From the NCBI GenBank assembly GCA_038861545.1, contig JAWCCZ010000002.1, positions 64,001 to 128,000 of the forward strand: a stretch of DNA of 64,000 nucleotides. Reading direction: 5' to 3'. Shown here piece after piece: positions 1-64,000 of this stretch; position 1 is the stretch's first letter, and each line of letters opens with the position of its first letter. Both the position numbers and the translations under genes were made by a program. The DNA is from Thermofilaceae archaeon (GTDB lineage Archaea > Thermoproteota > Thermoprotei > Thermofilales > Thermofilaceae). The notes below the pieces were generated by a model. That model was not told the origin of the DNA, searched no databases, and worked only from the letters and a program-made list of their open reading frames with translations.

Positions 1-71
1 GAGAGTGTGCTGATTAAGAATAACAGTATAAATCTAACCATCGATTCCGTTACAAAGACTTTCTTTAACAT
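1..71 (-). CDS. Partial CDS running off the window start; N-terminus of a probable secreted/membrane protein
   Basis: ATG at 71 reads MLKKVFVTESMVRFILLFLISTL..., signal-peptide-like; AT-rich TATA-like element upstream (~100-110). Confidence 0.45.
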   Translation of the reverse strand, partial: MLKKVFVTESMVRFILLFLISTL

Positions 72-120
72 ATTGTGCTGCCCGCCCTGTAGTATCAGGT
101 TTAAAAATATTGGGTGATCT

Positions 121-588
121 TTAGCTAGACTTAACCAGCTGGACAAGTATAAAAGTTAAAGTTAGCGCTAATACTGCTATCGCTGTAAACCCTAAGCTTA
201 GGCTCAGGCTACTAGCTAAACATAGAACTCCAAGAGTAGTTACCAGTGAGAAAGCAGTAATCGTAGAAATCTCTGTGAACCTTCTCTTGAAGCAACCAAT
301 ATCGGTTGAAGTTTTCCTCCTAGTTGATAAGTCGCCTATTTCTGCAAGGTATAGTACAGTCAGCATCAAAGCCGAGGCCACTATATTGTGCTTTTCTAAG
401 CATAAAGTAACTAGCTGTGGTAGCTGAGCTGCTACGCCTGCAGCTAGCATCAGCCTATAACCTTTTAAAATCCCTAAAGTGAATAAGAGAATAGGTATTA
501 AACTCGGGATAATGTTTCCCGATGAATATCCTATAGCCAAGGATATAAACATCCAAGTTAGAAATAGGATTACGTCCAGTTTCTTCAA
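121..588 (-). CDS. Hypothetical integral membrane protein, last gene of MoxR operon
   Basis: 155 aa with several hydrophobic helices; 4-nt overlap with DUF58 stop. Confidence 0.7.
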   Translation of the reverse strand: MKKLDVILFLTWMFISLAIGYSSGNIIPSLIPILLFTLGILKGYRLMLAAGVAAQLPQLVTLCLEKHNIVASALMLTVLYLAEIGDLSTRRKTSTDIGCFKRRFTEISTITAFSLVTTLGVLCLASSLSLSLGFTAIAVLALTLTFILVQLVKSS

Positions 589-1841
589 AGCCTTTTCACC
601 GTTCGGGTTAACGGTGACCCCGGTATCCAGTCAATTACCCTGCAGGCACGGCTCAGTCCAATAATCAGGTTATCCCTCTCTAGGGCTAACATCTCGCGTG
701 CTAGCCCACCTTTAATTGGAAATGGATTTGGAGAAACGATAAGCAGTGAATACTCCCCCGCTAAGTCGAGAAGGGATTTGGCGAATATAGAGTCCAGCAG
801 CGGTGATATAACGATTATTTCAGCGTTGGGTTTCAGCAAATAAGGGGCCAGCATCCTAACGGCGAAATCCATTGGAGCGGGTTCACCAATCTCTAGCTCT
901 GAAAGACTGTAGAGGATCGCTAGTAGCTGTCTTTTCCCGAAGCCGGGTCTAAGCCAAGCTCTTCCCCGTCCCCTGGATATCAGGCTAACTCTGTTCCCGG
1001 TTCGCAGAAGGTGGAAGGCTATGGAGGCTGCTGCTGAAATCTCTACATCAGCAAGCTCCAGAGCCTCTGAATCCTCCAGAATCCCCTTAAACCCAGCATC
1101 AACTACGAGGAGCACATCAGTTACACGCTCCTCTACGTAATCATTCGATATGAGCCTAGCTAACCTGGCGGTAGCCCTCCAGTTAATACGTTTAAGCTCG
1201 TCTCCGTAAACGTATTCCCTAACTCCGTAAAACTCTGTTCCCCCACCGCTATGCTTTGAAAGCACCTCACCGGGCCAAACTCCTGTGTACTTAGCCCTAA
1301 GTGATATACCGCTTTCACCAGTAATTTGGGGGAAAGCCACTACTTTTGTAGCAGGCCCCATGACCTTAACTCTTTCCCATAAACCTAGAGGGTCGGAGGC
1401 GCTGACAACTATTGGTCCCAAGCTATAACTGCCCCTTGCAGGCAATTTAATCTCGTAACTGAAATCAGCATACCCTTTTAAGTTGATTAACGCCTTAGGG
1501 AAGCCTTTCACTACCTTAGCTTTAGGGTCTACGCTGTCCTTGACCTCGATCAAACTAGACGTATTGCTGAAAACCTTTACTCCCACCTTTAATGTATCAC
1601 CTTTAAAAACTCTAATACTTTCTAATTCACGCTCAGCTCTAACATTGATGTCGGCGGAGAATAAGCTGGAGAAGCCTATCATGAGTACAGGAGGGATCGT
1701 TAAAGCCACTACTGCTAGGCTGTTCAGCTCGCCCAGGAACATCGTCACAGCGAGTAAAGAGGCTATTAAGGCGAAGTATAGGAGAAGCTTCACGGTAGGC
1801 TTCTCAGATGCTTTTTGGGACTGGGATCGCTGAAACGACAT
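585..1841 (-). CDS. DUF58 family (vWA-like) MoxR-associated protein
   Basis: GTEFYGVREYVYGDELKRINWRATAR signature; N-terminal TMs; adjacent to MoxR; alternative GTG start at 1793. Confidence 0.9.
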   Translation of the reverse strand: MSFQRSQSQKASEKPTVKLLLYFALIASLLAVTMFLGELNSLAVVALTIPPVLMIGFSSLFSADINVRAERELESIRVFKGDTLKVGVKVFSNTSSLIEVKDSVDPKAKVVKGFPKALINLKGYADFSYEIKLPARGSYSLGPIVVSASDPLGLWERVKVMGPATKVVAFPQITGESGISLRAKYTGVWPGEVLSKHSGGGTEFYGVREYVYGDELKRINWRATARLARLISNDYVEERVTDVLLVVDAGFKGILEDSEALELADVEISAAASIAFHLLRTGNRVSLISRGRGRAWLRPGFGKRQLLAILYSLSELEIGEPAPMDFAVRMLAPYLLKPNAEIIVISPLLDSIFAKSLLDLAGEYSLLIVSPNPFPIKGGLAREMLALERDNLIIGLSRACRVIDWIPGSPLTRTVKRL

Positions 1842-2754
1842 CTCGTATCACGTTTTCAGGGTTGGCTCCCCGAATCCAATGCTCTGATTTAAGTACAATT
1901 CTGTGAGCTAATGCCTCGACAGCCAACTCCTTAACGTCATCGGGTATTACGAAGTCCCTACCGCCTAACGCCGCTCGCGCTCTAGCCAGTTTCATAAGGA
2001 TTTCAGCTCCACGCGGGCTAACTCCTACTTCTACTCTCGGGTGCGAACGTGTGGCCCTAGCGATAGCCACGATATACTGAGCAACGGATTCATCAACGTG
2101 CACGCTCTCTACCGCATTCTGCATTTCGATAACCTGAGCTGCTGATACTATGGGTTCTATCTTTACAGTATCACTCTTACGGGCAACTCTCCTAGCTAGG
2201 ATTTCCAGTTCCTCTTCCTCGCTCGGGTACCCGACCCTTACTTTAAGAGCGAATCTATCCAGCTGAGCCTCCGGCAACGGGTAAACACCCTCATACTCGA
2301 TCGGGTTTTGAGTGGCAATTACTATGAAGGGTTCCTCTAATGGATGGGTCATGCCATCCAGTGTGACTTGCCGTTCCTGCATAGCCTCTAGTAAAGCACT
2401 TTGCGTTTTAGGTGGAGCGCGGTTGATCTCGTCAGCTAGTAATATGTTTGTGTAAACTGGGCCTTTCCTAAGCTCAAACTCTCCGGTTTTCTGGTTGTAA
2501 ACATATGTTCCGGTAATATCCGCTGGAAGGAGATCTGGCGTAAACTGCACACGCTTAAACCTGAGACCAAGGGTTTGAGCTAGAGATTTAGCCATCAGAG
2601 TTTTAGCAAGGCCTGGGAAGTCTTCGATAAGTACGTGCCCCCTAGCGAGAAAAGCTACTAGAAGCTTTGTGAGTACGTCCCGTTTACCAACAATGACCTT
2701 TTCCAGCTCACCCAGAACCTGTTCACACACTTCAGAGACGCCGCTAACTTTCAT
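1804..2754 (-). CDS. moxR: MoxR family AAA+ ATPase
   Basis: PGLAKT Walker A, RVQFTPDLLPADITG, LADEINRAPPKTQSALLEAMQE, ATQNPIEYEGVYPLPEAQLDRF. Confidence 0.95.
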   Translation of the reverse strand: MKVSGVSEVCEQVLGELEKVIVGKRDVLTKLLVAFLARGHVLIEDFPGLAKTLMAKSLAQTLGLRFKRVQFTPDLLPADITGTYVYNQKTGEFELRKGPVYTNILLADEINRAPPKTQSALLEAMQERQVTLDGMTHPLEEPFIVIATQNPIEYEGVYPLPEAQLDRFALKVRVGYPSEEEELEILARRVARKSDTVKIEPIVSAAQVIEMQNAVESVHVDESVAQYIVAIARATRSHPRVEVGVSPRGAEILMKLARARAALGGRDFVIPDDVKELAVEALAHRIVLKSEHWIRGANPENVIRDVVSAIPVPKSI

Positions 2755-2860
2755 TTAGGTCGAATGGAGTTCAATGCGTTTCTTATCAACTTTACCTATG
2801 TGAACCATTTCACGAGCAGAACTCTAAACCCTAAGTTAACCAGCTTTAACAGTAAGCCAG

Positions 2861-3325
2861 CTAAATTTCAGTGATTTTTTCGAGTAATTCCTTCACTTCA
2901 TTCTGTGACAGCGGTCTTACATCACCATCCAAGATTTTAAGCAGGAGCTTATCTTTAACGAGCTCCCGAGCCCTAGAAGTAGCCTCGGCCACAGATATTC
3001 CCTCTTTAGCCGAGATCCTAGAAATCAGGATCTCTTTAATCCTGTAAGCAACAGCGTCAGACGTTATTGGTAACTTATTGATGAGCTCTTCAAGTACTTT
3101 CTCCCTAGTTTTGGTTCTGTAAATTATACTTCTTCCATCAAGCTCTGTAAACGGTAACTGTGGTACTACATCGCGGATTGCCCCGTATACAATTACGGCC
3201 ATAAAAACGAGAAGAATTAACCATCCCAGGGGAGGGTAAAGCGAGTAAGCCTGCGAAGCAAGCCAAGCAATTAATCCGATACTAGCTATAATTAGTACTA
3301 CTCTAAGGTAACGTACGAGCAACAT
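2861..3325 (-). CDS. Hypothetical membrane protein of MoxR operon
   Basis: Two N-terminal TMs plus helical tail; overlaps upstream DUF4129 gene. Confidence 0.7.
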   Translation of the reverse strand: MLLVRYLRVVLIIASIGLIAWLASQAYSLYPPLGWLILLVFMAVIVYGAIRDVVPQLPFTELDGRSIIYRTKTREKVLEELINKLPITSDAVAYRIKEILISRISAKEGISVAEATSRARELVKDKLLLKILDGDVRPLSQNEVKELLEKITEI

Positions 3326-4244
3326 CTGTAAGCCCCTCCCGCAGCTCTATAAAACACTTTAATGCTTCCTCACGCATCCTCTCGCTTACCTCGTGGCTGC
3401 TGTACCGAGCTTCCTCGAACATCTCTACGAGCTTCTCTAGCGGGTACTTCCTTAAACCTGGGAAACTTTCAAGCGTAAGCCTGGCAATTTCCCTAGCTGT
3501 CATATCATCATGAACTTTAACACCTTTTTCTTCAAGTACACGACATAACCTTAGGAAGTAGGATACCACAGCCCACCGTGGATCCGCACCGTTCCCAACA
3601 TCTATTATTGCTTCCTCTGTAGCTGCCAGTAGAGCCTGGGAATCTTCTGCAGTTTTGGTTAACTCTTCCATACTAAGTGAAAGTTTCATTTCTCTGAGCA
3701 CAACATAAGCGGAGTAGGCGACAGTTGCTACTAATGAAGCCAGTAAAGTAGCTATAGCAAAGGTTAAAGCGTGCTCGGCGATAGAGAACGCGCCCTCTTC
3801 TTGAATACCACTTTCCTCGAGCCGTGGCTTGTCACCACTCCTTTGAGGTTCATTGGTAATCAGTGTAGACTGTTCTTCTCGAGTACTTATCAGCTGGGGG
3901 GTTAGGGAACTATTAGATGGCAACTGCTTAATTATTGATTGCCAGGGAATCGCGATTAATAGAATGAAAGGGATCATCAATATAAGTGTTTGAAGAAGCG
4001 CGACAATCAAGGCTTGCCTCCAAATTTTTCTTCCTCTAGACATAGCTTCACGGAAAACCACCTTAAACCCTTCCTGGAGAAAAGGTAGCACGGCTGCTGC
4101 AGCTGCGATCATTACGACTATTAACAGTCGAATAAAGTCCAAGTCGAGCTCCCAATAGGTAGCAACTGTCTTAAGATTAAGGGAGGACATGCTGAAAGCT
4201 GCTGCCAGTACAGCGTACGCTAAAGCCATCGCTAGCTTCCGCAC
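3303..4244 (-). CDS. DUF4129 domain membrane protein
   Basis: Multiple TMs; C-terminal MTAREI...LVEMFEEARYS motif typical of DUF4129 in MoxR clusters. Confidence 0.85.
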   Translation of the reverse strand: MRKLAMALAYAVLAAAFSMSSLNLKTVATYWELDLDFIRLLIVVMIAAAAAVLPFLQEGFKVVFREAMSRGRKIWRQALIVALLQTLILMIPFILLIAIPWQSIIKQLPSNSSLTPQLISTREEQSTLITNEPQRSGDKPRLEESGIQEEGAFSIAEHALTFAIATLLASLVATVAYSAYVVLREMKLSLSMEELTKTAEDSQALLAATEEAIIDVGNGADPRWAVVSYFLRLCRVLEEKGVKVHDDMTAREIARLTLESFPGLRKYPLEKLVEMFEEARYSSHEVSERMREEALKCFIELREGLTDVARTLP

Positions 4245-4374
4245 ATGATGTGATCGTGCTGCACTTTATAAGCTTTCGTGCAGGTTCTTAGTAGAACCCA
4301 GCTTATGCTTAAGTTAGGGTGTTCTATTGTAAAACTTTTAAACAGAAATTAATAAATTTTTAAAAAAATATTCT

Positions 4375-6540
4375 TTATTTTCCTATAGGTTTAAGCTCTT
4401 CGGTCGGCCTCGCGGCGGGTTTCCTAGCTAAAAGCACTATGATGACAACCACTAAGAGTAGCAGGCATACAGCGTTAACAGCGATTAAAGTAGTTATTGA
4501 ACCGCGTAACGCCGCGAATTCTTCACTTAGCTTGCCCGCTAGGCTGGATACCGATCCGCTTAAGGTATCAAGCTTAGAAGAGAGCGAGGAAATATCCCTG
4601 GCTAACGTCTTGATTGTCTCCTCTAATTCTTTAGGCACAGGTGGAGTCGCTGTAGCCCACCCAAGTTCGATGAGCAGGCGTGCGTCTTCAACAGGTACTG
4701 TTGCTGAGTCTCCGGGTTTGAAAGGCCCATACTTAACGTTGTCCCACCCAGTGAAACTGAACTCTGCAGGAACTTTCTCTGTAAACCATATAGTCGTGTA
4801 CCCTCCAACGTATTTTGCAGGTCTAAGTTTAAGTATTATGAATAAGAACTGCGGCCACCATACGCCTGTCTCAATATAACGGTTTTCCTCGGTCGGCCAG
4901 CCAGCCCAATACTTGGTGTTCCATGCCATAGCATATGTTGTTTCTATAACCGGTATAGCTGGCATACCTTTCCATAAAATCTCTATCCCCTTCTTGGCGA
5001 GTTCTACAGCTTTAGGATCATCCGGTGGAAGGCTCTCTAACTGGTCGATAATTTTGTCTAGCTCAGGGTTGCTAAATCTACACCATTGCCCAGCCAGCTG
5101 TCTTTCTCCGATCGGTCTCATATACTTGCTATGGAAGCCTTCAAGCAGTCCATAAGGATCTAGGTTCCACGGCATACCAGTGCACAGCCACATCGCCACC
5201 ATGTCAAACTGTCCTGTCTCAATAGCTTCCACGAGTGGCCCCGTAGGCATGGTCTTCGTCACGGCCTCAATACCTATCTTCCTCAAGTTAGAGGCTAAGT
5301 GCTCTGCGTAGAAGGCGTGCTGAATGAAGGGCTCACGAACCAGGATTACGAAAGAGAGTCTAGTGCCGTTAGGTGTAACCCTTATGCCGTCGGACCCCGG
5401 CTTGAACCCCAAATCATCGAGCATTTTTGCGGCTTTCTCCAGGTTGAACTCAAGCGGATACTTCTCAAATATATCGGGGAACGCCCACTTCCTCAGCGCT
5501 CCCCAGTCGGCCCAGGGGTACTTCGCGGAAGTTGTATCGAAGATCCAGTACCGGGTTAGTAATTCCCTGTCTAGCGATAGCGCGATAGCCCACCTAACTT
5601 CCGGTAAGCTTAACGGGTATTTCATACAGTTAATCCATATACCTCTGGGACATGGGTCGAACATCAAGAAATGTGACGTATAGGGTGCGCCTTCAGACAT
5701 GCCTCTCTCGAGGAGCTCTCTAGTGAAGAAGTTTGTCGCGTGAGTAGAGTCATATAAGGCCTCAACCCAAGCCTTATACTCGAGGTCGGCTGTAGTCCAG
5801 TACCTTCTAATTACGTACTTCGGCTTTGGTAAGTAGTCCGGCCCCCAAAGCTGAGCCGCCCAGTAGTCGTCTCTTCTAACCCATACAACCATCTTCTGCT
5901 CCGGGATTACCCTGTAAAGCTTGTAGGGTCCAGTTGTTACCGGCGGGAAATTCTTGAAGGTCAACGGATCCTGTCCCCTCCACACGTGTTCTGGAACAAC
6001 CGTGAACGTCCAAGAACCTTCGAAGTTAAAATGAAACCTTGGGTTCGGCTTCTTTAGCTTGATAACCACTGTGTAACTGTCTGGCGTTTCAACGCTGTCA
6101 ATCCATTCAACAGCCCACTCATGGTAGTAGAGACCCGGGGTGTTCTTCACCATTTCAATCGTAAACTTGAAGTCACTTGCAGTTAGTGGTTTCCCATCAT
6201 TCCACGTAACCCCTCTTCGGACATGCATGATGAACGTCTTGTAGTTATCTTTGTACTCATAACCCGTTATAAGCCAGAAAATTTTCTCGCCGGTTGCATA
6301 GTTTATGTAAACACAGTACTCTTGCGCGACAGCCTCATACGTGGGATCGGTAATACCCATCGGTATGAAGGGGTTGAACTTATCCCAAACACCCGGGAGA
6401 AATTCAACAAGTATCATTGTTTCCTCTCTGGGAGTAGGGGGTACAGGTTGAGCGAGCGCGAAGTGTGTTGCTGGAAGATATGTAGCAGCTAGTGCTAAAA
6501 TCAGTGAAATTATTACCGAGGAATGAGTTTTCCCCCTCAT
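4375..6540 (-). CDS. ABC transporter substrate-binding protein (family 5, OppA/DppA-like) with C-terminal GINS-B-like domain, coiled-coil stalk and TM anchor
   Basis: Signal peptide; GVTWNDGKPLTASDFKFT, PVTTGPYKL, VRWAIALSLDR; C-terminal hydrophobic helix plus basic tail. Confidence 0.92.
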   Translation of the reverse strand: MRGKTHSSVIISLILALAATYLPATHFALAQPVPPTPREETMILVEFLPGVWDKFNPFIPMGITDPTYEAVAQEYCVYINYATGEKIFWLITGYEYKDNYKTFIMHVRRGVTWNDGKPLTASDFKFTIEMVKNTPGLYYHEWAVEWIDSVETPDSYTVVIKLKKPNPRFHFNFEGSWTFTVVPEHVWRGQDPLTFKNFPPVTTGPYKLYRVIPEQKMVVWVRRDDYWAAQLWGPDYLPKPKYVIRRYWTTADLEYKAWVEALYDSTHATNFFTRELLERGMSEGAPYTSHFLMFDPCPRGIWINCMKYPLSLPEVRWAIALSLDRELLTRYWIFDTTSAKYPWADWGALRKWAFPDIFEKYPLEFNLEKAAKMLDDLGFKPGSDGIRVTPNGTRLSFVILVREPFIQHAFYAEHLASNLRKIGIEAVTKTMPTGPLVEAIETGQFDMVAMWLCTGMPWNLDPYGLLEGFHSKYMRPIGERQLAGQWCRFSNPELDKIIDQLESLPPDDPKAVELAKKGIEILWKGMPAIPVIETTYAMAWNTKYWAGWPTEENRYIETGVWWPQFLFIILKLRPAKYVGGYTTIWFTEKVPAEFSFTGWDNVKYGPFKPGDSATVPVEDARLLIELGWATATPPVPKELEETIKTLARDISSLSSKLDTLSGSVSSLAGKLSEEFAALRGSITTLIAVNAVCLLLLVVVIIVLLARKPAARPTEELKPIGK

Positions 6541-6574
6541 TCCTCTTCTGGTTAAAATCCTGCAGTCATTAATA

Positions 6575-6595
6575 AGTTTAACTTCCTATTAAACT
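6575..6595. promoter_or_regulatory. Inverted repeat in divergent ABC promoter (candidate operator)
   Basis: AGTTTAA-N7-TTAAACT in the 107-bp gap between the SBP and permease genes. Confidence 0.35.
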
Positions 6596-6647
6596 CAGCG
6601 CGTAAAAAATAAAAAAGAGGATTCATAATTCGAATAACGATAGTTCT

Positions 6648-7658
6648 ATGCATCCCTTAGTCTCTTATGTTGCGAGAAGAACGCTTACGTACTTACTAAC
6701 CCTGTTTATCGTGGTAACAGTTACTTTTTTCCTTTTTAGATTGATTCCGGCCAATCCAATTGCATCCTTCGTCGGTCAGCTGGAAGCCCAGGGAAGGTAC
6801 GCTGAAGCTGAAAAGGCACAGCAAGTTATCGAGGAGTATAAAAGGATGTTCGGTCTAGATAGGGATCTGTTCACTCAATACATATCCTTCTTAAAGGAAC
6901 TGTTTCGAGGCAACCTAGGGCCTTCGCTAATCGGATTCCCTACGCCTGCTCAGGATCTGATACTGGAAAGGCTTCCATGGACTATCGGTCTGCTGGGAAT
7001 CTCCGCAGTTATTGCTTGGGCTGTAGGATTGCTGGTAGGCTGCGTGCTCGGATGGGGAAGGGGATCGACATACGATAAAGTTTTCACAACGGTATCTCTA
7101 GCGTTCTCTCAAGTACCCTACTATCTAATGGCTGTCCTTTTAGTACTGGTCTTCACCTACTACTTGAGAGTCCTGCCCAGCGGTGGAGCATATTCGCCTA
7201 AGCTTACGCCGGGATTTTACTGGGAATTTGTGAAATCCGTCGTTGAGTACGGGACTTTACCAGCTTTATCACTAATCTTAACGTCCAGTGCATCTTGGCT
7301 TGTCTCAACGCGTTTCTTAACAGTAACAATACTGGCAGAGGACTACCTGCACTTTGCGGAGGCAAAGGGGTTGAAAACCTCAAGGATTATTAAAAAGTAT
7401 ATTTTAAGAAATGCCCTACTACCACAGGTTACCGGCTTGTCGATAAACCTGAGCTTCATGCTGGGCGGTCAAATAGTTCTGGAAACGATCTTCTCCTATC
7501 CAGGCATAGGGTACCTTTTTTCGATAGCCATCGGGCTGCTTGATTACAACGTAATAAACGGTGTCCTGCTGCTAATCATATTTACAGCCTTAACAGCGAA
7601 CTTCGTTCTGGACATACTATACCCCCTAATAGACCCTAGGGTGAGGTACCATGAATAA
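6648..7658 (+). CDS. ABC transporter permease, DppB/OppB family
   Basis: EDYLHFAEAKGL...YILRNALLP EAA loop; LETIFSYPGIG; LIDPRVR terminus. Confidence 0.93.
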   Translation: MHPLVSYVARRTLTYLLTLFIVVTVTFFLFRLIPANPIASFVGQLEAQGRYAEAEKAQQVIEEYKRMFGLDRDLFTQYISFLKELFRGNLGPSLIGFPTPAQDLILERLPWTIGLLGISAVIAWAVGLLVGCVLGWGRGSTYDKVFTTVSLAFSQVPYYLMAVLLVLVFTYYLRVLPSGGAYSPKLTPGFYWEFVKSVVEYGTLPALSLILTSSASWLVSTRFLTVTILAEDYLHFAEAKGLKTSRIIKKYILRNALLPQVTGLSINLSFMLGGQIVLETIFSYPGIGYLFSIAIGLLDYNVINGVLLLIIFTALTANFVLDILYPLIDPRVRYHE

Positions 7659-8547
7659 ACCGTCGACAGAGTTGGCTAGCAGGTTAAAGTATTTTCTCAA
7701 ATTATTAGCGCATAACAACAAGCTGAAGGTGGGAGCCGGAATTTTAGCTGCAATGATAATTTTAGCGATTTTTGAGCCGTTCATTAACAAGTTAAGGCTC
7801 GGAAACTTCTCTCCTGATGAAATAGGCTTAGGAGGCCCGTACGAACCCCCATCTCAAAAATTCCCTCTGGGAACCTGTCCCTGGGGTAGGGATATTTTCG
7901 GTATGCTTCTACTTGGTACGCGATTAACTCTGGTAATAGGATTGCTTAGCGGCACGATAGCGACAGTGATAGCTGTTCTCCTAGGCTTTGTATCAGCTTA
8001 CAAAGGGGGAGTAATAGACCATATCCTTAGGTCTTTTATCGATGCATTTCTCGTGGTCCCTACATGGCCGATATTCGTTATAATAGCGGCGTACGTTAAG
8101 ATTCTTGGAATAACCGAGATTAGCCTACTGCTAGCCCTCTTCAGCTGGGGTGGAGCCGCCAGGATCATAAGGGCGCAGGTACTATCACTCAAGGAAAGAG
8201 AATTCATAAACCTGGCAAAGATCTCCGGAATGCGGGACTTGGAAATAATAATTTTCGAAATTCTGCCGAACTTTGCCCCCTACATAATTATCAGCTTCAC
8301 TAACACTGTCATGGGGGCGATATTCGCCGAGACAGGGCTTAGGCTAATAGGTTTAGGTCCCCCGCTCCTTCCAACACTAGGTTACCTACTGAACCTTACT
8401 CTAGGCAGCGGCTTTCTCACAATAAGACCCTACGTCGTGGCTATCGTATCAGCGATGCTTATCCTTATCTTCCTTTCCCTGAACCTGGTGAACATAGGAT
8501 TAGAGGAGGAGTTCAACCCCAGGTTAAAGAGGGTGACAGGGTTATGA
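7651..8547 (+). CDS. ABC transporter permease, DppC/OppC family
   Basis: PLGTCPWGRDIF; ARIIRAQVLSLKEREFINLAKISG; FNPRL. Confidence 0.93.
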   Translation: MNKPSTELASRLKYFLKLLAHNNKLKVGAGILAAMIILAIFEPFINKLRLGNFSPDEIGLGGPYEPPSQKFPLGTCPWGRDIFGMLLLGTRLTLVIGLLSGTIATVIAVLLGFVSAYKGGVIDHILRSFIDAFLVVPTWPIFVIIAAYVKILGITEISLLLALFSWGGAARIIRAQVLSLKEREFINLAKISGMRDLEIIIFEILPNFAPYIIISFTNTVMGAIFAETGLRLIGLGPPLLPTLGYLLNLTLGSGFLTIRPYVVAIVSAMLILIFLSLNLVNIGLEEEFNPRLKRVTGL

Positions 8548-9515
8548 GTGAGGAGATACTTAGAGTTGAAAACCTCAAAATATACTATAGGAGCGTGTGG
8601 GGGGACTACAGAGTAGTTGACGACGTTTCCCTTAGCGTATACAAAGGCGAAATATTCGGTGTAGCAGGTGAATCCGGATGCGGTAAATCCACACTCGTCG
8701 AAGGAGTTTTACGGCTGGTTAAGCCTCCAGGCTACATTGCTGGAGGGAAAGTTATATTCGAAGGTAAGAACATCTTTGAGCTCGGCGAAGAGGAGCTTCG
8801 AAGAATCCGGTGGAGAAGGATATCCTATGTCCCGCAGGGGGCTATGAACGCTTTAAACCCGGTGCTAAGGATAGAGGAACAAATGATCGACGCAATAATA
8901 GACCACGCAGGTCATTTACCGAAGGAGAAGTATAGGGATTTCGCGGTAGCGGCTCTGGAGGCTGTAGGGCTCCCCTCCGATGAAGTGTTGAGAATGTACC
9001 CTCACGAGTTAAGCGGGGGGATGCGACAGAGGGTCATCATAGCTACAGCAATAGCCCTTAGCCCAAGCTTAGTAGTCGCTGACGAACCGGTTACAGCATT
9101 AGATGTAGTAATGACCAGAGCTGTCTTAGAGACGCTTGCGATGCTTAAGGAGAAGTACGGGATGACCGTTGTTTTCGTATCCCACGACATGGCTGCGCAT
9201 TCTGAACTGGTGGATAGACTTGCCATAATGTACGCAGGGAAAGTTGTTGAGATAGGTGGCGTCGAGAAAGTCTTCTACGAGCCGCTCCATCCATACACTC
9301 AAGGGCTGATCAACGCCATACCCAGGTTGAATAGGAGGGTGATGAAACCTATCCCGGGTCTGGCGCCAAGCCCCCTTGAATGGCCATCAGGGTGCAGGTT
9401 CCACCCACGTTGCCCCCTCGCTACCGAGAAGTGTAGAAGTGAGATCCCGGAGTTGAGGGAAGTCGAGCCCGGCAGGATAGTGGCGTGCCATTTGCTCGGG
9501 GGTGGTGAACCGTGA
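8544..9515 (+). CDS. ABC transporter ATP-binding protein, DppD/OppD family
   Basis: GESGCGKST, LSGGMRQR, ADEP, HPYT, C-terminal GCRFHPRC Cys motif. Confidence 0.95.
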   Translation: MSEEILRVENLKIYYRSVWGDYRVVDDVSLSVYKGEIFGVAGESGCGKSTLVEGVLRLVKPPGYIAGGKVIFEGKNIFELGEEELRRIRWRRISYVPQGAMNALNPVLRIEEQMIDAIIDHAGHLPKEKYRDFAVAALEAVGLPSDEVLRMYPHELSGGMRQRVIIATAIALSPSLVVADEPVTALDVVMTRAVLETLAMLKEKYGMTVVFVSHDMAAHSELVDRLAIMYAGKVVEIGGVEKVFYEPLHPYTQGLINAIPRLNRRVMKPIPGLAPSPLEWPSGCRFHPRCPLATEKCRSEIPELREVEPGRIVACHLLGGGEP

Positions 9516-10492
9516 GCAACAATTATCTGCTCGCGCTAGAGAGTGTGACAAAAAGTTATTCCGTCGGCGGTTTCTACAGCAGGAGGATAATCAACGCTAT
9601 TGAAAATGTTTCGTTTAAACTCCCCTCTGAACCGGTAGTAACGGCTCTTGTTGGAGAAAGCGGTAGCGGGAAAACGACGATAGCTAAGATAATCCTCGGT
9701 TTGATTAAACCGACAGCGGGGGAGGTTTTGTATAAAGGTAGGGACGTATTCGAAATCCTCGAGGAGGACAGCTTATGGTACAGAAGAGAAGTTCAAGCTA
9801 TTTTCCAAGACCCATACGAGGCATACAACCCTTTCTACAGGGTAGATAGGGTACTGAAGACAGCCGTCGAAAAATTCGGGTTAGCTAATAACGAGCGTGA
9901 AGCTATGGAGCTAATAAATCAAGCACTAGAAACAGTTGGATTAAGGCCTCAAGATATACTCGGCAGGTACCCTCACCAGCTTAGTGGAGGAGAAAGGCAG
10001 AGGTTGATGCTGGCGAGGGTGTTCCTAATTAAGCCTAAGCTTATTGTAGCTGACGAACCCGTCTCCATGATAGACGTCTCTTTGAAGGCGGTCTTCCTAG
10101 ATAATTTAAGGCTCTTTAAAGAGAGATACGGGATCTCGTGTATCTATATAACTCACGACCTTAACACGGCTAACTACGTAGCCGATAACGCGGTAGTTTT
10201 GAACTACGGCAGGGTCGTGGAAATCGGCGATATAGATTCGATAATAAAGGAGCCACTCCACCCATACACAGTCATGTTGATCAACTCTATTTTAATGCCT
10301 GATCCGAGAATGAGGAAAACAGCTAGGAGTGAGTTCAGACTTAGTGAAACCACCCTAAGGGAGTTACGGCCTAAAGTCGGATGCGTTTACCAGCGAAGAT
10401 GCCCTAAAGCTACGGATACGTGCTTTAAAGCACAGCCGGATTTAATTGAAGTTAGAAAAGGTCATTACGTCGCTTGCCTCCTTTACCAGTAA
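9512..10492 (+). CDS. ABC transporter ATP-binding protein, DppF/OppF family
   Basis: GESGSGKTT, FQDPY, LSGGERQR, ADEP, HPYT, C-terminal Cys motif. Confidence 0.95.
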   Translation: MSNNYLLALESVTKSYSVGGFYSRRIINAIENVSFKLPSEPVVTALVGESGSGKTTIAKIILGLIKPTAGEVLYKGRDVFEILEEDSLWYRREVQAIFQDPYEAYNPFYRVDRVLKTAVEKFGLANNEREAMELINQALETVGLRPQDILGRYPHQLSGGERQRLMLARVFLIKPKLIVADEPVSMIDVSLKAVFLDNLRLFKERYGISCIYITHDLNTANYVADNAVVLNYGRVVEIGDIDSIIKEPLHPYTVMLINSILMPDPRMRKTARSEFRLSETTLRELRPKVGCVYQRRCPKATDTCFKAQPDLIEVRKGHYVACLLYQ

Positions 10493-10990
10493 CTAGGGGT
10501 TCACCGATTTCCTTAAGCTTGGTTTAATGATAGCGATCAACTTAGCGATTTTCTCCTCTGGAAGCCTGGCTAGAATTTCTATTTTTTCGCCTAAGTTGCT
10601 CTTCGGACAAAGTTTGCACTGCGGTAGATGCGCAGCGTACGCGATGAATGGTGTGCAGTTAAAAGAATCCGCACAGGATTTCATTTCCTCTAGAAACAGC
10701 CTGCTTGGGTAGCCGACAATCACGCCCTCGATGTAATCTGAATCCCCCAGTAAAACGATTATAGGCGCGTAAAAACTAGTGTTATACAGCTCTTTGGTTA
10801 TGTTCAATGTCAAAAGCTCGGCTTCGCCCTTATTCAATGTCACTACAACGTAGTTTTCAAAGTACTCTCTAAAATCGGAGAGAACACTCTCATCTAAAAC
10901 GAGAGCGGTTTTCACCTTTTTTTCGAACGCAGCGAAGTAGAATCCTAGGCATATGAAGACAGTTACGAGAAGTACTGGTATCAGTAGCAT
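10493..10990 (-). CDS. Hypothetical membrane-anchored/secreted protein
   Basis: Likely ATG at 10990 (MLLIPVLLVTVFICLGFYF), within ORF 10493-11041; CxxC near C-terminus. Confidence 0.55.
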   Translation of the reverse strand: MLLIPVLLVTVFICLGFYFAAFEKKVKTALVLDESVLSDFREYFENYVVVTLNKGEAELLTLNITKELYNTSFYAPIIVLLGDSDYIEGVIVGYPSRLFLEEMKSCADSFNCTPFIAYAAHLPQCKLCPKSNLGEKIEILARLPEEKIAKLIAIIKPSLRKSVNP

Positions 10991-11100
10991 CGGTAAGTAT
11001 TTGCATCTCGAAAACCCCTTAGCTCTCAGCAGCGAGAACACCGCCGTAAGGTCCCCTTCATCCTAATAATTTTGACTATAGGTTAGCTTACCACTTTCCC

Positions 11101-11898
11101 CTATGCGCTGATATCCCGATACCAGTCTGTGTACAACTTATTCTTAACCAGCTTGAGGACGGGTATAGTTTCCCTACTCTCTTTTACGAGCGACGCATCG
11201 AAGTCTACCATGAACACTCCCTCACCTTCATCGAGCTCGGATTGAATCACACCCATCGGGTTAACAGCAAGGCTATGACCGGTGAAAAGCTTGCCGGACT
11301 GGTTTGCAGCAACAAGGTAAGCGGTGTTTTCATGAGCTCTAGCGGAGGTTAGTACTCGCCACTGCTCAAGCTTGTACGGCCCCCTGTACCAAGCAGCGGG
11401 GACAGCGAACAGCTCAACCCCTCGCAAGGACATAGCCCGGAATAACTCGGGGAAACGCAAGTCGAAACACACCGCTAATCCCACTGTTAAGTCGTTAACC
11501 TTCGCGAGAGCTAGTTGGGAGCCTGCCGCGAACAATATAGATTCCCTGTAACCGAAAGCGTCAAAAAGGTGTATTTTCCTGTACAAGGCCTTGATAGCAC
11601 CCCTGTCCACGAGAGCAGCCGCATTGTAAACCGCGTTGCCCTCCCTTAAGTAAAGGGTGAAAACTACAGCTAAACCCTTTTCATGCGATTTCTCAGCAAT
11701 TTTCACGGTAAACTCTCCATCGATGGGCTCTGCCTGCTTTAAAACGAAATCTCTGTTTAACCCATTTTCCGGGATACCCATCAGGTATTCCGGGAATACC
11801 ACGAGATCCGCATCAATAGAGTCGAGAACGTTTAAAACCAGCCTCAGGTTATCGAGCTTAAGCGGTTTAGCTGGAAACTGTATAACCGCGACTCTCAC
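11101..11898 (-). CDS. Carbon-nitrogen hydrolase (Nit1-like amidase)
   Basis: Catalytic triad motifs FPEY, YRKIHLFD, VCFDLRFPE. Confidence 0.92.
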   Translation of the reverse strand: MRVAVIQFPAKPLKLDNLRLVLNVLDSIDADLVVFPEYLMGIPENGLNRDFVLKQAEPIDGEFTVKIAEKSHEKGLAVVFTLYLREGNAVYNAAALVDRGAIKALYRKIHLFDAFGYRESILFAAGSQLALAKVNDLTVGLAVCFDLRFPELFRAMSLRGVELFAVPAAWYRGPYKLEQWRVLTSARAHENTAYLVAANQSGKLFTGHSLAVNPMGVIQSELDEGEGVFMVDFDASLVKESRETIPVLKLVKNKLYTDWYRDISA

Positions 11899-12307
11899 AC
11901 GTATAAGTTGAAAGGGGTAAATAATTCTTTTACTTTTGTTAACTAAAAACTGTAAACCAAATGGAGAAAACAGAGGTTAGAAATATATTCCTAGAACGCT
12001 ATTATAATGATCCAATATGACAGAAAAGGAAGCTCAAGGCAAAAAACAAGGCAGGGGATGCAAAAGAAAATCGAAGGGAAATGTAAAATCCGAAAAACAA
12101 TGATAAGTAAGGAATAACAATTTTTCAAATAAATAAGGCCTAAATATAATCTTTTCTCTCTTACTTCAAGTTCGAGTTTCTTCACCAATAATACAATGGA
12201 CTATATGTAGCTTTGGGAAAATAGACAGGTCATCTTAAGTAATAAAGTAAATAAAAAATATCATTTTATAAATACTCCATAGCTCTAAAGAGAATTTTTC
12301 TAATTTT

Positions 12308-12738
12308 ATGGGAAAGGAGATTCAATCAGTATAGGATCCTCTAAAGCCCGAGTACAAATCCCTAAACCCTTGACATGTACTGTGCATGACTCGTGTGAAG
12401 AGACGCTCAATCGCGGAGCTGGTTGATAAGAGAAGGCTGGTGGAGCTGCCCCCACTTGAAAGAGGTGAAGTTTTACAGAGCTTGTTCTCGGAGTTCTATC
12501 CGACACTCAGGTGGAACTTTTCTTGGGGACTCCCTATGGTTACTTCTTTAAGAAGAAGATAAAGAAAGTGTAGATTCTCGTAGTAGACGAGCCGGACACC
12601 TACACACTTCAGGGGGAAACAAACGAGGAAAGTACTGAAGCATTTACAGGGAAGGGATTTCTAATATCTAGAACCAATCGAGTAGTAAGGATAGGCGATA
12701 CTCTTATGATGTTGATAGAGGGTATAGGGAACGATTAA
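12308..12738 (+). pseudogene. Degraded ORF of unknown family
   Basis: TATA-like tttataa upstream of ATG; protein-like reading broken by stops and a frameshift, ending ...RVVRIGDTLMMLIEGIGND*; T-tract follows. Confidence 0.35.
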
Positions 12739-13023
12739 AACACTTTTTTATTTTTTAAATTCCTTTATCAGCTACTGGAGTTAAAGAACGTTGTTATAGG
12801 ATGCTCAGAGCAGCCGAGGTCGTCACCTTTCCGCCCTTGCAAGCCTCTTCATCGCTATGAGTTATATGCATAGGAGTTCAAGTAATTATCGCCTTCACTG
12901 TACATTTATGTAAAAAGGTTAAAGATATCTAAGCCTTCACATTGTTATATGGTAAATTTTTTATATTATTATGGGGTATAATTTAATAAAGTTTAATAAT
13001 AACGCTTACAAACATTCCTTTCT

Positions 13024-14253
13024 ATGAAAAAAGCATGGATTTCATGTATAGTATTAACGGTGCTCCTAGTAGTATTCTTGGTTCCATCAGCTAATACCCA
13101 GAAGAAAGTTAGAGTGGTTGTAGGTTTCGAAGATGAAAACGCGCTTGTTGAGATCTTAAACCTACCTGGTGCGGAAAAGGTTAAGATTATACCTGAAATT
13201 AAGGTAATGGTTCTATACCTCCCTGAAGGGATATTCAACAACTTCAGGAGGGGGAAGGGTTTAAGGTATATTGAAAATGATGGGATAGCATATACGCTGG
13301 AGTTTTCAAGCTCAGATATACTCTGGAACGTAAAAATGATTAACACAGATAAAGTTTGGAACACTTACTTTCCGCAGATGGGTTGGAGTGCTCTAGGGCG
13401 AGGAGTTGTAGTCGCCGTCTTGGATACAGGAGTTGACTATAATCACCCTGAGTTGAAATCGAGACTAGCCTGGTGTGCGTATACGCTCGGTACAAGGACC
13501 TATACTGGTACAAATCTAAAGAACTGTGCTGATGGAAATGGTCATGGGACTCATGTAACTGGGATTATCGCCTCCGCGATTAACGGTGTCGGTAACGCTG
13601 GTGTTGCCCCAAACGTAACCATATATGTAGTTAAGGTTCTAAGTAATTCGGGCTCCGGCACTTACAGTGATATCGCGGAAGGTATTATACTGGCTGTAAA
13701 GGGTCCAGACGGGATAGTTGGAACCAGCGACGATGCGAAAATTCTGAGCATGTCTCTAGGAGGGAGTAGCGACAACTCTGTGCTACGTGATGCTGTTTCA
13801 TGGGCTTACAGTAACGGTGCAGTTATAGTAGCCGCAGCTGGAAACTCTGGTGACGGCAATCCATCCACGAATAATGTAGCGTACCCAGCGAAGTATAGCC
13901 AGGTAATTGCTGTAGCCGCTGTAGACTCTAGCGGGAATGTGCCAAGCTGGAGCAGTGATGGAGTTGAGGTAGATGTGGCAGCTCCTGGGGTTAACATTTA
14001 TTCAACATATAAGAACTCGGGCTACGCTACAGCTTCAGGAACTAGCATGGCCACGCCGCATGTATCGGCAACTATTGCGTTAATCCAAGCATTAAGGTTA
14101 GCTCAAGGGAAAGCACCTTTTACTTTTAATCAAGTCTATGAGACTTTAACAAGGACAACAAAAGATGTGAGTAGCCCGGGATTCGATGTTTTCTCCGGCT
14201 ATGGACTCATTGACGGATTAGCTGCGATTGAATATGCTTTAAATCAGCCTTAA
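13024..14253 (+). CDS. Secreted subtilisin-like serine protease (S8) with propeptide
   Basis: Signal peptide; LDTGVD, HGTHVTG, AAAGNSG, GTSMATPH. Confidence 0.96.
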   Translation: MKKAWISCIVLTVLLVVFLVPSANTQKKVRVVVGFEDENALVEILNLPGAEKVKIIPEIKVMVLYLPEGIFNNFRRGKGLRYIENDGIAYTLEFSSSDILWNVKMINTDKVWNTYFPQMGWSALGRGVVVAVLDTGVDYNHPELKSRLAWCAYTLGTRTYTGTNLKNCADGNGHGTHVTGIIASAINGVGNAGVAPNVTIYVVKVLSNSGSGTYSDIAEGIILAVKGPDGIVGTSDDAKILSMSLGGSSDNSVLRDAVSWAYSNGAVIVAAAGNSGDGNPSTNNVAYPAKYSQVIAVAAVDSSGNVPSWSSDGVEVDVAAPGVNIYSTYKNSGYATASGTSMATPHVSATIALIQALRLAQGKAPFTFNQVYETLTRTTKDVSSPGFDVFSGYGLIDGLAAIEYALNQP

Positions 14254-14306
14254 AGAAGGACTTTCTCTTTACTTTCTTCTGGATTATTTTTCATAAGAGT
14301 TTTCAT

Positions 14307-15161
14307 TTATACATGGGCACGTACACCCGATAAAGCCCGTCCTACAGTTGATGGAGCGAATTTACGTGCCATGTGTTCTCCAATTACTAGTGCACGCACG
14401 AGAGCTTTTCCAAACTCTGTTAGTTCCACTCTCCGCTCTCGCCCCTCCTGAGCTTTCTCAATTAACCCCTCCTCCTCCATTTCCTTCAATAGTCTACTGT
14501 AGTACGCTTTCACAGCGGCATTATTCTCTGGGTCATCCCCGCATGCTCTGATGAGCTCCATCACGCTTCTCGCAGCTCCGTTCATTGAATAAAGAGTTAA
14601 GAGAGTTTTCAGCTTACGGCCTTCACTGTCAGTAGCCTGCACGGGGGGTAAGACCCTCTTTCGAGGCATCGCTAGGTTCGCGATAGTTTGCATACGTGCC
14701 GAGTCTTTCTGTTCCACCCAGTCGTCGAACTCAGGGGTTCTTGGATCGGGGATGAAATCCCCGCGGACGTCGGAGATAACCCCATAAACTTCCACATTCT
14801 CAAACATCATAGCAACTGCGCCGGCGGCTGCGGCCATGAGAGACGGCATATCGGTAACATCTATGTACACCTTTTGCGTTCTCTTGTATACCAACTCATG
14901 GTGCAGTATCGCGTAAAGCCTGCTGAAAACGCTTACAGTGCTGAGCGGATTAACGGGAAGTTTAACTGGTCTGAAGAAGGATAACTCTCTAGCCACCTTC
15001 CTTGCATTCCTCCTCGACACCACCTTGTAACGGTCTAGGGGGTCAGATTTACCGTCGTAGAGAAGGTAAACGCGGTCAACAGGTTCTCTACGTCTGATTT
15101 CGTCGAAGCCCTCTAGTATTAATGTCGGATGAAAGCCTACGTAGTGCACCGTGACGGCCAT
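14307..15161 (-). CDS. CARF-like (DUF6293/Csa3-like) + winged-HTH transcriptional regulator
   Basis: N-terminal VHYVGF...DRVYLL...VYIDVT Rossmann-like pattern; C-terminal YSRLLKEMEEEGLIEK...GRERRVELTEFG wHTH. Confidence 0.75.
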   Translation of the reverse strand: MAVTVHYVGFHPTLILEGFDEIRRREPVDRVYLLYDGKSDPLDRYKVVSRRNARKVARELSFFRPVKLPVNPLSTVSVFSRLYAILHHELVYKRTQKVYIDVTDMPSLMAAAAGAVAMMFENVEVYGVISDVRGDFIPDPRTPEFDDWVEQKDSARMQTIANLAMPRKRVLPPVQATDSEGRKLKTLLTLYSMNGAARSVMELIRACGDDPENNAAVKAYYSRLLKEMEEEGLIEKAQEGRERRVELTEFGKALVRALVIGEHMARKFAPSTVGRALSGVRAHV

Positions 15162-15185
15162 GACTTCCCGCCTTATTACGCGAAT

Positions 15186-15199
15186 TATACTACAGTATA
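15186..15199. promoter_or_regulatory. Palindrome between TATA box and start of the CARF-wHTH gene (candidate operator)
   Basis: TATACT-AC-AGTATA; TATA element at ~15217-15227. Confidence 0.35.
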
Positions 15200-15263
15200 C
15201 CTAGTTGTGTAACCAGTATATATATTTAGCTCAACATTTGCGGCTTAGCCGTAAACTGTACGC

Positions 15264-15313
15264 TTTTCATGTAACTATCCATCGGGATTTACTTCTGAAA
15301 AGTTGCATGAAAA
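15264..15313. promoter_or_regulatory. Inverted repeat in the divergent CARF/nurA promoter
   Basis: TTTTCATGTAACT (15264-15276) and AGTTGCATGAAAA (15301-15313), 12/13 complementary. Confidence 0.4.
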
Positions 15314-15418
15314 TGCTACTGTTCGCAATAACTGTAACCTTAGTAATGGTGGTGAAAACTTTTTCCTAATTGGTTACCATCTTTAACTTTTTAAGGTGAC
15401 TTCCGTAGATATAGTAGA

Positions 15419-16453
15419 ATGTATAGAAGCGAGTTATTTGCGAGCTTTGAGAAAGCAGATCTTGAAATACTCGTCCAAAGGCTGAAAAAATTATACGAGG
15501 AACGACGCCGGTATTCGCAGGCTTCCCTTGACGGTACGTTTCTCCTTAAACCAGTTCCTGTACTCAATCTCTTCGGCAGGACTGTAAGAGGAGTTCCCGT
15601 CGACGATTCGAGAATCAGAGTTCTCGAATCTATACCTCATGCAAAACTCACAGTTGCTGTAGACGCGAGCGCTAAGGTTCTCTTCAACCTGGGTTCCACC
15701 ATTATAGTAGAAAGCAAAGCTGTTACTCTAGCTTATAGGGGGTTCCGCAGAGTAGCGGAAATTCAATCGAAAAGGGTTTCTCTGGTCAGCAGTAAAGCGG
15801 AGGCTGCAGAATGGTTGCTGCGAGTTGAATACGAGGTCGCGTTAAGGGCTCTCAACAGCTTGGGCGGTAGTGGTTACCTACTTATGGATCGGAGCTTAAC
15901 GGTATCGCCGCTTTACAGGGCTACAACCAGAGAGCTCGTAGGAAGAGTTGAAAGGAGAGCTTTAGCAGCCGGGTTAGTTCCAGTTGGTTTACCTAAGCAC
16001 ACAAAGCTTGCCCTTGACACAGGAGAAAGCCTGCTCGGGTATATCGCAAGCTTAGCTGAGAAAAGGTTAAACAGCTCACCGTGGCTCTACTACCCGGTTT
16101 TCAGACTTGAAAGCCTCCCCCCTTGGATGCTAGGTGCCCCTGTGGTAGTAAAGTTCTCGGAGATTAGCGGAAATGTGCTACGCGTCGATATATCAAGGAA
16201 AGCTCTGGCTAGGTTCGACTACGATGGCCTACTGGGAGAACTGGCGTTCCTGCAAGATGTTTCCTCCCCCGGTTACCCCTATCCACTAAAAGCAGCACAT
16301 GAAGCCTCAAAAATCAGCGAGAGTGAAATAGAGTTAGATAGAATGGCTATTCTTGAAGCCTTAAGCTCACGAGGTATTAGGAATCGTCTACTCCTCGATT
16401 CCACAGCGAGTACGAGTTTTAAGGAGAAAAGCCTTTGGGGTGACACATTCTGA
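15419..16453 (+). CDS. nurA: NurA family nuclease
   Basis: AVDAS, MDRSL, C-terminal GYPYPLKAAHE motifs; coupled to herA. Confidence 0.85.
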   Translation: MYRSELFASFEKADLEILVQRLKKLYEERRRYSQASLDGTFLLKPVPVLNLFGRTVRGVPVDDSRIRVLESIPHAKLTVAVDASAKVLFNLGSTIIVESKAVTLAYRGFRRVAEIQSKRVSLVSSKAEAAEWLLRVEYEVALRALNSLGGSGYLLMDRSLTVSPLYRATTRELVGRVERRALAAGLVPVGLPKHTKLALDTGESLLGYIASLAEKRLNSSPWLYYPVFRLESLPPWMLGAPVVVKFSEISGNVLRVDISRKALARFDYDGLLGELAFLQDVSSPGYPYPLKAAHEASKISESEIELDRMAILEALSSRGIRNRLLLDSTASTSFKEKSLWGDTF

Positions 16454-18060
16454 AACTGGGCGTTATTACTTGGGTTGAAGGGACAACTGTAAAGTTTAGA
16501 ATACTCGAGGATGTCCGCGTAGAGAGGGGGCAGCTCGTAAAGGTGCATGACGGGGGTAGGAAGTACGTTATGAGGGTCTATGATTTTAGGCCGGAGAGCC
16601 TTTTAACACCGGCAGAGGTGGCAGCCGCGAGCCATGCCGCTGCGAGAGGAGGTAAAGTAGCGTTGTACGATGACAGCTTACGCCTATACGATACAGCTTT
16701 AGCAGCCATCCTTTGCCAAGTCGAGGAGGACGGTAAGGTGCAGGGCCCCACATCTGTACCACGGCTTTTCATGGATGTAGAATCGCTTGAGGGTGAAGAT
16801 CTCAAGCAGTTGCGTCTCGATACAGGGGATCTCGTTATCGGTTTGGTTCGGGTTGGACATAAGCCTTCAAATGCCATCGTAGCGTTAGATGGTTCGAGGG
16901 TTATACCCCATCACGTTCTTGTCTGTGGTGTTACGGGAGCCGGTAAGTCAAACCTTGGGAAAGTACTAGCGGCAGCGTTCATGTTAGCGCCAAGCGATTA
17001 CAGCCTAGTGCTCTTCGACTGCGAAAGTGAGTACCTTGCTGGCTCGGAGCCCGGCAAGTATGGTTTAGCGCACCTTCCTGTAGCTGAGGAGAAACTTTTT
17101 CTCGTAACTCCGAGAGTTGACGAGCCGACGAGAATGAGGTTAGAGCTAGAGCTGGCTGGCGAAATCGTTGAGAGGGAAGTCACTGCTCATCCGTTGAAAG
17201 TAGACCTATCGGCTCTTCACCCGTATGATTTCGCAATGACTGGAGAGTTTACAGAGCCTCAAGAGGAATTGCTCTGGCTTGCTTACAGAACTTTCGAAAG
17301 AGAATGGTTGGATATTTTAACCACGGTGGATTCGAGAAGTCTTCACAAACGGCTTGGAGGTATGGCCACAGTGAACACGATAGCTGTAACTAGGAGGAAG
17401 CTTCGCCACCTGCTAGGCGTAGATGGAATATTTGTGCCCGGCGCTCCCGGCGATCTCTTCAAAGCTGTGCTCGGAGCGGTCCAAAGCGGTAAGGTGGTTT
17501 TATTCGATATGCCATTCGCCGGTGAGGGGGAAGAGAAACTTTTGACAATAGCTGTAGCTAGAAGGCTGTTCCACGCGTACGAGAAAGCACGAAAATACTC
17601 ACCTGAGGAATGGGAACAGCTCCCCCACGTTTTAATAGCGGTGGAAGAAGCTCATAGGTACCTTTCCAAGCAAGCCGTAAGTGGCGGTGAGAACCGTGAG
17701 AATATTTTTACTGTGATCGCGAAAAGAGGGAGGAAGTATAAAGTTGGCGCACTTTATATAACTCAGATGCCAGGCGAGTTAATGGAAACCGTAATTCGAC
17801 AAGCACTTACGAAAATCATTTTACCATTACCGACAAAACCCGACCTAATCAAAGTCATTCAATACAGCCCATACTTAGATGAGGCTGAGCAGGAGATCCG
17901 CACACTTGATAGAGGAGAAGCGTTACTTGTATCACCCCCCAGCGGTATGAGGTTCGCTGTTCCCATAAAAGTGCTCAGCTATGAAGAACTTGTAGAAACA
18001 CTCGTCTCTAGCGAACCAGATAACGTGGGAACAGCAGCACGAGCAGTACACACAGTGTAA
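16450..18060 (+). CDS. herA: HerA-like FtsK/HerA ATPase with N-terminal HAS-barrel; probable CTG start
   Basis: GVTGAGKSN, FDCESEY, VEEAHRY, KRGRKY, TQMP, LDRGEALL; frame open from 16444 with HAS-barrel-like KLGVITWVEG...; ORF track starts at 16543. Confidence 0.88.
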   Translation: MKLGVITWVEGTTVKFRILEDVRVERGQLVKVHDGGRKYVMRVYDFRPESLLTPAEVAAASHAAARGGKVALYDDSLRLYDTALAAILCQVEEDGKVQGPTSVPRLFMDVESLEGEDLKQLRLDTGDLVIGLVRVGHKPSNAIVALDGSRVIPHHVLVCGVTGAGKSNLGKVLAAAFMLAPSDYSLVLFDCESEYLAGSEPGKYGLAHLPVAEEKLFLVTPRVDEPTRMRLELELAGEIVEREVTAHPLKVDLSALHPYDFAMTGEFTEPQEELLWLAYRTFEREWLDILTTVDSRSLHKRLGGMATVNTIAVTRRKLRHLLGVDGIFVPGAPGDLFKAVLGAVQSGKVVLFDMPFAGEGEEKLLTIAVARRLFHAYEKARKYSPEEWEQLPHVLIAVEEAHRYLSKQAVSGGENRENIFTVIAKRGRKYKVGALYITQMPGELMETVIRQALTKIILPLPTKPDLIKVIQYSPYLDEAEQEIRTLDRGEALLVSPPSGMRFAVPIKVLSYEELVETLVSSEPDNVGTAARAVHTV

Positions 18061-18177
18061 GTGGTTAACTTGTCGACAGGCAATTAAGCTGTAAAGCCGT
18101 TTTCCAAACTTAACTTTGTTCTTCAGACTTGAACGTGAACTTATGGGAACCTTTTAGCTTACGGTAAGTGTTCTCAA

Positions 18178-19404
18178 CTAATCCCCTTTAGAGTACACGG
18201 TTCTTGTTTCACGAGTAGTGGCGACATAAACGCTATCAACTTTAAGTAGTAGTATAATCATTACTGTCCTCATTGCCGCGGAAAGCGCTAAACCATATCT
18301 TACCCCCTCCCAGCCAGCATTTTCGATGATTCGATCTGTTACCACGCCGCCAACTGCTGAGCCTAGGGAAGCCGCGACACCTTGAAGCAGGTTTAGATAA
18401 GCCAAATAACTGGCTTTATGCTCCGGATCGGCAAGCTCCATAGCGTATAAGGGGATAGCCACCATACCCATAGCGGAGAAGGGGCCGGAGAAAAACTGCC
18501 AAAGGTAGATAGGTAGGGGATGATGCGCCACCGCATACACTGTTGGAAACATTACGAGCCCTATTCTGCTGATTACTATGAGCTTCTTAAGATCACGACC
18601 GCCTATTCTTTTACCTATTACGTATTGTGATGCTACAGTGGAAGAGGTTGAAAGCACGTTGAGAACCGCTAAATCTTTTACACTCATGTCTAAGACATAG
18701 CTTTGAGCGAGGGGAAAGAGAGGCCAAGCTACAGCCATTGCGAAAGTGTAAGCTGAGTTAGCAACTGTAAACTTGATGAAACTCTTGTCTTGTAAGATGA
18801 TAGGGCTTGGACGGTGAGTAGCCGATACTGTATGCCTTTTCTCATCAAGGTTCAACATTGCTAGCCATGTAACAGACGAACCTAAGCTGATTAAACCCGA
18901 AATCATGAAAAAAATTCTCATATCCTCTACGCTAGGGTTTAAGTAAAGCATAATAGCGAAAACTGGAAGAGCGCAAAGCTGAGCTGCGGCGTTCAAATAG
19001 CTGAGAACCTTCCCCCTTTCTTCTCCAAGGAAGAGGGTTCCTACAAGGGCCGTCAGCGCTAAGCCAGCGACTCCGACTACTACTGCTCTCGCGGTTATCA
19101 AAGTAACGAGTAGTAACGGGTCGAGAGTCAATGAGACCGCAATCCATAGTAGAGAAGCCGCAAACGAGGAAATCAAGAGAAATTTTACATGTTTTCCCGA
19201 GCGATCCAGCCAAGAACCAGCAATCACCTGCGTAACCGTGGGCAGTGAATTCACAGACATCTGAAGGATACCTTGCAGTGTCCCGGAGCCACTTAAGGAC
19301 GCGAAGTAATAGCCTATGTAGGGTGCTGATAAGTTATCCGCAAGTGAAACCAGTGATTGCCTAATTAAAAGCACCTGCTTTGTACCACGCTTATCTTCAC
19401 CCAC
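18178..19404 (-). CDS. MFS transporter
   Basis: About 12 hydrophobic segments; GSWLDRSGK motif A. Confidence 0.85.
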   Translation of the reverse strand: MGEDKRGTKQVLLIRQSLVSLADNLSAPYIGYYFASLSGSGTLQGILQMSVNSLPTVTQVIAGSWLDRSGKHVKFLLISSFAASLLWIAVSLTLDPLLLVTLITARAVVVGVAGLALTALVGTLFLGEERGKVLSYLNAAAQLCALPVFAIMLYLNPSVEDMRIFFMISGLISLGSSVTWLAMLNLDEKRHTVSATHRPSPIILQDKSFIKFTVANSAYTFAMAVAWPLFPLAQSYVLDMSVKDLAVLNVLSTSSTVASQYVIGKRIGGRDLKKLIVISRIGLVMFPTVYAVAHHPLPIYLWQFFSGPFSAMGMVAIPLYAMELADPEHKASYLAYLNLLQGVAASLGSAVGGVVTDRIIENAGWEGVRYGLALSAAMRTVMIILLLKVDSVYVATTRETRTVYSKGD

Positions 19405-19438
19405 GAAGATTGGGCTTCAAAAGGGCTAGCTCAAAAAC

Positions 19439-20404
19439 TTAACCGCGCTTCACCCACCCGTAAATTATACCGCCAGCCATAACTGTATAGAAGATGAAAT
19501 CTAAAACAGGGTAAATAAAAGACCTGTCTTTCCTGCCTTTTACTAGGTACATGGAAACAATTACAATGTAAACTAAAGGAACAAGAACAAGTGGCTGCCA
19601 GACATTAAACCATGCTAAAGCTGTTGTTGCAACATAGTAGGAGTAGAGAGCTAACGCGCCGAGCATTCCATAACGGGCAAGAGGGGCTTGTTTATGTCTT
19701 TTGTAAAACATGTAATGCCCTTTACCGTAGTTGAAAGCTCTCTTTAGCATTTTCTTTAGACTTTTAGTGTGAAAATGCTCTACTTCGATAAATGGAGTTG
19801 CGTAAACCTTGTAATTAGTAGAACAAAGACGCCAAAGCAATTCAACTTCATCATACCCACTTTTAATTCCCTCGTCAAACAAGAAAAACGCTAACACGCT
19901 TTTCCTGAATGCCAGATTATTACCAGTGGGTATACGCACTCTATGAAAGTTTTTAGAAGTTACTTTAACCTCAGCCCTGTAAATCGGCATCATAGGCCAT
20001 ATAGCTTCGTTATAGTAGTCGGCGACAAGTCTACCCTTTAACTCTCTTGCTGTGAACACTGAACCACCTACGGCGGCAGCCTCAGGGTGAGACTGAAAGA
20101 AATCTGCAATTTTCGCCAGCCAGTCTGGGGGTGTACGGCAGTCCCCGTCGGTGAAAGTTACTATTTCTCCCCTAGCAGCATGAATACCAGCATTTCGAGC
20201 GAAGTTTAAACCGGTGGGTGGAACCCTAATCAGCTTGACGAACGGGTAACGGGTGGCGATTTCCGGCGTCCTATCCCTTGAGCTATCCACTACAATAACT
20301 TCGAAATCCCTGTAAACCTGTTTGCTCAGGGAATCAAGCAACCATTCTATAGTGTCTTCGTTGTCTTTCGTAGGTATAACGACAGAGATCACATTCAAGC
20401 CCAA
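19439..20404 (-). CDS. Glycosyltransferase family 2 with C-terminal TMs
   Basis: SVVIPTKD, VIVVDSS, ARNAGI, FTDGDC (DxD). Confidence 0.92.
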   Translation of the reverse strand: MGLNVISVVIPTKDNEDTIEWLLDSLSKQVYRDFEVIVVDSSRDRTPEIATRYPFVKLIRVPPTGLNFARNAGIHAARGEIVTFTDGDCRTPPDWLAKIADFFQSHPEAAAVGGSVFTARELKGRLVADYYNEAIWPMMPIYRAEVKVTSKNFHRVRIPTGNNLAFRKSVLAFFLFDEGIKSGYDEVELLWRLCSTNYKVYATPFIEVEHFHTKSLKKMLKRAFNYGKGHYMFYKRHKQAPLARYGMLGALALYSYYVATTALAWFNVWQPLVLVPLVYIVIVSMYLVKGRKDRSFIYPVLDFIFYTVMAGGIIYGWVKRG

Positions 20405-20566
20405 CCTTGGTTGGTAAAAAACACTAACTTGAGTATCCCTCGCAAACGCTCGTCTAGGTTCACTTCAAGTAAACTTTCGCCCATCCGCAGTTAAGGGTGT
20501 TACCTAAGCCTTAAGCAAATGGTAACGAAGTTTGGTACTAGAGACTGTTCGATAAACTGGTTTAGG

Positions 20567-21777
20567 TTACCCCCATATGAAATGAATAGTTTTCTTTCCG
20601 CTATCCGCACCGAAGACATAAAGGGTACTGCCTATCCACTGAATACTGGAGATTACTATGAAGGGAGTATAGGCCGTCCTCCTCGTGATCTCTTTCCACA
20701 ACTTTACAGTTACAGTAATTGGACCGTAGTTCATGGTGAAAGTAACTTGAGCGCTTGCTGTCTCGGTTACCTCAACGCCAGGTCCAAGCTCTATCTGTAT
20801 TGGCGTTGATGCTCCGCTCAGATAACCGTGAACCCATCCTAAGGGTTGACTCCTGCACAGCGTGCACTGCAAGTTTTCGCCCCACTTGTAGCCGCCAAAG
20901 CTGACTGGTGTAGCCAGCTCGTAGTAGTGGACTGGCCTGGGATAAATACAATAGAGTCAAACTTTCATATTCGTACGTTATGTATACGGTGAAGCCATTT
21001 TTATCCCGTTAGACAACGGGGTTGTAGTAACAGTATCGTCGCAACGTGGCTCCTTATCACTCGTCAACATCCAACTTTGGAAGCTATAACAGCAAAGCCC
21101 CGGAGGCGTGTAAACGGAAAATTGTCTAGCTTTCCGGCTATAGTATAAACCACTATAGAATTGAACGTGTACCGTAACCCGTTTATCGTGTGAACTTGTA
21201 AAGCCCTAGATAAACTTGTAACAGTAGAGTTTTCTGTATCCGGGGGTCGGCTATGCACGGTATGCAGCTGCTGGACTGAGTTGCGAGAGAGCCTTGAACT
21301 TCAATCGCCGGTTTTGCGGTTCTCTCAACTGGGACTTATACTTTAAGCTTCATAATAGGCTTCTCAGGTCTTATCCTCACTAGCTTGGCGCCGAAGTATT
21401 CCTTCCCGGCAGCGACGACTGTGAACCAGTGTTCCATCCACTCGTTGTAGATATTTAACATCTTCCAGATTCTTACCGAGACGCGTAATTCCTTAACCTC
21501 GATCCTATTGCTCATGTTCTTCATTTCATATTCAGTGAAGTTGTAAATGAAAACTGTGAACTCATCTAATACTGGCTTACCCGCTCGGTTAACCGGTTCG
21601 ATGACAAGAGTTACCAGCGTCATCGACTTTCCATTCAACTAGTCGAGAAAAAGCTGGTAGACCTCCAGTGATGCCAGTGAATTCTGGACAACGATAACAC
21701 CGGGTAAAAGGGAGGACAAAATGAGTATAAATGCAGAAAGTAAAATACCTCTTATTACTATATAGTATTTTCACCAT
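20567..21777 (-). pseudogene. Fragmented secreted/cell-surface protein gene
   Basis: Chain of short co-oriented ORFs (21589-21777, 21336-21638, 21064-21258, 20772-20960, 20567-20872); signal-like IRGILLSAFILILSSLLPG in a shifted frame; internal stops. Confidence 0.55.
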
Positions 21778-21863
21778 GCCGTTTAATAGCTATATGCCTT
21801 TCTGTGATTTTATTTACTGTCCTTTAAGGTGTAGCAGTACGGAGAAAGCGTATAGAAGGCCTT

Positions 21864-22646
21864 TTATATGGAATTGTAGATTTTCATACTCGCCTCCTGG
21901 ACTTCGGTGGCTTGTTTTAAAGCTTCCGTATGGAGGCCTAGGTTCTTTAAAGCTTCCACCTTCTCGAGTTCTTCTACAAGCTGAACAACCAGGTCGTGTT
22001 TCCCCTTTCTTGAAATCGAGTTTACCGTTTCCCTTGCTAAGTAAACCATCTCGTCCAAAGTAGTATATCTCATATAGGGTAGCATCTCCCAGAAAGCCAG
22101 TTTCTCTGCTAGGTTCTTGAACGGCTGGGGTTTCGCGTTCACTAATCTCTTACCTGCGAGCTTAGCTTCAGCTGAAGCTAAGTCAAAGTTGTAACGCGTA
22201 ACCGGTATTAAGCTGGTTGGGCGAAAGCCTACGAGGACCAGCCATCTACACATCTCCTGTAAAGCAAAGATACAACCTTTACCGGTGCCGCCCGCAACAG
22301 CTACCGCAACCGCCGGTTTACCGTTTTCACCATAGTACCTCATTCGGTCAATGAAGTTCTTGGCTAAACCGTTAACCGATAAGAAGTATACAGGGGCTAT
22401 AAGTGCGAACGCGTCACACTTATTAAACATCTCTCTAAGCTTTAATGCATCGTCCTTAACGGTACACTTCATCTCTCTCCAGCAGACCGCATTGTCGCAA
22501 GCCCGGCAAGGGCCTATTTTCACATCAGATAAATATACGATATCCGCGTCACCGCCGGCCTCCACTACGCCCCCGGCGATCGATCTGGAGATCCTCGCGC
22601 ATAACCCTTCTTTTCTCGGAGAAGCAGATACAATTAGGGCTCGCAT
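21864..22646 (-). CDS. Iron-sulfur flavoprotein / NADPH-dependent FMN reductase family
   Basis: SASPRKEG, CRACDNAVC...C..KDD, APVYF, KNFIDR; helical C-terminal extension. Confidence 0.88.
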   Translation of the reverse strand: MRALIVSASPRKEGLCARISRSIAGGVVEAGGDADIVYLSDVKIGPCRACDNAVCWREMKCTVKDDALKLREMFNKCDAFALIAPVYFLSVNGLAKNFIDRMRYYGENGKPAVAVAVAGGTGKGCIFALQEMCRWLVLVGFRPTSLIPVTRYNFDLASAEAKLAGKRLVNAKPQPFKNLAEKLAFWEMLPYMRYTTLDEMVYLARETVNSISRKGKHDLVVQLVEELEKVEALKNLGLHTEALKQATEVQEASMKIYNSI

Positions 22647-22846
22647 AACTTCCCCTAAAAGCGCGCGGAAAAGAAGTATTAATAGCTTCTCTTAAACAGT
22701 GGACGAGTTGAATCTCTGAATAACAGTTAAGAGTAATATCAACCGCTAGAGGCTTAGGCCAAGTTGCGTTTACTCGAAGCGCCTGTTTCACCGATATCTG
22801 AGAAAGGGTTTTTATGCAATCCTTCAAGTTAAACTGTGAGCACATA

Positions 22847-23653
22847 ATGGAGCATATTATAATCGAGAAAAAACCAATCGGGTCGGATAAAGTTTCCGCC
22901 ATTGGTTTAGGGACCTGGGCTGTCAGGGATTACAAAAGAGCTGAGAACGCGTTTCTCTACGCGCTGCAGCATGGTATTGATAACATTGACACGGCAGAGA
23001 TGTATGACGGCGGTAGAGCTGAGGAGTTTGTGGGTATGGTAGTTAAAGCATTCGGAAGGGATAACGCCTTTATAACAACGAAAATTTGGCCGGACAAGCT
23101 AGTGGATAAAAGCTTAGTCTTGAAAGCCGCGAAGGCAAGCCTTAGCAGGCTAGGCATCAAATACGCCGACTTAATCCTAATACACTGGCCGAATAGATCT
23201 ATGAGTATTAGGGATCAAGTGAGGAACTTTGAGGTAGTGTACAGCGAAGGCTTAACTAGGTACATCGGCGTGAGCAACTTTAACTTAAGGGATTTAACCG
23301 AAGCAGTAGAATCTACGAGCAAGGCTGAAATCGTTGTAAACCAAGTTAGGTACAGTGTCTACTACAGAGAATTAGTTGAAAAAGAGCTTATAGATTTCTG
23401 CAACAAGAATAAGGTCACCATACAGGCTTACACGCCTATTGAAAAAGGCAGCGTAGCTCGAGACCATCTACTCAGGAGAATAGCTGAAAAGTACGGGAAA
23501 ACCGCGATCCAAGCGGCATTAAACTACGTGATCAGGCATGAAAGAGTTATAGCCATAGTGAAAAGCGAAAACATCGAGCACATTAGAGAGTTGATGGGAT
23601 CAATGGGCTGGAGGCTGGCTCCAGAGGATGTTCAAGTCCTAGCCGCAATCTAA
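22847..23653 (+). CDS. Aldo/keto reductase
   Basis: IGLGTW, IDTAEMY, ITTKIW, LIHWP, IGVSNF; likely ATG at 22847. Confidence 0.93.
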   Translation: MEHIIIEKKPIGSDKVSAIGLGTWAVRDYKRAENAFLYALQHGIDNIDTAEMYDGGRAEEFVGMVVKAFGRDNAFITTKIWPDKLVDKSLVLKAAKASLSRLGIKYADLILIHWPNRSMSIRDQVRNFEVVYSEGLTRYIGVSNFNLRDLTEAVESTSKAEIVVNQVRYSVYYRELVEKELIDFCNKNKVTIQAYTPIEKGSVARDHLLRRIAEKYGKTAIQAALNYVIRHERVIAIVKSENIEHIRELMGSMGWRLAPEDVQVLAAI

Positions 23654-23705
23654 CAGTCACAAAAGGCTTTGAAAACATCATGGGTTTACACTTCCAGCTA
23701 GTTAC

Positions 23706-25160
23706 TCAGTCTAGCAGTTTATACATGTAGAAGGAACCAGGTAAAACCTTATACCCTAGCTTCCTGTAATACTCCCTTGCACCCACTGCTGAAATCACTA
23801 AAATTTTCTTCGCGTCGTACTCGTCAGCCGCCACATTTTCAGCTGTCCTTACAAGCTTCCTACCAAGCCCCTTATGCTGCCACCAAGCACCTTCTTCACC
23901 CACAGGGGTCTCGGGACCATAAACGTGAAGCTCCCTAATGAAAGCTGTGTGTGAGTCAACTTCCCACCTGTGAACTCCTTCGCTGGGCATCCGGAACCTG
24001 ATGAAGCCGAAAAGCGCATCCCTCGCAGGATCCTCGAAGGAGATGAACTCCTCCACCCCTTCGCTGGCACTGTACCGCCTTCTCACTAGCCTCGCATCCT
24101 CAACGCGTGGCACCTCGCCACTCCTCAGTGCAAACCTGCCCACTTCTCTGCATCGTATGCATCTACACCTTAACCCTTTCTTCTTCATGTAATTCCACGT
24201 AACCTCCCTAAGATTGCCCACAGGTGGTCCTGCTGCAACATCGTTTAACGGGACGTCGCGTTGAACTCGCATTATCCTAATCCAAGGTGGGGTGAACAAC
24301 TTTATTTTTGAGATCAGCTCGATGAGTGTATCAAGCTCATAAGGCGTGTACTTGCCTAGCTTCCACCAATCGTAAATCTCGGCCCCTGGCACAACTAGGG
24401 TAGGGTAAATCTTCACCATATCCGGCCTGAAGCGAGGATCGCTGTAGATTGTTCTGAAGGCTTCTAGGTCCCTATCCGGATCCGAGCCTGGTAAGCCTAA
24501 CATCATATGGTAGACAACCTTGTATCCAGCATCTTTAAGATAGCGAGTAGCTTCAATGGAGTCCTTAACGTTATGCCCTCTTCTTACAAGGGCGAGCAAG
24601 TCATCGTACACTGTTTGCACCCCAAGCTCAACTCTTGTAGCACCTAAATGGAGGAACCAGTCTACGTGTTTTTCACCACACCAGTCAGGTCTAGTCTCAA
24701 GAGTTAGCCCCACACACCTGATTGACGCCGTCTCGTTCCTCTCCATCGCTTCCTTGAGCTGCACTTGGCTGGGTGGGTTCTCTGGAAACCTATTTAAAGC
24801 CTCCAGCGCTTGTGCGACTACCCATTCCTGGTAATCCAGCGGCATGGCCGGGAACGTGCCACCCATAATTATCAGCTCAACTTTACTGGGTTCATGCCCC
24901 ATTGCGAAGTACTGCTTAAGCCGCAGCCTTACTTGTTCGTATGGATGGTAATTTACTCTCACCGCCCTAGCAACGGCCGGCGAGCTCTTAATGTAGCTTT
25001 GCGGGGTTCCCATCTCAGGGCCTCCGGGACAGTAGACACAGCGACCGTGGGGGCAAGCATACGGGTGTGTCATTAAGGCTACAACAGTGACCCCTGAGAG
25101 CGCGCGAGTCGGCTTTTTAATCCCTTTAAACAGGTGGAAGCCCCTAGGCTTGCTGCGCAT
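23706..25160 (-). CDS. elp3: Elp3 tRNA U34 carboxymethyltransferase (radical SAM + GNAT)
   Basis: CPHGRCVYC, IMGGTF, ETRPD, RVELGVQ, KIYPTLV, RELHVYG, QHKGLG, SAVGAREYYRKLGY; likely ATG at 25160. Confidence 0.96.
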   Translation of the reverse strand: MRSKPRGFHLFKGIKKPTRALSGVTVVALMTHPYACPHGRCVYCPGGPEMGTPQSYIKSSPAVARAVRVNYHPYEQVRLRLKQYFAMGHEPSKVELIIMGGTFPAMPLDYQEWVVAQALEALNRFPENPPSQVQLKEAMERNETASIRCVGLTLETRPDWCGEKHVDWFLHLGATRVELGVQTVYDDLLALVRRGHNVKDSIEATRYLKDAGYKVVYHMMLGLPGSDPDRDLEAFRTIYSDPRFRPDMVKIYPTLVVPGAEIYDWWKLGKYTPYELDTLIELISKIKLFTPPWIRIMRVQRDVPLNDVAAGPPVGNLREVTWNYMKKKGLRCRCIRCREVGRFALRSGEVPRVEDARLVRRRYSASEGVEEFISFEDPARDALFGFIRFRMPSEGVHRWEVDSHTAFIRELHVYGPETPVGEEGAWWQHKGLGRKLVRTAENVAADEYDAKKILVISAVGAREYYRKLGYKVLPGSFYMYKLLD

Positions 25161-25791
25161 TAATTTCCACCACAATGTTTCTCTTCAGCACTCGACGTTT
25201 GTAATCCCAAGGGTACATCTTAAATCTCTCGTAACCAGCCGCGCGCATATCTTCCTCGAGTTCATAGGGTGTGTATAAGTGATAATACCTTACACCCTCA
25301 CCGCCCCACTTGACGAAGATGTCCCTAGATCGAGCCGCGAGAACCCTTAGAACATTAAGCGGTGTCAGCGCACTCCACAAGGTGATTAAAATAAAGCCGG
25401 TGCACACTCTTCGAAGCTCACGTAAAGCTTCCACTCTGCGCTCCCTTTTGTAAACGTGATGAATTACTGCAGCCGCTAAGGCCGATTTAAAAACCCCGCC
25501 ACGGAAAGGCAAAGCCGCAAGCGACCCAGCGACTAGGTGTAGGGCAACGTCCACACGCCATTTGCGGGCTCTCCTCCAAGCCAGCTTAAGCATGCTTAGG
25601 CTAAGATCTAGGCACACAATTGTGCTAACCCCCCTCCGTCCCAAGCTGCATGCTATGTAACCTGTACCGCATCCAGCGTCGAGAAAGGGTTCGCTTACTC
25701 GATCGCCTAATAAATCTAGCAAACCCCTGTACCAGCCAATCCTGCCTTTATCATATACAGGAGCTGCTAAGTCGAAAGGGGGTTCTAACAT
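25144..25791 (-). CDS. Class I SAM methyltransferase, Trm9/ALKBH8-like
   Basis: LDAGCGTG; AVIHHV..RERRVEALRELRRV; ITLWS; DIFVKW; RYYHLY...EL; overlaps elp3 start. Confidence 0.75.
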   Translation of the reverse strand: MLEPPFDLAAPVYDKGRIGWYRGLLDLLGDRVSEPFLDAGCGTGYIACSLGRRGVSTIVCLDLSLSMLKLAWRRARKWRVDVALHLVAGSLAALPFRGGVFKSALAAAVIHHVYKRERRVEALRELRRVCTGFILITLWSALTPLNVLRVLAARSRDIFVKWGGEGVRYYHLYTPYELEEDMRAAGYERFKMYPWDYKRRVLKRNIVVEINAQQA

Positions 25792-26267
25792 ATTTGAATT
25801 CAAATTCCTCCGTTTTAACTTTCAAGGCTGATTCCAGAGACCTGTATTGAACATGGTAATAAAGGCTACCGCGCTGCATTCTACTGTAGATTATACTGCA
25901 CGTGTCGGTTAACGCGTGCTAGATACAGAAATAATGATGTAGGCCATGTATAGGAAAACCGAAAATAATAGTAAAAACATCGATGAACATACCTACAGTT
26001 ACCATTATCATTGAAAGAAAATTAAACTTATAGTGTATAGGTAGCTCGTTACCTTAAATAGCTGAAAAATCTGAATGGCCAAGATAAAGCAAATACAACC
26101 AACAAAAAAATTTAAAGTGAGAACGACGAGACCCTAGAGGTTAGTTAATTTGCAACTATATACAACTAGACTATTACTATCGCTCATCTCTTATATGTGA
26201 TTTACTTCCTCAAGCTTTCTTCCACCGCCTCCGCAAACAATATTATTAAGTTTTTCAGAATTTCTCT

Positions 26268-27092
26268 GTGAGTGATCGGGGTCTAGAGGTATACGAGATA
26301 GGTCGTATTGCAGTGGTTCCGGGTTCGAAACCCTATCTTTTCTACCTGACCCTTGATCCAGCTAGTTTAACTGCTGTTAGTGTTTTAGAGAAGATTACTG
26401 ACGAGTTTGCGAAAGAGGGTATTCCTATTCTCCAGGTGAAAACTTCAACTATAGGTTGGGGTAAACCAGTCAAAATAATCATCATAGCTGATTTCAAAGA
26501 TAAAGAAAAGCTGGCTGAAGAGCTGGCTGAAAAGTTTAAACGCACTATCTTCGTGAAGAGCGTGAAGCTGAGCCAACCTATAACAGAAGGAGTTGTTATT
26601 GATGTTTTCTCTTTTCCATTGACTTTCCTAGGGACTCGCGCTGTGATATTCCGCGAACCTGTGTATAAAGGCTTCATCATAGGAGGGTGGAAACATTTCG
26701 GTGTTCCTTATGCTATCCTACTATACAGTATTGGTTATGAGGCTGGGCGGCTAGCTTACGCGGAGCATGCTAAGGTTGTAAATAAGCCTGAGACTATAAA
26801 GTTTGCAGAAGCAGTCTTCCAGATGATAGGCTTCGGAAGGTTGGAGTTCATAAGGCTCGACGACCGGGCTCGAGAGGCTGCTATCCGCATATATGATAGT
26901 TTCGAGTGTCAGCTTTTCCCTGGTGCAGGAGAAATACGGGGTAACTTTATCCGGGGAATAATTGCTGGCTGGCTCGCTGGCTACTGGAACCTAGGGGAGG
27001 ATGAGGAAGCTTTTGCAAGAGAGGTTAAATGTATTGCGAAGGGAGATCCCTATTGTGAATACATTGTATATGTTGAAATAAAGAGACGCTAG
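26268..27092 (+). CDS. ACT-like + V4R domain small-molecule sensor
   Basis: GFGRLE, YDSFECQ, RGIIAGWLAG, REVKCIAKGDPYCEY. Confidence 0.85.
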   Translation: MSDRGLEVYEIGRIAVVPGSKPYLFYLTLDPASLTAVSVLEKITDEFAKEGIPILQVKTSTIGWGKPVKIIIIADFKDKEKLAEELAEKFKRTIFVKSVKLSQPITEGVVIDVFSFPLTFLGTRAVIFREPVYKGFIIGGWKHFGVPYAILLYSIGYEAGRLAYAEHAKVVNKPETIKFAEAVFQMIGFGRLEFIRLDDRAREAAIRIYDSFECQLFPGAGEIRGNFIRGIIAGWLAGYWNLGEDEEAFAREVKCIAKGDPYCEYIVYVEIKRR

Positions 27093-27244
27093 TTAGAGAC
27101 TTGGTATAGTTCTAGGAGTTTCAGCAGGTAGCGGTTGGTTTCACAATGCATGACAGCAAGCTGCGTCATTAGTAGCCGAGCATTACGCGGTATTTCGCTG
27201 TACATGTATATGGAAAGGTGGGAGGTGAGAATCGTAACTTACGG

Positions 27245-27937
27245 CTAATCCGTAGAGACTTTGAAAGCATTTAAGCAGAGTTCTTTTAAAGGACATTTGA
27301 AGCATAATGGATTACGCGCCTTGCAGATTTCTCTACCCAGCTTAATAAGCAACAGGTGGGCTTCTAACCTTACGTTCTCCCTGAAAACCCTGTGTAGTTC
27401 TTCTCTAATCTTTTTGTAGTTTGAGCTATGCGCTAAACCCAACCTCCTAGATACCCTTTTTACGTGCGTGTCTATAGGAACTACAGGAAAACCGGAGAAA
27501 GCGAGGAGAACATCGATTGTTTTATCACCTACACCTCTAACCGAGCCTAGCTCCTTTCTAACTACTTCCTCGCCCAATGCCAGCAACTTCTTCAAATCCC
27601 CTCCGTAGCGTTCTTGGATGAGCTTTGAGACTTCAACAACCGCTTTAGCTTTCTGGTCCTGAAGTCCTGCGACCGCTATTAACTCCTTAATTTTTCCTTC
27701 ACCAGCCTGGAGTATTCTAAACGGTGTAACCCCAACCCCCTTATCCAGCTTCTCGAATGCGAGGAAAGTGTTCTTCTCGTTCGTATTCTGTGAGAGTATA
27801 GTGGCAACGAGGACTCTGAAGGGATCTCCCTGCCGGCCAGCCTCAAGGGCAGTGAACTCGCCTTCCCTAAATTTGAGCTCCTGGCGGAGCAGCTTCAAGA
27901 TGAGGTCCCCAAGCTTCATAGTCTCATGCGAGTCCAT
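27245..27937 (-). CDS. nth: Endonuclease III (HhH-GPD glycosylase, 4Fe-4S)
   Basis: LVATILSQNT, GVGDKT, PIDTHVKRV, CKARNPLCFKCPLKELC. Confidence 0.93.
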   Translation of the reverse strand: MDSHETMKLGDLILKLLRQELKFREGEFTALEAGRQGDPFRVLVATILSQNTNEKNTFLAFEKLDKGVGVTPFRILQAGEGKIKELIAVAGLQDQKAKAVVEVSKLIQERYGGDLKKLLALGEEVVRKELGSVRGVGDKTIDVLLAFSGFPVVPIDTHVKRVSRRLGLAHSSNYKKIREELHRVFRENVRLEAHLLLIKLGREICKARNPLCFKCPLKELCLNAFKVSTD

Positions 27938-28366
27938 TGGTATGTAATTAAATAATTAAGTGAGTCCATTAAAGGAATTGTGAAACCTTGAAATATGCAT
28001 TTTTAAATCGTGCTCTGTAGTCAAATACAAAAATTTTCCAGCTTTTTGTAATGTCGGCATTCAAATAATGTTCACCAGTTTTGAGGAAAAATTTGTTATA
28101 CACACTTATTCTCTCCAAATTGATACTTAAAAGCAGCTATTCCAGCTTCAACGCTGTCAACTAAGCTAAAGAAGTGAATCCTAGAGTTCTGTTTATAAAA
28201 TCCCGTGAATGGTACCCTTAACGATTTGGTATACAAATTTAATTTCACTCTTATTCATGAGTTCCGCCTCTAAAATCTGCTTTATACTTAAGTGGGTTGC
28301 AGCTTTTGATTTTTTATGTTAAAAGTGTTTGATTAAGTTCATTTTTCGCAGTCAATTTTGGAAGCC

Positions 28367-29479
28367 TTAACCATGCAACTTTTCATAGAAAAATTCTCCT
28401 GAGACGGTAGGTGTGTAGTTCCAATCGAGTAAAAGTTTCGGAGACCATTCAGGACTAAAATTCCATGCTAACCAACCAATACTCTTCTGTTCTAAATAAT
28501 CTAGCAGAGGACGTGCAAAATTTTCAACTGTTCCGCCAATATTGGGATCTTCTGGGTCGAAACCAACTTCTCCAACTAATACTGGAATGCTGGATGACGC
28601 GTTGCCAAAGGCTTCATCCCAGCTTACCATCCAATTCGTGTTATTATAAATGTGGATGGAATAAACTACATTTGGTCTGCGAATAGGATAATCCACTGCA
28701 TGATTAACGTAATAGGAAAACTGCAGCCCACCTACTAGAACCACACGGTTAGGATCGTTTTTACGGATAATGTCTATAAGTTCTTCAGCAAAGTCACGCC
28801 ATTCAAGCCATGCTCCGAGGGATATATCGTCCCCAACACCACCGACGTTAGGATCTTCCTTTGCAGGTTCATTGAAAAGGTCATAAAAAGCGATCCGCGT
28901 GTCGTTTGCAAAATATTTTGAAACTTTACCCCAGAACTCTTTCAACTCCTCAGGGGTGAAAGCGTAAATGTCGCGCCCCCAGTTAGAGTCATACCCCCCA
29001 CCGAAATATTCGCCAGTAACCGGCCAGCCGCAAGAATGAAAATCAATAATTGAGTAAATACCGTTTCTTGCAGCCCACTCTATCCCTTGATCAAGCACCC
29101 TTAAGTAGTATCCTGGTTTATGCTCTTCATACCACGCATATGAAGCATAGTGAATCGGAAACCTCACAATTTTCACGTTCCACTCCTTCATTTTTTCAAA
29201 ATACTTTTCATCCCATTTCCCATAGTAATATATCATCTCACTAACCCCAACAGAGTTTACACCGTGAAAAATTATTTGGTTACCATATTCGTCTAAAATT
29301 TTATTTTCCTGAACATAAAGAGCAGGGAGTCTGCTTCTACTAAACTCTTCCTTTTCAAAAAGGTAGGGTCGAAATATTAACAGAATCAAACAAGTAATAA
29401 TAGCTATAACCCCTAAGGCAAAAACCATCTTCTTTCCCGTGAAACTCTTGTTCACCAAATCCCATGAGATTAGGTGCAT
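28367..29479 (-). CDS. Membrane-anchored GH5 endoglucanase-like glycoside hydrolase
   Basis: HGVN, IIDFH, FNEP acid/base, HIY, VGEVG nucleophile, AWNF; N-terminal TM; alternative ATG at 29428. Confidence 0.9.
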   Translation of the reverse strand: MHLISWDLVNKSFTGKKMVFALGVIAIITCLILLIFRPYLFEKEEFSRSRLPALYVQENKILDEYGNQIIFHGVNSVGVSEMIYYYGKWDEKYFEKMKEWNVKIVRFPIHYASYAWYEEHKPGYYLRVLDQGIEWAARNGIYSIIDFHSCGWPVTGEYFGGGYDSNWGRDIYAFTPEELKEFWGKVSKYFANDTRIAFYDLFNEPAKEDPNVGGVGDDISLGAWLEWRDFAEELIDIIRKNDPNRVVLVGGLQFSYYVNHAVDYPIRRPNVVYSIHIYNNTNWMVSWDEAFGNASSSIPVLVGEVGFDPEDPNIGGTVENFARPLLDYLEQKSIGWLAWNFSPEWSPKLLLDWNYTPTVSGEFFYEKLHG

Positions 29480-29822
29480 TAATTATAAAGTTTTTGTAAG
29501 TCTCTGAAAGACGCTCCTTAGCTTTTAAATTCCAACAGATGTTAGCAATTGCTAACAGAATAGTAAGCATAGAGAATATACTATCAATGACTTTTCTTAT
29601 TGAGTTGACAGGTTAAAAGCCCAAGGCTGCTTTAGCTGCCGGATAGGTTAAATCCTCGGCAGTCAACGTTAGGGCTTGCCCTCTTCTAGCAAACATAAGT
29701 AATTGACAGTATTTAGATTTCTATGTGAAGACTTTATGTTTGGTTTTTACTCCTCTGTTTTAATTATTTATTTAAATATTAGAAGTTTAAATTATGAATA
29801 TTCAATATGGAGAACGATGGGC

Positions 29823-31217
29823 TCAGGGAATTATTTCATGGAGCTCCACGCCTTTAATCTCGCAAAAAGCTTTAACTTCCTCTGAGTAATCACCTTCCAC
29901 CGCGTGAAGGTGGTTTGCACCAATAATTTCTACCAGCTGTTGGAGGGCCCCCGGGCTTATTTTCACCACGATGTGCGGCCAGGGTTCAATGCTCCTGTAT
30001 AACTGCTCCCTGTCAACGCGAACGCTTTCCGTCACCATTAAAATCATATGGTACCGGCCAGCCACCCTGTAGAATCTCGCGACAGTGAAGGTTTTCTCGG
30101 GTGCCACATACTGCGTCGCCGCTCCCCCTGCTTTCCCTTGAACCTGCGGCAGTAAGTGCACTTTCGCTAAGTTTTCCTCGGGGTTATTAGAAGCTTCGGC
30201 GAACCATGTAGCCATTCCGCCGCAGTTGCCCATGAAGAGAAGCTGTTGTGCATAGTCGTAGACCAGAAGATCCATTAGCGTCGTGGGTTTACCCCCGGAG
30301 ACTAGCTTAAGCAGCTGCATCGTTAATGCTCCATCGACATCAGACTCGCATGCGCAGACCATAGGCTCTTTCAACCCGTCCGCATCGTAGGGGTCGTTAA
30401 GCTCAGCTACGGCCACGCACGCGTTAACGTAGCCATCGCTGAGCTCTGGCTGGCACTTTAACCCGCAAAAGCTGAAGCCGCGTTCCTTGAGCAGCTCTTT
30501 AAGCGAGAGATAAAGCCTAACCTGCCTTTTCAGCTTCTCCTCCGTCAGAACTCTACCATCATACAAGATTTTCCCAACTCTCCCCTTCAACCACTTAAAG
30601 TGTCGATCAACTTCCTCCTCGCTTATGCTTTCAGCCTTCCTAAGCACTTCAAGCTGATCCACATGCTCAACATCGACTCCGAAAACTGTTTTAACCTGGG
30701 CTGGGTCACCCGTGACCGTATACATGCCTAGCGCGCGCCCACCAATTAAGCCGAAGGTTTCCCCCTCCAGCCTCCTAACAGCCATCGCAGCTCGCGCAAG
30801 CTTAGAAATCCTCCCTGCAACGTCCGTTACAGGACCCCAAAGCGTAATATGCCTTGCCCCAACCTGTCCCAGCGCACCGGAGGAGGCGAGAACTCCGCTC
30901 AAAACATCGCCGTAAACTATTATTAAAGGGATTTGCTTTAAGGCTACTTCGGCTGCCCTAACGGTTATTGAGGGATACGTCCATACGGGTATATAAAGCA
31001 GGATTAAATCAGAGCCCCATTCTATGAGCCCCTTTACGGTGTTTTCGGCATCATCTGCCGACCTTGCTACGAATACCGGAGCCTTCACTTCCAGCCCTGT
31101 ACTGAGAAGCTGAGTGGCTAAAGCATCCCCTCTTCTAGCCTCTTCTTCGCGCCACGGCACCTCCTCGCGCGGATCCCCTAGTACCACTACGCCCAATTTA
31201 GGCGTGTAAGCGTTCAC
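29823..31217 (-). CDS. L-fucose/L-arabinose isomerase family protein
   Basis: GGRALGM, KCQPELSD, CESDVDGALTM, NCGG, WPH, ANHLH; GTGA overlap with kinase stop. Confidence 0.85.
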   Translation of the reverse strand: MNAYTPKLGVVVLGDPREEVPWREEEARRGDALATQLLSTGLEVKAPVFVARSADDAENTVKGLIEWGSDLILLYIPVWTYPSITVRAAEVALKQIPLIIVYGDVLSGVLASSGALGQVGARHITLWGPVTDVAGRISKLARAAMAVRRLEGETFGLIGGRALGMYTVTGDPAQVKTVFGVDVEHVDQLEVLRKAESISEEEVDRHFKWLKGRVGKILYDGRVLTEEKLKRQVRLYLSLKELLKERGFSFCGLKCQPELSDGYVNACVAVAELNDPYDADGLKEPMVCACESDVDGALTMQLLKLVSGGKPTTLMDLLVYDYAQQLLFMGNCGGMATWFAEASNNPEENLAKVHLLPQVQGKAGGAATQYVAPEKTFTVARFYRVAGRYHMILMVTESVRVDREQLYRSIEPWPHIVVKISPGALQQLVEIIGANHLHAVEGDYSEEVKAFCEIKGVELHEIIP

Positions 31218-32224
31218 GCTACACAGCACCTCTCGAGAGAGGTCTTGGCTAGTAGATAATGTTTCTGCTCATCGACCAGTGCATTAACTTTGGCTCGTGT
31301 AACCCCTTCAGTTGTGCCCGGGGCAGTACAAGCCGCCGCTCCCGCAGCTTGACCATAGAGCAACAATTCAGCCAATTCATCTCCTCCTAGACTGGTCAGC
31401 TCATCAGTTTGCAGTTTCTTCTCCAGTAACCAGCTAATTACGCCCGCGCAAAACGCATCACCAGCCCCCGTTGGATCTACAACGTCTACCTTGAAAGCTG
31501 GTTGCTCCAAAATTCTATATACTGTAGCGGCTAAAGCCCCTTTCTCGCCTCGAGTTATAAGTAAAAGCTTTACACCTAGTTTTAGCAGGCTCCTTATTGC
31601 TTCTTCTAAATCCGTTGTTTTAACTAAATTCAAGGCCTCTGCCTCATTGCAGTGGAAAACGTCTACGTAGGGTAGGGCGGGAAGTATAAACTCCCACCCT
31701 TTTCCTTGCGGCGGAACAACATCGGCAAACGTTAACGAGTTATTTTCCTTTGCTTTCTTGAAGATACTATCTATCTCCTTATCTACGAGGTTAGTTATCC
31801 CGCTAGCTAGGTAGAAAATCCGCGGTTTTTCCTTCTCAACAAAGCTTGTAACCCATCTCGGTTGAAGCAGGTTACTCGCTCCAAGCTCTACGTGGAACCT
31901 CCTATCCTCTCCTTTAACTACCAATATTACATTCTTGTTAGTGCTAGCCGCTACTTGCTTAACGAATAGCCTGATTCCATGCTTCCTTAATGTCTTCAGA
32001 ATGAAATCACCGAAAACATCTTTTCCCACAGTCCCACAAACGGCGATTTCGCTTGGAGTAGCCCCAAGCTTCACCAGATCTATTGCAATATTCGCTGGAT
32101 GCCCACCTACAGTTAGCAGTATACCCCGAGGCGCGTAAACAAGTTCGCCAGGGTTAGCAATCCTATCTAGACCAGCGACAACTATATCGGCTACCAGGAA
32201 ACCACATGCCAGAACCCTCATCAA
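31214..32224 (-). CDS. PfkB family carbohydrate kinase
   Basis: GGHPANIA, VGKDVFG, CNEAEA, TRGEKG, DPTGAGDAFCAG. Confidence 0.93.
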   Translation of the reverse strand: MMRVLACGFLVADIVVAGLDRIANPGELVYAPRGILLTVGGHPANIAIDLVKLGATPSEIAVCGTVGKDVFGDFILKTLRKHGIRLFVKQVAASTNKNVILVVKGEDRRFHVELGASNLLQPRWVTSFVEKEKPRIFYLASGITNLVDKEIDSIFKKAKENNSLTFADVVPPQGKGWEFILPALPYVDVFHCNEAEALNLVKTTDLEEAIRSLLKLGVKLLLITRGEKGALAATVYRILEQPAFKVDVVDPTGAGDAFCAGVISWLLEKKLQTDELTSLGGDELAELLLYGQAAGAAACTAPGTTEGVTRAKVNALVDEQKHYLLAKTSLERCCVA

Positions 32225-32384
32225 AGGTTTACTTACTTAAAGAGGCATAAAAACCTGCTACAATATAGCGCTTCGCTTTTGCCAAGTATTCGCGAGCCCG
32301 GGTTACCATAGAGTTTTCACTCACCCGGTTTAGCCTACTAAATAACCGTTTAAGGCTTATTTACCAGCTGAAGCCTAAGGTCTC

Positions 32385-33443
32385 GTGAAGCCGGTTAAAG
32401 AGAATGGAGAACGTTGGAGTGCAGAGCAGGTTTGGGCTTGGTACGCGAAGGCCGGTCCACTTAGGGGTTGCAACTATATACCTAGAACAGCGGTGAACCA
32501 GATAGAAATGTGGCAGGGCGAGACATTTAACGAAAAAGTGATAAATGAGGAACTAGGCTGGGCCGAAGCTCTTCGACTCAATACTGTTCGCGTTTTCCTA
32601 CATTACCTCGTCTGGGAAGCAGACCCTGAAGTTTTCAAAGAACGGTTGAACCACTTTCTAGAGATAGCTGCCCGGCATAACATAAGACCTATGATCGTGC
32701 TTTTCGATGATTGTTGGAACCAAGAGCCGAAGCTGGGACTTCAGGATCCCCCTATCCCCGGCGTTCATAATAGCCGCTGGGCTGCGAGCCCGGGGCGCCC
32801 CCGGGTTCTAGATAGGAAGGCATGGCCGAGACTCGAAGAATACGTGAAAAATATTGTGGGCTCGTTTGCTAAAGATGAACGTGTGCTCGCTTGGGATCTA
32901 TACAACGAACCCGGTAACGCTGGTTTAGGTGAGAAAAGCTTGCCGTTAGTCGAATCCGCTTTCAAGTGGGCGAGGGAGGTAGAGCCTTCACAGCCGTTAA
33001 CCACAGGCTTGTGGGCTGATTTTAATGATCAAATGCATAAGCGTTTCGCCGAGCTTTCAGATATAATTACGTTCCACTCTTATGATCCTCCACAGACTTT
33101 CGAGACGAAAATTCGCCTGCTATTGGGCTACAAGCGGCCTATCCTCTGCACAGAGTTTCTCCGACGCCAAGTGGGAAATACTTTCGCGGCTATCCTTCCC
33201 ATCTTAACACGCTACCACGTAGGGTGGTACTTCTGGGGGCTTGTAGCGGGGAAGACTCAAACCTACTACGATTGGAGCTGTACACAGGAGACCCCTTGCT
33301 ATGCTCCACCCCGCGTATGGCAGCATGACCTACTCTACCCGGATGGCTCACCGTACAGTTTAGACGAGGTAAATGTGTTATTTTACTGGGCACAGGTTCA
33401 GGATACTGTATTCAAGTACCAGCAGCCTAAGGATCGCCCTTAA
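32385..33443 (+). CDS. GH5-clan glycoside hydrolase (cytoplasmic)
   Basis: GCNYIPRTAVNQIEMWQ, NTVRVFLH, LFDDCW, WDLYNEP, FHSY, CTEF, WGLVAGKTQT. Confidence 0.85.
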   Translation: MKPVKENGERWSAEQVWAWYAKAGPLRGCNYIPRTAVNQIEMWQGETFNEKVINEELGWAEALRLNTVRVFLHYLVWEADPEVFKERLNHFLEIAARHNIRPMIVLFDDCWNQEPKLGLQDPPIPGVHNSRWAASPGRPRVLDRKAWPRLEEYVKNIVGSFAKDERVLAWDLYNEPGNAGLGEKSLPLVESAFKWAREVEPSQPLTTGLWADFNDQMHKRFAELSDIITFHSYDPPQTFETKIRLLLGYKRPILCTEFLRRQVGNTFAAILPILTRYHVGWYFWGLVAGKTQTYYDWSCTQETPCYAPPRVWQHDLLYPDGSPYSLDEVNVLFYWAQVQDTVFKYQQPKDRP

Positions 33444-33600
33444 GCCATTCTACATAGCTTATTGCCTCCCTAAGCCTCTCATATCTTACTCCGGTGAACC
33501 TCTTGAAGACCATAACTAAGTATACTGACATGTCTTTCAGCTCTTCCATGGCTTCCTCCAGCCCTAAGCCGCTGTGCAGGAAAGCTCTCAGAAAACATAC
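33427..33600 (-). pseudogene. 3' fragment of an unidentified gene
   Basis: Open reading FLRAFLHSGLGLEEAMEELKDMSVYLVMVFKRFTGVRYERLREAISYVEWLKGDP* with no clear full-length start. Confidence 0.3.
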
Positions 33601-33704
33601 TTATGCTCGACTCATGCGTTAATAACATAAACAAGTAAATTTTTATCTAAAATAAAGAGGGGGCCAACGCCATATTTAATAAAAATATGTTAAGGGATTC
33701 TTCG

Positions 33705-34688
33705 ATGACAGGAGATAGGAGATTAGCCTACCTTGTTATAGCATTTGTTCTCGGTGCAGCTTTCGCTGGAGCAGCTATCTACACAGTTTACACCACTGAA
33801 GTTTCCCGCCTCAGCTCTCAAGTGAGCCAGCTACACGCCCTTATAGAAGAATTGAGAGAAAAAGCATATGGGCCATTCCCTGAAGAGAAGCCGATAGCCA
33901 TAATTAGTGCTTTCAAAGGAGAGCTCGAGTACCTAGTCAAAGAAATCAACGTGACAGGAAGCTTGAAGATTCTCGAAGCGAAGCCTTGGAAGTTCTACTA
34001 CGGCGAGTACAAGGGAAAGAAGGTTGTCCTCTTCTACAGCGGCGTAGGTAAAACAAACGCGGCGGCAGCGACCGAGCTCTGCATAGCTAAATTCAGGCCG
34101 AAAGCCATAATTTTCTCGGGAATAGCTGGCGGCGTACCGGAGTTCGCAGACGTAGGCGATATAACTATCTCGAGCGCTGTGCTCCACCACGACTACGGGC
34201 TCGTGATACCGATCGGAGGGGTCCCCGGCGTGGAGTACCCGGCTACAGCTGACCTCGAAAGAGGCTTTGTGCCCAACCCGGTCCCGCTACCCCAGGGCAC
34301 CAGGATTCACATGTTAAACGCGACCCCGTGGCTTATCAGCCTAGCTCTCAACGCCAGCAGGATGGTCGACTTCGGTGTCGTACCCGGGACGAACAGGGCG
34401 CCTGCAGTGAGAGTGGGGGTTATAGTCACTGGCGACCAGTTCATAGCTTCAACCCAGAAGTGTGAGTGGCTCTACAGCGCCTTTAACGCTCTAGCCACCG
34501 AGATGGAGGGGGCTGCGGTAGCCCAAGTCGCCTATATTAACGATGTTCCCTGGGTGGTAATAAGGTGTCACTCGGATAGGGCGGACGAAGTCGCACAGGA
34601 AATAATAGCTGCCTTCTGGCAGTACGCCGCCGAAAACTCCGCTAAAATAGTTCTGAAGATACTTGAGATGTGGCCCCAGGATCGGTAG
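33705..34688 (+). CDS. mtnN: MTA/SAH nucleosidase with N-terminal TM anchor and coiled coil
   Basis: ISAFKGE, SGVGKTNAA, SGIAGG, TGDQFI, EMEGAAVAQV, RCHSDRAD; TM LAYLVIAFVLGAAFAGAAIY. Confidence 0.88.
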   Translation: MTGDRRLAYLVIAFVLGAAFAGAAIYTVYTTEVSRLSSQVSQLHALIEELREKAYGPFPEEKPIAIISAFKGELEYLVKEINVTGSLKILEAKPWKFYYGEYKGKKVVLFYSGVGKTNAAAATELCIAKFRPKAIIFSGIAGGVPEFADVGDITISSAVLHHDYGLVIPIGGVPGVEYPATADLERGFVPNPVPLPQGTRIHMLNATPWLISLALNASRMVDFGVVPGTNRAPAVRVGVIVTGDQFIASTQKCEWLYSAFNALATEMEGAAVAQVAYINDVPWVVIRCHSDRADEVAQEIIAAFWQYAAENSAKIVLKILEMWPQDR

Positions 34689-34917
34689 TAAGGTAAATTA
34701 CTGATTTTTTTCCTGCATACCTGACACCCAGTTGAAATGTTAAGGCCCAATTCTACACTTAGGAGGTGAACACACCCCTCTACTTGCTCTAGACGGTGCT
34801 GTTTTAGGCGTTCTACCCGTTGGAGTCCCTCAACTCTCTGAGAAACCCAGTATGTAAAGACAGGCTTCGCCCCCAACTACCATTTCACAAGCACCACTCC
34901 TGCGACAGTCCGTGCAG

Positions 34918-34937
34918 AAAGTTAACTAGTTAACTTT
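34918..34937. promoter_or_regulatory. Perfect 20-bp palindrome abutting a TATA box (candidate RHH operator)
   Basis: AAAGTTAACTAGTTAACTTT equals its own reverse complement; overlaps TTTATAA at 34935-34941. Confidence 0.6.
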
Positions 34938-34963
34938 ATAACATGCTAACTTGTTTATTTAGT

Positions 34964-35365
34964 GTGAAGATCATCGGAGTGCGGGGTCTGGACGAGGAGC
35001 TGTACAGGAGGGTTAAGGCAGTTGCCGCGCTTAGGGGGGTCCGGCTTAGGGATGCGTTCGAGGAGGCGCTAAAGCTCTGGCTTTCTGTGAAACCCGAAGC
35101 CCTTGCCTCGGCAGAGGAAGTGGAGAGAGAAGCTGAGTTGAATAGGAGGGCTTTCAAGAAGCATCGCGGGGAACTTATAAAGGAGTATGAGGGATCTTAC
35201 GCCGCTTTCGCTGACGGGGAGCTCCTCGGGGTTTTCCCCACCTTCGAGGAAGCGGCAGCGGCCGTGGAAGCGGCAGGCAGCAAGCAGGGGGTTATCGAGC
35301 AGCTTACAGCGGCTAAGAGTAGAAGAGCCGAGGTGGAGCTGGGTTGGAGCTTGGTGGAGCTGTAG
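34964..35365 (+). CDS. RHH + DUF5678 protein (antitoxin-like)
   Basis: IIGVRGLDEELYRRVKAVAALRGVRLRDAFEEALKLWL (RHH); ELIKEYEGSYAAFADGELLG...EEA (DUF5678); GTG ~25 nt after TATA. Confidence 0.75.
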   Translation: MKIIGVRGLDEELYRRVKAVAALRGVRLRDAFEEALKLWLSVKPEALASAEEVEREAELNRRAFKKHRGELIKEYEGSYAAFADGELLGVFPTFEEAAAAVEAAGSKQGVIEQLTAAKSRRAEVELGWSLVEL

Positions 35366-35760
35366 TAAGGGGCTACTACAGCAGCACTGAGAGTCCACCC
35401 TCGCCGGTAATCCCCCTTGTGGTCTGCACGCCCACTGGCAGGGGGAGAGCCGAGGTAAAGGCTAGGGTGGATACGGGCTTCTCGGGCGCACTCCTCCTTG
35501 ATTTCGAGAAATACCTGGAGCTCGGCCTGCAGCTCTACGAAAAGGCGGAGAAAGCTTCTGGCTTGGTTGCGGGCGGCTTCCGCATCGAGTTGAGAGTTTC
35601 GAGAGGAGTCGTGGAGCTCGGAGGATTGCGCTTCCCCTGTGACGTTTACACGATGGTCTTAGCCAGAAGGGGCCTTATAGGCAGGGAACTACTAAATAAG
35701 TTCAAAACGACCCTGGACGCGCCCCGAGACGCAGTCATACTCGAAGCCGGGCATCGCTGA
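35344..35760 (+). CDS. Clan AA (retropepsin-like) aspartic protease
   Basis: ARVDTGFSG catalytic motif; LIGRELL; overlaps upstream gene. Confidence 0.85.
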   Translation: MELGGAVVRGYYSSTESPPSPVIPLVVCTPTGRGRAEVKARVDTGFSGALLLDFEKYLELGLQLYEKAEKASGLVAGGFRIELRVSRGVVELGGLRFPCDVYTMVLARRGLIGRELLNKFKTTLDAPRDAVILEAGHR

Positions 35761-35838
35761 GGCGAGAAGCCTGTACCCAAGCGATGGGTAGCTCCCTGCC
35801 AGTAGCTCCTCTGACCCTCGGCTAGGAAGAGTAGGTTC

Positions 35839-35940
35839 AGGAACTTTTGGGTAAGGCCTAGCCTCCCAGACAGCCGGTAAACCGCACACATACCGCGTAA
35901 GCCGTTCAACACCTATGCCGAACCCGGCGCTCGGCGACAA
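35839..35940 (-). pseudogene. 3' fragment of archaeal asparagine synthetase A (AsnRS-like)
   Basis: LSPSAGFGIGVERLTRYVCGLPAVWEARPYPKVP = class II aaRS motif 3 plus AsnA-type C-terminus; no upstream coding part. Confidence 0.7.
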
Positions 35941-36353
35941 TCTCAATAATTGTGGCGACGAGCAAAGGGTTCACATGCGTCTCAAGGCTTGCTCTCGTAA
36001 CTTTCGTTGAGATTATAGCTGGAAGATGTTTAGCTGACAAACCTGTGACGATAGCTCCTCACTCATGAGAGCTTGAAGTCACAAAGCTGCTCGTATAAAG
36101 TGATGCGTAACACCTTTACACACAGCAAATAAATGCCGCAACAGTCGAGCATGACAGCAGGGTCGAAGAAGAGCCGCTAGGTTGAAAGGGGATCCTCAAG
36201 TGCTTGGGCTCGAATTTCCATGCTTCAAAATGCTAAGGTATTTGGATACGCCGCGAGAAGCCGGAGCGTTCTCCTGCAAGCGTGGGGAAACACCCTAAAA
36301 AGGTGCCTAGAAGTCTTACGTTACCCTTTAATCGCTCGGTGGAACGGGGTTGT

Positions 36354-37076
36354 ATGCGGGTATTACATTTTCTCGGTCGATCTCTCCCAGAGACTTGGGA
36401 GACGGCGGTATCGGAGCTTTGGTTCTCCGGCGAAATCGTCGAGACCGAGTATGGTGAAAAGGCGAAGGAGGCGATGGCTGTTATAGAAGTTGCAGAGCCT
36501 TTTGCTGAGCCGCGCTTCCACCTGAAGGGCATCGTAGGGAAGGTTTCTGAGTACATCGCGGAAGTCGTGGAGGGCGTTCACGATGCAATGGTAGGGCAAT
36601 ACGGTTACACTTACCACGAGCGCTTGTTCAGTTATGCATCCCCTTTAGGCCCGGTAAACCAGATAGAGCGTATAGTTGAGAAACTTAGTAAAGCGTATTA
36701 CACACGCCGAGCGATTGCTGTAACATGGCAGCCATGGAGAGACCTGGAGAGCGAGCACCCACCCTGTCTAGTTTACCTCTGGTTCCATTCTTCTAACGGC
36801 GTAAACCTTAACGTGCACGCGCATATGAGAAGCAACGACGCCTTAAAGGCAGCTTTCATGAACATGCTCGCTTTCACAGCCCTCCAACAGCGAGTTGCTG
36901 AGCGGCTCGGTATGAGGGTTGGCAAGTACATACATACAGCCAGCAGCTTCCACATTTATGAGAGGGACTGGAAACACGCTGAGCACATCGCTAGGGCTGT
37001 CAAAGAAGGGAACAGCGGCGGCTGGCACCTCACTACGCAACAGTACTTGAAGCTCTTCGAGCGCGGCAATCGCTGA
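36354..37076 (+). CDS. thyA: Archaeal-type thymidylate synthase (ThyA family)
   Basis: YTYHERL, TRRA, PPCL catalytic Cys, MRSND, FMNM, SFHIYERD; likely ATG at 36354. Confidence 0.85.
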   Translation: MRVLHFLGRSLPETWETAVSELWFSGEIVETEYGEKAKEAMAVIEVAEPFAEPRFHLKGIVGKVSEYIAEVVEGVHDAMVGQYGYTYHERLFSYASPLGPVNQIERIVEKLSKAYYTRRAIAVTWQPWRDLESEHPPCLVYLWFHSSNGVNLNVHAHMRSNDALKAAFMNMLAFTALQQRVAERLGMRVGKYIHTASSFHIYERDWKHAEHIARAVKEGNSGGWHLTTQQYLKLFERGNR

Positions 37077-37290
37077 CGTATTACCCAAGCTGATTTACCG
37101 AGAACTTCGACCTTTCTCTGAAAAGCGAGTAGATTAGAGAGTAATTGCTAAGGGCAACGTTGCAGAGCGTAGCGAGTGGACGGATATCTTGGATATTTCA
37201 ATATACGACGAGGAACGGGCTTTAAGTGGAGAAAGCTTAAGCCTAGGCAAGCGGCTACTAAGGCTCCGCCAGCAGATATAAGTATGAGCC

Positions 37291-38169
37291 GTGCTTAGTT
37301 CGAGCGTGAAAGGAGAACGTTTCCTGAACCTGTACTGTTACAATAAAGAGCTACCACTAAACCCGGAAAAGGAACTCTTGAAGGAGGAAGACAAGTATAT
37401 CGCGTACATGTTACGGTACGACAGTATTGGTACCAGGGTGCCAGCGCTCCTCGCCTTACCTAGAGGGGAGGGGCCTCATCCCTGTCTCGTCTTCCTCCAT
37501 GGTCATGGTGGGAGAAAGGAGGATGGGTTATACGTGGCTGAAGCTGTTTCGCCTAGGGGCTACGCCGTTTTCTCGATAGACGCTCCCTGCCACGGAGAGA
37601 GAGGAGATCCAAGCGAGTATTTCAACCCAGACTTAGAGAAACTGAAGGGGAACTTTATACAGACGGTGCTGGACCTAATGAGAGGCTTAGACTATATTGA
37701 AAGCCTCAAGGAGGTGGATTCCAGCAGGATAGGTTACCTTGGCGGGAGTATGGGCGGGATACTTGGAGCCCTCTTCACCAGCCTAGATACTCGAGTTAAG
37801 GCTTCAGTAATACTAGTCGGCGGTGGCGACCTACCCCTGTTGCTGTGGCTCAGCAAGCACCCAGCAGCAGAGCGAATTAGGAAAAGAATAACTAGCATGG
37901 GGCTAAGCTATGAGCAAATGGCCGAAATAACTGCTCCAGGGGATCCGCTGAACTTTATCCACCTTCACTCTCCACGGCCAATTCAGTTCCACTGTGGAAG
38001 ATACGACGAGATAGTGCCTGCAGTAACCCAGAAAAAGCTGGTTGAAGCTGCTGGGGAACCGAAAGAGGTACACTGGTATGATGCTGGGCACGCACTCCCC
38101 CTTGAAGCAGTTTCTAAGAGGGTCCTCGAATTCTTTGAGCAATACTTAAAACCTTTAAAATTGGAGTAG
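37291..38169 (+). CDS. Alpha/beta hydrolase (esterase/thioesterase-like)
   Basis: FLHGHGG, GGSMGG nucleophile elbow, GRYDEIVP, AGH. Confidence 0.88.
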   Translation: MLSSSVKGERFLNLYCYNKELPLNPEKELLKEEDKYIAYMLRYDSIGTRVPALLALPRGEGPHPCLVFLHGHGGRKEDGLYVAEAVSPRGYAVFSIDAPCHGERGDPSEYFNPDLEKLKGNFIQTVLDLMRGLDYIESLKEVDSSRIGYLGGSMGGILGALFTSLDTRVKASVILVGGGDLPLLLWLSKHPAAERIRKRITSMGLSYEQMAEITAPGDPLNFIHLHSPRPIQFHCGRYDEIVPAVTQKKLVEAAGEPKEVHWYDAGHALPLEAVSKRVLEFFEQYLKPLKLE

Positions 38170-38435
38170 CGCACTCTTAGAGCTGACTTACAAGCTCTTA
38201 AGGGTTGGGAGGTAGTGTTAGGTTTGCCTAAAGGCAACTTCTACCCCGCAAAGAGAATATACAGGAACGCTGGGAAGTAATCGTTTCGATATATGGACCA
38301 CTTGTAGCTAAGGCGTTCTAATTTTATCGATAACTAGTTATAGGGATACGAGAAATGAAATAGAGGTCGACTTTAACGTAGGTGCTCTATAGTGTGATAA
38401 AGGATTTGTTACAAATTGTTATGCTAACCGCTGCT

Positions 38436-39434
38436 TTAAATATCTAGGTAGCTGTGCTCTCTATACCATTCTATAGTCTCGCTTAATCCGTTGCGTAAAT
38501 CATACTTCGGCTTGTAGCCTAGTTCTCTTTTCGCTTTCTCAACACTGTAAGCCCTGTCGGTAGTGACGGAGTCGACCAGCGCGGTACGGTGCATTAAGTT
38601 ACCCTCTCCGGTTGCTAGGTCGTAGAGTTCAAGGGGGGCTAAGAGCAGCTTCGCGAACGCTGGGGGCAGCCTTACGCGTGGCGGCCCTTTACGGGATATC
38701 TCGTGGAGGATCTGATAGACTTGGTTGTACGTATACCATTTGTCTTCACTTATAATGTAAACCTGGTTTACAGCCACATCCTTTTCTAAAGCAAGTACGA
38801 AGCCTTGCACTATATCTTTGACGTGAGCGAACTGTACAAGGTTTTCCCCCGAACCTATTTTGACCTTACTCGCTAAGCCCCCTTTAACGTAGCTTGTTAT
38901 GAACCAATAAGAGACGTCGTCGACATTCCTTGGCCCGTATATCCCTGAAGGCCTAATGATCGTATACTCTAGCCCGTTCCCGGCGAGACTTTCAACGGTT
39001 TTCTCTGCTCTAGCCTTCGACTTCCCGTACTCGAATTGCGGGTTTAGTGGAGCATATTCATCGCCGGGCGGGTTTTTAACGGGGCCTATGGCTTCCGTGC
39101 TACTGCAATATATGAAACGCTTAACGCCGTTGTCGAGCGCTGCGCGCGCCGTCCACTCAGTACCCTTCACGTTTACGAGTTCATAAAGCCCTTTCTTTCC
39201 GAAGAACGTGTAGTACGCCGCTAAGTGTACTACGGAATCTACACCCTTCGTCGCGGGACCGAGGGTTTCAGGCCTTGTCACATCGCCGACTACTAGCTCG
39301 ACTCCCAGTTCTCTCAGGAGTCTTGTGTCACTTGTCCTGCGTACAAGGGCTCTAACAGAGTAGCCCCTGCTAATGAGCTCCTCTGAAAGATGGCCGCCGA
39401 GGAAACCCGATGCTCCTGTAACTAGGATTTTCAA
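38436..39434 (-). CDS. Extended SDR, NAD-dependent epimerase/dehydratase (3beta-HSD-like)
   Basis: TGASGFLG, CSSTEA, YGKSK, IRPSGIYGP; TTGA overlap with luxC stop. Confidence 0.9.
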   Translation of the reverse strand: MKILVTGASGFLGGHLSEELISRGYSVRALVRRTSDTRLLRELGVELVVGDVTRPETLGPATKGVDSVVHLAAYYTFFGKKGLYELVNVKGTEWTARAALDNGVKRFIYCSSTEAIGPVKNPPGDEYAPLNPQFEYGKSKARAEKTVESLAGNGLEYTIIRPSGIYGPRNVDDVSYWFITSYVKGGLASKVKIGSGENLVQFAHVKDIVQGFVLALEKDVAVNQVYIISEDKWYTYNQVYQILHEISRKGPPRVRLPPAFAKLLLAPLELYDLATGEGNLMHRTALVDSVTTDRAYSVEKAKRELGYKPKYDLRNGLSETIEWYREHSYLDI

Positions 39435-40870
39435 CTTGACCTCACCCTGATGTATGCTGTGTAGGAGAGAAGCGGCGCCAGGTAGAACCCATCATAGGGT
39501 TCTACAGGGGTTCTCATGTAGCTCTCGCCTAGCGGCACAACGCGGTAAACACCAAGCAGGTGGAGTTTACCTGTAATCTCCCGAAGCGCTTCCCTGCTAA
39601 CAGCTACGGAAAGTGTTTGAACCCTATCTACGCCTATGTAAGCTGGATTCTTTGGTAAGTTCCTAGCCAACTCCATAGCCTCACCCAGCGACTCTACGAC
39701 TATAATTTCGAGGAACCTCCCCCTAGCGTGGAGTGGGATAATCGCGTTCTGCGGGAGCAAGCCGAGAGCGGATTTCCCCCTGTTGAGTACAACTGTCCAC
39801 GGGTTGCGGGGATCATTACTAGCGTAAACCTTAGCGCCCACGAGCTCTAGGCTCCTGCGTAAAACGAATAAGGGATAGGGGATGCTCTCCATGGTCAGCG
39901 GGTACTCCCTGCCCACTCTGTCGAGCGCCCCGCTAAGGGTGCCAGCGAACTCCAGGGCATCCCCATAGGAGCCGATGAAAGCCGCTTGAGTTGGGCTGCT
40001 GCAGAGCTGCTGCTCATAGAGGATCATTTCGAGCGCGAGCCTCTCTGCAACTTCTTTAGTCGCGTTTTCCGAGTCTATTACCGCGAAACCCGTCATAGGC
40101 CCGTTAACAACGAGCTTCGGGTGATGAGGGTTAAGCGACACAGCGCGGGTTATTACCGTCCTGCCAGGCTCTCCGCCCCAGTAGTTCACCACGCCTAACG
40201 GGGCTTTCTCAAGCATGCCCCGGAAGGTTTCGCTCTCGTGGGTGAAGTAGCTTACTAATAGAGCTTGTCTGATGAAGTTGTCCTCTGGTAGGTTTTCGAG
40301 CTCGCTGTAAACCTCCTTCACTGCCCTGAAGTTTGTCAGAGAGGGTCTAAGAACTGTAAAGTTGCCGATACTCAGCGAAATAGTCGCAGGTATAAGCGGT
40401 GGGATTAGAGAGTTACCTGAACCTATTACAAGAATCGGACCAGCCGGTAAGTTCCTGATGTACTCGCCTGGAACCACCTCTACAGGCTCCTCTAAGCTTT
40501 TCGAGCCGCCTATGAGCGTCGAGTCGAACAGTTTACGTATATTCTGTGGGTTAAGCACCTCCCCTGCGAGCCTCATTTCCAACTCTATCAGCGCTGAGCT
40601 GTAACCTGTAGCTTTGACTAGTTCCTCCTTCACCCAATCCAGCTTCCCAGCTTCAAGCTTCTCCCTCCATACATCTCCGAGAAGCTGTACAACTCTTAAC
40701 CTCTCCATTAAGGGTATGTTTGAGAGATTCTGCTGAAAATTCACGGCTTTGCCGAGTAAAGAGAAGATCCAGTCGTACTTAGGCTCGTAAAAGCTTAAAC
40801 CCTTGATAGCGACAGGGTTCAGATCCCCCTCCCTAACCCCCGGGTATAGGGGCGTAACTCCGCTGCTCAT
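39431..40870 (-). CDS. luxC: LuxC-like acyl-CoA/acyl-protein reductase
   Basis: ALDH-fold motifs IGSGNS, WGGE, YEQQLCSSP; ATGA overlap with luxE stop at 40867-40870. Confidence 0.8.
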   Translation of the reverse strand: MSSGVTPLYPGVREGDLNPVAIKGLSFYEPKYDWIFSLLGKAVNFQQNLSNIPLMERLRVVQLLGDVWREKLEAGKLDWVKEELVKATGYSSALIELEMRLAGEVLNPQNIRKLFDSTLIGGSKSLEEPVEVVPGEYIRNLPAGPILVIGSGNSLIPPLIPATISLSIGNFTVLRPSLTNFRAVKEVYSELENLPEDNFIRQALLVSYFTHESETFRGMLEKAPLGVVNYWGGEPGRTVITRAVSLNPHHPKLVVNGPMTGFAVIDSENATKEVAERLALEMILYEQQLCSSPTQAAFIGSYGDALEFAGTLSGALDRVGREYPLTMESIPYPLFVLRRSLELVGAKVYASNDPRNPWTVVLNRGKSALGLLPQNAIIPLHARGRFLEIIVVESLGEAMELARNLPKNPAYIGVDRVQTLSVAVSREALREITGKLHLLGVYRVVPLGESYMRTPVEPYDGFYLAPLLSYTAYIRVRSS

Positions 40871-42153
40871 CGCACGGCGGCACCTTTGTACATAAGCTCC
40901 TCGAGCGTGCCCCCGCACGCTCTTTGCAAGCTCCACCCCTCCTCCTCTGTCAGCCTTCTGATGTACACGAACTCCCTGCCGTAGTACCGCTCAGATGGAA
41001 CCTGTTTTACCACGTCACCCGGAATGAAGACCTCAAGCCAGGATATAGCTAAGGGGTCAAATATCGCTAAGAGGCCCTCCTTGTTGAACTCGTTCATGGG
41101 TTTGTAGGTCCGTGGGTCAAGCAGGAAAACCTCCTGTAGCGGGTGGGGGATTTTATGCATGACACCATACTTGTCGAGGAGTGCTGTAAGCGTTTCAGTC
41201 ATACCCAGCACGTCCATGAAGGGGACCGGTACCTCATTGCCAGTAGCCGCGTCTTCCGCCCTGAAAACCTTCCTCGCCTCTTTAACGATAACATCGTACT
41301 CCGGGATTTGGAAGCCCTTAGCGCCGCCACCTGTTACTACAACGCCACCTCTCCCCAAATTGATGGGCGGAGCTCCTGTGAGGAGTTTATACAGCGTTTT
41401 TTTGAGCAAGTTTAAACTTCCAAACTGTTCAGCGACGAGGTGAACGCCGGCTGGAGCCGAGAAGAAAAGTTTCGGCTCATCCCTGCTTTTAACGAACTCC
41501 AGTATCCTCTTCCTGTTAGGGACCAACCTTTTCCACGTTGGACCTCCACTGGAGTCCTGGACAAAATCCATGCCGTAAAGCAGTTTTATACCTTTGTACT
41601 GGAGTGCAAGGTCTACGAATGCTACGAAGTTTAGTTGGTTTCTCAGCTCCTCGGCTGCTAGGAAGAGGGCTAAGCCCTCCTTCGGCTTAAGAACGTTGCC
41701 GTAAACGTACTCAAAGAGGTTCGCATTAGCTACGGTCATCGCTACAAGCTCTAACGGGCTTCTGTACACTTTAACGGGATCTTTTCCGCTAGTACCGCTT
41801 GAACGGAACGTAAAACCCTCCTCGTCCCTGCCGGGTAAAAGGAACTTTGTGAGGCCTTCGCCTCTCAGCATATCTGAGGGCACGGCCAGTTTAGCTAGAT
41901 CTTCGAGCTCGGCTGCTTTAGGGTCAACGCCCTGCGTTTCGAGAAGCTTCTCATAAAACTCGCTGTTCCTGATAAAAAACTCCAATCCGCTCCTCAGGAG
42001 ATCCCTCCTAAGCTTTGAAAGGTAATCAGGCGATTTTTCGAAAAGGCCTCTATCTTGAGCCAGTTCTACTAGCTTTTTCACGTGGGGGTCGTTTAAAAAC
42101 TTGCTTTCCTGAGATCTCTGAGCTAATACCTCAAATGAGGGAAGTTTCTCCAT
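40867..42153 (-). CDS. luxE: LuxE-like acyl-protein synthetase
   Basis: FRSSGTSG, TGGGAKG, DVLGMTE, GLLAIFDP, PGDVV, C-terminal RACG. Confidence 0.8.
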   Translation of the reverse strand: MEKLPSFEVLAQRSQESKFLNDPHVKKLVELAQDRGLFEKSPDYLSKLRRDLLRSGLEFFIRNSEFYEKLLETQGVDPKAAELEDLAKLAVPSDMLRGEGLTKFLLPGRDEEGFTFRSSGTSGKDPVKVYRSPLELVAMTVANANLFEYVYGNVLKPKEGLALFLAAEELRNQLNFVAFVDLALQYKGIKLLYGMDFVQDSSGGPTWKRLVPNRKRILEFVKSRDEPKLFFSAPAGVHLVAEQFGSLNLLKKTLYKLLTGAPPINLGRGGVVVTGGGAKGFQIPEYDVIVKEARKVFRAEDAATGNEVPVPFMDVLGMTETLTALLDKYGVMHKIPHPLQEVFLLDPRTYKPMNEFNKEGLLAIFDPLAISWLEVFIPGDVVKQVPSERYYGREFVYIRRLTEEEGWSLQRACGGTLEELMYKGAAVR

Positions 42154-42199
42154 AATGTTCGGGCTTTACTCTTTGGTTAAATAAATTTCGTTTTTTGAG

Positions 42200-42655
42200 A
42201 ATCTTCTTGCTCTAAAGCGGAGGTAAAGGTCCTACTTTTTCAAGCTGAAGATAGCCATCCGCTTTTCAATGCAAGAGCTCAAGGCCAGCTACTTCAAGTT
42301 TCTATGTCGAAGCCCATGTGAAAAGTATTAGTGACGGGTAAGCACCCAATTCCCCCTGGTGAAAAACGCCGAACATGAAGATAATGCATCTCAAAGTGCG
42401 CATTGTATAGCTTAAATCAGAGACTAGATCTCGACAAATAATTAGTTTTACACCTCCTGAAATCCTCGGAGACTCCGATGAGCAGGAAAAGTAGAGCCGC
42501 TGCCGGGCAAGAGTTTGCAAGCATGAAGGCACTAGCGGTGTACCCCTGTTTTCCCTCGGTTTTACCGATCCCTAAGCCTTCGCCCATAGACCGGCTCAGC
42601 CCGAAGGACTTCAGCAATACATTCCGAGACCTTCTTGCTTGCTTTACCCCCACCC
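42200..42655 (-). pseudogene. Degraded ORF of unknown family
   Basis: TATA-like ttaatataa upstream; protein-like pieces in alternating frames (GGKASKKVSECIAEVLRAEPVYGRRL; TASAFMLANSCPAAALLFLLIG; ELGAYPSLILFTWAST*KLEVAGLELL). Confidence 0.3.
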
Positions 42656-42923
42656 GGCAAAAATTATATTAAAACAGAGGGTAAAAGTACCTTGTGTTTC
42701 GTATCGAAAGTTTCGGATAAGTTAAGTATTTTCGGTACAATCGCTTGTATATCGTAATTTTCTTTATTTTTATAAAGGGTATTGGAGCGCTCAAGCTGAC
42801 GGCAGCCGATATCGCAAGTCCATACCGGGCTCTCAACCTTTAACTTTAACGCGAGATTATCTAGTGATAATGCACCTGTAGCATTAGAGCAATTCTATGC
42901 ATATAATATCTAGATAGTATGGC

Positions 42924-42950
42924 TAGATTTTTAAGCTAGCTCTTAATCTA
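42924..42950. promoter_or_regulatory. Imperfect palindrome over the vapBC TATA box
   Basis: TAGATT(TTT)AAG-CTAGCT-CTTAATCTA just before the GTG at 42956. Confidence 0.4.
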
Positions 42951-42955
42951 TACCT

Positions 42956-43198
42956 GTGGCTAAAATCCAAGTCAACCTGAAATTGGAGCAGAAGCTCGTA
43001 GAGGAGGTGGAGAAACTGGTTAGTGAGGGCTATTTTCCGTCAAAAACTGAGGCTTTCACTCAAGCTCTCAAGATGCTTGTCAGAAAGTACAAGGTTGATG
43101 AGATGAAAAGGAAGTTTGATAAAATAAGAGAAGGCACTGAGTCTTTGCCAAGCGTCTCGTTAGCTGTCATTGATTCCCACGAGGAAGAAGATGTTTAG
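42956..43198 (+). CDS. vapB: RHH antitoxin (VapB-like)
   Basis: QVNLKLEQKLVEEVEKLVSEGYFPSKTEAFTQAL; overlaps PIN gene. Confidence 0.85.
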   Translation: MAKIQVNLKLEQKLVEEVEKLVSEGYFPSKTEAFTQALKMLVRKYKVDEMKRKFDKIREGTESLPSVSLAVIDSHEEEDV

Positions 43199-43649
43199 TG
43201 AGTTAATTTTGGACGCCAGTGTGCTTGTGAAGTGGTTTAAGAGAGGAGAGGATTACGAGGAAGAAGCTTTACAGCTATTTGATGATGTGTTAGCCGGTAG
43301 AATAGCAGTGGCTTGCTCTGAGTGGGCTCTCCTCGAGATTTTCCGGGGCCTTCGAAAAGCTGGGTTTCCCTCAGCGAAAATAAGTGAAAGTCATGACGTG
43401 TTAAAGGAGCTTGTAGAACTGGATTATCTAGAGCTTGTTCCAGTTTCCGAGGTTTTAGACCATGCTAGAAAACTTATTATTAATTTAAACCTTTACGCTT
43501 CCGATGCTGTACACCTTGCAACCGCGTTAAAACGTGAGAGAAACCTCGTTAGCGAGGACAGGCATCTCTTACGCAGCGATGTGATTCAATATGCGCAGGA
43601 GCACAGGGTTAAGGTTTTTCGACTCATAGATATAAAGACAATGGATTGA
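43191..43649 (+). CDS. vapC: PIN domain toxin (VapC)
   Basis: ILDASVLVKW, LLE, YASDAVHLATA, LVSED; ATG at 43191. Confidence 0.9.
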   Translation: MFSELILDASVLVKWFKRGEDYEEEALQLFDDVLAGRIAVACSEWALLEIFRGLRKAGFPSAKISESHDVLKELVELDYLELVPVSEVLDHARKLIINLNLYASDAVHLATALKRERNLVSEDRHLLRSDVIQYAQEHRVKVFRLIDIKTMD

Positions 43650-43801
43650 AAGGCTCTAATAGTTCTTACTACAAGGTAACTGCAGATGTTTAGCCTTCTC
43701 AGCTTTTATAACCGGCTTTCCAACTCAATGTACAGTTAATGATCCCGCTTAACGCCGAGTCAAAGCTTATTTAGCAGGCCGCTAATGTTTGCCGAGTTTA
43801 T

Positions 43802-44725
43802 ATGAAGACAGCAGTTGTTAGATCCTATGGTTTGATAGCAGCCGTGGTAACTCCGATGAACGGGAAGTTTGAAATACAATACGAAGAGTTCGAGAAATAT
43901 ATTAAATGGGTCGTGTCGCAGGGAGTGGCTGGAGTGGCGGTAGGAGTTGATACAGGAGAAAGCCAGTTGCTGTACAGGGAAGAGAAACTGGAGCTAGTCC
44001 GTGCTGCGAAGAAAGCGGTAGGCAGCAGCGCGGTTATAGTAGCCGGGTTACAAGTCCACAACACCCTCGAAGCTATAAAGATGGCTGGAGACCTCAGGGG
44101 TGCTGGAGCCGACGCGCTGCTCGTATTCCCACACCCAGCGTTCATTGGAGAGCCCAACGACGATGTAATATATGAGTACCATAAAGCTGTTAACGACGCC
44201 GTCGATATTCCTCTCATTGCATTCAACTTGCAACCAGCGCTCGGCGGTGTAGAGTATAAGCCGGGTGTTCTCAGAAGACTTTCAGGGCTGGAGAACGTGG
44301 CAGCGATAAAGGAAGCATCCTTTGACGCTAGGAAGTTCCTCGACATGGTGCTGGCTGTCGAAAAGCTACCGAGGAAAATTCAAGTGCTCACGGGGAATGA
44401 CAACTTTGTTTACGAGTCGCTCGTCATGGGGGCTGAGGGTGGATTGTTGGGTTTCGGTACAATAGCTGTGAAAGAGCAGGTTGAGATGTTTAACCTGGTT
44501 GAGAAAGAGCGGTATAGAGAAGCTAGGGAGATATGGATGCAGTTGCGGCCGCTGATGGAGGTGGTTTTCGCGCCGCCTGTCCGAAACTACAGGGCTCGCT
44601 TGAAGGAGGCGTTGTGCATGATGGGGATTCTCGAAGCAGCGCATGTACGGCCACCGCTTCTCCCGGTAAGCTCCAGAGAACGTGAGGATCTGAAGCGAGT
44701 GCTCAAGGAGTTGAAAATGGTGTAG
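43802..44725 (+). CDS. DHDPS/NAL family class I aldolase
   Basis: AVVTPM, DTGES, AIKEAS Schiff-base Lys, TGND, VRPPLLP. Confidence 0.88.
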   Translation: MKTAVVRSYGLIAAVVTPMNGKFEIQYEEFEKYIKWVVSQGVAGVAVGVDTGESQLLYREEKLELVRAAKKAVGSSAVIVAGLQVHNTLEAIKMAGDLRGAGADALLVFPHPAFIGEPNDDVIYEYHKAVNDAVDIPLIAFNLQPALGGVEYKPGVLRRLSGLENVAAIKEASFDARKFLDMVLAVEKLPRKIQVLTGNDNFVYESLVMGAEGGLLGFGTIAVKEQVEMFNLVEKERYREAREIWMQLRPLMEVVFAPPVRNYRARLKEALCMMGILEAAHVRPPLLPVSSREREDLKRVLKELKMV

Positions 44726-44747
44726 AAAGGGTCGAGCAGGGGGTTCT

Positions 44748-45953
44748 ATGCTGTCCGCTCAGCTGGATCTTTCCGTAACTGTATTTGGCCGCACAATCCC
44801 CAATCCCCTTATCGTGGCTTCAGGCCCCAACGCTAGGAATGACAACGATATAGTAAGGTGCCTCAGCCGAGGGGCAGCCGGTGTAGTGACTAAGACGATA
44901 ACCTTCGATAGGATGCAGCAGGTGCAACCCAAACCGCGGATGCATATTCTTCTCAAGGACGCGTTCGTAAGCGGAGGCTTTTACTCCTTCTACTCAATAG
45001 ACCTCATGTCCGAGTACCCACCCGAGCAGTGGACCACGATGCTGCGGAGAGCTAGGCTAGAAGCCGAGAAGAAAAAGCTAGAAGGCCTAATTATAGCCAG
45101 TATCGCGGGGAGAAACTATGGGGAGTGGGAACAGCTTACGGAGCTGGTTGCTAGCGCCGAGGTAGATGCAATAGAGACAAACCTTTCATGCCCGCACATC
45201 GAACCGGGCAAGGTGCTTATGGGGAGGGCTGCTGCTACCGATCCGGAGTTGATCAAGGGTATCTTAAGGGTGGTGAAGGACGCGGCGAAAAGCATTCCCG
45301 TTATTGGGAAGATAACTCCTCACGGAGCCAATCCGATTATCATAGCGAAAGCCATGAAGGAGGGGGGTGCGGACGCCGTAGTTTCAACGGCAAGATACCA
45401 GGGATTAATCATAGACGTTGAAACGCTGCAACCCATTGCGTGGGGTGGCTATGGCGGCTACGGTGGGCCTTGGCAATTACCTGTAAGCCTCGCTTGGACG
45501 TCGCAGGTAGCTAGAGAGAACCTTGGAATCCCCATCATAGGCTCAGGGGGTATTTCGAGTGGAGAGGATATAGTCAGGTTCATACTCGTCGGAGCGCACG
45601 CGGTTCAAGCTTGCACGAGCATTCTCCTGCACGGTCCTTCGATTATTGGAAGATTGCTGAACGAGCTGAGGGCTTGGATGGTGAGAAAGGGTTTTACTAG
45701 CTTGAACGAGTTCAGAGGCTTAATGCTGCAGAGGATAAAGAGCTTGGAGCAACTCAACAGAGAGAAAGTATTCCGGGTCGAAGTAAGCACCAACTGCAAG
45801 GCCTGTATGAGATGCGTGGAGGCGTGCCCTTACAAGGCGTTAAAAGCCGAGGGGAAAGCTATTACAGTTGACTGGGAGTGCTGCGATAACTGTGGTCTCT
45901 GCGAGTCAATATGTCCATTCGACGCCATTAAGCTAGCTCCTAGAGGCTGGTAA
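44748..45953 (+). CDS. Dihydropyrimidine dehydrogenase PreA-like FMN enzyme with two 4Fe-4S clusters
   Basis: NPLIVASGP, VTKT, NLSCPH, KITP, GGYGG, GSGGI, VQACT; CKACMRCVEACP and CDNCGLCESICP. Confidence 0.82.
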   Translation: MLSAQLDLSVTVFGRTIPNPLIVASGPNARNDNDIVRCLSRGAAGVVTKTITFDRMQQVQPKPRMHILLKDAFVSGGFYSFYSIDLMSEYPPEQWTTMLRRARLEAEKKKLEGLIIASIAGRNYGEWEQLTELVASAEVDAIETNLSCPHIEPGKVLMGRAAATDPELIKGILRVVKDAAKSIPVIGKITPHGANPIIIAKAMKEGGADAVVSTARYQGLIIDVETLQPIAWGGYGGYGGPWQLPVSLAWTSQVARENLGIPIIGSGGISSGEDIVRFILVGAHAVQACTSILLHGPSIIGRLLNELRAWMVRKGFTSLNEFRGLMLQRIKSLEQLNREKVFRVEVSTNCKACMRCVEACPYKALKAEGKAITVDWECCDNCGLCESICPFDAIKLAPRGW

Positions 45954-46306
45954 GCTAGCTTAAAGCTCAATTAGGATGAATCAGGAAGAATGTAAAACCG
46001 CAGCCCTTTCCCGAACAATTGTTAAATAGGTACTAGCAGCTTCAATCTCCTTCCAGGTAACGTTTCCGGAAACCGTTACTTTTTCCCAAACAGGCTAGAC
46101 TGGAGCTCTTCCCAACCTCAAGCACCTACGCTTCCATACTCTGAGCGCTTGCGTGAGAGATTAGTCCTAAGCGAGTTGACGACGAGCATAGTCAAAGCTT
46201 GCTGCCAGCATTTTGAGTAACTCTCACTCTCGCTACACCAATAAATTATAAAAAAAATATTATGTACACATAATATTATAATGGTTACTTTCCGCCTTTC
46301 TCGCTG

Positions 46307-47287
46307 TTACAGCCATTTTTGGTACTGGGGTCTGGATCCATGAGCTGTCTTCTGTGGCTGTGATGTTGCACCACTGTGCAGGAGCTTATAAGCTGTCAGA
46401 TGCCTTTCAATGTATTGCTGGAAGCTTTCAAAGCCAAGCTCTTTCTGCAGGTCTTCGGTTTTCACATTCTCCACCAAAGGCTCTACGATAAAGAGGGACT
46501 CATCCCCGTATGATTGAACTTTAACTTTGTCGCTGTACCTGCTTGCGATGATGTCCGGTATACTGTAGTTGAAATCGTAGTGGCATACGACGTAGTCTGT
46601 GTTAAGGTCATAATGAATTACATTCACCCAGTAGTCCGTTTGAGCTAGGATGCGTCCGCAGGGGTCTATAATTACTGACTTGTCGGTGCGAACCGATGTA
46701 ACAATATAGTATTTATTGATGCAGGCATAGGCTTGGAGAGGGAAGCCTCCATTGTATGCGGAGACCCAGAACAAGATCTTCACTCCTTTACGACCCAGCT
46801 CGAACCATCCCTCCGGGAAACAGATGTCGAAGCATATCTGGATCCCTACTCGACCTATATCGAGATCGAAGACCGGGTACTCTCTGCCCGATGTTACTCC
46901 ATTCTCGAAGACCGTGTAATCATGCGAGCTAGTTACTGGATGTACTTTGTCGTAGATGCCTACGACCTCTCCATCTCTGCCGATAATAACCGTGGAGTTC
47001 CATACTTTACCCTCCCGCTTAGTTAGCAACGGGCATATGATGTAACAGTTCCCATCGATAGCCTTCCTGGATAAAATTTTAACCGTCGGCCCGTCAAGCT
47101 CCTCTGCAACTTCTTCAGCGTGCTTGTATCTGATGCCGGCTACTGTGAAGGCCTCCGGGAGGCAAACTAAATCTGGTTTCAGCTTCAAACACTGATCGAC
47201 AAGCTTTAGCGCATATCTTCGGTTTTCCTCAATTGTGCCGAAAAACCGGGAAGCAAGGCAGGTGGTAGCTACTCGAGCCCTACCCAT
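46307..47287 (-). CDS. Carbon-nitrogen hydrolase (nitrilase superfamily)
   Basis: LPEAF, YDKVHP, ICFDICFPE triad; C-terminal extension. Confidence 0.88.
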   Translation of the reverse strand: MGRARVATTCLASRFFGTIEENRRYALKLVDQCLKLKPDLVCLPEAFTVAGIRYKHAEEVAEELDGPTVKILSRKAIDGNCYIICPLLTKREGKVWNSTVIIGRDGEVVGIYDKVHPVTSSHDYTVFENGVTSGREYPVFDLDIGRVGIQICFDICFPEGWFELGRKGVKILFWVSAYNGGFPLQAYACINKYYIVTSVRTDKSVIIDPCGRILAQTDYWVNVIHYDLNTDYVVCHYDFNYSIPDIIASRYSDKVKVQSYGDESLFIVEPLVENVKTEDLQKELGFESFQQYIERHLTAYKLLHSGATSQPQKTAHGSRPQYQKWL

Positions 47288-47608
47288 TCAATGCACCATT
47301 ATTTTGATGTGATGCATGCAATTATGGATTGTGGAGTCTAAGCTCTGTAACACATTCTCTCGTATCCAATGATGTTCAAAGTGTTCTACGCTAGCAGTAG
47401 ATAAATAGCCCCTATACCAAAACCATATTGTTAGTTAAAAAGAATATTACTGAGCGCGCGAGGTTTTTATCATCGCTCAGATATTGTAAACGATTATAGG
47501 GTAGCGAGAAGAGCTGAAACTCATACATGAAAATTATGGGTACAATATATTAAACGTAGAGGAGGACAGTATATTCTAGAAAAGCTGGAGCAAACATTCA
47601 GTTTTAAG

Positions 47609-49522
47609 CTAACCTCTAGAGTTGAGGGCTTGAAATCTCCGAGTAAACCTCCTTAAAAATAACGCTGCCAAGGTTGCACTAATTCCAGCAGCCAAGCCGA
47701 GGAATATGTTCCGCGCGCTCCAATTACCTCCCTCTGCTGGCTCCGCCGGTTCGTAGTGTGGATACACCTCCAACTTAATGCTGCTCTCCTCAAGTACTGG
47801 CTTGCCTGTAGTTGACCACGACTCCATTTGAACCTTGACAGGAGTACCTGTAGCAGTAACTGATAGCTTAACGCTCTCCCCGGGTCCAATGTATGGCAAA
47901 TACACTAAATACGAAGTATTATTAAGAGAAACCTGGTAAGCGTAGAAAACGCTCGGCTCTACTATAACGTTTACTGTTGCGTTGACCACCGTTAGCCTGG
48001 TGATTACAGCTGGCTCTTCACCACTATTCTCAACAATAATAGTTGCCGTGTTACCCTCCCCTAAAAGTCGGACTCGAACTTGAAACGTCACCCCCGCTAG
48101 TGGCTGCCAACTCTTATAGCGGGCTACATACTCTTTCGTTAAATCAAGATATTGAAAGCCATGCTCTCTACTCGGCTCGATCTCTGTACCCTCATGCCAC
48201 TCATTCCATGTACAAATAATTATGATGTCAGGCTCGCTGGCGAGTGCGGCTTCCCATGTCTTCCTATAGTAGGCGCCAGCTTCCCTCGATACGTAAGCAC
48301 CAGGTTCACGAATCTTTCTATCATCATAGCCTGGGTTAACAGTAGCGATCCAAAGTTTTCTCAAGCTTTCAGCAGTACCTAGGTCAACATACGACTTGAC
48401 AAGTCTTGATTGTTTCAGATAGGTGCTTATGTGATCCTGAATCCAAATCGGGTTATAGGTGTGTAGACCGTTGAAGACAGTTAAATAAGTTATATCGAAT
48501 ATATCAGCGATATAAAGAGCCTTTATTCCCGTAGCTTTCTCTACACTCTTCAAGATATGGTTCCAGAAGTCTGGAGTTCTACTATATGCTTCGACTGCAT
48601 ATATGAAAATAACAGGCCTTCCCTCGATCTTGAGAAAGACTGGATGTTCAGCGTATTTCCTTAACACATATGAGAGTTCATCTATGATCTGCTCAGCCGT
48701 TAGCTCCCTCGCCGATTCATAATATATTGTCATATTAAAGTGCTCCTCAGCTGCAACGTCTAACATCCGAGCAAAAGCCTCGTCCTCAAACGTTCTTATA
48801 CCCCACCACGAAATAACGAAGCCGTCGATTCCCACCGCTTTTGCCATTTTTATGTGTGAGCGCACAACTCTGGGATCCCATGAATCATAAGGCCCTAAAA
48901 GCGGGTAATCAGTTGAAGATCCTATGCCGGTATATGAGATTCCTCTCCAGTGAAACCATCTACCTGATGCTCCTTGCGGAGTGCCATACCACGGGTAATA
49001 GAACGCGAGAACCAGTCTCGGTACAGCTAGCTCCCTTACCTTGGAAGCCTCAGTAAGTGTTACCCTGGGTAGATGCGAACTTCTTGGATTAAAGCCGCTG
49101 CTACCCGGGACTACACCTGTATTAGTGAACTCCCATACCGTTTTCTCCACGCCTGGGACAAGAACTCGCACAATAGTGTATCCAATGTCGCCTTTCACCA
49201 CTGTTACGTTAACTGTAGCGTCCGTGAACATAAGCCAACCCTTAACTCTCATTCGGACTAGTGTAGCATCATACTGTTTTTTGTTAATGGAGATACTGCC
49301 GCCAGTGGCTGAAACCTTAAGGTCGGGGACGGTTAATCCTTCAATAAGCGAGAAATTATAAGCTGTGAAACCGGTGATAGTTACAGTTGTCCAGTCAGAG
49401 TTTGTCTCGACTTCAACGATGAGGTAATACACAACGTACTCCTGTGCACAAGTGAAGCCACTTACAAACAGTGTAAACAGGATGGCGACTATTACCATTA
49501 AGGTTAAGGTGCCTTGCCTCAT
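47609..49522 (-). CDS. Surface-anchored GH99-like endo-alpha-mannosidase/mannanase
   Basis: Signal peptide; AFYYPWYG, YPLLGPYDS, GIDGFVISWW, PGYDD, WNEWHEGTEIEP; C-terminal TM plus RR tail. Confidence 0.85.
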   Translation of the reverse strand: MRQGTLTLMVIVAILFTLFVSGFTCAQEYVVYYLIVEVETNSDWTTVTITGFTAYNFSLIEGLTVPDLKVSATGGSISINKKQYDATLVRMRVKGWLMFTDATVNVTVVKGDIGYTIVRVLVPGVEKTVWEFTNTGVVPGSSGFNPRSSHLPRVTLTEASKVRELAVPRLVLAFYYPWYGTPQGASGRWFHWRGISYTGIGSSTDYPLLGPYDSWDPRVVRSHIKMAKAVGIDGFVISWWGIRTFEDEAFARMLDVAAEEHFNMTIYYESARELTAEQIIDELSYVLRKYAEHPVFLKIEGRPVIFIYAVEAYSRTPDFWNHILKSVEKATGIKALYIADIFDITYLTVFNGLHTYNPIWIQDHISTYLKQSRLVKSYVDLGTAESLRKLWIATVNPGYDDRKIREPGAYVSREAGAYYRKTWEAALASEPDIIIICTWNEWHEGTEIEPSREHGFQYLDLTKEYVARYKSWQPLAGVTFQVRVRLLGEGNTATIIVENSGEEPAVITRLTVVNATVNVIVEPSVFYAYQVSLNNTSYLVYLPYIGPGESVKLSVTATGTPVKVQMESWSTTGKPVLEESSIKLEVYPHYEPAEPAEGGNWSARNIFLGLAAGISATLAALFLRRFTRRFQALNSRG

Positions 49523-49657
49523 CCTAAGGATATCAATAGTCTACAATAAAAAATTCTTAACGTAATGTTCCTTGATAGATGTTAAAGCCTAATGACTACT
49601 GAATAAATGTTGAGGGAAGCATCACCTGTCGATTGTAAATAAAATGCTTCACACTGC

Positions 49658-49688
49658 GTTTCTAGTAACACTCTTAATTACTAGAAAC
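49658..49688. promoter_or_regulatory. Perfect 11-bp inverted repeat in divergent glycosidase intergenic region
   Basis: GTTTCTAGTAA-N9-TTACTAGAAAC. Confidence 0.45.
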
Positions 49689-50257
49689 ATGGAGGTTTAA
49701 CGCTGAGCCATCGGTGAAGGAAAAGACTATTTTATTCTAAATTATTGCAGAGAAGATTAGAAAGAACAGTATCTCAAACAGAAGTTTACTGTAAGATACG
49801 AGTACCGTAACAACTTCTACAACAAATAATACCATCGCATGGAAATGCCTAAACTGATAGGGGCACTGAACAAAACTATGGAGTGAGTTCAACTGTATTT
49901 ACGCTCATGCGTAAATACCGGGTTGAGGAGAATTTTCTCCACTACAGGCATCATTCTACTAGCGTAAGTTGTTTGAGTCAAGTCGCTATGACTCTAAAGT
50001 ATATTATTGTACATGATTTCTACTATGCTGCGAACAACGACCCCGAAAATATTAGTTAGGAGCTTCTCTAAATCCAAACCTTAAGGTTTAGTTTTAATGC
50101 ATTTAGCTAAAGCACTTATATATGCGAAGTTTGAAGAAACTGTAAAAGACATAATTTGACCTTACCTTTTTCATGAACAACCTTCTCATTAGTTAAATTG
50201 GAACCTTTTATCATAATATTTTTTATTTTCATAGTATATTTTTAAGTATGAGGCACC

Positions 50258-52252
50258 TTGCACATTAATAGAAGAAAAAGCGAGCATGGGAAAATCACCT
50301 GGGTATTAGGAGCACTAGCTTTACTTCTCACATTGTTTTTCGCAGTTGTTATTTACCAGAGAAGTATGGAGAAAGTAGAGGTGGGAAACTTGGCTAAAAT
50401 AGTCGTCTTCCCCGCGGGGCCCTTGGATAGAGTGTATAAGGATACATCTCCCTTAAAGGTTGGAGAGCCACTTAAGCTGTCCGCTGTGAAGAACGAATAC
50501 GTTGGTAGCATGTTCGGCGTCTGGAGCACCCAAAATTTAAAGGGGTTGCGGCTTGAGGTAACTGACCTCAAGTCTGAGAGGGGAATAATCAACGCTAGCA
50601 ACGTGAAAGCCTTCTTTGTCGGTTTAATACCAGTCACGTCTAACTCACCTGCACCGCTAGAAGAATTGGAGAGAAGAGCTTCCAGCGAAATCCCCGATCC
50701 CATTCTCGAGGAGGCAAAGGAGATAGACCTTGAAGCAGGTGTAACTCAACCGTGTTACCTGCGTGTTTATGTTCCATCGGATGCAAAGCCGGGAGAGTAT
50801 AAAGGCTACGTGACAGTCAGGGCTGAAAGCCTTGAAACAAGGATGGAAGTAGTTTTACTCGTTCATCCTATTACACTGCCAAGCAGGAGGAGTTTATATG
50901 TGACGAACTGGTTTAGTATCTGGAATATAGCTAAGTTCTACAACGTAGAACTCTGGAGTGAAGAATTCTGGGATATCTTTGAGCGCTGGGTGAAGTTCAT
51001 GGTCGAATACCGGCAGAACGTGTTCTGGGTCCCACTCGATACGATAAAAGTCTATAAGATCGCTGACAGCTACAAGTTCGATTTCTCAGTTTTCGACCTC
51101 TACGTAGAAATTCTCCTCAAGAATGGGGCTGAACTTATTGAGATCACTCACATTGCTGGTTTTAAGCAGTGGGGCGGGCGCGAGATCGAGCTAAAGAGCT
51201 TCCAAGTGGTCTACGGGCCTGAAGACATTAGAACAGAACCCGGTGAACTCGTGCTACCTCATCTATTAACAGCTTTAGAGAAACACCTTCGCGAAAAGGG
51301 GTGGCTTAAGAGGACTGTAATTCACGTTGCAGATGAGCCAACGGAGGACGGTATCGAGGAATGGAGGAGAGTTTCAAAAATGGTTAAGGAATTCGCTCCA
51401 AGCCTTCGCAGAATTGATGCTGTTGAGACGATTGGCTTCGGCGAGGATTTAGAGATATTAGTTCCCACCCTCCACCACTACGACCAATGGATAGACAAGT
51501 ACGAGGCAGAGAGAAAGGAGGGGAGAGAGTTATGGTTCTACACTTGCCTTAACCCACAGGGCAGATACCCAAACCGTTTCATCGATTTCCCGTTAATTAA
51601 GACTCGTATCCTTCACTGGATTAACTACGCTTACGACCTAAAGGGTTTCCTTCACTGGGGCTACAACTGGTGGTACGGCGATCCATTCAAGGACCTCAAC
51701 CCACAGTTACCACCAGGCGACACTCATATTGTTTACCCCGGCAAGCAAGGGCCTCTGCCGAGCCTGCGACTTGAGGCGATGAGGGATGGATTGGAGGATT
51801 ACGAGCTTTTCAAGCTACTTGAAGAAGAGATTATGGCTTTGAAGGAAGAACTGGGTGGGAAAGCTCTTGAATTACCTTTCGAGAAAAGAGCACTTGAGCT
51901 ATGCCGAAAAGCAGTTCCATCACTCACCAGCTACGTTAAAGATCCTATTAAGTTCTTGGAGATACGCGAGGAGGTGATAAGAGAATTATTAGAGGTGAGG
52001 GAAAAACCACTGGCTCTTGTGTTAACTGAACCCCCAGAGTGGAGGCCAATCACTTGGGGACCGTTAATGATCATAGTGAAAGGCGTTTGTGAGGAAGGTG
52101 TAAAGATAGAAGTAAATGGTAAACCTGTACTAGTGCAAAAGGGGTACTTTGCTACATATACATTTCCAAACCAGAGAGGTGAGATTAGGATAAGAGTTTG
52201 GAATGAAGAGTATGAGAAAGTAATCGTGCGAAAGTTTACAATAATCGAGTGA
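50258..52252 (+). CDS. Membrane-anchored GH123/DUF4091-like glycoside hydrolase
   Basis: N-terminal TM; IPDPI, ADEP, WFYTC, GFLHWGYNWW, PPGDTHIVYPG, SLRLEAMRDGLEDYE. Confidence 0.82.
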   Translation: MHINRRKSEHGKITWVLGALALLLTLFFAVVIYQRSMEKVEVGNLAKIVVFPAGPLDRVYKDTSPLKVGEPLKLSAVKNEYVGSMFGVWSTQNLKGLRLEVTDLKSERGIINASNVKAFFVGLIPVTSNSPAPLEELERRASSEIPDPILEEAKEIDLEAGVTQPCYLRVYVPSDAKPGEYKGYVTVRAESLETRMEVVLLVHPITLPSRRSLYVTNWFSIWNIAKFYNVELWSEEFWDIFERWVKFMVEYRQNVFWVPLDTIKVYKIADSYKFDFSVFDLYVEILLKNGAELIEITHIAGFKQWGGREIELKSFQVVYGPEDIRTEPGELVLPHLLTALEKHLREKGWLKRTVIHVADEPTEDGIEEWRRVSKMVKEFAPSLRRIDAVETIGFGEDLEILVPTLHHYDQWIDKYEAERKEGRELWFYTCLNPQGRYPNRFIDFPLIKTRILHWINYAYDLKGFLHWGYNWWYGDPFKDLNPQLPPGDTHIVYPGKQGPLPSLRLEAMRDGLEDYELFKLLEEEIMALKEELGGKALELPFEKRALELCRKAVPSLTSYVKDPIKFLEIREEVIRELLEVREKPLALVLTEPPEWRPITWGPLMIIVKGVCEEGVKIEVNGKPVLVQKGYFATYTFPNQRGEIRIRVWNEEYEKVIVRKFTIIE

Positions 52253-53417
52253 AAACTATTGGCCGAGAACTTTACCTCCTTTACTAGGTGTTGATCGTAG
52301 GTTTACAGTAGAGGCTGGGAAAAGTAGATACTCACTGTTCCTCCAAACTGTATAGTTGCTGATGTAAAACAGCGCTACCAACACAATACTTACTTAAAAT
52401 AAATGTAAAATTCTACCCTGAAAACTTAACAGTCACACACTTCTCCGGTGAAGTTACTCTCAAGCATGGTAATTATGCTTGCTCCTATCAAGTAGCTTAT
52501 AAACGCGTACGGGAAAACCGGGAAAAATGTTTTTCACTTTAACACAAGAAAGAAAAGTTGTGGGCATATAGGCTAATGTTTAACAGTAGCATAAATATTC
52601 TTGTCAGAGGGGCTTTCATTTATTTCATTTAATATAATATGATGTATTGCTACTATGCTAATCCCCTCGATATGATGTTTTACCCCCTGTTTCGAACTTC
52701 TGAAACACTTTATCTAAGCGCATGCGTTGATCATACACATATAGCTCATGTAACTGCCTACTGAAATGGTCGTGTCAAAGAGGTTTACTATCAAAGCTAT
52801 TAACTACCTAAGATTTTAGCGGATGTAGCTCTTTCCCTACATCTTTTATTTATCGACGCTTCCATAGTGTTAACCTCTTTACAGACTTTCTTTTACGCTT
52901 AATCGATTATCATATTTTAAGGCAAGACCGTGAAATGTTCAATGGGAAGAAAGTTACTGAAGGGATTGTTAGCTTAAAGAGCAGCTTTCCGCATTAAATT
53001 TGTTAACCGTTACTGGGAATGCAATGGTTCTCACGAAATCCCTATCTTTTTCATTGTAGCAGCGTATGGGGTTTTCGAAAATACCTTCAGGCTATTAGGG
53101 AGGTTGAAGGTGCTGAGAGTGCCAGAGTAAGAGTAGTACTTAATAACAACTCGTTACTAGTTGAACCTCCACACAGAGGGTGAAACTATTGAAGCCTGCG
53201 CCAGGGAAACGGGAAGTGAACGTGTTTTTCGGAGATCTTGAACAAATGATGAAAGTTTCCGAATCGAGTAAGCTACAACCCTCATCACTCTCCGTAGAGC
53301 AGTAACTATGTTGGCTGGCGTGAAGCTAAGGGCCTTTATAGCTGGACAGCTTGAATAGCAAGCTCCGCATTAGTGTACTCAAGCTTGAGAGTTTTAGGCA
53401 ACTCCATGCAAACTTTC

Positions 53418-54293
53418 CTAAATGTTAATCTTAAAGGAGCTAAGTCTCTTTACTGTTTCAGGATCATTATGTGAGAGAAATAGACTTTTCCCTGTGTCAA
53501 GTGCTTTAATTTTTTCCATGTCTTCTTGACTAAGCTCGAAATCAAATATGTTAATGTTCTCTATCATCCTTTCTCTATGTATAGTCTTCGGTATAACAAT
53601 TACCCCTCTTTGAATCAACCAGCGTAAGACTACTTGAGCAACCGTCTTATTATACTTCCTAGCTATGGACAATAGAACCTCATTCTGAAAAATATTATTT
53701 CTACCTTCAGCGAGCGGCGCCCAAGCCTCTGGTTGCACGTTATACTGTCTCATAAATTTGATAGACTCCTCCTGTTGATGGAACGGGTGTATTTCAATTT
53801 GATTCACTGTGGGAGTCACCTCATGGTGAACAATTAAATCCATTAAACGATCTGGCTGAAAATTGCTCACCCCTATCGCGCGAACTAACCCCTCGCGGTA
53901 AATTTCCTCCATAGCCCGCCAAGCACAGTGGACATCACCAAACGGTTGATGTATCAAGTATAGGTCGATGTACTCAAGGCCGAGCCTTTTAAGAGATCTC
54001 TCAAAAGCCTTTTTAGCTTTCTCGTAGCTTGTATCCTGTATCCAGAGTTTAGTAGTGATGAACAGCTCTTCTCTTTTCACAATACCTTCCTCCGTAGCTT
54101 TCTTAATCGCTCTTCCGACGGCTTCCTCGTTCATGTAAGCAGCTGCAGTGTCAAACAAGCGGTAACCAACTTTAATTGCCTCATACACGCACTGTTCACA
54201 TAAAGCTGGATCAAAAATCTGAAAAGTGCCATAACCCGCGACAGGTATTACAACGTTGTTGTTTAAAACTACATGCTGCATATCTACTCTCAC
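53418..54293 (-). CDS. Aldo/keto reductase (2,5-DKG reductase-like)
   Basis: GYGTFQ, FDTAAAYMNE, TTKLW, LYLIHQP, IGVSNF, IPKT. Confidence 0.95.
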   Translation of the reverse strand: MRVDMQHVVLNNNVVIPVAGYGTFQIFDPALCEQCVYEAIKVGYRLFDTAAAYMNEEAVGRAIKKATEEGIVKREELFITTKLWIQDTSYEKAKKAFERSLKRLGLEYIDLYLIHQPFGDVHCAWRAMEEIYREGLVRAIGVSNFQPDRLMDLIVHHEVTPTVNQIEIHPFHQQEESIKFMRQYNVQPEAWAPLAEGRNNIFQNEVLLSIARKYNKTVAQVVLRWLIQRGVIVIPKTIHRERMIENINIFDFELSQEDMEKIKALDTGKSLFLSHNDPETVKRLSSFKINI

Positions 54294-54404
54294 TCATACA
54301 ATATTATAAAGGTAATTCATGCTTATACAATCTCTGAGGTGGTAAATACAAACTAAATTCAAACACAGCGTCAAAAATTTATATGTGTAAGCTGTAAAAA
54401 TGAC

Positions 54405-54905
54405 ATGACTAAGCGCGTTCTCATCGCTTACTACTCCTGGTCCGGGAATACGCGCCGGTTAGCTCAAGTAATTCATAAGTTCATCGGCGGAGCGCTTTAC
54501 GAGATTGAGCCGGTAACCCCCTATCCAAGCTCCTTCGGTGAGACTGTTGCACAAGCAAGAGAGGAGATTAGTAGAAGCTACAAGCCACCTTTAAAAACGA
54601 GATTAAATACTGTTGAGCCCTATAAGGTGATCTTTGTCGGGTCGCCTAACTGGTGTGGAACAATTGCGCCGCCTGTTGCAAGTTTCCTTAGTATGTATGA
54701 CTTTTCAGAGAGGGTGATAGCTCCCTTTTTCACACATGGGAGAGGTGGCCTGCAAAATATGCTGACCGCCGTCAAGGAGCTCTGCCCTCGCTCAACTATG
54801 CTTGAGCCATTTGCTGTCTACGGAGAAAATGTAAACTCAGCAGAAAATCGTGTCCTAGAATGGTTGAAGAGAATCAATATAGAGAAGCACCTGAACGACC
54901 TGTAA
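54405..54905 (+). CDS. Flavodoxin (Flavodoxin_4-like)
   Basis: YYSWSGNT, VGSPNWCGTIAPP, FFTHG. Confidence 0.9.
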   Translation: MTKRVLIAYYSWSGNTRRLAQVIHKFIGGALYEIEPVTPYPSSFGETVAQAREEISRSYKPPLKTRLNTVEPYKVIFVGSPNWCGTIAPPVASFLSMYDFSERVIAPFFTHGRGGLQNMLTAVKELCPRSTMLEPFAVYGENVNSAENRVLEWLKRINIEKHLNDL

Positions 54906-54987
54906 AAAACACCTCCTGAAAGAAAGATTGTAACATCTACTACACCTGTAGCCACTTATACGTGATCCCTAAGATTCACGCTAGAGT

Positions 54988-55743
54988 TTAATTACTGAAC
55001 AATGCTTCTAGGTATTTGAGCATTCTTCTTGCACTTTCGAGAGAGTCACCGGGTGGGTGATCATGCTCAACGATGTGCCACTCGACGCCAGATTTCTCTG
55101 CAATCAGTGTTATTTTCTTGAAATCGATGATTCCCTGCCCTATTTCCGTCATTTCTTTTGTCTGCTCGTCTCTCATATCCTTAAGGTGTAAAAGCGGACA
55201 TCTACCTTTAAGTGAATCAATCACGACAACTGGATCAAAGCCAGCGTACTTTATCCAGTAAACATCTGGTTGAAAAAGCACGTAGCGCGGATCGGTTTTC
55301 TCAACTAGATGCCAGTACAAGGGTTTATCATCGATGCAGCGTTCAAATTGAATAGAATGATTATGCACCGCTAACCGTAAGCCGCGCTTAACCACTTCCA
55401 TCCCCAATTGTTCCATCTCTACCGCTAAACTTTCAAGTTCACTTTTGCTTAAAATTCTCCTAACATCGGGTTCCGTTACCAGGAATGTTAAGCCGAGTTC
55501 ATCCGCGTAGCGGATGAAGTTCTCAGGGTTTTTTCGGAAATCTTGGTATGAGACATGTGCCGAGACCGGCTGTAAACCGGTTTGCCTAAGAAAAGCTTTA
55601 AGCTCATCAGCGTTTACACTCATAAACGGATAACCTGCAAACTCGATAGCCCTGTAACCAGCTTTGGCTACCAGCTTAAGTGTGCGTTGCCATTGAACAG
55701 CGACTTGATCTCTTACCGTGTAAAGCTGTAAGGCTACTTGCAC
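54988..55743 (-). CDS. Sugar phosphate isomerase/epimerase (xylose isomerase-like TIM barrel)
   Basis: LQLYTVRD, IEFAG, HNH..F, PDVYW, HLKD, IVEHD. Confidence 0.88.
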   Translation of the reverse strand: MQVALQLYTVRDQVAVQWQRTLKLVAKAGYRAIEFAGYPFMSVNADELKAFLRQTGLQPVSAHVSYQDFRKNPENFIRYADELGLTFLVTEPDVRRILSKSELESLAVEMEQLGMEVVKRGLRLAVHNHSIQFERCIDDKPLYWHLVEKTDPRYVLFQPDVYWIKYAGFDPVVVIDSLKGRCPLLHLKDMRDEQTKEMTEIGQGIIDFKKITLIAEKSGVEWHIVEHDHPPGDSLESARRMLKYLEALFSN

Positions 55744-55837
55744 AATTTAAGTTGCAAGTAGGTATATGAAAAAGGTTTCCGCGATTAGTTTTACTGGACT
55801 TCAATAAGAAAACTGGATTCATATTCCAGAACTAAAG

Positions 55838-56860
55838 TTAAACAAGTTCGACGTGTACTTTCAGCCCTGTGAGCTTGGTGAAAGCCTCGGCTTTAGCTTT
55901 AAGATAAGCTTGGTTTACACAGTTGTAGGCGTCACTGTTTAAAAGTAAGATAAGTTTCGACCCTTTCTTCTCAGAACCTATGTACACTCCTTCCCACTTG
56001 TAAGCGTTTTCGAAGGCGTCGCCTAGCCGGATCGCCGCAGCGACAAGCTGTGCAGCTTCGCCTAGCTCGCGTAAACTTTTATCGCCAAGTAAGTCTGTCT
56101 GCCTCCTGTGATGGAATATGGCCTTAGCTACAACCTCTAGGTTACAACATTCTTTTACTTCTTTTAGGTTCAGGGCGAACACGGCTCCAGTCTCATGGTG
56201 CTGCTCATCTTCGCCGAACACTCTACCTACATCATGCAGCAGCCCGGCGGCATAGGCATTTCGAAGGTCGCTAGCGTTTAATTTGAAGGTATCCTCTACG
56301 GCTTCGAGTATATCAAGGGCTACTCCTGCCACTGTTGAAGCATGGTCTCCATACGCTGTCCAGTACCTGAGCGCTCCAACCCCCTCTCTCTTTAAATGCT
56401 TGACAACTTTACTGATCCATTGAACATTGGTTAGCCTTTGAGCCCTGAAGAACCAGCGTAAAGCTAGAGTCTGGGATGGTGTCTCACCCATGAAGCCCAG
56501 TCTACGCATACGGTTGAGCACTTCCTCCTTCGATAAGTTATCCCTTAGACATATAAGCATGGCTACGGTAACCCCGCTCCTCCCTATACCCCCTCGGCAG
56601 TGCACAAGTACGCCGTCGCCCATCTTAATGCGCTCTAAAACAGGCAGTACAACATCTACGAGCACCCCCTCAAAAGCTCTGTAAGAGAAATCGGGGATCG
56701 GGTACTCTAGTTTCTCTACTCCCGAGGGGAGCTCGTAACTACATTCGCCCTCAGTTAAGTCTACAACCAGTTTCACTCCCCTACGTGCTAGCGATGAAAC
56801 GAGTCCCGTGTCTGGGCACGAGGACCAGTAAAAGTTCCCTAAATCTCTAAGCTTTGCCAT
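55838..56860 (-). CDS. Dual-specificity/PTP-like phosphatase fused to HD domain
   Basis: PIPDF and HCRGGIGRSG (CX5R); DHASTVA...LLHDVGR...HH...HHR...RLGDAFE. Confidence 0.85.
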   Translation of the reverse strand: MAKLRDLGNFYWSSCPDTGLVSSLARRGVKLVVDLTEGECSYELPSGVEKLEYPIPDFSYRAFEGVLVDVVLPVLERIKMGDGVLVHCRGGIGRSGVTVAMLICLRDNLSKEEVLNRMRRLGFMGETPSQTLALRWFFRAQRLTNVQWISKVVKHLKREGVGALRYWTAYGDHASTVAGVALDILEAVEDTFKLNASDLRNAYAAGLLHDVGRVFGEDEQHHETGAVFALNLKEVKECCNLEVVAKAIFHHRRQTDLLGDKSLRELGEAAQLVAAAIRLGDAFENAYKWEGVYIGSEKKGSKLILLLNSDAYNCVNQAYLKAKAEAFTKLTGLKVHVELV

Positions 56861-56945
56861 AGTGAATTAGGGTTTTAACATGATATAAAGCTGGCTTAGC
56901 CTATAATAAGTCAATAGTGAATCTATACGTAGTTCCAGTTACAGC

Positions 56946-58307
56946 TTACTTTTTCACCATCCTGTATCTCTCGTACAGCATTGTCACCTTGTCTCCTTCT
57001 ATGAAGAACTCCGCCTCTACTCTCCTCCCGTACGAGACTGTGTAGAACAACGCATAGTCCTCTCTGACTTCTACAGGCGCTAGTGGCGTAAAGCTCTCGG
57101 TTAAAAGATCCCTGTACTCGAGTAGTAAAAAGTCTCCACGTCTCTTTACTTGGAAGCGGTAGGACCCCCGAAATGATTCATAAATACCTTGAAGCTTATC
57201 GAGCAACCTATCCCTCTTTAACAGTGGAAGTTTCTCCGGATCCTTACCCAGCAGTGTTGAAAGAGCGTACAGCCCAATCATTGAAAGAGGATATCCTGAG
57301 GCATTAGCTAGAACCACTACACCAACGCGCTCCGTTGGCACGTAGCCGATAAATGCTGTGTGAACAAGCACTGAGCCACCGTGATGCACTAGGCGTGTAT
57401 CCCAGAACCGATCTGTAACGATAAGACCATACCCATAGCTTTCATCTCCAAAAGGTCCTCCGGGAAAGCTCGCATGTCTCTCCTCCATCAGTTCTATAGA
57501 CTCACGTGAAACAAGGCTTGTTCCCTCAAGCTTCCCTCTATTCGCAAGCATCATTACGTATCTGGACATGTCAAAGCAGTTGCTTAGCAATCCACCGTCC
57601 GCTGTAGGACCGTAGGGGAACCTGCTCCTAATGTGCTTTCCGTCACGACTCAGGATGTAGGGTGCTGCTGTATCAGGGTCGCTGGATACTTCGCTCTCAC
57701 TGAAGTATGTTCGGTTCATCTTAAGTGGTTTAAGAATCCTTTCTCGAATGAAGTCTTCATAACGCATCCCGCTTACCTTGGAAATCACCATTCCCATTAA
57801 AGCGTATCCCTCGTTCAGATAAAAGAAACGAGAGCCTGGATCTGCAGCAACCCATTCCTCGTAGCCCGACATATAAGAGAGCACATCCTCAGGCGACGCT
57901 ACCGGTGTCCAAACTGCGTCGAGCCCTAGAGAACCTCTTATGAGACCTTCAGCATAAGCCAGTGCAGGAATACCGCTCGTATGAGTCAATAAATGATGTA
58001 TCGTCACTGGCTTCCCTTTCACTTTTAAATCCAGTGGAATATATTTGGAAACAGGATCTTCAAGTGAAAGCCGCCCCTCCTCCGCCAGCATCATAACTGC
58101 TAAAGCTGTGAAGGACTTCGTCACGGAGCCAATCCCGTAAATGGTCCCTGCCGTCGCTGGAAGACCTTTCTCTAGATCCCTGAAGCCGAAACCCCTCATA
58201 TATACAAGTTCTTTTCCTTTAACGAGTGTTAAACTCAAGCCGGGTATGCGGGTAGCTGATATCTTCTCCAGGGTAAATGACTCAATCTTAACTGAATCAT
58301 CAACCAT
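56946..58307 (-). CDS. Beta-lactamase-fold serine peptidase (Pab87-like)
   Basis: GSVTK (SxxK), LLTHTSG, YLN, HGGS; C-terminal beta-rich oligomerisation-type domain. Confidence 0.88.
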   Translation of the reverse strand: MVDDSVKIESFTLEKISATRIPGLSLTLVKGKELVYMRGFGFRDLEKGLPATAGTIYGIGSVTKSFTALAVMMLAEEGRLSLEDPVSKYIPLDLKVKGKPVTIHHLLTHTSGIPALAYAEGLIRGSLGLDAVWTPVASPEDVLSYMSGYEEWVAADPGSRFFYLNEGYALMGMVISKVSGMRYEDFIRERILKPLKMNRTYFSESEVSSDPDTAAPYILSRDGKHIRSRFPYGPTADGGLLSNCFDMSRYVMMLANRGKLEGTSLVSRESIELMEERHASFPGGPFGDESYGYGLIVTDRFWDTRLVHHGGSVLVHTAFIGYVPTERVGVVVLANASGYPLSMIGLYALSTLLGKDPEKLPLLKRDRLLDKLQGIYESFRGSYRFQVKRRGDFLLLEYRDLLTESFTPLAPVEVREDYALFYTVSYGRRVEAEFFIEGDKVTMLYERYRMVKK

Positions 58308-58410
58308 AAGACTGCGAGGAAGCTTACCAAGTATAAATATTTTGTATAGGAAAACGCATGGAATCGAGGTTACTTCCTAAGTTCGAGGAACAGTATTCAT
58401 CACGATTTAT

Positions 58411-58900
58411 CTATGCAATATTATTAGAAGTAAAATACCCACCTATAGTGGGTAAAGGAAAGCGGGTTGAGGACCTACCTGACTTCAGGGGAAGACTTGA
58501 AAAAGCTGAAGCAGCCCCCTCTACTACATCTATAATATAAATAGTTCCGTTCATTAAGCTAAGTATCTTGACCATTACATTGTTAAGAATTATGAGCTGA
58601 GAAAATACCAAGGATGACCGATATAGCCCAAAAAGTACAGGGTTTAATTTAGAAGCTTTGGACCAACGTGCTAACTCAAATCCAGAAAATAATAAACTAG
58701 AATGAGGATCATAACTATAAAAAGCTCGATAAGTGGAATCATAATGGATAGTTGACCAATAGCTAGGATAGATAGTAGCGTAGTCAGTATATTTATTATC
58801 CACTTCAGACACTAAAATTAAAACATCCTCTAAAGCTTCTTTAATAAGTGGAAAAAGTGCGATTGAACTTAGGATTAATATAAGTTTTCAATATAAATAC
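58411..58900 (-). pseudogene. AT-rich gene remnant
   Basis: 133-aa ORF in visibly AT-rich DNA; upstream coding-like sequence interrupted; no recognisable family. Confidence 0.3.
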
Positions 58901-59168
58901 TTGAGCCATAAAATCATTTAATAATCGTAAAATTAAGAATATCGTATGCACCATAAACTTAATTTCTCTAAGATTCCTCAGCCTATACTAAGTGATGTTA
59001 AAGGGAAAGGAAATCGTAGCTTAACGACTATCAACTGGAGAAGCTAGTTTAAAGCTAAAAAATAGAGAGTTAGAGCTCTGTTAGCTGGGAATTGTATGTG
59101 CAAGGCCTCGGCGAAGTCTACGAAATCTAAGGTTTTCCCTTCGTGTTTCTAAGGAACTTATAGTAGTG

Positions 59169-59582
59169 CTACTTTACATAGTACACTTTCAGTTCAAGGT
59201 TTTCAGCTACTTTGGCTTGTCTTTCATCGCTGGTGAGGAGCTCCCCATACTTGAGGGCTTGAGCTACGTACAATGAATCGTATACTGTTAAACTATTATG
59301 TAGAGATATTTCAAGAGATGCGTCAAAATACTCACTTTCGTTCTCAATTAGGATTACACCCACTTCTACGAGTCTCTTTAATCTCTGGAGAATTTCCTTT
59401 ACAATGAAGGGTTCAATGAATCTGCGGAGACAGCAGTGCTTCCATAATGCATTAGCAGCTTCTTTCAAAGCAAGGTCAAGCGTGCGAAGGGGTCTCTGCT
59501 CTTTCAGGTACCAACTAACTTCCTCCCAGCCTTCCTCGTGTAGGAGGTATTTTATAAGAGCAGAAGCATCAATTACTATCAC
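59169..59582 (-). CDS. vapC: PIN domain toxin (VapC)
   Basis: IVIDASALIK, KEAANALWK, TVYDSLYVAQA, LLTSDERQ. Confidence 0.92.
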   Translation of the reverse strand: MIVIDASALIKYLLHEEGWEEVSWYLKEQRPLRTLDLALKEAANALWKHCCLRRFIEPFIVKEILQRLKRLVEVGVILIENESEYFDASLEISLHNSLTVYDSLYVAQALKYGELLTSDERQAKVAENLELKVYYVK

Positions 59583-59802
59583 GATCTTCCCTCACGTAAC
59601 CGACTGCTGTCCCTCTCGGCATAGAGGGAAGCCCCATAATGGCTTCTTCAAGCTCTCTTATAGTCTTGACCTGCTCGTACTCTTGTACACGCCTCTCAAC
59701 GAACTTTCTAAGCTCCTCACTCCAGTTGATCTTACCGCGAAGCTCGTCCATTTTCCTCTTAAGTTCAAGCGGCACCCGAAATGAGACAACCGAATCCATC
59801 AC
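59569..59802 (-). CDS. vapB: RHH antitoxin (VapB)
   Basis: VVSFRVPLELKRKM...INWSEELRKF; VREDRD C-terminus; overlaps vapC. Confidence 0.9.
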   Translation of the reverse strand: MMDSVVSFRVPLELKRKMDELRGKINWSEELRKFVERRVQEYEQVKTIRELEEAIMGLPSMPRGTAVGYVREDRDSN

Positions 59803-59889
59803 ATGTAATACAATAACTAGTATTTAAGGAATTACATCTTGGCAAATATATGTATTCCATTTGGTGAGATAAAGTATTACATTATGTAA
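59803..59889. promoter_or_regulatory. Repeated ATGTAAT/ATTACAT half-sites around the vapB promoter
   Basis: ATGTAAT 59803-59809 and ATTACAT 59831-59837 flank the TATA; ATTACAT-T-ATGTAA at 59876-59889. Confidence 0.5.
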
Positions 59890-60373
59890 GGAAAGAATTC
59901 CCAACTTAGTAACAAACATCCTATGCCGTAAAACTGGAACGCTTGGATCCTAGCCGATTAACAGGGCTGTTCTCAGAGTTTTTAGTAAAAACCTTTGCCG
60001 TCAACCCCCTCCAAGTTCAGTTAACTTTGTAACTGGTTAAAGCTAGCTGTGGGAGTGATAAGTATGCTACTATGAATCTTGCCTACTTGCCCCTTCTCCT
60101 TAAACTAGCTTCTAATAGATACTCCTTACGAGCTCTTTCCACATAGCCCTACTAGTCGAGTGGTAGAGTTTAACCTCCTAATGCTTGAAACTGCTGTTAG
60201 AACACTGTTGAATCTGTCAAGCTAACCGCTATGCCTACTTGGCGGGTATCCGTTTTAATGATTACACTCACTCGTTGCTTCAATACTACATCCTCGGACA
60301 GTAGCTTTATACATTAAGTTTTAAGATTAAAAATAGCGATAACATTTTAGATATATGAGCTCACCTGTTGCGC

Positions 60374-61603
60374 ATGAAGGAAAACAATGTTGAATACTTA
60401 ATTGGGTTAAGGAAAAGACTTGAGAAAATTCTCAGCGAGAATATTATCCCGTTTTGGTATAGAACAATCGATAAGGAAAATGGAGGATATATTCTGAATC
60501 ATGATTTGACTGGTAAACTTTTAGGTAAGGGAAATAAAATGATTGTAACACAGGCGAGAACTGTCTGGTACTTCTCAATGCTATATCGTAATGGGTGGGC
60601 TGGAAAAGAAGCCCTAGAATCTGCTGAGCATGGGGTAACATTTCTTACGGAAAAAATGTGGGATAAGGAGTACGGGGGTTTCTACTGGGAAGTTAATTCA
60701 AAGGGTAATGTGGTTAGAGACTTTAAACACATGTATGGGCAAGCATTCGGCCTTTACGCTTTATCCGAATATGCGCTAGCTAGCGGAAAGAGAGAAGCGA
60801 TGGAGTTTGCAAAGGAAATATTTGAAATTATTGAGCGAGCACATGACAATATCTATGGTGGATTTCGGGAGATTTTCTCCCGTAATTGGTCGCCACCACA
60901 GCAACTGCGAAGCCCTGTAGGACCTGTAGACGCGAAGATGATGAACACACACCTACATTTGATGGAAGCTTTTACGACGTTTTACGAGTTGACAAGAGAC
61001 GAGCATGCAAAACAGAGGCTTATGGAGATGATTCTAATCATGGCTAATACAGTAGTTGACATGCATTCCGGCGCTTGTATAGACTTACACGACTTAAAGT
61101 GGAGACCATTACCCTCCGAGGGCGAGCTCAGAGTTTCATATGGACATAACCTAGAGGCACTTTGGCTGATTGCCGAAGCCTGTGAGTTCATTGGTATACC
61201 GCTCGGGTTGCTTGCAAACTACTTTGATACAGTTTATAATTACTGTATAAAGTATGGATTTGATCACGAGAAAGGTGGAGTTTATGATAGTGGACCGTTA
61301 AACCGCTCTGCAGATAGACTGGAGAAAGTTTGGTGGGTTCAAGCCGAATCGCTAGTTGCGATGGCTTACCTTTACAAAGTTACGCGTGAGGAACGGTTCC
61401 TTCGAGATCTCGAGAAACAGCTTAATTGGATAGAAAAGTACCAAGTAGATTGGGAGAAAGGGGACTGGTTTGAAGTTATTTTACCGAATGGTAGGCCTGC
61501 TGGTTTTAAAGCACACATATGGAAATCCGCGTACCATAATGGAAGAGCTATGGTGAAGACTATTCAAACTATAGATTTCCTAACCGAAGAGAAAAAACTT
61601 TAG
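60374..61603 (+). CDS. AGE family epimerase, cellobiose 2-epimerase-like
   Basis: VTQARTVW, YGQAFGLYALSEY, MNTHLHLMEAF, SYGHNLE, KVWWVQAE, WKSAYHNGRA. Confidence 0.88.
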   Translation: MKENNVEYLIGLRKRLEKILSENIIPFWYRTIDKENGGYILNHDLTGKLLGKGNKMIVTQARTVWYFSMLYRNGWAGKEALESAEHGVTFLTEKMWDKEYGGFYWEVNSKGNVVRDFKHMYGQAFGLYALSEYALASGKREAMEFAKEIFEIIERAHDNIYGGFREIFSRNWSPPQQLRSPVGPVDAKMMNTHLHLMEAFTTFYELTRDEHAKQRLMEMILIMANTVVDMHSGACIDLHDLKWRPLPSEGELRVSYGHNLEALWLIAEACEFIGIPLGLLANYFDTVYNYCIKYGFDHEKGGVYDSGPLNRSADRLEKVWWVQAESLVAMAYLYKVTREERFLRDLEKQLNWIEKYQVDWEKGDWFEVILPNGRPAGFKAHIWKSAYHNGRAMVKTIQTIDFLTEEKKL

Positions 61604-61608
61604 AATTT

Positions 61609-63678
61609 TCATTTCATAGATTTTTCTAAAATAAAAGCTTTTCCTTGAAACGGGTTTAAACTAACTTTTAGTGATAACTTCCTCCCGCTTTGGTATACAC
61701 TTAATTCCTCGCCGCTAAAGAAATCCTTAACTGTATACTCGCCCCTTAGGTCGAGTTGAACGGTTACCATAGACTCAGCTGTTTCGTTGAGATGGTTAAC
61801 CGTTAGCAGCATTAGCCGAGTTCCATCAAGCTTCTTCCAAATGCCTACCTCAATCGCTGGGTTACTGGATATCACCGGTAAATGCACGCCAGCTTCCCTG
61901 AGCACGCTTAACACTATTTCCCGGACTGTTTCGTTCCAGCGGACCACGAATGGAAACATTACAGCTAAATCGTAATATCCTGGGTAGTTAGCGTAGTCGT
62001 AGCCGAGCATAGTAGCGGCTTTCACAACACTTCCTTTACCCTTCTTGAATACAATTATTGCAGGGTCTCCATTCTCGAATTCCGCTACAACTGTGCTTCC
62101 AGCTGCATTAATATTTTCACACATTCCACTGACTCCAACTGGGATAACCCTTCCCTTCAAGCCGCTTAGCCATGAAGCAGATGTATTCACCGTATAAGCT
62201 GTATGCTCGACAGCTGAGCTGGTGACCAGTTCAGGGTATACCTGCTGGAAATCGCCGACGCCTTTTCCAGCGTAATCAAGGATTAAAGTACCGCCCTTCT
62301 CAACAAACTCGCGGATTTTACCAGATACCTCAGGCGGAAGTACGGGACAGCCGACCGCGCAAAGTACTTTGTACCCGTGTTTATCGAGAACCCCCTCTAG
62401 AACTTGTTGTTCTGAGATTACATCAACCGGTACGCTGCTACGCGCTAGTAGAGTGTAGAACAGCAGGTTGTTCATGTAGTAGAGGTCGTCCCTCTTTAGC
62501 TCCATGCTTGTCCAGGAGTAAAGTAAGGCAACTTCAGCTTTCTGCATCTCGTACCCCTCCAGCTCTCTCACTAAAGCCTTGTAGACTTTATTCGCCTCTT
62601 TCGTAGAGTGCCAAAGGTCAAGGTTCCTCCAGTCAACCCACCAGACTATACCAAGGGAGCCGTGTATGAGACATGAGTATACTTGTTCGATCATGCTGCC
62701 TGGTGGAATTCTGTACCCCATCCATGAGTTAAAGGCTTGACCGTTCGCTGTGTAAAGTTTGTCAAAACTTAATGCGGATCTAACTAGGTCCTTGATGTAC
62801 TCGTAGATATAGATCACATACCGGTGGTCAAATTCGAGCGGGTACATGTCCTCGTGTCCGACATCTATAGTTTTAGCCATTCGGAAAATATCGTTACCTG
62901 AATATATGCACTGGTAGGTGCAGGGGTAGAAGTCATTCAACTCATGCGTAGCTAGGAGCGGTATGATGCTCTTTGCGTACCTTATCAACTCATCGAGAAA
63001 GTTGGGGATTATTTCTGCGTGGTAGTCGAGCCACTCCTTCCACAAGTTGGGGTTTCTATCGTCCCTCGGAGGCTCGATTTCTCCCCAGTCCGCATAGCGG
63101 GTACCATGCTTCGCGTTGAAAAGTTTTATTGAACCATACTTCCTCCTCATAGCTTCCCTGAATTTCTCGATGCAATGCTTGCAGTAGCAGCACGGTTTTA
63201 GCGGACCTCCACCAAACTCAGGTACATCATTTCTATAGTAAGCTTCATGAACGAAGCTGAATAGCGGTAACCCGTCGATCTTGTAGAGGGCAGGGTGGTT
63301 CCCGAACTTCTCCAAGAACTCTTTCACCAACTTTTTAGCAGTCTCTATTAAAAGGGGGTGGTTAAAGCAGCCGATGTTCCAGTATCTCGGATCGTCTGAT
63401 GTTGTACCATCATAGTTAACTATTTTCACCTCTGGGTGCTCGGCAATAGATACATGTGGGTTTAACACCGGTGTTATTTTCAACCCTAGAGAAAGCGCTT
63501 TATCGAACGTGTAGCCTAGCATCTCGTTTCTGATGTCGGATATCAGCAACCAGATAGATGTAGCACCTGCTTCTTTCACAGCGCTTAGAACCTTATCTAC
63601 TTCATTTCTAGCTTCCTCCCTTGGCACGAAAACATATGCAGCTACTATAGGATCCCGGAAATAGTTTTGAGGAACCAT
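61609..63678 (-). CDS. GH42-like beta-galactosidase family protein
   Basis: CFNHP, CCYCKHC Zn site, KYGSIKLFN...WGEIEPP, AEVALLYS, trimerisation-like domain. Confidence 0.75.
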   Translation of the reverse strand: MVPQNYFRDPIVAAYVFVPREEARNEVDKVLSAVKEAGATSIWLLISDIRNEMLGYTFDKALSLGLKITPVLNPHVSIAEHPEVKIVNYDGTTSDDPRYWNIGCFNHPLLIETAKKLVKEFLEKFGNHPALYKIDGLPLFSFVHEAYYRNDVPEFGGGPLKPCCYCKHCIEKFREAMRRKYGSIKLFNAKHGTRYADWGEIEPPRDDRNPNLWKEWLDYHAEIIPNFLDELIRYAKSIIPLLATHELNDFYPCTYQCIYSGNDIFRMAKTIDVGHEDMYPLEFDHRYVIYIYEYIKDLVRSALSFDKLYTANGQAFNSWMGYRIPPGSMIEQVYSCLIHGSLGIVWWVDWRNLDLWHSTKEANKVYKALVRELEGYEMQKAEVALLYSWTSMELKRDDLYYMNNLLFYTLLARSSVPVDVISEQQVLEGVLDKHGYKVLCAVGCPVLPPEVSGKIREFVEKGGTLILDYAGKGVGDFQQVYPELVTSSAVEHTAYTVNTSASWLSGLKGRVIPVGVSGMCENINAAGSTVVAEFENGDPAIIVFKKGKGSVVKAATMLGYDYANYPGYYDLAVMFPFVVRWNETVREIVLSVLREAGVHLPVISSNPAIEVGIWKKLDGTRLMLLTVNHLNETAESMVTVQLDLRGEYTVKDFFSGEELSVYQSGRKLSLKVSLNPFQGKAFILEKSMK

Positions 63679-63808
63679 CTTAAAGCGCCTCTGGCCAGGG
63701 GGTATAAATGGACAGTAATATACCTGTTTATGCCTTAAAAATGGGATCCTTACTCCGCGACTGCGCTGCCGTTTAACACTAATCGACGACCCAATTATAT
63801 ATTAATAT

Positions 63809-63823
63809 AACAATGTAATTGTT
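63809..63823. promoter_or_regulatory. Palindrome between TATA box and start codon (candidate operator)
   Basis: AACAAT-GTA-ATTGTT after TTATATAT and before ATG 63828. Confidence 0.35.
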
Positions 63824-63827
63824 AGCG

Positions 63828-64000
63828 ATGTCGAAAATCTATGCCTGGAGCAGTGGAGAAGTTTTGAAGGTTCGCTTATTCCTTCGACTCATCGCTCAGG
63901 ATTTTGCTCAAGACGCTGTGGCTGTGGCTGAAGAAGGTATTGGGCGTACTTACTTGAAACTAAGCTTCCTTAAAGATGGTAAAGTCGTTAAAGCTGTAGA
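63828..64000 (+). CDS. Partial CDS running off the window end; unknown
   Basis: MSKIYAWSSGEVLKVRLFLRLIAQDFAQ... open to the window end; TATA upstream. Confidence 0.5.
   Translation, partial: MSKIYAWSSGEVLKVRLFLRLIAQDFAQDAVAVAEEGIGRTYLKLSFLKDGKVVKAV

Follow-up and report, generated by a model that had tools for sequence, protein, structure and literature searches.

Antiviral signalling is the setting in which CARF domains are best known, and pairs of HerA with an effector protein are known defence systems. To our knowledge, the signal is known for few of the CARF sensors found outside CRISPR loci and not for most of them, and no general DNA-damage regulator is known in Archaea. Among described regulators, Csa3a and Csa3b of Saccharolobus/Sulfolobus (2wte, 6w11, 6wxq) come closest to the protein analysed here. 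In S. islandicus, Csa3a binds the promoters of both nurA-mre11-rad50-herA and a stand-alone nurA-herA pair in EMSA (PMC5587795), and overexpression of Csa3b raises expression of the nurA-mre11-rad50-herA repair operon (PMC7480081). A second relative, HFX_2341 of Haloferax mediterranei (PMC11434293), is a Csa3-like, vertically inherited transcription factor without linkage to CRISPR; it is reported to repress transport and metabolism genes globally, and no nurA-herA partner has been described for it.

In this study, we analysed a 64,000-nt window from a Thermofilaceae archaeon (GCA_038861545.1, contig JAWCCZ010000002.1, forward strand 64,001-128,000; window coordinates are used throughout), in which a 284-aa CARF plus winged-helix (wHTH) regulator on the minus strand is separated by a 257-bp control region from a nurA-herA operon at 15419-18060 (Table 1). 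All three genes lie where a preliminary description of this DNA had placed them, and we did not find the trio described as one unit in any paper. Canonical HerA-NurA (S. solfataricus 4d2i, 2ygk), the best PDB sequence match of the trio, has the same two families and catalytic motifs and the same adjacency and coupling of nurA and herA; however, the canonical operon includes mre11-rad50, whereas the trio lacks both and has its own regulator instead. Anti-phage Sir2-HerA and DUF4297-HerA and the type III CRISPR-associated HerA/NurA of Thermoproteales likewise combine a HerA-family ATPase with a nuclease-type effector, with weak profile matches to the trio, but the partner in the trio is a bona fide NurA, its neighbourhood holds no defence or cas genes, and it is core and vertically inherited rather than patchy. 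We consider it fairly probable that the trio is a ligand-gated, vertically inherited cassette that inducibly processes ends of the host's own DNA in the course of repair, recombination or fork rescue.

Table 1. Features of the regulator-nurA-herA locus in window coordinates
Feature	Position	Strand	Details and basis
Regulator gene, Csa3-like CARF + winged-helix transcription factor (DUF6293/HFX_2341 family)	14307..15161	-	284 aa; profiles, model, Foldseek
Segment inside regulator gene	14358..14630	-	profile match, alignment, model
CARF (Rossmann-like) sensor domain, predicted	14667..15161	-	residues ~1-165; model secondary structure, Foldseek, alignment
Divergent control region	15162..15418		257 bp; loci compared
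WACNGTW site 1 (TACAGTA)	15191..15197		motif count
TATA-like box TATATATATTTA	15217..15228		conserved as AGTATATATA in Thermofilaceae; read from sequence
Left 22-bp element, begins with WACNGTW site 2	15254..15275	+	20.7 bits, second in genome
Right 22-bp element, inverted copy of left, WACNGTW site 3 at end	15302..15323	-	28.9 bits, first in genome
WACNGTW site 4 (AACTGTA)	15330..15336		motif count
TATA-like box CTTTTTAAGG	15387..15396	+	23-32 nt upstream of nurA ATG; read from sequence
nurA paralogue	15419..16453	+	344 aa; D82, E137, D157, H294 intact
herA paralogue	16450..18060	+	536 aa counted from proposed CTG; barrel-like N-terminal segment, Walker A GVTGAGKS, Walker B VEEAH

The nurA-herA pair and its paralogues

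Both enzymes exceed the cut-offs of their Pfam families (NurA, 28.4 bits against 21; DUF87 for HerA, 47.2 bits against 23.2). The four acidic and histidine residues of NurA are invariant across 17 orthologues, the blocks around D157 and H294 aligning with the GDYILMDGSL and GYPFPLLKAH blocks of S. solfataricus NurA 2ygk, and with both Walker motifs of HerA in place the catalytic motifs are intact, as had been claimed. HerA scores 55 and 53 bits against the repair equivalogs NF040937 and NF040819 (cut-offs 800 and 970) and 54 and 52 bits against the anti-phage models NF042943 and NF042944 (cut-offs 800 and 850), and its top PADLOC HerA profile match has an E-value of 5.8e-24. We rejected its assignment to the canonical HerA of double-strand-break repair, given these scores, its separate clade and the presence of the canonical mre11-rad50-linked operon elsewhere in relatives, and equally its assignment to an anti-phage HerA system of the Sir2-HerA or DUF4297-HerA type, given scores under the cut-offs, a NurA partner and a core, single-copy cassette.

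The pair is not alone in its genome, as a second herA/nurA pair lies at G000 C1:452716-455611, and complete Thermofilum genomes have three herA genes: one in the nurA-herA-mre11-rad50 operon, one in a stand-alone second pair and one in the trio. The trio HerA shares 27-29 % identity with its two paralogues (27 % with the canonical HerA encoded in the same genome) and forms a separate, long-stemmed clade (SH-aLRT 100), away from the housekeeping orthologues. Splits within its tree follow taxa, and for the same pairs of genomes its identities against those of canonical HerA are 75 vs 72, 56 vs 54 and 58 vs 56 %; judged by these values, the trio HerA evolves as slowly as the canonical one.

The herA reading frame as originally listed, with a GTG start at 16543, omits 31 N-terminal residues (LKLGVITWVEG...) that are conserved in every orthologue and encoded in an open frame reaching back to 16444; the conservation of the barrel-like segment lies only upstream of that GTG. 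Most orthologues have a TTG or ATG start here, with a 4-nt overlap between the two genes at the nurA stop in 7 of 16, and in the window and the nearest genera a CTG (16450-16452) overlaps the nurA TGA (16451-16453) as CTGA. The true start is thus probably the CTG at 16450, not the GTG, and the translational coupling of nurA to herA proposed earlier stands only with this non-canonical start or with ribosome re-initiation there.

The CARF regulator and its predicted ligand pocket

The regulator reaches the Pfam cut-off for the DUF6293_C winged helix (27.7 bits, cut-off 27) and narrowly misses that for HFX_2341_N (27.0 bits, cut-off 30); PF19810 and/or PF22665 are precomputed for most of its orthologues, which NCBI names as DUF6293 or HFX_2341 family, the family names that it shares with HFX_2341 itself, and PADLOC CARF3 profiles span the entire protein (E 5e-11). 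Its AF2 model (pLDDT 88.9, pTM 0.82) retrieved CARF proteins as all of the first 50 Foldseek matches in the PDB, with a lowest E of 1.7e-8 and with Csa3 (2wte/6wxq/6w11), Sis0811, SSO1393, Csx1, Csm6 and Card1 as the best. The modelled N-terminal domain is therefore a CARF fold, Rossmann-like with a parallel sheet, bearing out its earlier description as CARF-like, and together with the C-terminal MarR-like wHTH it gives the architecture and fold of the Csa3 family, although structural alignments with Csa3a and Csa3b show only 14-15 % identity. A homodimer was also predicted, with an ipSAE of 0.80 against 0.00 for the best control, a mark that 20 of 30 proteins with structures solved as one-chain pairs attained, as did 1 of 23 solved as single chains; this is a model only, and since similar complexes, the Csa3 dimers, are already solved, the high score may merely echo those known structures. 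Contact agreement between runs was at least 64 % and partner pLDDT at least 74, and the modelled interface comprises residues 102-119 and 125-129; this is the helix through which CARF proteins typically dimerise, Csa3a and Csa3b included.

Six residues (G9, D36, K38, N71, D101 and T103) are invariant and, by alignment and model, lie where the parallel strands end on their C-terminal side, the region that receives the ligand in CARF proteins. The Gly9-Phe10 loop, corresponding to the Gly-Phe of the cA4-binding motif 1 of Csa3, is retained. The TDMP loop noted before is indeed present between beta4 and alpha4 (T103-D-M-P106), sited on the predicted dimer axis, and reads IDVTDMPS in Thermofilales and IDATSTTK in Methanomethylicia. 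In Csa3a, cA4 phosphate is clamped by Gly96-Met97-Arg98 within motif 2, Leu-x2-Gly-h-Arg (PMC8699464); in the alignment this motif is missing from the regulator and its orthologues. Because Asp-Met-Pro replaces the Gly-Met-Arg clamp, the ligand is probably not cA4, in line with the doubt that had been raised about cA4.

These features bear in opposite directions on the idea of an antiviral or anti-plasmid module, in which a nucleotide alarm (type III cOA or another cyclic nucleotide) acting through the CARF domain would set NurA-HerA to degrade invading DNA. The CARF fold, with cOA receptors as its closest structures, speaks for it, as do HerA scores that are about the same against anti-phage and repair models and the PADLOC HerA match, but the change of the cA4 clamp from Gly-x-Arg to Asp-x-Pro speaks against it.

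The divergent control region

The control region measures 238-273 bp in 16 of 17 loci and 370 bp in the remaining one. Of its two TATA-like boxes, TATATATATTTA is the probable promoter of the regulator gene, as read from sequence, and CTTTTTAAGG, whose counterpart in Thermofilum loci is TTATAAAAAG, lies so close to the nurA ATG that the nurA-herA mRNA would be leaderless or near-leaderless. Across 17 intergenic regions we counted 37 WACNGTW motifs, at conserved positions, against 8.0 +/- 2.9 (maximum 17) in 500 dinucleotide shuffles. In a genome-wide scan with a matrix built without the window sequence, the two 22-bp elements ranked first and second, the third match scoring 17.9 bits, and no further copy of the element was found elsewhere in the source genome. 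These putative sites differ from the Csa3a palindrome TCCCN8GGGA; they could also be targets of another factor or promoter elements, and the inverted 22-bp elements, if transcribed, could form an RNA hairpin.

We propose that a homodimeric Csa3-like regulator binds the WACNGTW-type array of this region, including both 22-bp elements, and would thereby control its own gene and the coupled nurA-herA, by activation or repression. The operon product would be a NurA nuclease riding a HerA translocase, which makes it the third and a divergent version of the machine that resects DNA ends in archaea. When the CARF pocket on the two-fold axis senses a small ligand or a damage-related signal, DNA binding would change, and this would set the amount of NurA-HerA. 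Csa3a targets nurA-herA promoters too, but Csa3 governs a regulon in trans, whereas the regulator would act in cis on a single dedicated operon.

It has been proposed for Sulfolobus Csa3a that raised NurA-HerA supplies prespacer substrates to Cas1-Cas2, and Csa3a does activate adaptation genes and nurA-herA jointly, binding both promoters (PMC5587795). A corresponding role as CRISPR adaptation helper is very unlikely for the trio: the neighbouring cas genes or CRISPR arrays expected of a Csa3 family member are absent, no cas gene being linked to the trio at the ~60 loci examined; the 22-bp element is confined to this locus in the genome and is therefore not shared with any CRISPR leader or cas promoter; and the same family occurs in CRISPR-free haloarchaeal species (PMC11434293). 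It is similarly improbable that nurA-herA is a constitutive housekeeping pair beside a regulator that serves other targets, their adjacency being historical. The family founder HFX_2341, which represses transport and metabolism genes globally (PMC11434293), and the regulator homologues of Nezhaarchaeales, which stand alone, would fit such an arrangement, but the head-to-head layout and spacer length are kept across classes while the remaining neighbours change, and the promoter region that the genes share is filled with conserved sites that occur only there.

Distribution and proposed role

The trio arrangement was unchanged at every complete locus of the ~60 examined in Thermofilales and Methanomethylicia, being identical in 17 loci and in all 38 genome_contigs loci uncut by a contig end, so the regulator link persists wherever the DNA is complete. 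No fourth conserved gene adjoins it at these loci. The earlier notion of a three-gene module holds, and none of the findings named beforehand as speaking against it was obtained. It is present, always as a single copy, in 35 of 41 Thermofilales genomes. In a same-genus genome (G001, 91 % complete) the regulator, nurA and herA of the trio were all unmatched, thus the cassette is either dispensable or was missed there. The trio is flanked by subtilase, nitrilase, MFS transporter and GT2 glycosyltransferase genes, a metabolic neighbourhood; no defence island was found in the window flanks or among neighbours at ~60 loci, and the 64-kb window contains no match to mre11, rad50 or Cmr2-type cas10, in agreement with the preliminary description.

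Given the best-known settings of CARF domains and of HerA-effector pairs, the antiviral module retains some plausibility, and the source genome does encode a Cmr2-type Cas10, while type III CRISPR co-evolves with HerA/NurA pairs in other Thermoproteota (PMC6546367). We nevertheless regard it as unlikely. The trio is near-universal in the order with a tree that matches taxonomy, changes as slowly as canonical HerA, has metabolic neighbours, is carried by 98-99 % complete genomes without any Cmr2 or Csm1 match, and has regulator relatives beside ssb, ligase, fen1 and nucS. On these grounds the defence half of the suggested "DNA-processing or defence" system is not supported; that a nucleotide or damage signal switches the module on is an inference.

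The distant regulator homologues are a small sample, given as raw counts (n=9). An ssb-like gene immediately precedes the homologue in 4 of the 9, and of these four homologues one is followed by nucS and another by DNA ligase; one homologue is divergent from fen1-ligase, and topoisomerase VI lies near two, one of which has an ssb-like gene 1.3 kb upstream. It is in Bathyarchaeia that the homologues adjoin ssb, DNA ligase, fen1 or nucS. A broader reading, which we regard as doubtful, is that the DUF6293 CARF-wHTH branch is a small-molecule-run sensor of the DNA-damage or replication-stress response in TACK archaea, with an SOS-like role wired per lineage to different repair genes. If true, its output would be NurA-HerA in Thermofilales and Methanomethylicia, whereas in Bathyarchaeia it would be either fen1-ligase or ssb combined with ligase or nucS; the ligand would then be a product of damage or else a new second messenger unconnected with CRISPR.

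As a DNA-end-processing cassette, the trio would hard-wire a link seen only in trans in Sulfolobus, that of Csa3a to nurA-herA. It combines a single regulator and a single enzyme pair with one promoter region whose candidate sites are clear, and cultured Thermofilum carries it too. Three questions thereby become directly testable: the signal of a CRISPR-free CARF domain, the reason why three NurA-HerA machines are retained in some archaea, and the possible control of ssb, ligase and fen1 by this regulator family in lineages beyond those with the trio.

The nurA-herA pair of the trio and its paralogues

The three open reading frames (ORFs) of the trio, namely the CARF and winged-helix regulator and the nurA-herA operon head-to-head with it, lie where the preliminary description had placed them, with the start of herA corrected (see table). 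The genome of the window (G000; 1.63 Mb, 12 contigs, 92 % complete; the window is C2:64001-128000) also encodes a second pair on contig C1, with metabolic genes on both sides, thus the herA and nurA of the trio are not sole copies. Complete Thermofilum genomes carry three herA genes each: the first lies within a nurA-herA-mre11-rad50 operon whose Mre11 and Rad50 were confirmed by NCBIfam, the second is an orthologue of the C1 copy (51 % identical), and the third is the trio copy. Pairwise identity among these three HerA paralogues is 27-29 %. A maximum-likelihood tree was built from 56 HerAs. In it the trio HerA stood apart from housekeeping orthologues, in a clade of its own with a long stem (100 % SH-aLRT); neither the phylum's canonical HerAs nor the second pair fall in this clade, and Thermofilales and Methanomethylicia-type sequences split within it. 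Long branches meet at the base of this tree, therefore we claim the separateness of the clade and not the order of clades. The trio nurA-herA is a third paralogue and not the housekeeping pair.

Features of the trio, its control region and related loci (window positions unless a contig is named)
Feature	Position	Strand	Remark
Regulator	14307-15161	-	284 aa
22-bp element	15254-15275		headed by a WACNGTW site; inverted relative to the next element
22-bp element	15302-15323		headed by a WACNGTW site; inverted relative to the preceding element
nurA	15419-16453	+	over Pfam NurA threshold
Second nurA-herA pair	C1:452716-455611 (L008 7717-10612)	-	400 + 562 aa
Crenactin and arcadin-4 genes	C1:3800-8428 (L018)		280-aa ORF in between
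WACNGTW cluster	49765-49897		735-bp spacer; no 22-bp element

The C1 pair was considered as the housekeeping copy and dropped, since its orthologue in Thermofilum is a stand-alone pair present there alongside the canonical operon. With the NurA, HerA, Mre11 and Rad50 of a relative (G006) as tblastn queries, no orthologue of canonical herA, nurA, mre11 or rad50 was found in G000, and a Rad50 zinc-hook search of this genome gave no match. The best AAA_23 match in G000 was tried as Rad50 and proved to be arcadin-4 adjoining crenactin instead (285 and 573 bits, respectively); since no other G000 gene matches Rad50 better, the arcadin-4 gene is at risk of being miscalled as Rad50. The crenactin/arcadin-4 pair agrees with a placement of G000 among Thermofilaceae. 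That G000 has lost the canonical operon was rejected as a conclusion, since a search for Mre11 in 40 relatives found it in 34 and the assembly is 92 % complete; given the distribution of Mre11, an assembly gap is as likely as loss. The same-genus genome G001, one of the relatives with Mre11, has no trio genes, and the pattern in the two genomes reflects either assembly gaps in both or complementary losses.

The window NurA aligns with the active-site blocks of Sulfolobus solfataricus NurA, and D82, E137, D157 and H294 are retained in 17/17 orthologues. The window HerA is over the DUF87 threshold, with Walker A (GVTGAGKS) and Walker B (VEEAH) motifs. The herA ORF as listed begins at GTG 16543, and the same frame is open from 16444. 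Upstream of this GTG the frame encodes LKLGVITWVEGTTVKFRI..., a segment conserved across all orthologues from query residue 2-3 on. Most herA orthologues have TTG or ATG precisely at LK(L/V)G, and in 7/16 the start overlaps the nurA stop by 4 bases. In the window and the two nearest genera this position is occupied by CTG (16450-16452 in the window), which overlaps the nurA TGA (16451-16453) as CTGA. Thus the window herA would have either a CTG start or re-initiation at this CTG, and the proposed translational coupling of nurA and herA holds only in these cases. An ORF caller that requires ATG, GTG or TTG cuts 31 conserved residues off the window HerA (16444-16545).

Conservation of the trio and its control region

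Of the 41 genomes of the order, 35-36 carry one copy each of the regulator, NurA and HerA; these genomes span 8 families, and the three genes are always adjacent. Trio genes were found in about 20 of 301 sampled genomes of the phylum. In this sample the regulator and HerA occur together, and the Thermoproteaceae and the majority of the other families gave no match to either. Synteny of the triad was upheld in 17/17 fetched loci, all with the regulator on the strand opposite to nurA-herA. A scan by HerA alignment, with one genome per species, added 44 loci (HerA 48-83 % identical) in Thermofilum, Infirmifilum, Thermofilaceae MAGs, Methanomethylicia, Culexmicrobium and Nezhaarchaeales; regulator and NurA were in place in all 38 loci uncut by a contig end. 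Comparison of neighbourhoods across trio loci revealed no conserved gene beyond the three members. In the same genome pairs, identities of trio versus canonical HerA were 75 vs 72, 56 vs 54 and 58 vs 56 %, and by this measure conservation of the trio HerA is on a par with that of the canonical one. These results support the reading of the three genes as one module; the literature searched yielded no paper that treats the trio as a unit.

Several loci deserve separate mention. A 3-kb contig labelled Candidatus Aenigmatarchaeota (L065, JAGGZO010000048.1) encodes a HerA 62 % identical to that of the window, with NurA upstream, and is probably a mis-binned Thermofilales contig. Three Nezhaarchaeales genomes (G229, G195 and G222; L054-L056) carry regulator homologues of 32 % identity without nurA-herA, and in the single Nezhaarchaeales context examined (L151) the neighbours of the homologue are a further HTH regulator, NAD synthase and a translin-like gene.

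The spacer between regulator and nurA measures 238-273 bp in 16/17 loci. These spacers contain 37 WACNGTW sites; 500 dinucleotide shuffles gave 8.0 +/- 2.9, with no shuffle above 17. In Thermofilaceae the sites lie at fixed distances of about 28, 68, 88, 153 and 168 from the regulator start. When G000 was scored with a matrix derived from five other species, the two 22-bp elements of the window ranked first and second genome-wide (28.9 and 20.7 bits; next match 17.9). An Rfam scan of 14000-18500 gave no match at E <= 1, therefore the inverted elements are unexplained by any known RNA family. The pattern of WACNGTW sites and 22-bp elements is the footprint that would be expected of a dedicated, auto-regulated divergent promoter, and we infer that the regulator binds there.

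At least four WACNGTW sites within 180 bp were found at seven places in G000, five of them inside genes. The sole other intergenic cluster lies in the spacer from which a GH99-like and a GH123 glycoside hydrolase gene of the window diverge, lacks the 22-bp element, and is probably due to chance or another factor; a wider WACNGTW regulon is not claimed.

The regulator and its sensor pocket

The regulator matches the C-terminal winged helix of DUF6293 at 27.7 bits (cut-off 27) and HFX_2341_N at 27.0 bits, slightly under the cut-off of 30; its orthologues are named DUF6293 or HFX_2341 family by NCBI, and the CARF3 profiles of PADLOC match it over its full length (E 5e-11). An AlphaFold2 model built from an alignment of 18 orthologues (pLDDT 88.9, pTM 0.82) consists of an N-terminal domain of beta-alpha-beta type and, after it, a winged helix. 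The proposed CARF-like nature of the former was borne out by Foldseek, whose top PDB matches were all CARF proteins: Csa3 (2wte, 6wxq, 6w11), Sis0811, SSO1393, Csx1, Csm6, Card1, Cad1 and Cam1. The two-copy model reached an ipSAE of 0.80 versus 0.00 for the best control, a value reached by 20/30 proteins solved as one-chain pairs and 1/23 solved as single chains; since solved Csa3 dimers exist, this score is a measure of likeness and not proof of binding. Contact agreement between runs was at least 64 % and partner pLDDT at least 74, and residues 102-119 and 125-129 lie on the two-fold axis of the model.

In Csa3a, cA4 is bound by motif 1, Thr-h-Gly-Phe (Gly9-Phe10), and motif 2, Leu-x2-Gly-h-Arg (Gly96-Met97-Arg98) (PMC8699464). 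Gly9-Phe10 is retained in the window regulator, whereas the motif-2 loop reads Asp104-Met105-Pro106 there and Ser-Thr-Thr-Lys in Methanomethylicia orthologues. The alignment and model place five invariant polar residues (D36, K38, N71, D101 and T103) at strand ends, facing the pocket. In the modelled regulator a ligand site seems to be maintained and the cA4 clamp not. A Cmr2-type Cas10 was found in 12/41 genomes searched, including G000. Two trio-bearing genomes that are 98-99 % complete (G026 and G030) gave no match to Cmr2 or Csm1, and two complete Thermofilum genomes without Cmr2 gave weak Csm1 matches.

Gene neighbourhoods and the role of the module

It had been proposed that the trio serves in DNA processing or defence; the module itself stood, with defence as the weaker alternative. 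Other Thermoproteota are known to carry HerA/NurA pairs with a link to type III CRISPR (PMC6546367). The closest solved structure to the window HerA is S. solfataricus HerA at 90.5 bits, versus 45-77 bits for defence-type HerAs. Two S. islandicus operons, nurA-mre11-rad50-herA and a stand-alone nurA-herA, have promoters to which Csa3a binds (PMC5587795), and overexpression of Csa3b raises expression of the repair operon (PMC7480081). HFX_2341 of Haloferax is a Csa3-like global repressor that is vertically inherited (PMC11434293).

The contig neighbourhoods of nine distant regulator homologues (28-34 % identity, mostly from Bathyarchaeia) were examined. Four, all on Bathyarchaeia contigs (L147, L150, L154 and L156), come immediately after an ssb-like OB-fold gene, with gaps of 3-40 nt, one of them with nucS next and radA, cdc6 and polB nearby, and another with DNA ligase next. 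A fifth (L148) is divergent, head-to-head with fen1-ligase, and two are near topoisomerase VI, one of these with an ssb-like gene 1.3 kb upstream; the remaining two have no obvious DNA-metabolism neighbour. These ssb, ligase and fen1 contexts are new here; they point in the same direction as the trio and, in a small and uncontrolled sample of nine, suggest a tie between this branch of the regulator family and genes of DNA replication and repair.

Follow-up and report, generated by a model that had tools for sequence, protein, structure and literature searches.

The question raised by this locus is what a LuxE-like and a LuxC-like protein, encoded next to an extended SDR, would do in an archaeon. 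The three genes lie in a 64,000-nucleotide stretch of Thermofilaceae DNA (the window), and their positions are given in Table 1.

Gene layout and genomic context

Table 1. Features of the LuxE-like/LuxC-like/SDR locus (window coordinates)
Feature	Position	Strand	Product	Basis
LuxE-like acyl-protein synthetase	40867-42153	minus	428 aa	ORF, motifs, structure model, conservation
LuxC-family acyl-thioester reductase	39431-40870	minus	479 aa from ATG at 40870	Pfam LuxC
Extended SDR	38436-39434	minus	332 aa, TTG start	Pfam Epimerase
Possible archaeal TATA-like box AAATTTATTTAA	42177-42188	minus		Read from sequence (inferred)

The genes are co-directional and tightly packed. The first-pass annotation had described them as joined by ATGA and TTGA overlaps, and both overlaps can be read directly: the LuxE-like stop codon TGA (40869-40867) lies on the LuxC ATG (40870-40868), and the LuxC stop codon TGA (39433-39431) lies on the TTG of the SDR gene (39434-39432). 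The longest ORF of the LuxC-like gene spans 39431-40936, the ATG chosen in Table 1 being an alternative start within it. The sequence AAATTTATTTAA, located 24-35 nt 5′ of the LuxE-like ATG, is possibly an archaeal TATA-like box. It is likely, as part of the acid-reducing function proposed below, that the three genes form a single operon.

The locus does not resemble a lux bioluminescence operon, no luxA/luxB or luxD family having been found in the genome. Neither luciferase (PF00296, Bac_luciferase) nor LuxD (PF02273, Acyl_transf_2) had a Pfam match anywhere in the 1.63-Mb, 92%-complete assembly, which extends to the whole genome the earlier statement that the window contains no luxA, luxB or luxD.

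Three protein families and their co-occurrence

The LuxE-like protein is hard to place by profile searches. It had no Pfam match at E<=10 and obtained 17.5 bits (E 0.0016) with the NCBIfam LuxE model NF052244, far short of the cut-off of 550 bits; Pfam PF04443 was matched at E<=0.01 by only 2 of 32 members of the LuxE-like family. The sole PDB sequence match was LuxE itself (7xc6_E, E 5e-4; profile E 1.5e-4). A phmmer search of 1.84 billion representatives returned only 52 relatives, and the common LuxE-type enzymes are therefore not close kin of this protein. The motifs are nevertheless clear: a P-loop SSGTSG (118-123), a loop Lys279 (TGGGAKG), GMTE (317-320), PGD (378-380), an R399/R400 pair and Cys413, which lies in QRACGG 15 residues before the C-terminus (codon 40917-40915). 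All of them are invariant in 32 homologues and also in 34 loci in which the gene is linked to the trio. In the HMMER alignment, "IRRL..." of the LuxE-like protein is paired with "VRRL...KGC" of LuxE, so that the RR pair is aligned.

The AF2 model of the LuxE-like protein has a pLDDT of 86, with values below 50 for the tail (residues 414-428). The folds closest to it are those of PaaK1/2, BT_0428 and 2-hydroxyisobutyryl-CoA ligase, with Z scores of 25-26.5. In VIA-align comparison with PaaK1 (2y27, Z 26.5), residues 34-404 of the model cover only residues 7-330 of 425, i.e., the PaaK1 N-domain, and just 24 residues are left beyond the aligned part; it follows that the ANL C-terminal subdomain is missing. 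According to Tian et al. 2022 (PMC9157457), LuxE, which activates a long-chain fatty acid, myristate, also lacks this subdomain and has a short C-terminal motif in its place; its catalytic Lys238 is on a GGGWK loop, it has an Arg354/Arg355 pair, and the acyl-accepting Cys364 is conserved on a flexible C-terminal tail. The structural features among these are all present in the LuxE-like protein: an N-domain with the SSGTxG P-loop and GxTE, no C-terminal subdomain, a loop Lys (K279, equated with Lys238 by motif rather than superposition) with the RR pair, and a Cys (Cys413) on a disordered tail. The assignment to LuxE thus rests on weak sequence matches together with structural features. In the LuxE profile comparison proposed in the first-pass annotation, the Pfam and NCBIfam LuxE thresholds were both missed; the protein belongs to a remote sister group of LuxE and is not an equivalog.

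Matters are simpler for the LuxC-like protein, which matched Pfam LuxC (PF05893) with E 1.6e-33 and 116.7 bits, well above the cut-off of 21, over profile positions 5-393 of 401, in agreement with the earlier assignment. Its PDB match is LuxC (7xc6_A, E 4e-8; profile E 2e-18). Cys290 (numbered from the ATG start; codon 40003-40001), located in YEQQLCSSPT, aligns with the LuxC catalytic Cys (Cys296, 7xc6 numbering), and both Cys290 and the motif QQLCxSPT are invariant in 28 homologues. With the equivalog model of luminescence LuxC (NF052251), 46.1 bits were obtained and the required 750 bits were missed. LuxC takes a C14 chain in a long hydrophobic L-shaped cleft (PMC9157457); in the remote HMMER alignment, which covers LuxC 16-310 only, the cleft residues L107, W111 and M114 correspond to Leu, Leu and a variable position or Glu, respectively. 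LuxC family members are devoid of the hydrolytic Glu of oxidative ALDHs (PMC12041015).

The predicted complex of the two proteins had an ipSAE of 0.71 compared to 0.00 for the best control. Of 80 solved complexes, 58 attain that mark, as do 2 of 110 mismatched pairs; the contacts agreed between runs to at least 45%, and the partner pLDDT was at least 81. Since a similar complex, 7xc6, is already solved, the prediction may reflect likeness only. An adjacent LuxC partner, as expected for a LuxE, is seen in neighbouring genes at ~40 loci and in one fusion, as well as in the predicted contact. We suggest that the LuxE-like protein may act in complex with the LuxC-like protein, although the predicted contact may simply reproduce 7xc6.

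The SDR matched Pfam Epimerase (3.4e-42) and 3Beta_HSD (9e-33). It carries GASGFLG (7-13), R32-R33-x-S35, S111/S112/T113 and Y136xxxK140, and so has the GxxGxxG, the Ser/Thr-Tyr-Lys set and the basic NADP(H) residue after beta2 of extended SDRs. The features named in the first-pass annotation (SSGTSG, GMTE and the C-terminal Cys of the LuxE-like protein, QxxCSSP of the LuxC-like protein, which reads EQQLCSSP, and an extended SDR) were all found. Among 34 SDR orthologues, R32 occurs in 31, K/R33 in 22 and S35 in 28, and the catalytic Ser/Thr, Tyr136 and Lys140 are conserved. The best NCBIfam matches, HpnA, SdmB and OleD, are all below their cut-offs (for HpnA, TIGR03466, 171 bits against 367.65). 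In the PDB, the top match by sequence is 3wj7_A, a "putative oxidoreductase" aligned over the full length (E 3e-41), followed by a match at 2e-23; NSDHL (6jkg) is also among the PDB matches. We take 3wj7 to be Gox2253, an NADPH-dependent reductase of C7-C10 aldehydes, which was reportedly the subject of work by Yin et al. 2014. The SDR of the trio is probably likewise an NADPH-dependent aldehyde reductase.

Nearly all of ~40 distinct archaeal loci from several phyla (Thermofilaceae, Desulfurococcaceae-like, Methanomethylicia, Methanomassiliicoccales, Bathyarchaeia-like, Archaeoglobaceae and Odinarchaeota genomes) carry the complete trio in one and the same gene order. Identity across phyla is 52-60% for the LuxE-like protein and the SDR and 40-45% for LuxC, and one natural LuxE-LuxC fusion of 884 aa was found. 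With 7 carriers in 23 Thermofilaceae genomes, the trio is an accessory module, not a housekeeping one. The genes around it differ between loci: an aldehyde:ferredoxin oxidoreductase gene is directly upstream at one (L022), a divergent Zn-ADH gene is beside it at another (L040), and no lipid gene was found as a conserved neighbour. In three Methanomethylicia genomes the LuxE-like gene persists without LuxC, and at these orphan loci the SDR gene is gone along with LuxC. Of 120 columns that are invariant otherwise, the orphan LuxE-like genes are changed at 3, 11 and 25, compared to at most 3 in linked copies; one of them carries K279R, E320G and C413S, the Cys being lost in no other copy. LuxE-like genes left without LuxC and SDR are decaying. 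Distant relatives (in FIST/V4R/KaiC context, and the LuxE-LuxC fusion) have no SDR; the alcohol step is thus not shared by the whole of the wider family. No paper describing a LuxE-LuxC-SDR trio in archaea was found in the literature.

Proposed chemistry and alternatives

In the reaction sequence that we propose, a free acid would be adenylated with ATP by the LuxE-like enzyme and the acyl group shifted to the enzyme's own Cys413 on the flexible tail. The tail would then swing into the bound LuxC-like partner and pass the acyl group to Cys290, from which NADPH would release the free aldehyde; the NADPH-type SDR would convert this aldehyde to a primary alcohol. The acid-to-aldehyde-to-alcohol route of the first-pass annotation is in this respect well supported: the family assignments, the conservation of the catalytic residues, the strict co-occurrence and the predicted complex all agree with it. 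A two-step carboxylic acid reduction is, judging from sequence, the likely function of the operon. The cost speaks against it, the ATP-to-AMP route being expensive for energy-limited fermenters.

Given the levels of identity retained across phyla, the substrate is probably one compound common to all carriers. By rough estimate, a lipid-like acid, fatty or isoprenoid, is a tentative candidate and a fermentation-type aliphatic or aryl acid a somewhat more doubtful one; a polar metabolite or cofactor precursor appears unlikely, and a compound of another class less likely still. The more specific proposal that the trio is a heat-stable archaeal reductase of isoprenoid acids (phytanic acid, biphytanic diacids), which makes isoprenoid alcohols and so re-uses relic membrane lipids from the surroundings, must be considered improbable. 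A link of lipid salvage to the lipid need of Thermofilum pendens, as put forward in the first-pass annotation, received no support, and neither did the idea that the trio makes up for an absent mevalonate pathway: all 23 Thermofilaceae genomes encode HMG-CoA reductase, many more than carry the trio. The analysis yielded nothing in favour of or against the other two roles named in that annotation, a surface modification or a signal.

The aldehyde might instead be the end product, bound for a transaminase, condensation or signalling, with the SDR working on another group of the same substrate by 3-keto/3-hydroxy interconversion or oxidative decarboxylation (3beta-HSD, SdmB and OleD types). The SDR could act elsewhere on the substrate because its best NCBIfam matches are lipid enzymes of the ketoreductase/decarboxylase type, and 3Beta_HSD and NSDHL among its other matches, as well as wider-family members that have LuxE and LuxC without an SDR, point the same way. 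However, HpnA, SdmB and OleD are matched far under their cut-offs, no other solved structure comes nearly as close as 3wj7, and the loss of the SDR together with LuxC at orphan loci points to consecutive steps; nor was a transaminase or any other aldehyde-using enzyme found as a conserved neighbour. We regard this alternative as rather improbable. An ordinary PaaK-type acyl-CoA ligase paired with a CoA-acylating or oxidative aldehyde dehydrogenase is suggested by the nearest folds, by the name "phenylacetate-CoA ligase" that JGI gives to several LuxE-like family members and by the fact that LuxC enzymes also go by acyl-CoA reductases. In PaaK, the C-terminal subdomain contributes the catalytic Lys and acts in the state in which the thioester is formed. 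Here it is missing, its place being taken by an invariant loop Lys and an invariant tail Cys of the LuxE type; by sequence, LuxE alone is detectable in the PDB, and the partner is in a family without the hydrolytic Glu. This pairing, the case set against an acid reductase in the first-pass annotation, is therefore very unlikely.

The same enzymes might run in reverse and conserve energy, oxidising an alcohol to the aldehyde (SDR), the acyl-thioester (LuxC) and acyl-AMP, which with pyrophosphate would yield acid and ATP. AMP-forming ligases work near equilibrium, the carriers are anaerobes for which ATP-consuming reduction would be costly, and oxidoreductase genes (AOR and ADH) adjoin the trio in two lineages. 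Yet we know of no LuxE or LuxC enzyme that runs in reverse, the NADPH-type motif of the SDR favours reduction, and no pyrophosphate-linked gene is a conserved neighbour, so that we give this direction very little credence. Salvage of the halves of oxidised thiamine by the trio would be disfavoured even more strongly, to the point of being hardly credible: searches of the window and of five related loci gave no Rfam family at its gathering score, and the upstream 900 nt had no match at E<=1; a thiamine-phosphate synthase of either type (ThiE PF02581, ThiN PF10120) was not found in the genome; the ThiM match is only partial, inside a 552-aa ORF; and the common LuxE-type enzymes are, as noted, not close relatives.

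If the proposed reduction of acid to alcohol is true, the trio would be an archaeal carboxylic-acid reductase system without a phosphopantetheine carrier. It marks a strongly conserved part of anaerobic archaeal metabolism, and a thermostable pair of acid-reducing enzymes that comes with its own aldehyde reductase would be of use in biocatalysis. Since the acyl group would be covalently held on Cys413 and Cys290, the substrate might be directly readable by mass spectrometry of the enzymes. Were it an isoprenoid acid, the trio would provide an enzymatic basis for the lipid recycling proposed for sediment and hot-spring archaea.

Comparison with known systems

The closest known system is the LuxC-LuxE fatty acid reductase of luminous bacteria (Photobacterium phosphoreum, 7xc6, PMC9157457), which is likewise encoded by two adjacent genes whose products are in contact (here, predicted). 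In both systems the adenylating enzyme has no ANL C-subdomain but has the loop Lys, the RR pair and a flexible tail whose Cys carries the acyl group (putatively so in the trio), and the reductase is of the ALDH fold with its catalytic Cys in a QQxC motif. In contrast to luminous bacteria, the Thermofilaceae genome has no luxAB, luxD or luxG, the hosts of the trio are archaea and anaerobes, and an extended SDR is attached. The LuxE-like protein is also 55 residues longer than LuxE and scores too low for the curated LuxE models, and its Cys follows the RR pair at a distance of 13 residues, compared to 9 in LuxE. The flagellar glycosylation islands of Aeromonas, which are bacterial glycan-modification loci (PMC7874193), also have cassettes in which LuxE and LuxC serve, without luciferase, as a biosynthetic module for acyl reduction; those cassettes sit with ACP, 3-oxoacyl-ACP reductase, AMP-ligase and glycosyltransferases, none of which is conserved beside the archaeal trio.

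PaaK-family ligases (PaaK1 2y27, BT_0428 4r1m, HCL 6hdx) share with the LuxE-like protein the N-domain fold (rmsd ~3 Å over 310-325 residues at the Z scores given above) and the P-loop and GxTE motifs. Unlike the two-domain ANL enzyme PaaK, a phenylacetate-CoA ligase, the LuxE-like protein consists of the N-domain only, and its acyl acceptor would be its own Cys and not CoA. CAR (A-PCP-R) and fungal Lys2 offer an analogy only: ATP activation, a thioester and NADPH reduction to an aldehyde follow in the same order, but in CAR a single chain combines a phosphopantetheine carrier with an R domain of SDR type, whereas the trio would use a protein Cys as carrier and an ALDH-fold reductase, and Pfam detected no PCP domain in its three proteins. 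Finally, the SDR resembles the extended SDRs of the aldehyde-reductase/HpnA/3beta-HSD group, 3wj7 being the closest, in its GxxGxxG, its Ser/Tyr/Lys set and its NADPH-type basic motif, and differs from HpnA, SdmB and OleD in falling under the equivalog cut-offs and in being coupled to LuxE and LuxC.

Organization of the operon and its flanks

ORF calling revealed three consecutive ORFs on the minus strand, coding for a LuxE-like protein (gene 1), a LuxC-family protein (gene 2) and an extended SDR (gene 3). The first-pass annotation had described these genes as coupled by overlaps, and reading of the DNA bore this out: gene 1 ends with GTG CGA TGA, its stop codon being overlapped by the ATG of gene 2 (position 40870) as ATGA, and gene 2 ends with AGT TGA, overlapping the TTG start codon of gene 3 as TTGA. 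Since the ATG at 40870 overlaps the stop codon of gene 1, the true LuxC-family protein consists of 479 residues and not of the 501 residues of the longest ORF. An A/T-rich sequence, AAATTTATTTAA, which precedes the first ATG by ca. 24-35 nt, could be a candidate TATA box of the LuxE-like gene. A scan for σ70 promoters and terminators is not meaningful for archaeal DNA. An Rfam search of the window and five related loci produced no family at gathering score.

For a compact archaeal genome, the operon is preceded by an unusually long gap of ca. 800 nt; in an 81%-identical relative (locus L001), ca. 100 nt are found at this place. The gap contains no ORF of at least 80 aa, no notable repeats and no Rfam match even at E ≤ 1 (42100-43000), and shows no similarity to related loci. 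It is followed by an overlapping toxin-antitoxin pair of RHH/VapB-like (80 aa) and PIN/VapC-like (159 aa) type, divergent from the operon. The genes located between 43802 and 47287 may belong to reductive pyrimidine breakdown or a beta-alanine route. On the other side, an alpha/beta hydrolase gene is convergent to the SDR gene, and a member of the same protein cluster occupies the same place in L001. This hydrolase was rejected as a LuxD, since it is of the dienelactone-hydrolase/esterase type.

Features of the window and of related loci from other genomes (L numbers)
Feature	Sequence	Positions	Strand or orientation	Lineage
LuxE-like, LuxC-family and SDR genes	window	38436-42153	minus	Thermofilaceae
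Alpha/beta hydrolase	window	37291-38169	plus	Thermofilaceae
Hydrolase of the same cluster	L001	11817-12569
Gap upstream of the operon	window	42154-42955		Thermofilaceae
Toxin-antitoxin pair	window	42956-43649	plus	Thermofilaceae
DHDPS-family aldolase	window	43802-44725		Thermofilaceae
Dihydroorotate/dihydropyrimidine-dehydrogenase-like protein, two 4Fe-4S motifs	window	44748-45953		Thermofilaceae
Carbon-nitrogen hydrolase	window	46307-47287	minus	Thermofilaceae
UbiA prenyltransferase and convergent radical-SAM gene	L007	11772-13696	3' of trio	Methanomassiliicoccales
UbiA prenyltransferase and convergent radical-SAM gene	L036	12201-14064	3' of trio	Methanomassiliicoccales
Aldehyde:ferredoxin oxidoreductase	L022	9756-11519	directly upstream of trio, same strand	one genome
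Zn-dependent alcohol dehydrogenase	L040	10192-11298	divergent from trio	Thermofilum-like genome
Orphan LuxE-like gene	L021	8235-9503		Methanomethylicia
Orphan LuxE-like gene	L024	8597-9859		Methanomethylicia
Orphan LuxE-like gene	L027	8366-9637		Methanomethylicia
LuxE-LuxC fusion and neighbours	L032	1668-9655
LuxE-like gene ending in TAG, LuxC adjoining	L030	8386-11106
Distant LuxE-like and LuxC pair with neighbours	L033	5635-11492

The three encoded proteins

Profile searches divided the two Lux-type assignments of the first-pass annotation: the product of gene 2 matched Pfam LuxC with an E-value of 1.6e-33 over almost the whole model length, and the LuxE-like protein was not recognised by Pfam even at E ≤ 10, with only 17.5 bits against NCBIfam LuxE. 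Pfam LuxE was reached at E ≤ 0.01 by 2 of 32 members of the LuxE-like family, and searching 1.84 billion representatives exhaustively with phmmer retrieved just 52 relatives at E ≤ 0.001. The sole solved relative detectable by sequence was 7xc6_E, the LuxE chain of the Photobacterium phosphoreum LuxC-LuxE complex (E 5e-4 with the sequence, 1.5e-4 with a profile of 32 sequences); the alignment comprised one stretch close to either end. Judged from these matches, the LuxE-like protein is a remote sister group of LuxE.

An AlphaFold model based on the 32-sequence alignment (pLDDT 86, pTM 0.87; residues 414-428 not confident) had PaaK-family ligases as its nearest folds (Foldseek E 1e-12) and was aligned with PaaK1 (2y27) with a VIA-align Z of 26.5 and an rmsd of 2.9 Å over 314 residues. 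The absence of 7xc6_E from the top structural matches is no evidence against kinship. Since residues 34-404 of the model match residues 7-330 of PaaK1 only, the protein is devoid of the C-terminal subdomain of ordinary adenylate-forming enzymes, whose absence is a distinctive feature of LuxE (Tian et al. 2022, PMC9157457). In LuxE, the catalytic lysine lies on a GGGWK loop, and an Arg354/Arg355 pair is accompanied by the acyl-accepting Cys364 on a short flexible tail (PMC9157457); the counterparts here are K279 in TGGGAKG, R399/R400 (paired with the LuxE arginines in the HMMER alignment) and Cys413 in EEGWxLQRACGGTLEE. None of these residues varies among 32 homologues from databases or among 34 genomic copies linked in a trio. 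With its N-terminal domain only and these invariant residues, the modelled protein fits the structural definition of LuxE and is predicted to work like LuxE.

By sequence, the product of gene 2 is a clear LuxC-family member: Cys290 (counted from the ATG), located in YxQQLCSSPT, aligned with the LuxC catalytic cysteine and does not vary among 28 homologues. In the extended SDR, the glycine motif is accompanied by Ser/Thr 111-113, Tyr136 and Lys140; its second strand is followed by a conserved Arg32-[Lys/Arg]-x-Ser35, as is typical of enzymes using NADP(H). Among families, the SDR scored best against HpnA, SdmB and OleD, in each case under the cut-off; its closest solved relative by a wide margin was 3wj7 (E 3e-41, full length), which we take to be Gluconobacter oxydans Gox2253, an enzyme that reduces C7-C10 aldehydes with NADPH. 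The motifs named in the first-pass annotation were all found in the proteins.

Complex prediction for the LuxE-like and LuxC-family proteins gave an ipSAE of 0.71 versus 0.00 for the best control. Of the solved complexes, 58 of 80 attained this mark, compared with 2 of the 110 mismatched pairs; contact agreement between runs was 45% or more, and partner pLDDT was 81 or more. Since 7xc6 is a like complex, this prediction shows likeness rather than proof.

Linkage, loss and descent of the trio

The LuxE-like, LuxC-family and SDR genes belong together. Their order is the same in nearly all of ca. 40 distinct loci examined, in most cases with overlapping genes or gaps of only a few bases. These loci come from Thermofilaceae, Desulfurococcaceae-like lineages, Methanomethylicia, Methanomassiliicoccales and one further family (10 of 14 genomes are carriers). 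Going by the names of database entries, carriers also include Archaeoglobaceae, Odinarchaeota, Conexivisphaerales and Bathyarchaeota. Among the distant members is one natural fusion, 884 residues long (L032), with a LuxE-like part at 5-384 and a LuxC domain at 422-754. A word search for further fused or longer forms found none, which is weak evidence.

In three Methanomethylicia genomes (93-96% complete), the LuxE-like gene is in its usual place and LuxC is nowhere in the genome. LuxC and SDR were lost by clean deletion, the same neighbours still flanking the remaining gene. Out of 120 columns that do not vary in 34 linked copies, 3, 11 and 25 are altered in these orphan copies; the linked copies themselves deviate at no more than 3 columns each (leave-one-out count). 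The worst orphan, L027, carries K279R, E320G and C413S. The substitutions indicate that the orphan copies are decaying, as expected if the LuxE-like enzyme serves no purpose once its partners are gone.

Several loci depart from the common arrangement. The L032 fusion is not accompanied by an SDR gene; upstream on the same strand are genes for a carbamoyltransferase, two proteins of unknown type and a radical-SAM/SPASM enzyme, an arrangement resembling a small biosynthetic cluster. At L030 and at sister loci from its genus, TAG terminates the LuxE-like gene and the very next codon in frame is the LuxC start; reading through this single TAG would yield a fusion protein. Pyrrolysine read-through was rejected, since the lone TAG within the g30 matches is the LuxE stop codon, followed by the LuxC start in frame. 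In L033, L034 and a JGI contig, the LuxE-like and LuxC genes form a pair without an SDR and are more distantly related (43% and 32% identity). On one side of the pair is a gene for a FIST sensor-domain protein, and on the other are genes for a 157-aa protein of unknown type, a V4R-domain protein and a KaiC-like ATPase, a context that looks like signalling.

The trio genome has one copy of the LuxE-like gene. The gene was found in 33 of 401 genomes of the phylum sample, concentrated in few families, and in 5 of 301 genomes of Thermoplasmatota, the phylum of the Methanomassiliicoccales genome G401. Within Thermofilaceae, 7 of 23 genomes, belonging to 3 of 9 genera, carry the trio, and some complete genomes lack it. 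Synteny comparison with a congener genome gave no DNA match at all; between Thermofilaceae members, DNA is conserved only over the trio (70-72%), and the flanks differ, lying elsewhere. In the maximum-likelihood tree, each lineage is monophyletic, and Thermofilaceae copies are sister to Desulfurococcaceae-like ones (96/92). A genome from the same order is placed elsewhere with support of 82/88, which does not exceed the support mark of the tree, and deep branches are without resolution. The trio is thus an accessory module that mostly passes down within lineages, is frequently lost and has perhaps been transferred now and then.

Proposed route, substrate and known systems

The mechanism with the best support is a four-step route from acid to alcohol. 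The acid would react with ATP to form acyl-AMP, the acyl group would pass to Cys413 of the LuxE-like enzyme and then to Cys290 of LuxC, where reduction with NADPH would release the aldehyde, and the SDR would reduce the aldehyde to the alcohol. The underlying acid-to-aldehyde-to-alcohol chemistry, already proposed in the first-pass annotation, is supported by the LuxE features, LuxC family membership, SDR motifs and gene linkage. The physiological roles that the annotation put forward did not gain such support. The absence of luxA, luxB and luxD noted for the window holds genome-wide, a profile search of the 92%-complete assembly having found no luciferase-family or LuxD-family genes.

Cross-phylum identity is 52-60% for the ligase and SDR and 40-45% for LuxC, which argues for one defined compound as the substrate. 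Lipid-type substrates are possible. The salvage of lipids to offset lost isoprenoid synthesis was not supported: HMG-CoA reductase is present in all 23 Thermofilaceae genomes, the trio in 7. Salvage of a thiamine half was not supported either, there being no riboswitch and neither type of thiamine-phosphate synthase (ThiE or ThiN) in the genome; the ThiM and ThiD models had partial matches only.

The neighbours of the trio give no consistent clue to the substrate, and none is shared across the ca. 40 loci beyond single lineages. ABC-2 transporters recur beside the trio in three lineages, at only 27-32% identity, and ilvB and ilvC adjoin it in two, which could be chance. Methanomethylicia loci contain genes for ArsR, thioredoxins, glutaredoxin and a ferredoxin-thioredoxin-reductase-like protein; in Methanomassiliicoccales, GrpB is followed by the UbiA and radical-SAM pair, with ilvB and ilvC nearby, and one family has a ComB-type phosphatase. 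The aldehyde:ferredoxin oxidoreductase and Zn-dependent alcohol dehydrogenase genes are consistent with aldehyde/alcohol metabolism and do not name the compound.

A full-text literature search turned up no publication on a LuxE/LuxC system from archaea; the known luciferase-free LuxC/LuxE cassettes are bacterial and located in glycan-modification islands (PMC7874193). We conclude that the trio is a real, well-defined, uncharacterised operon, a variant of the LuxCE acid-reductase kind.
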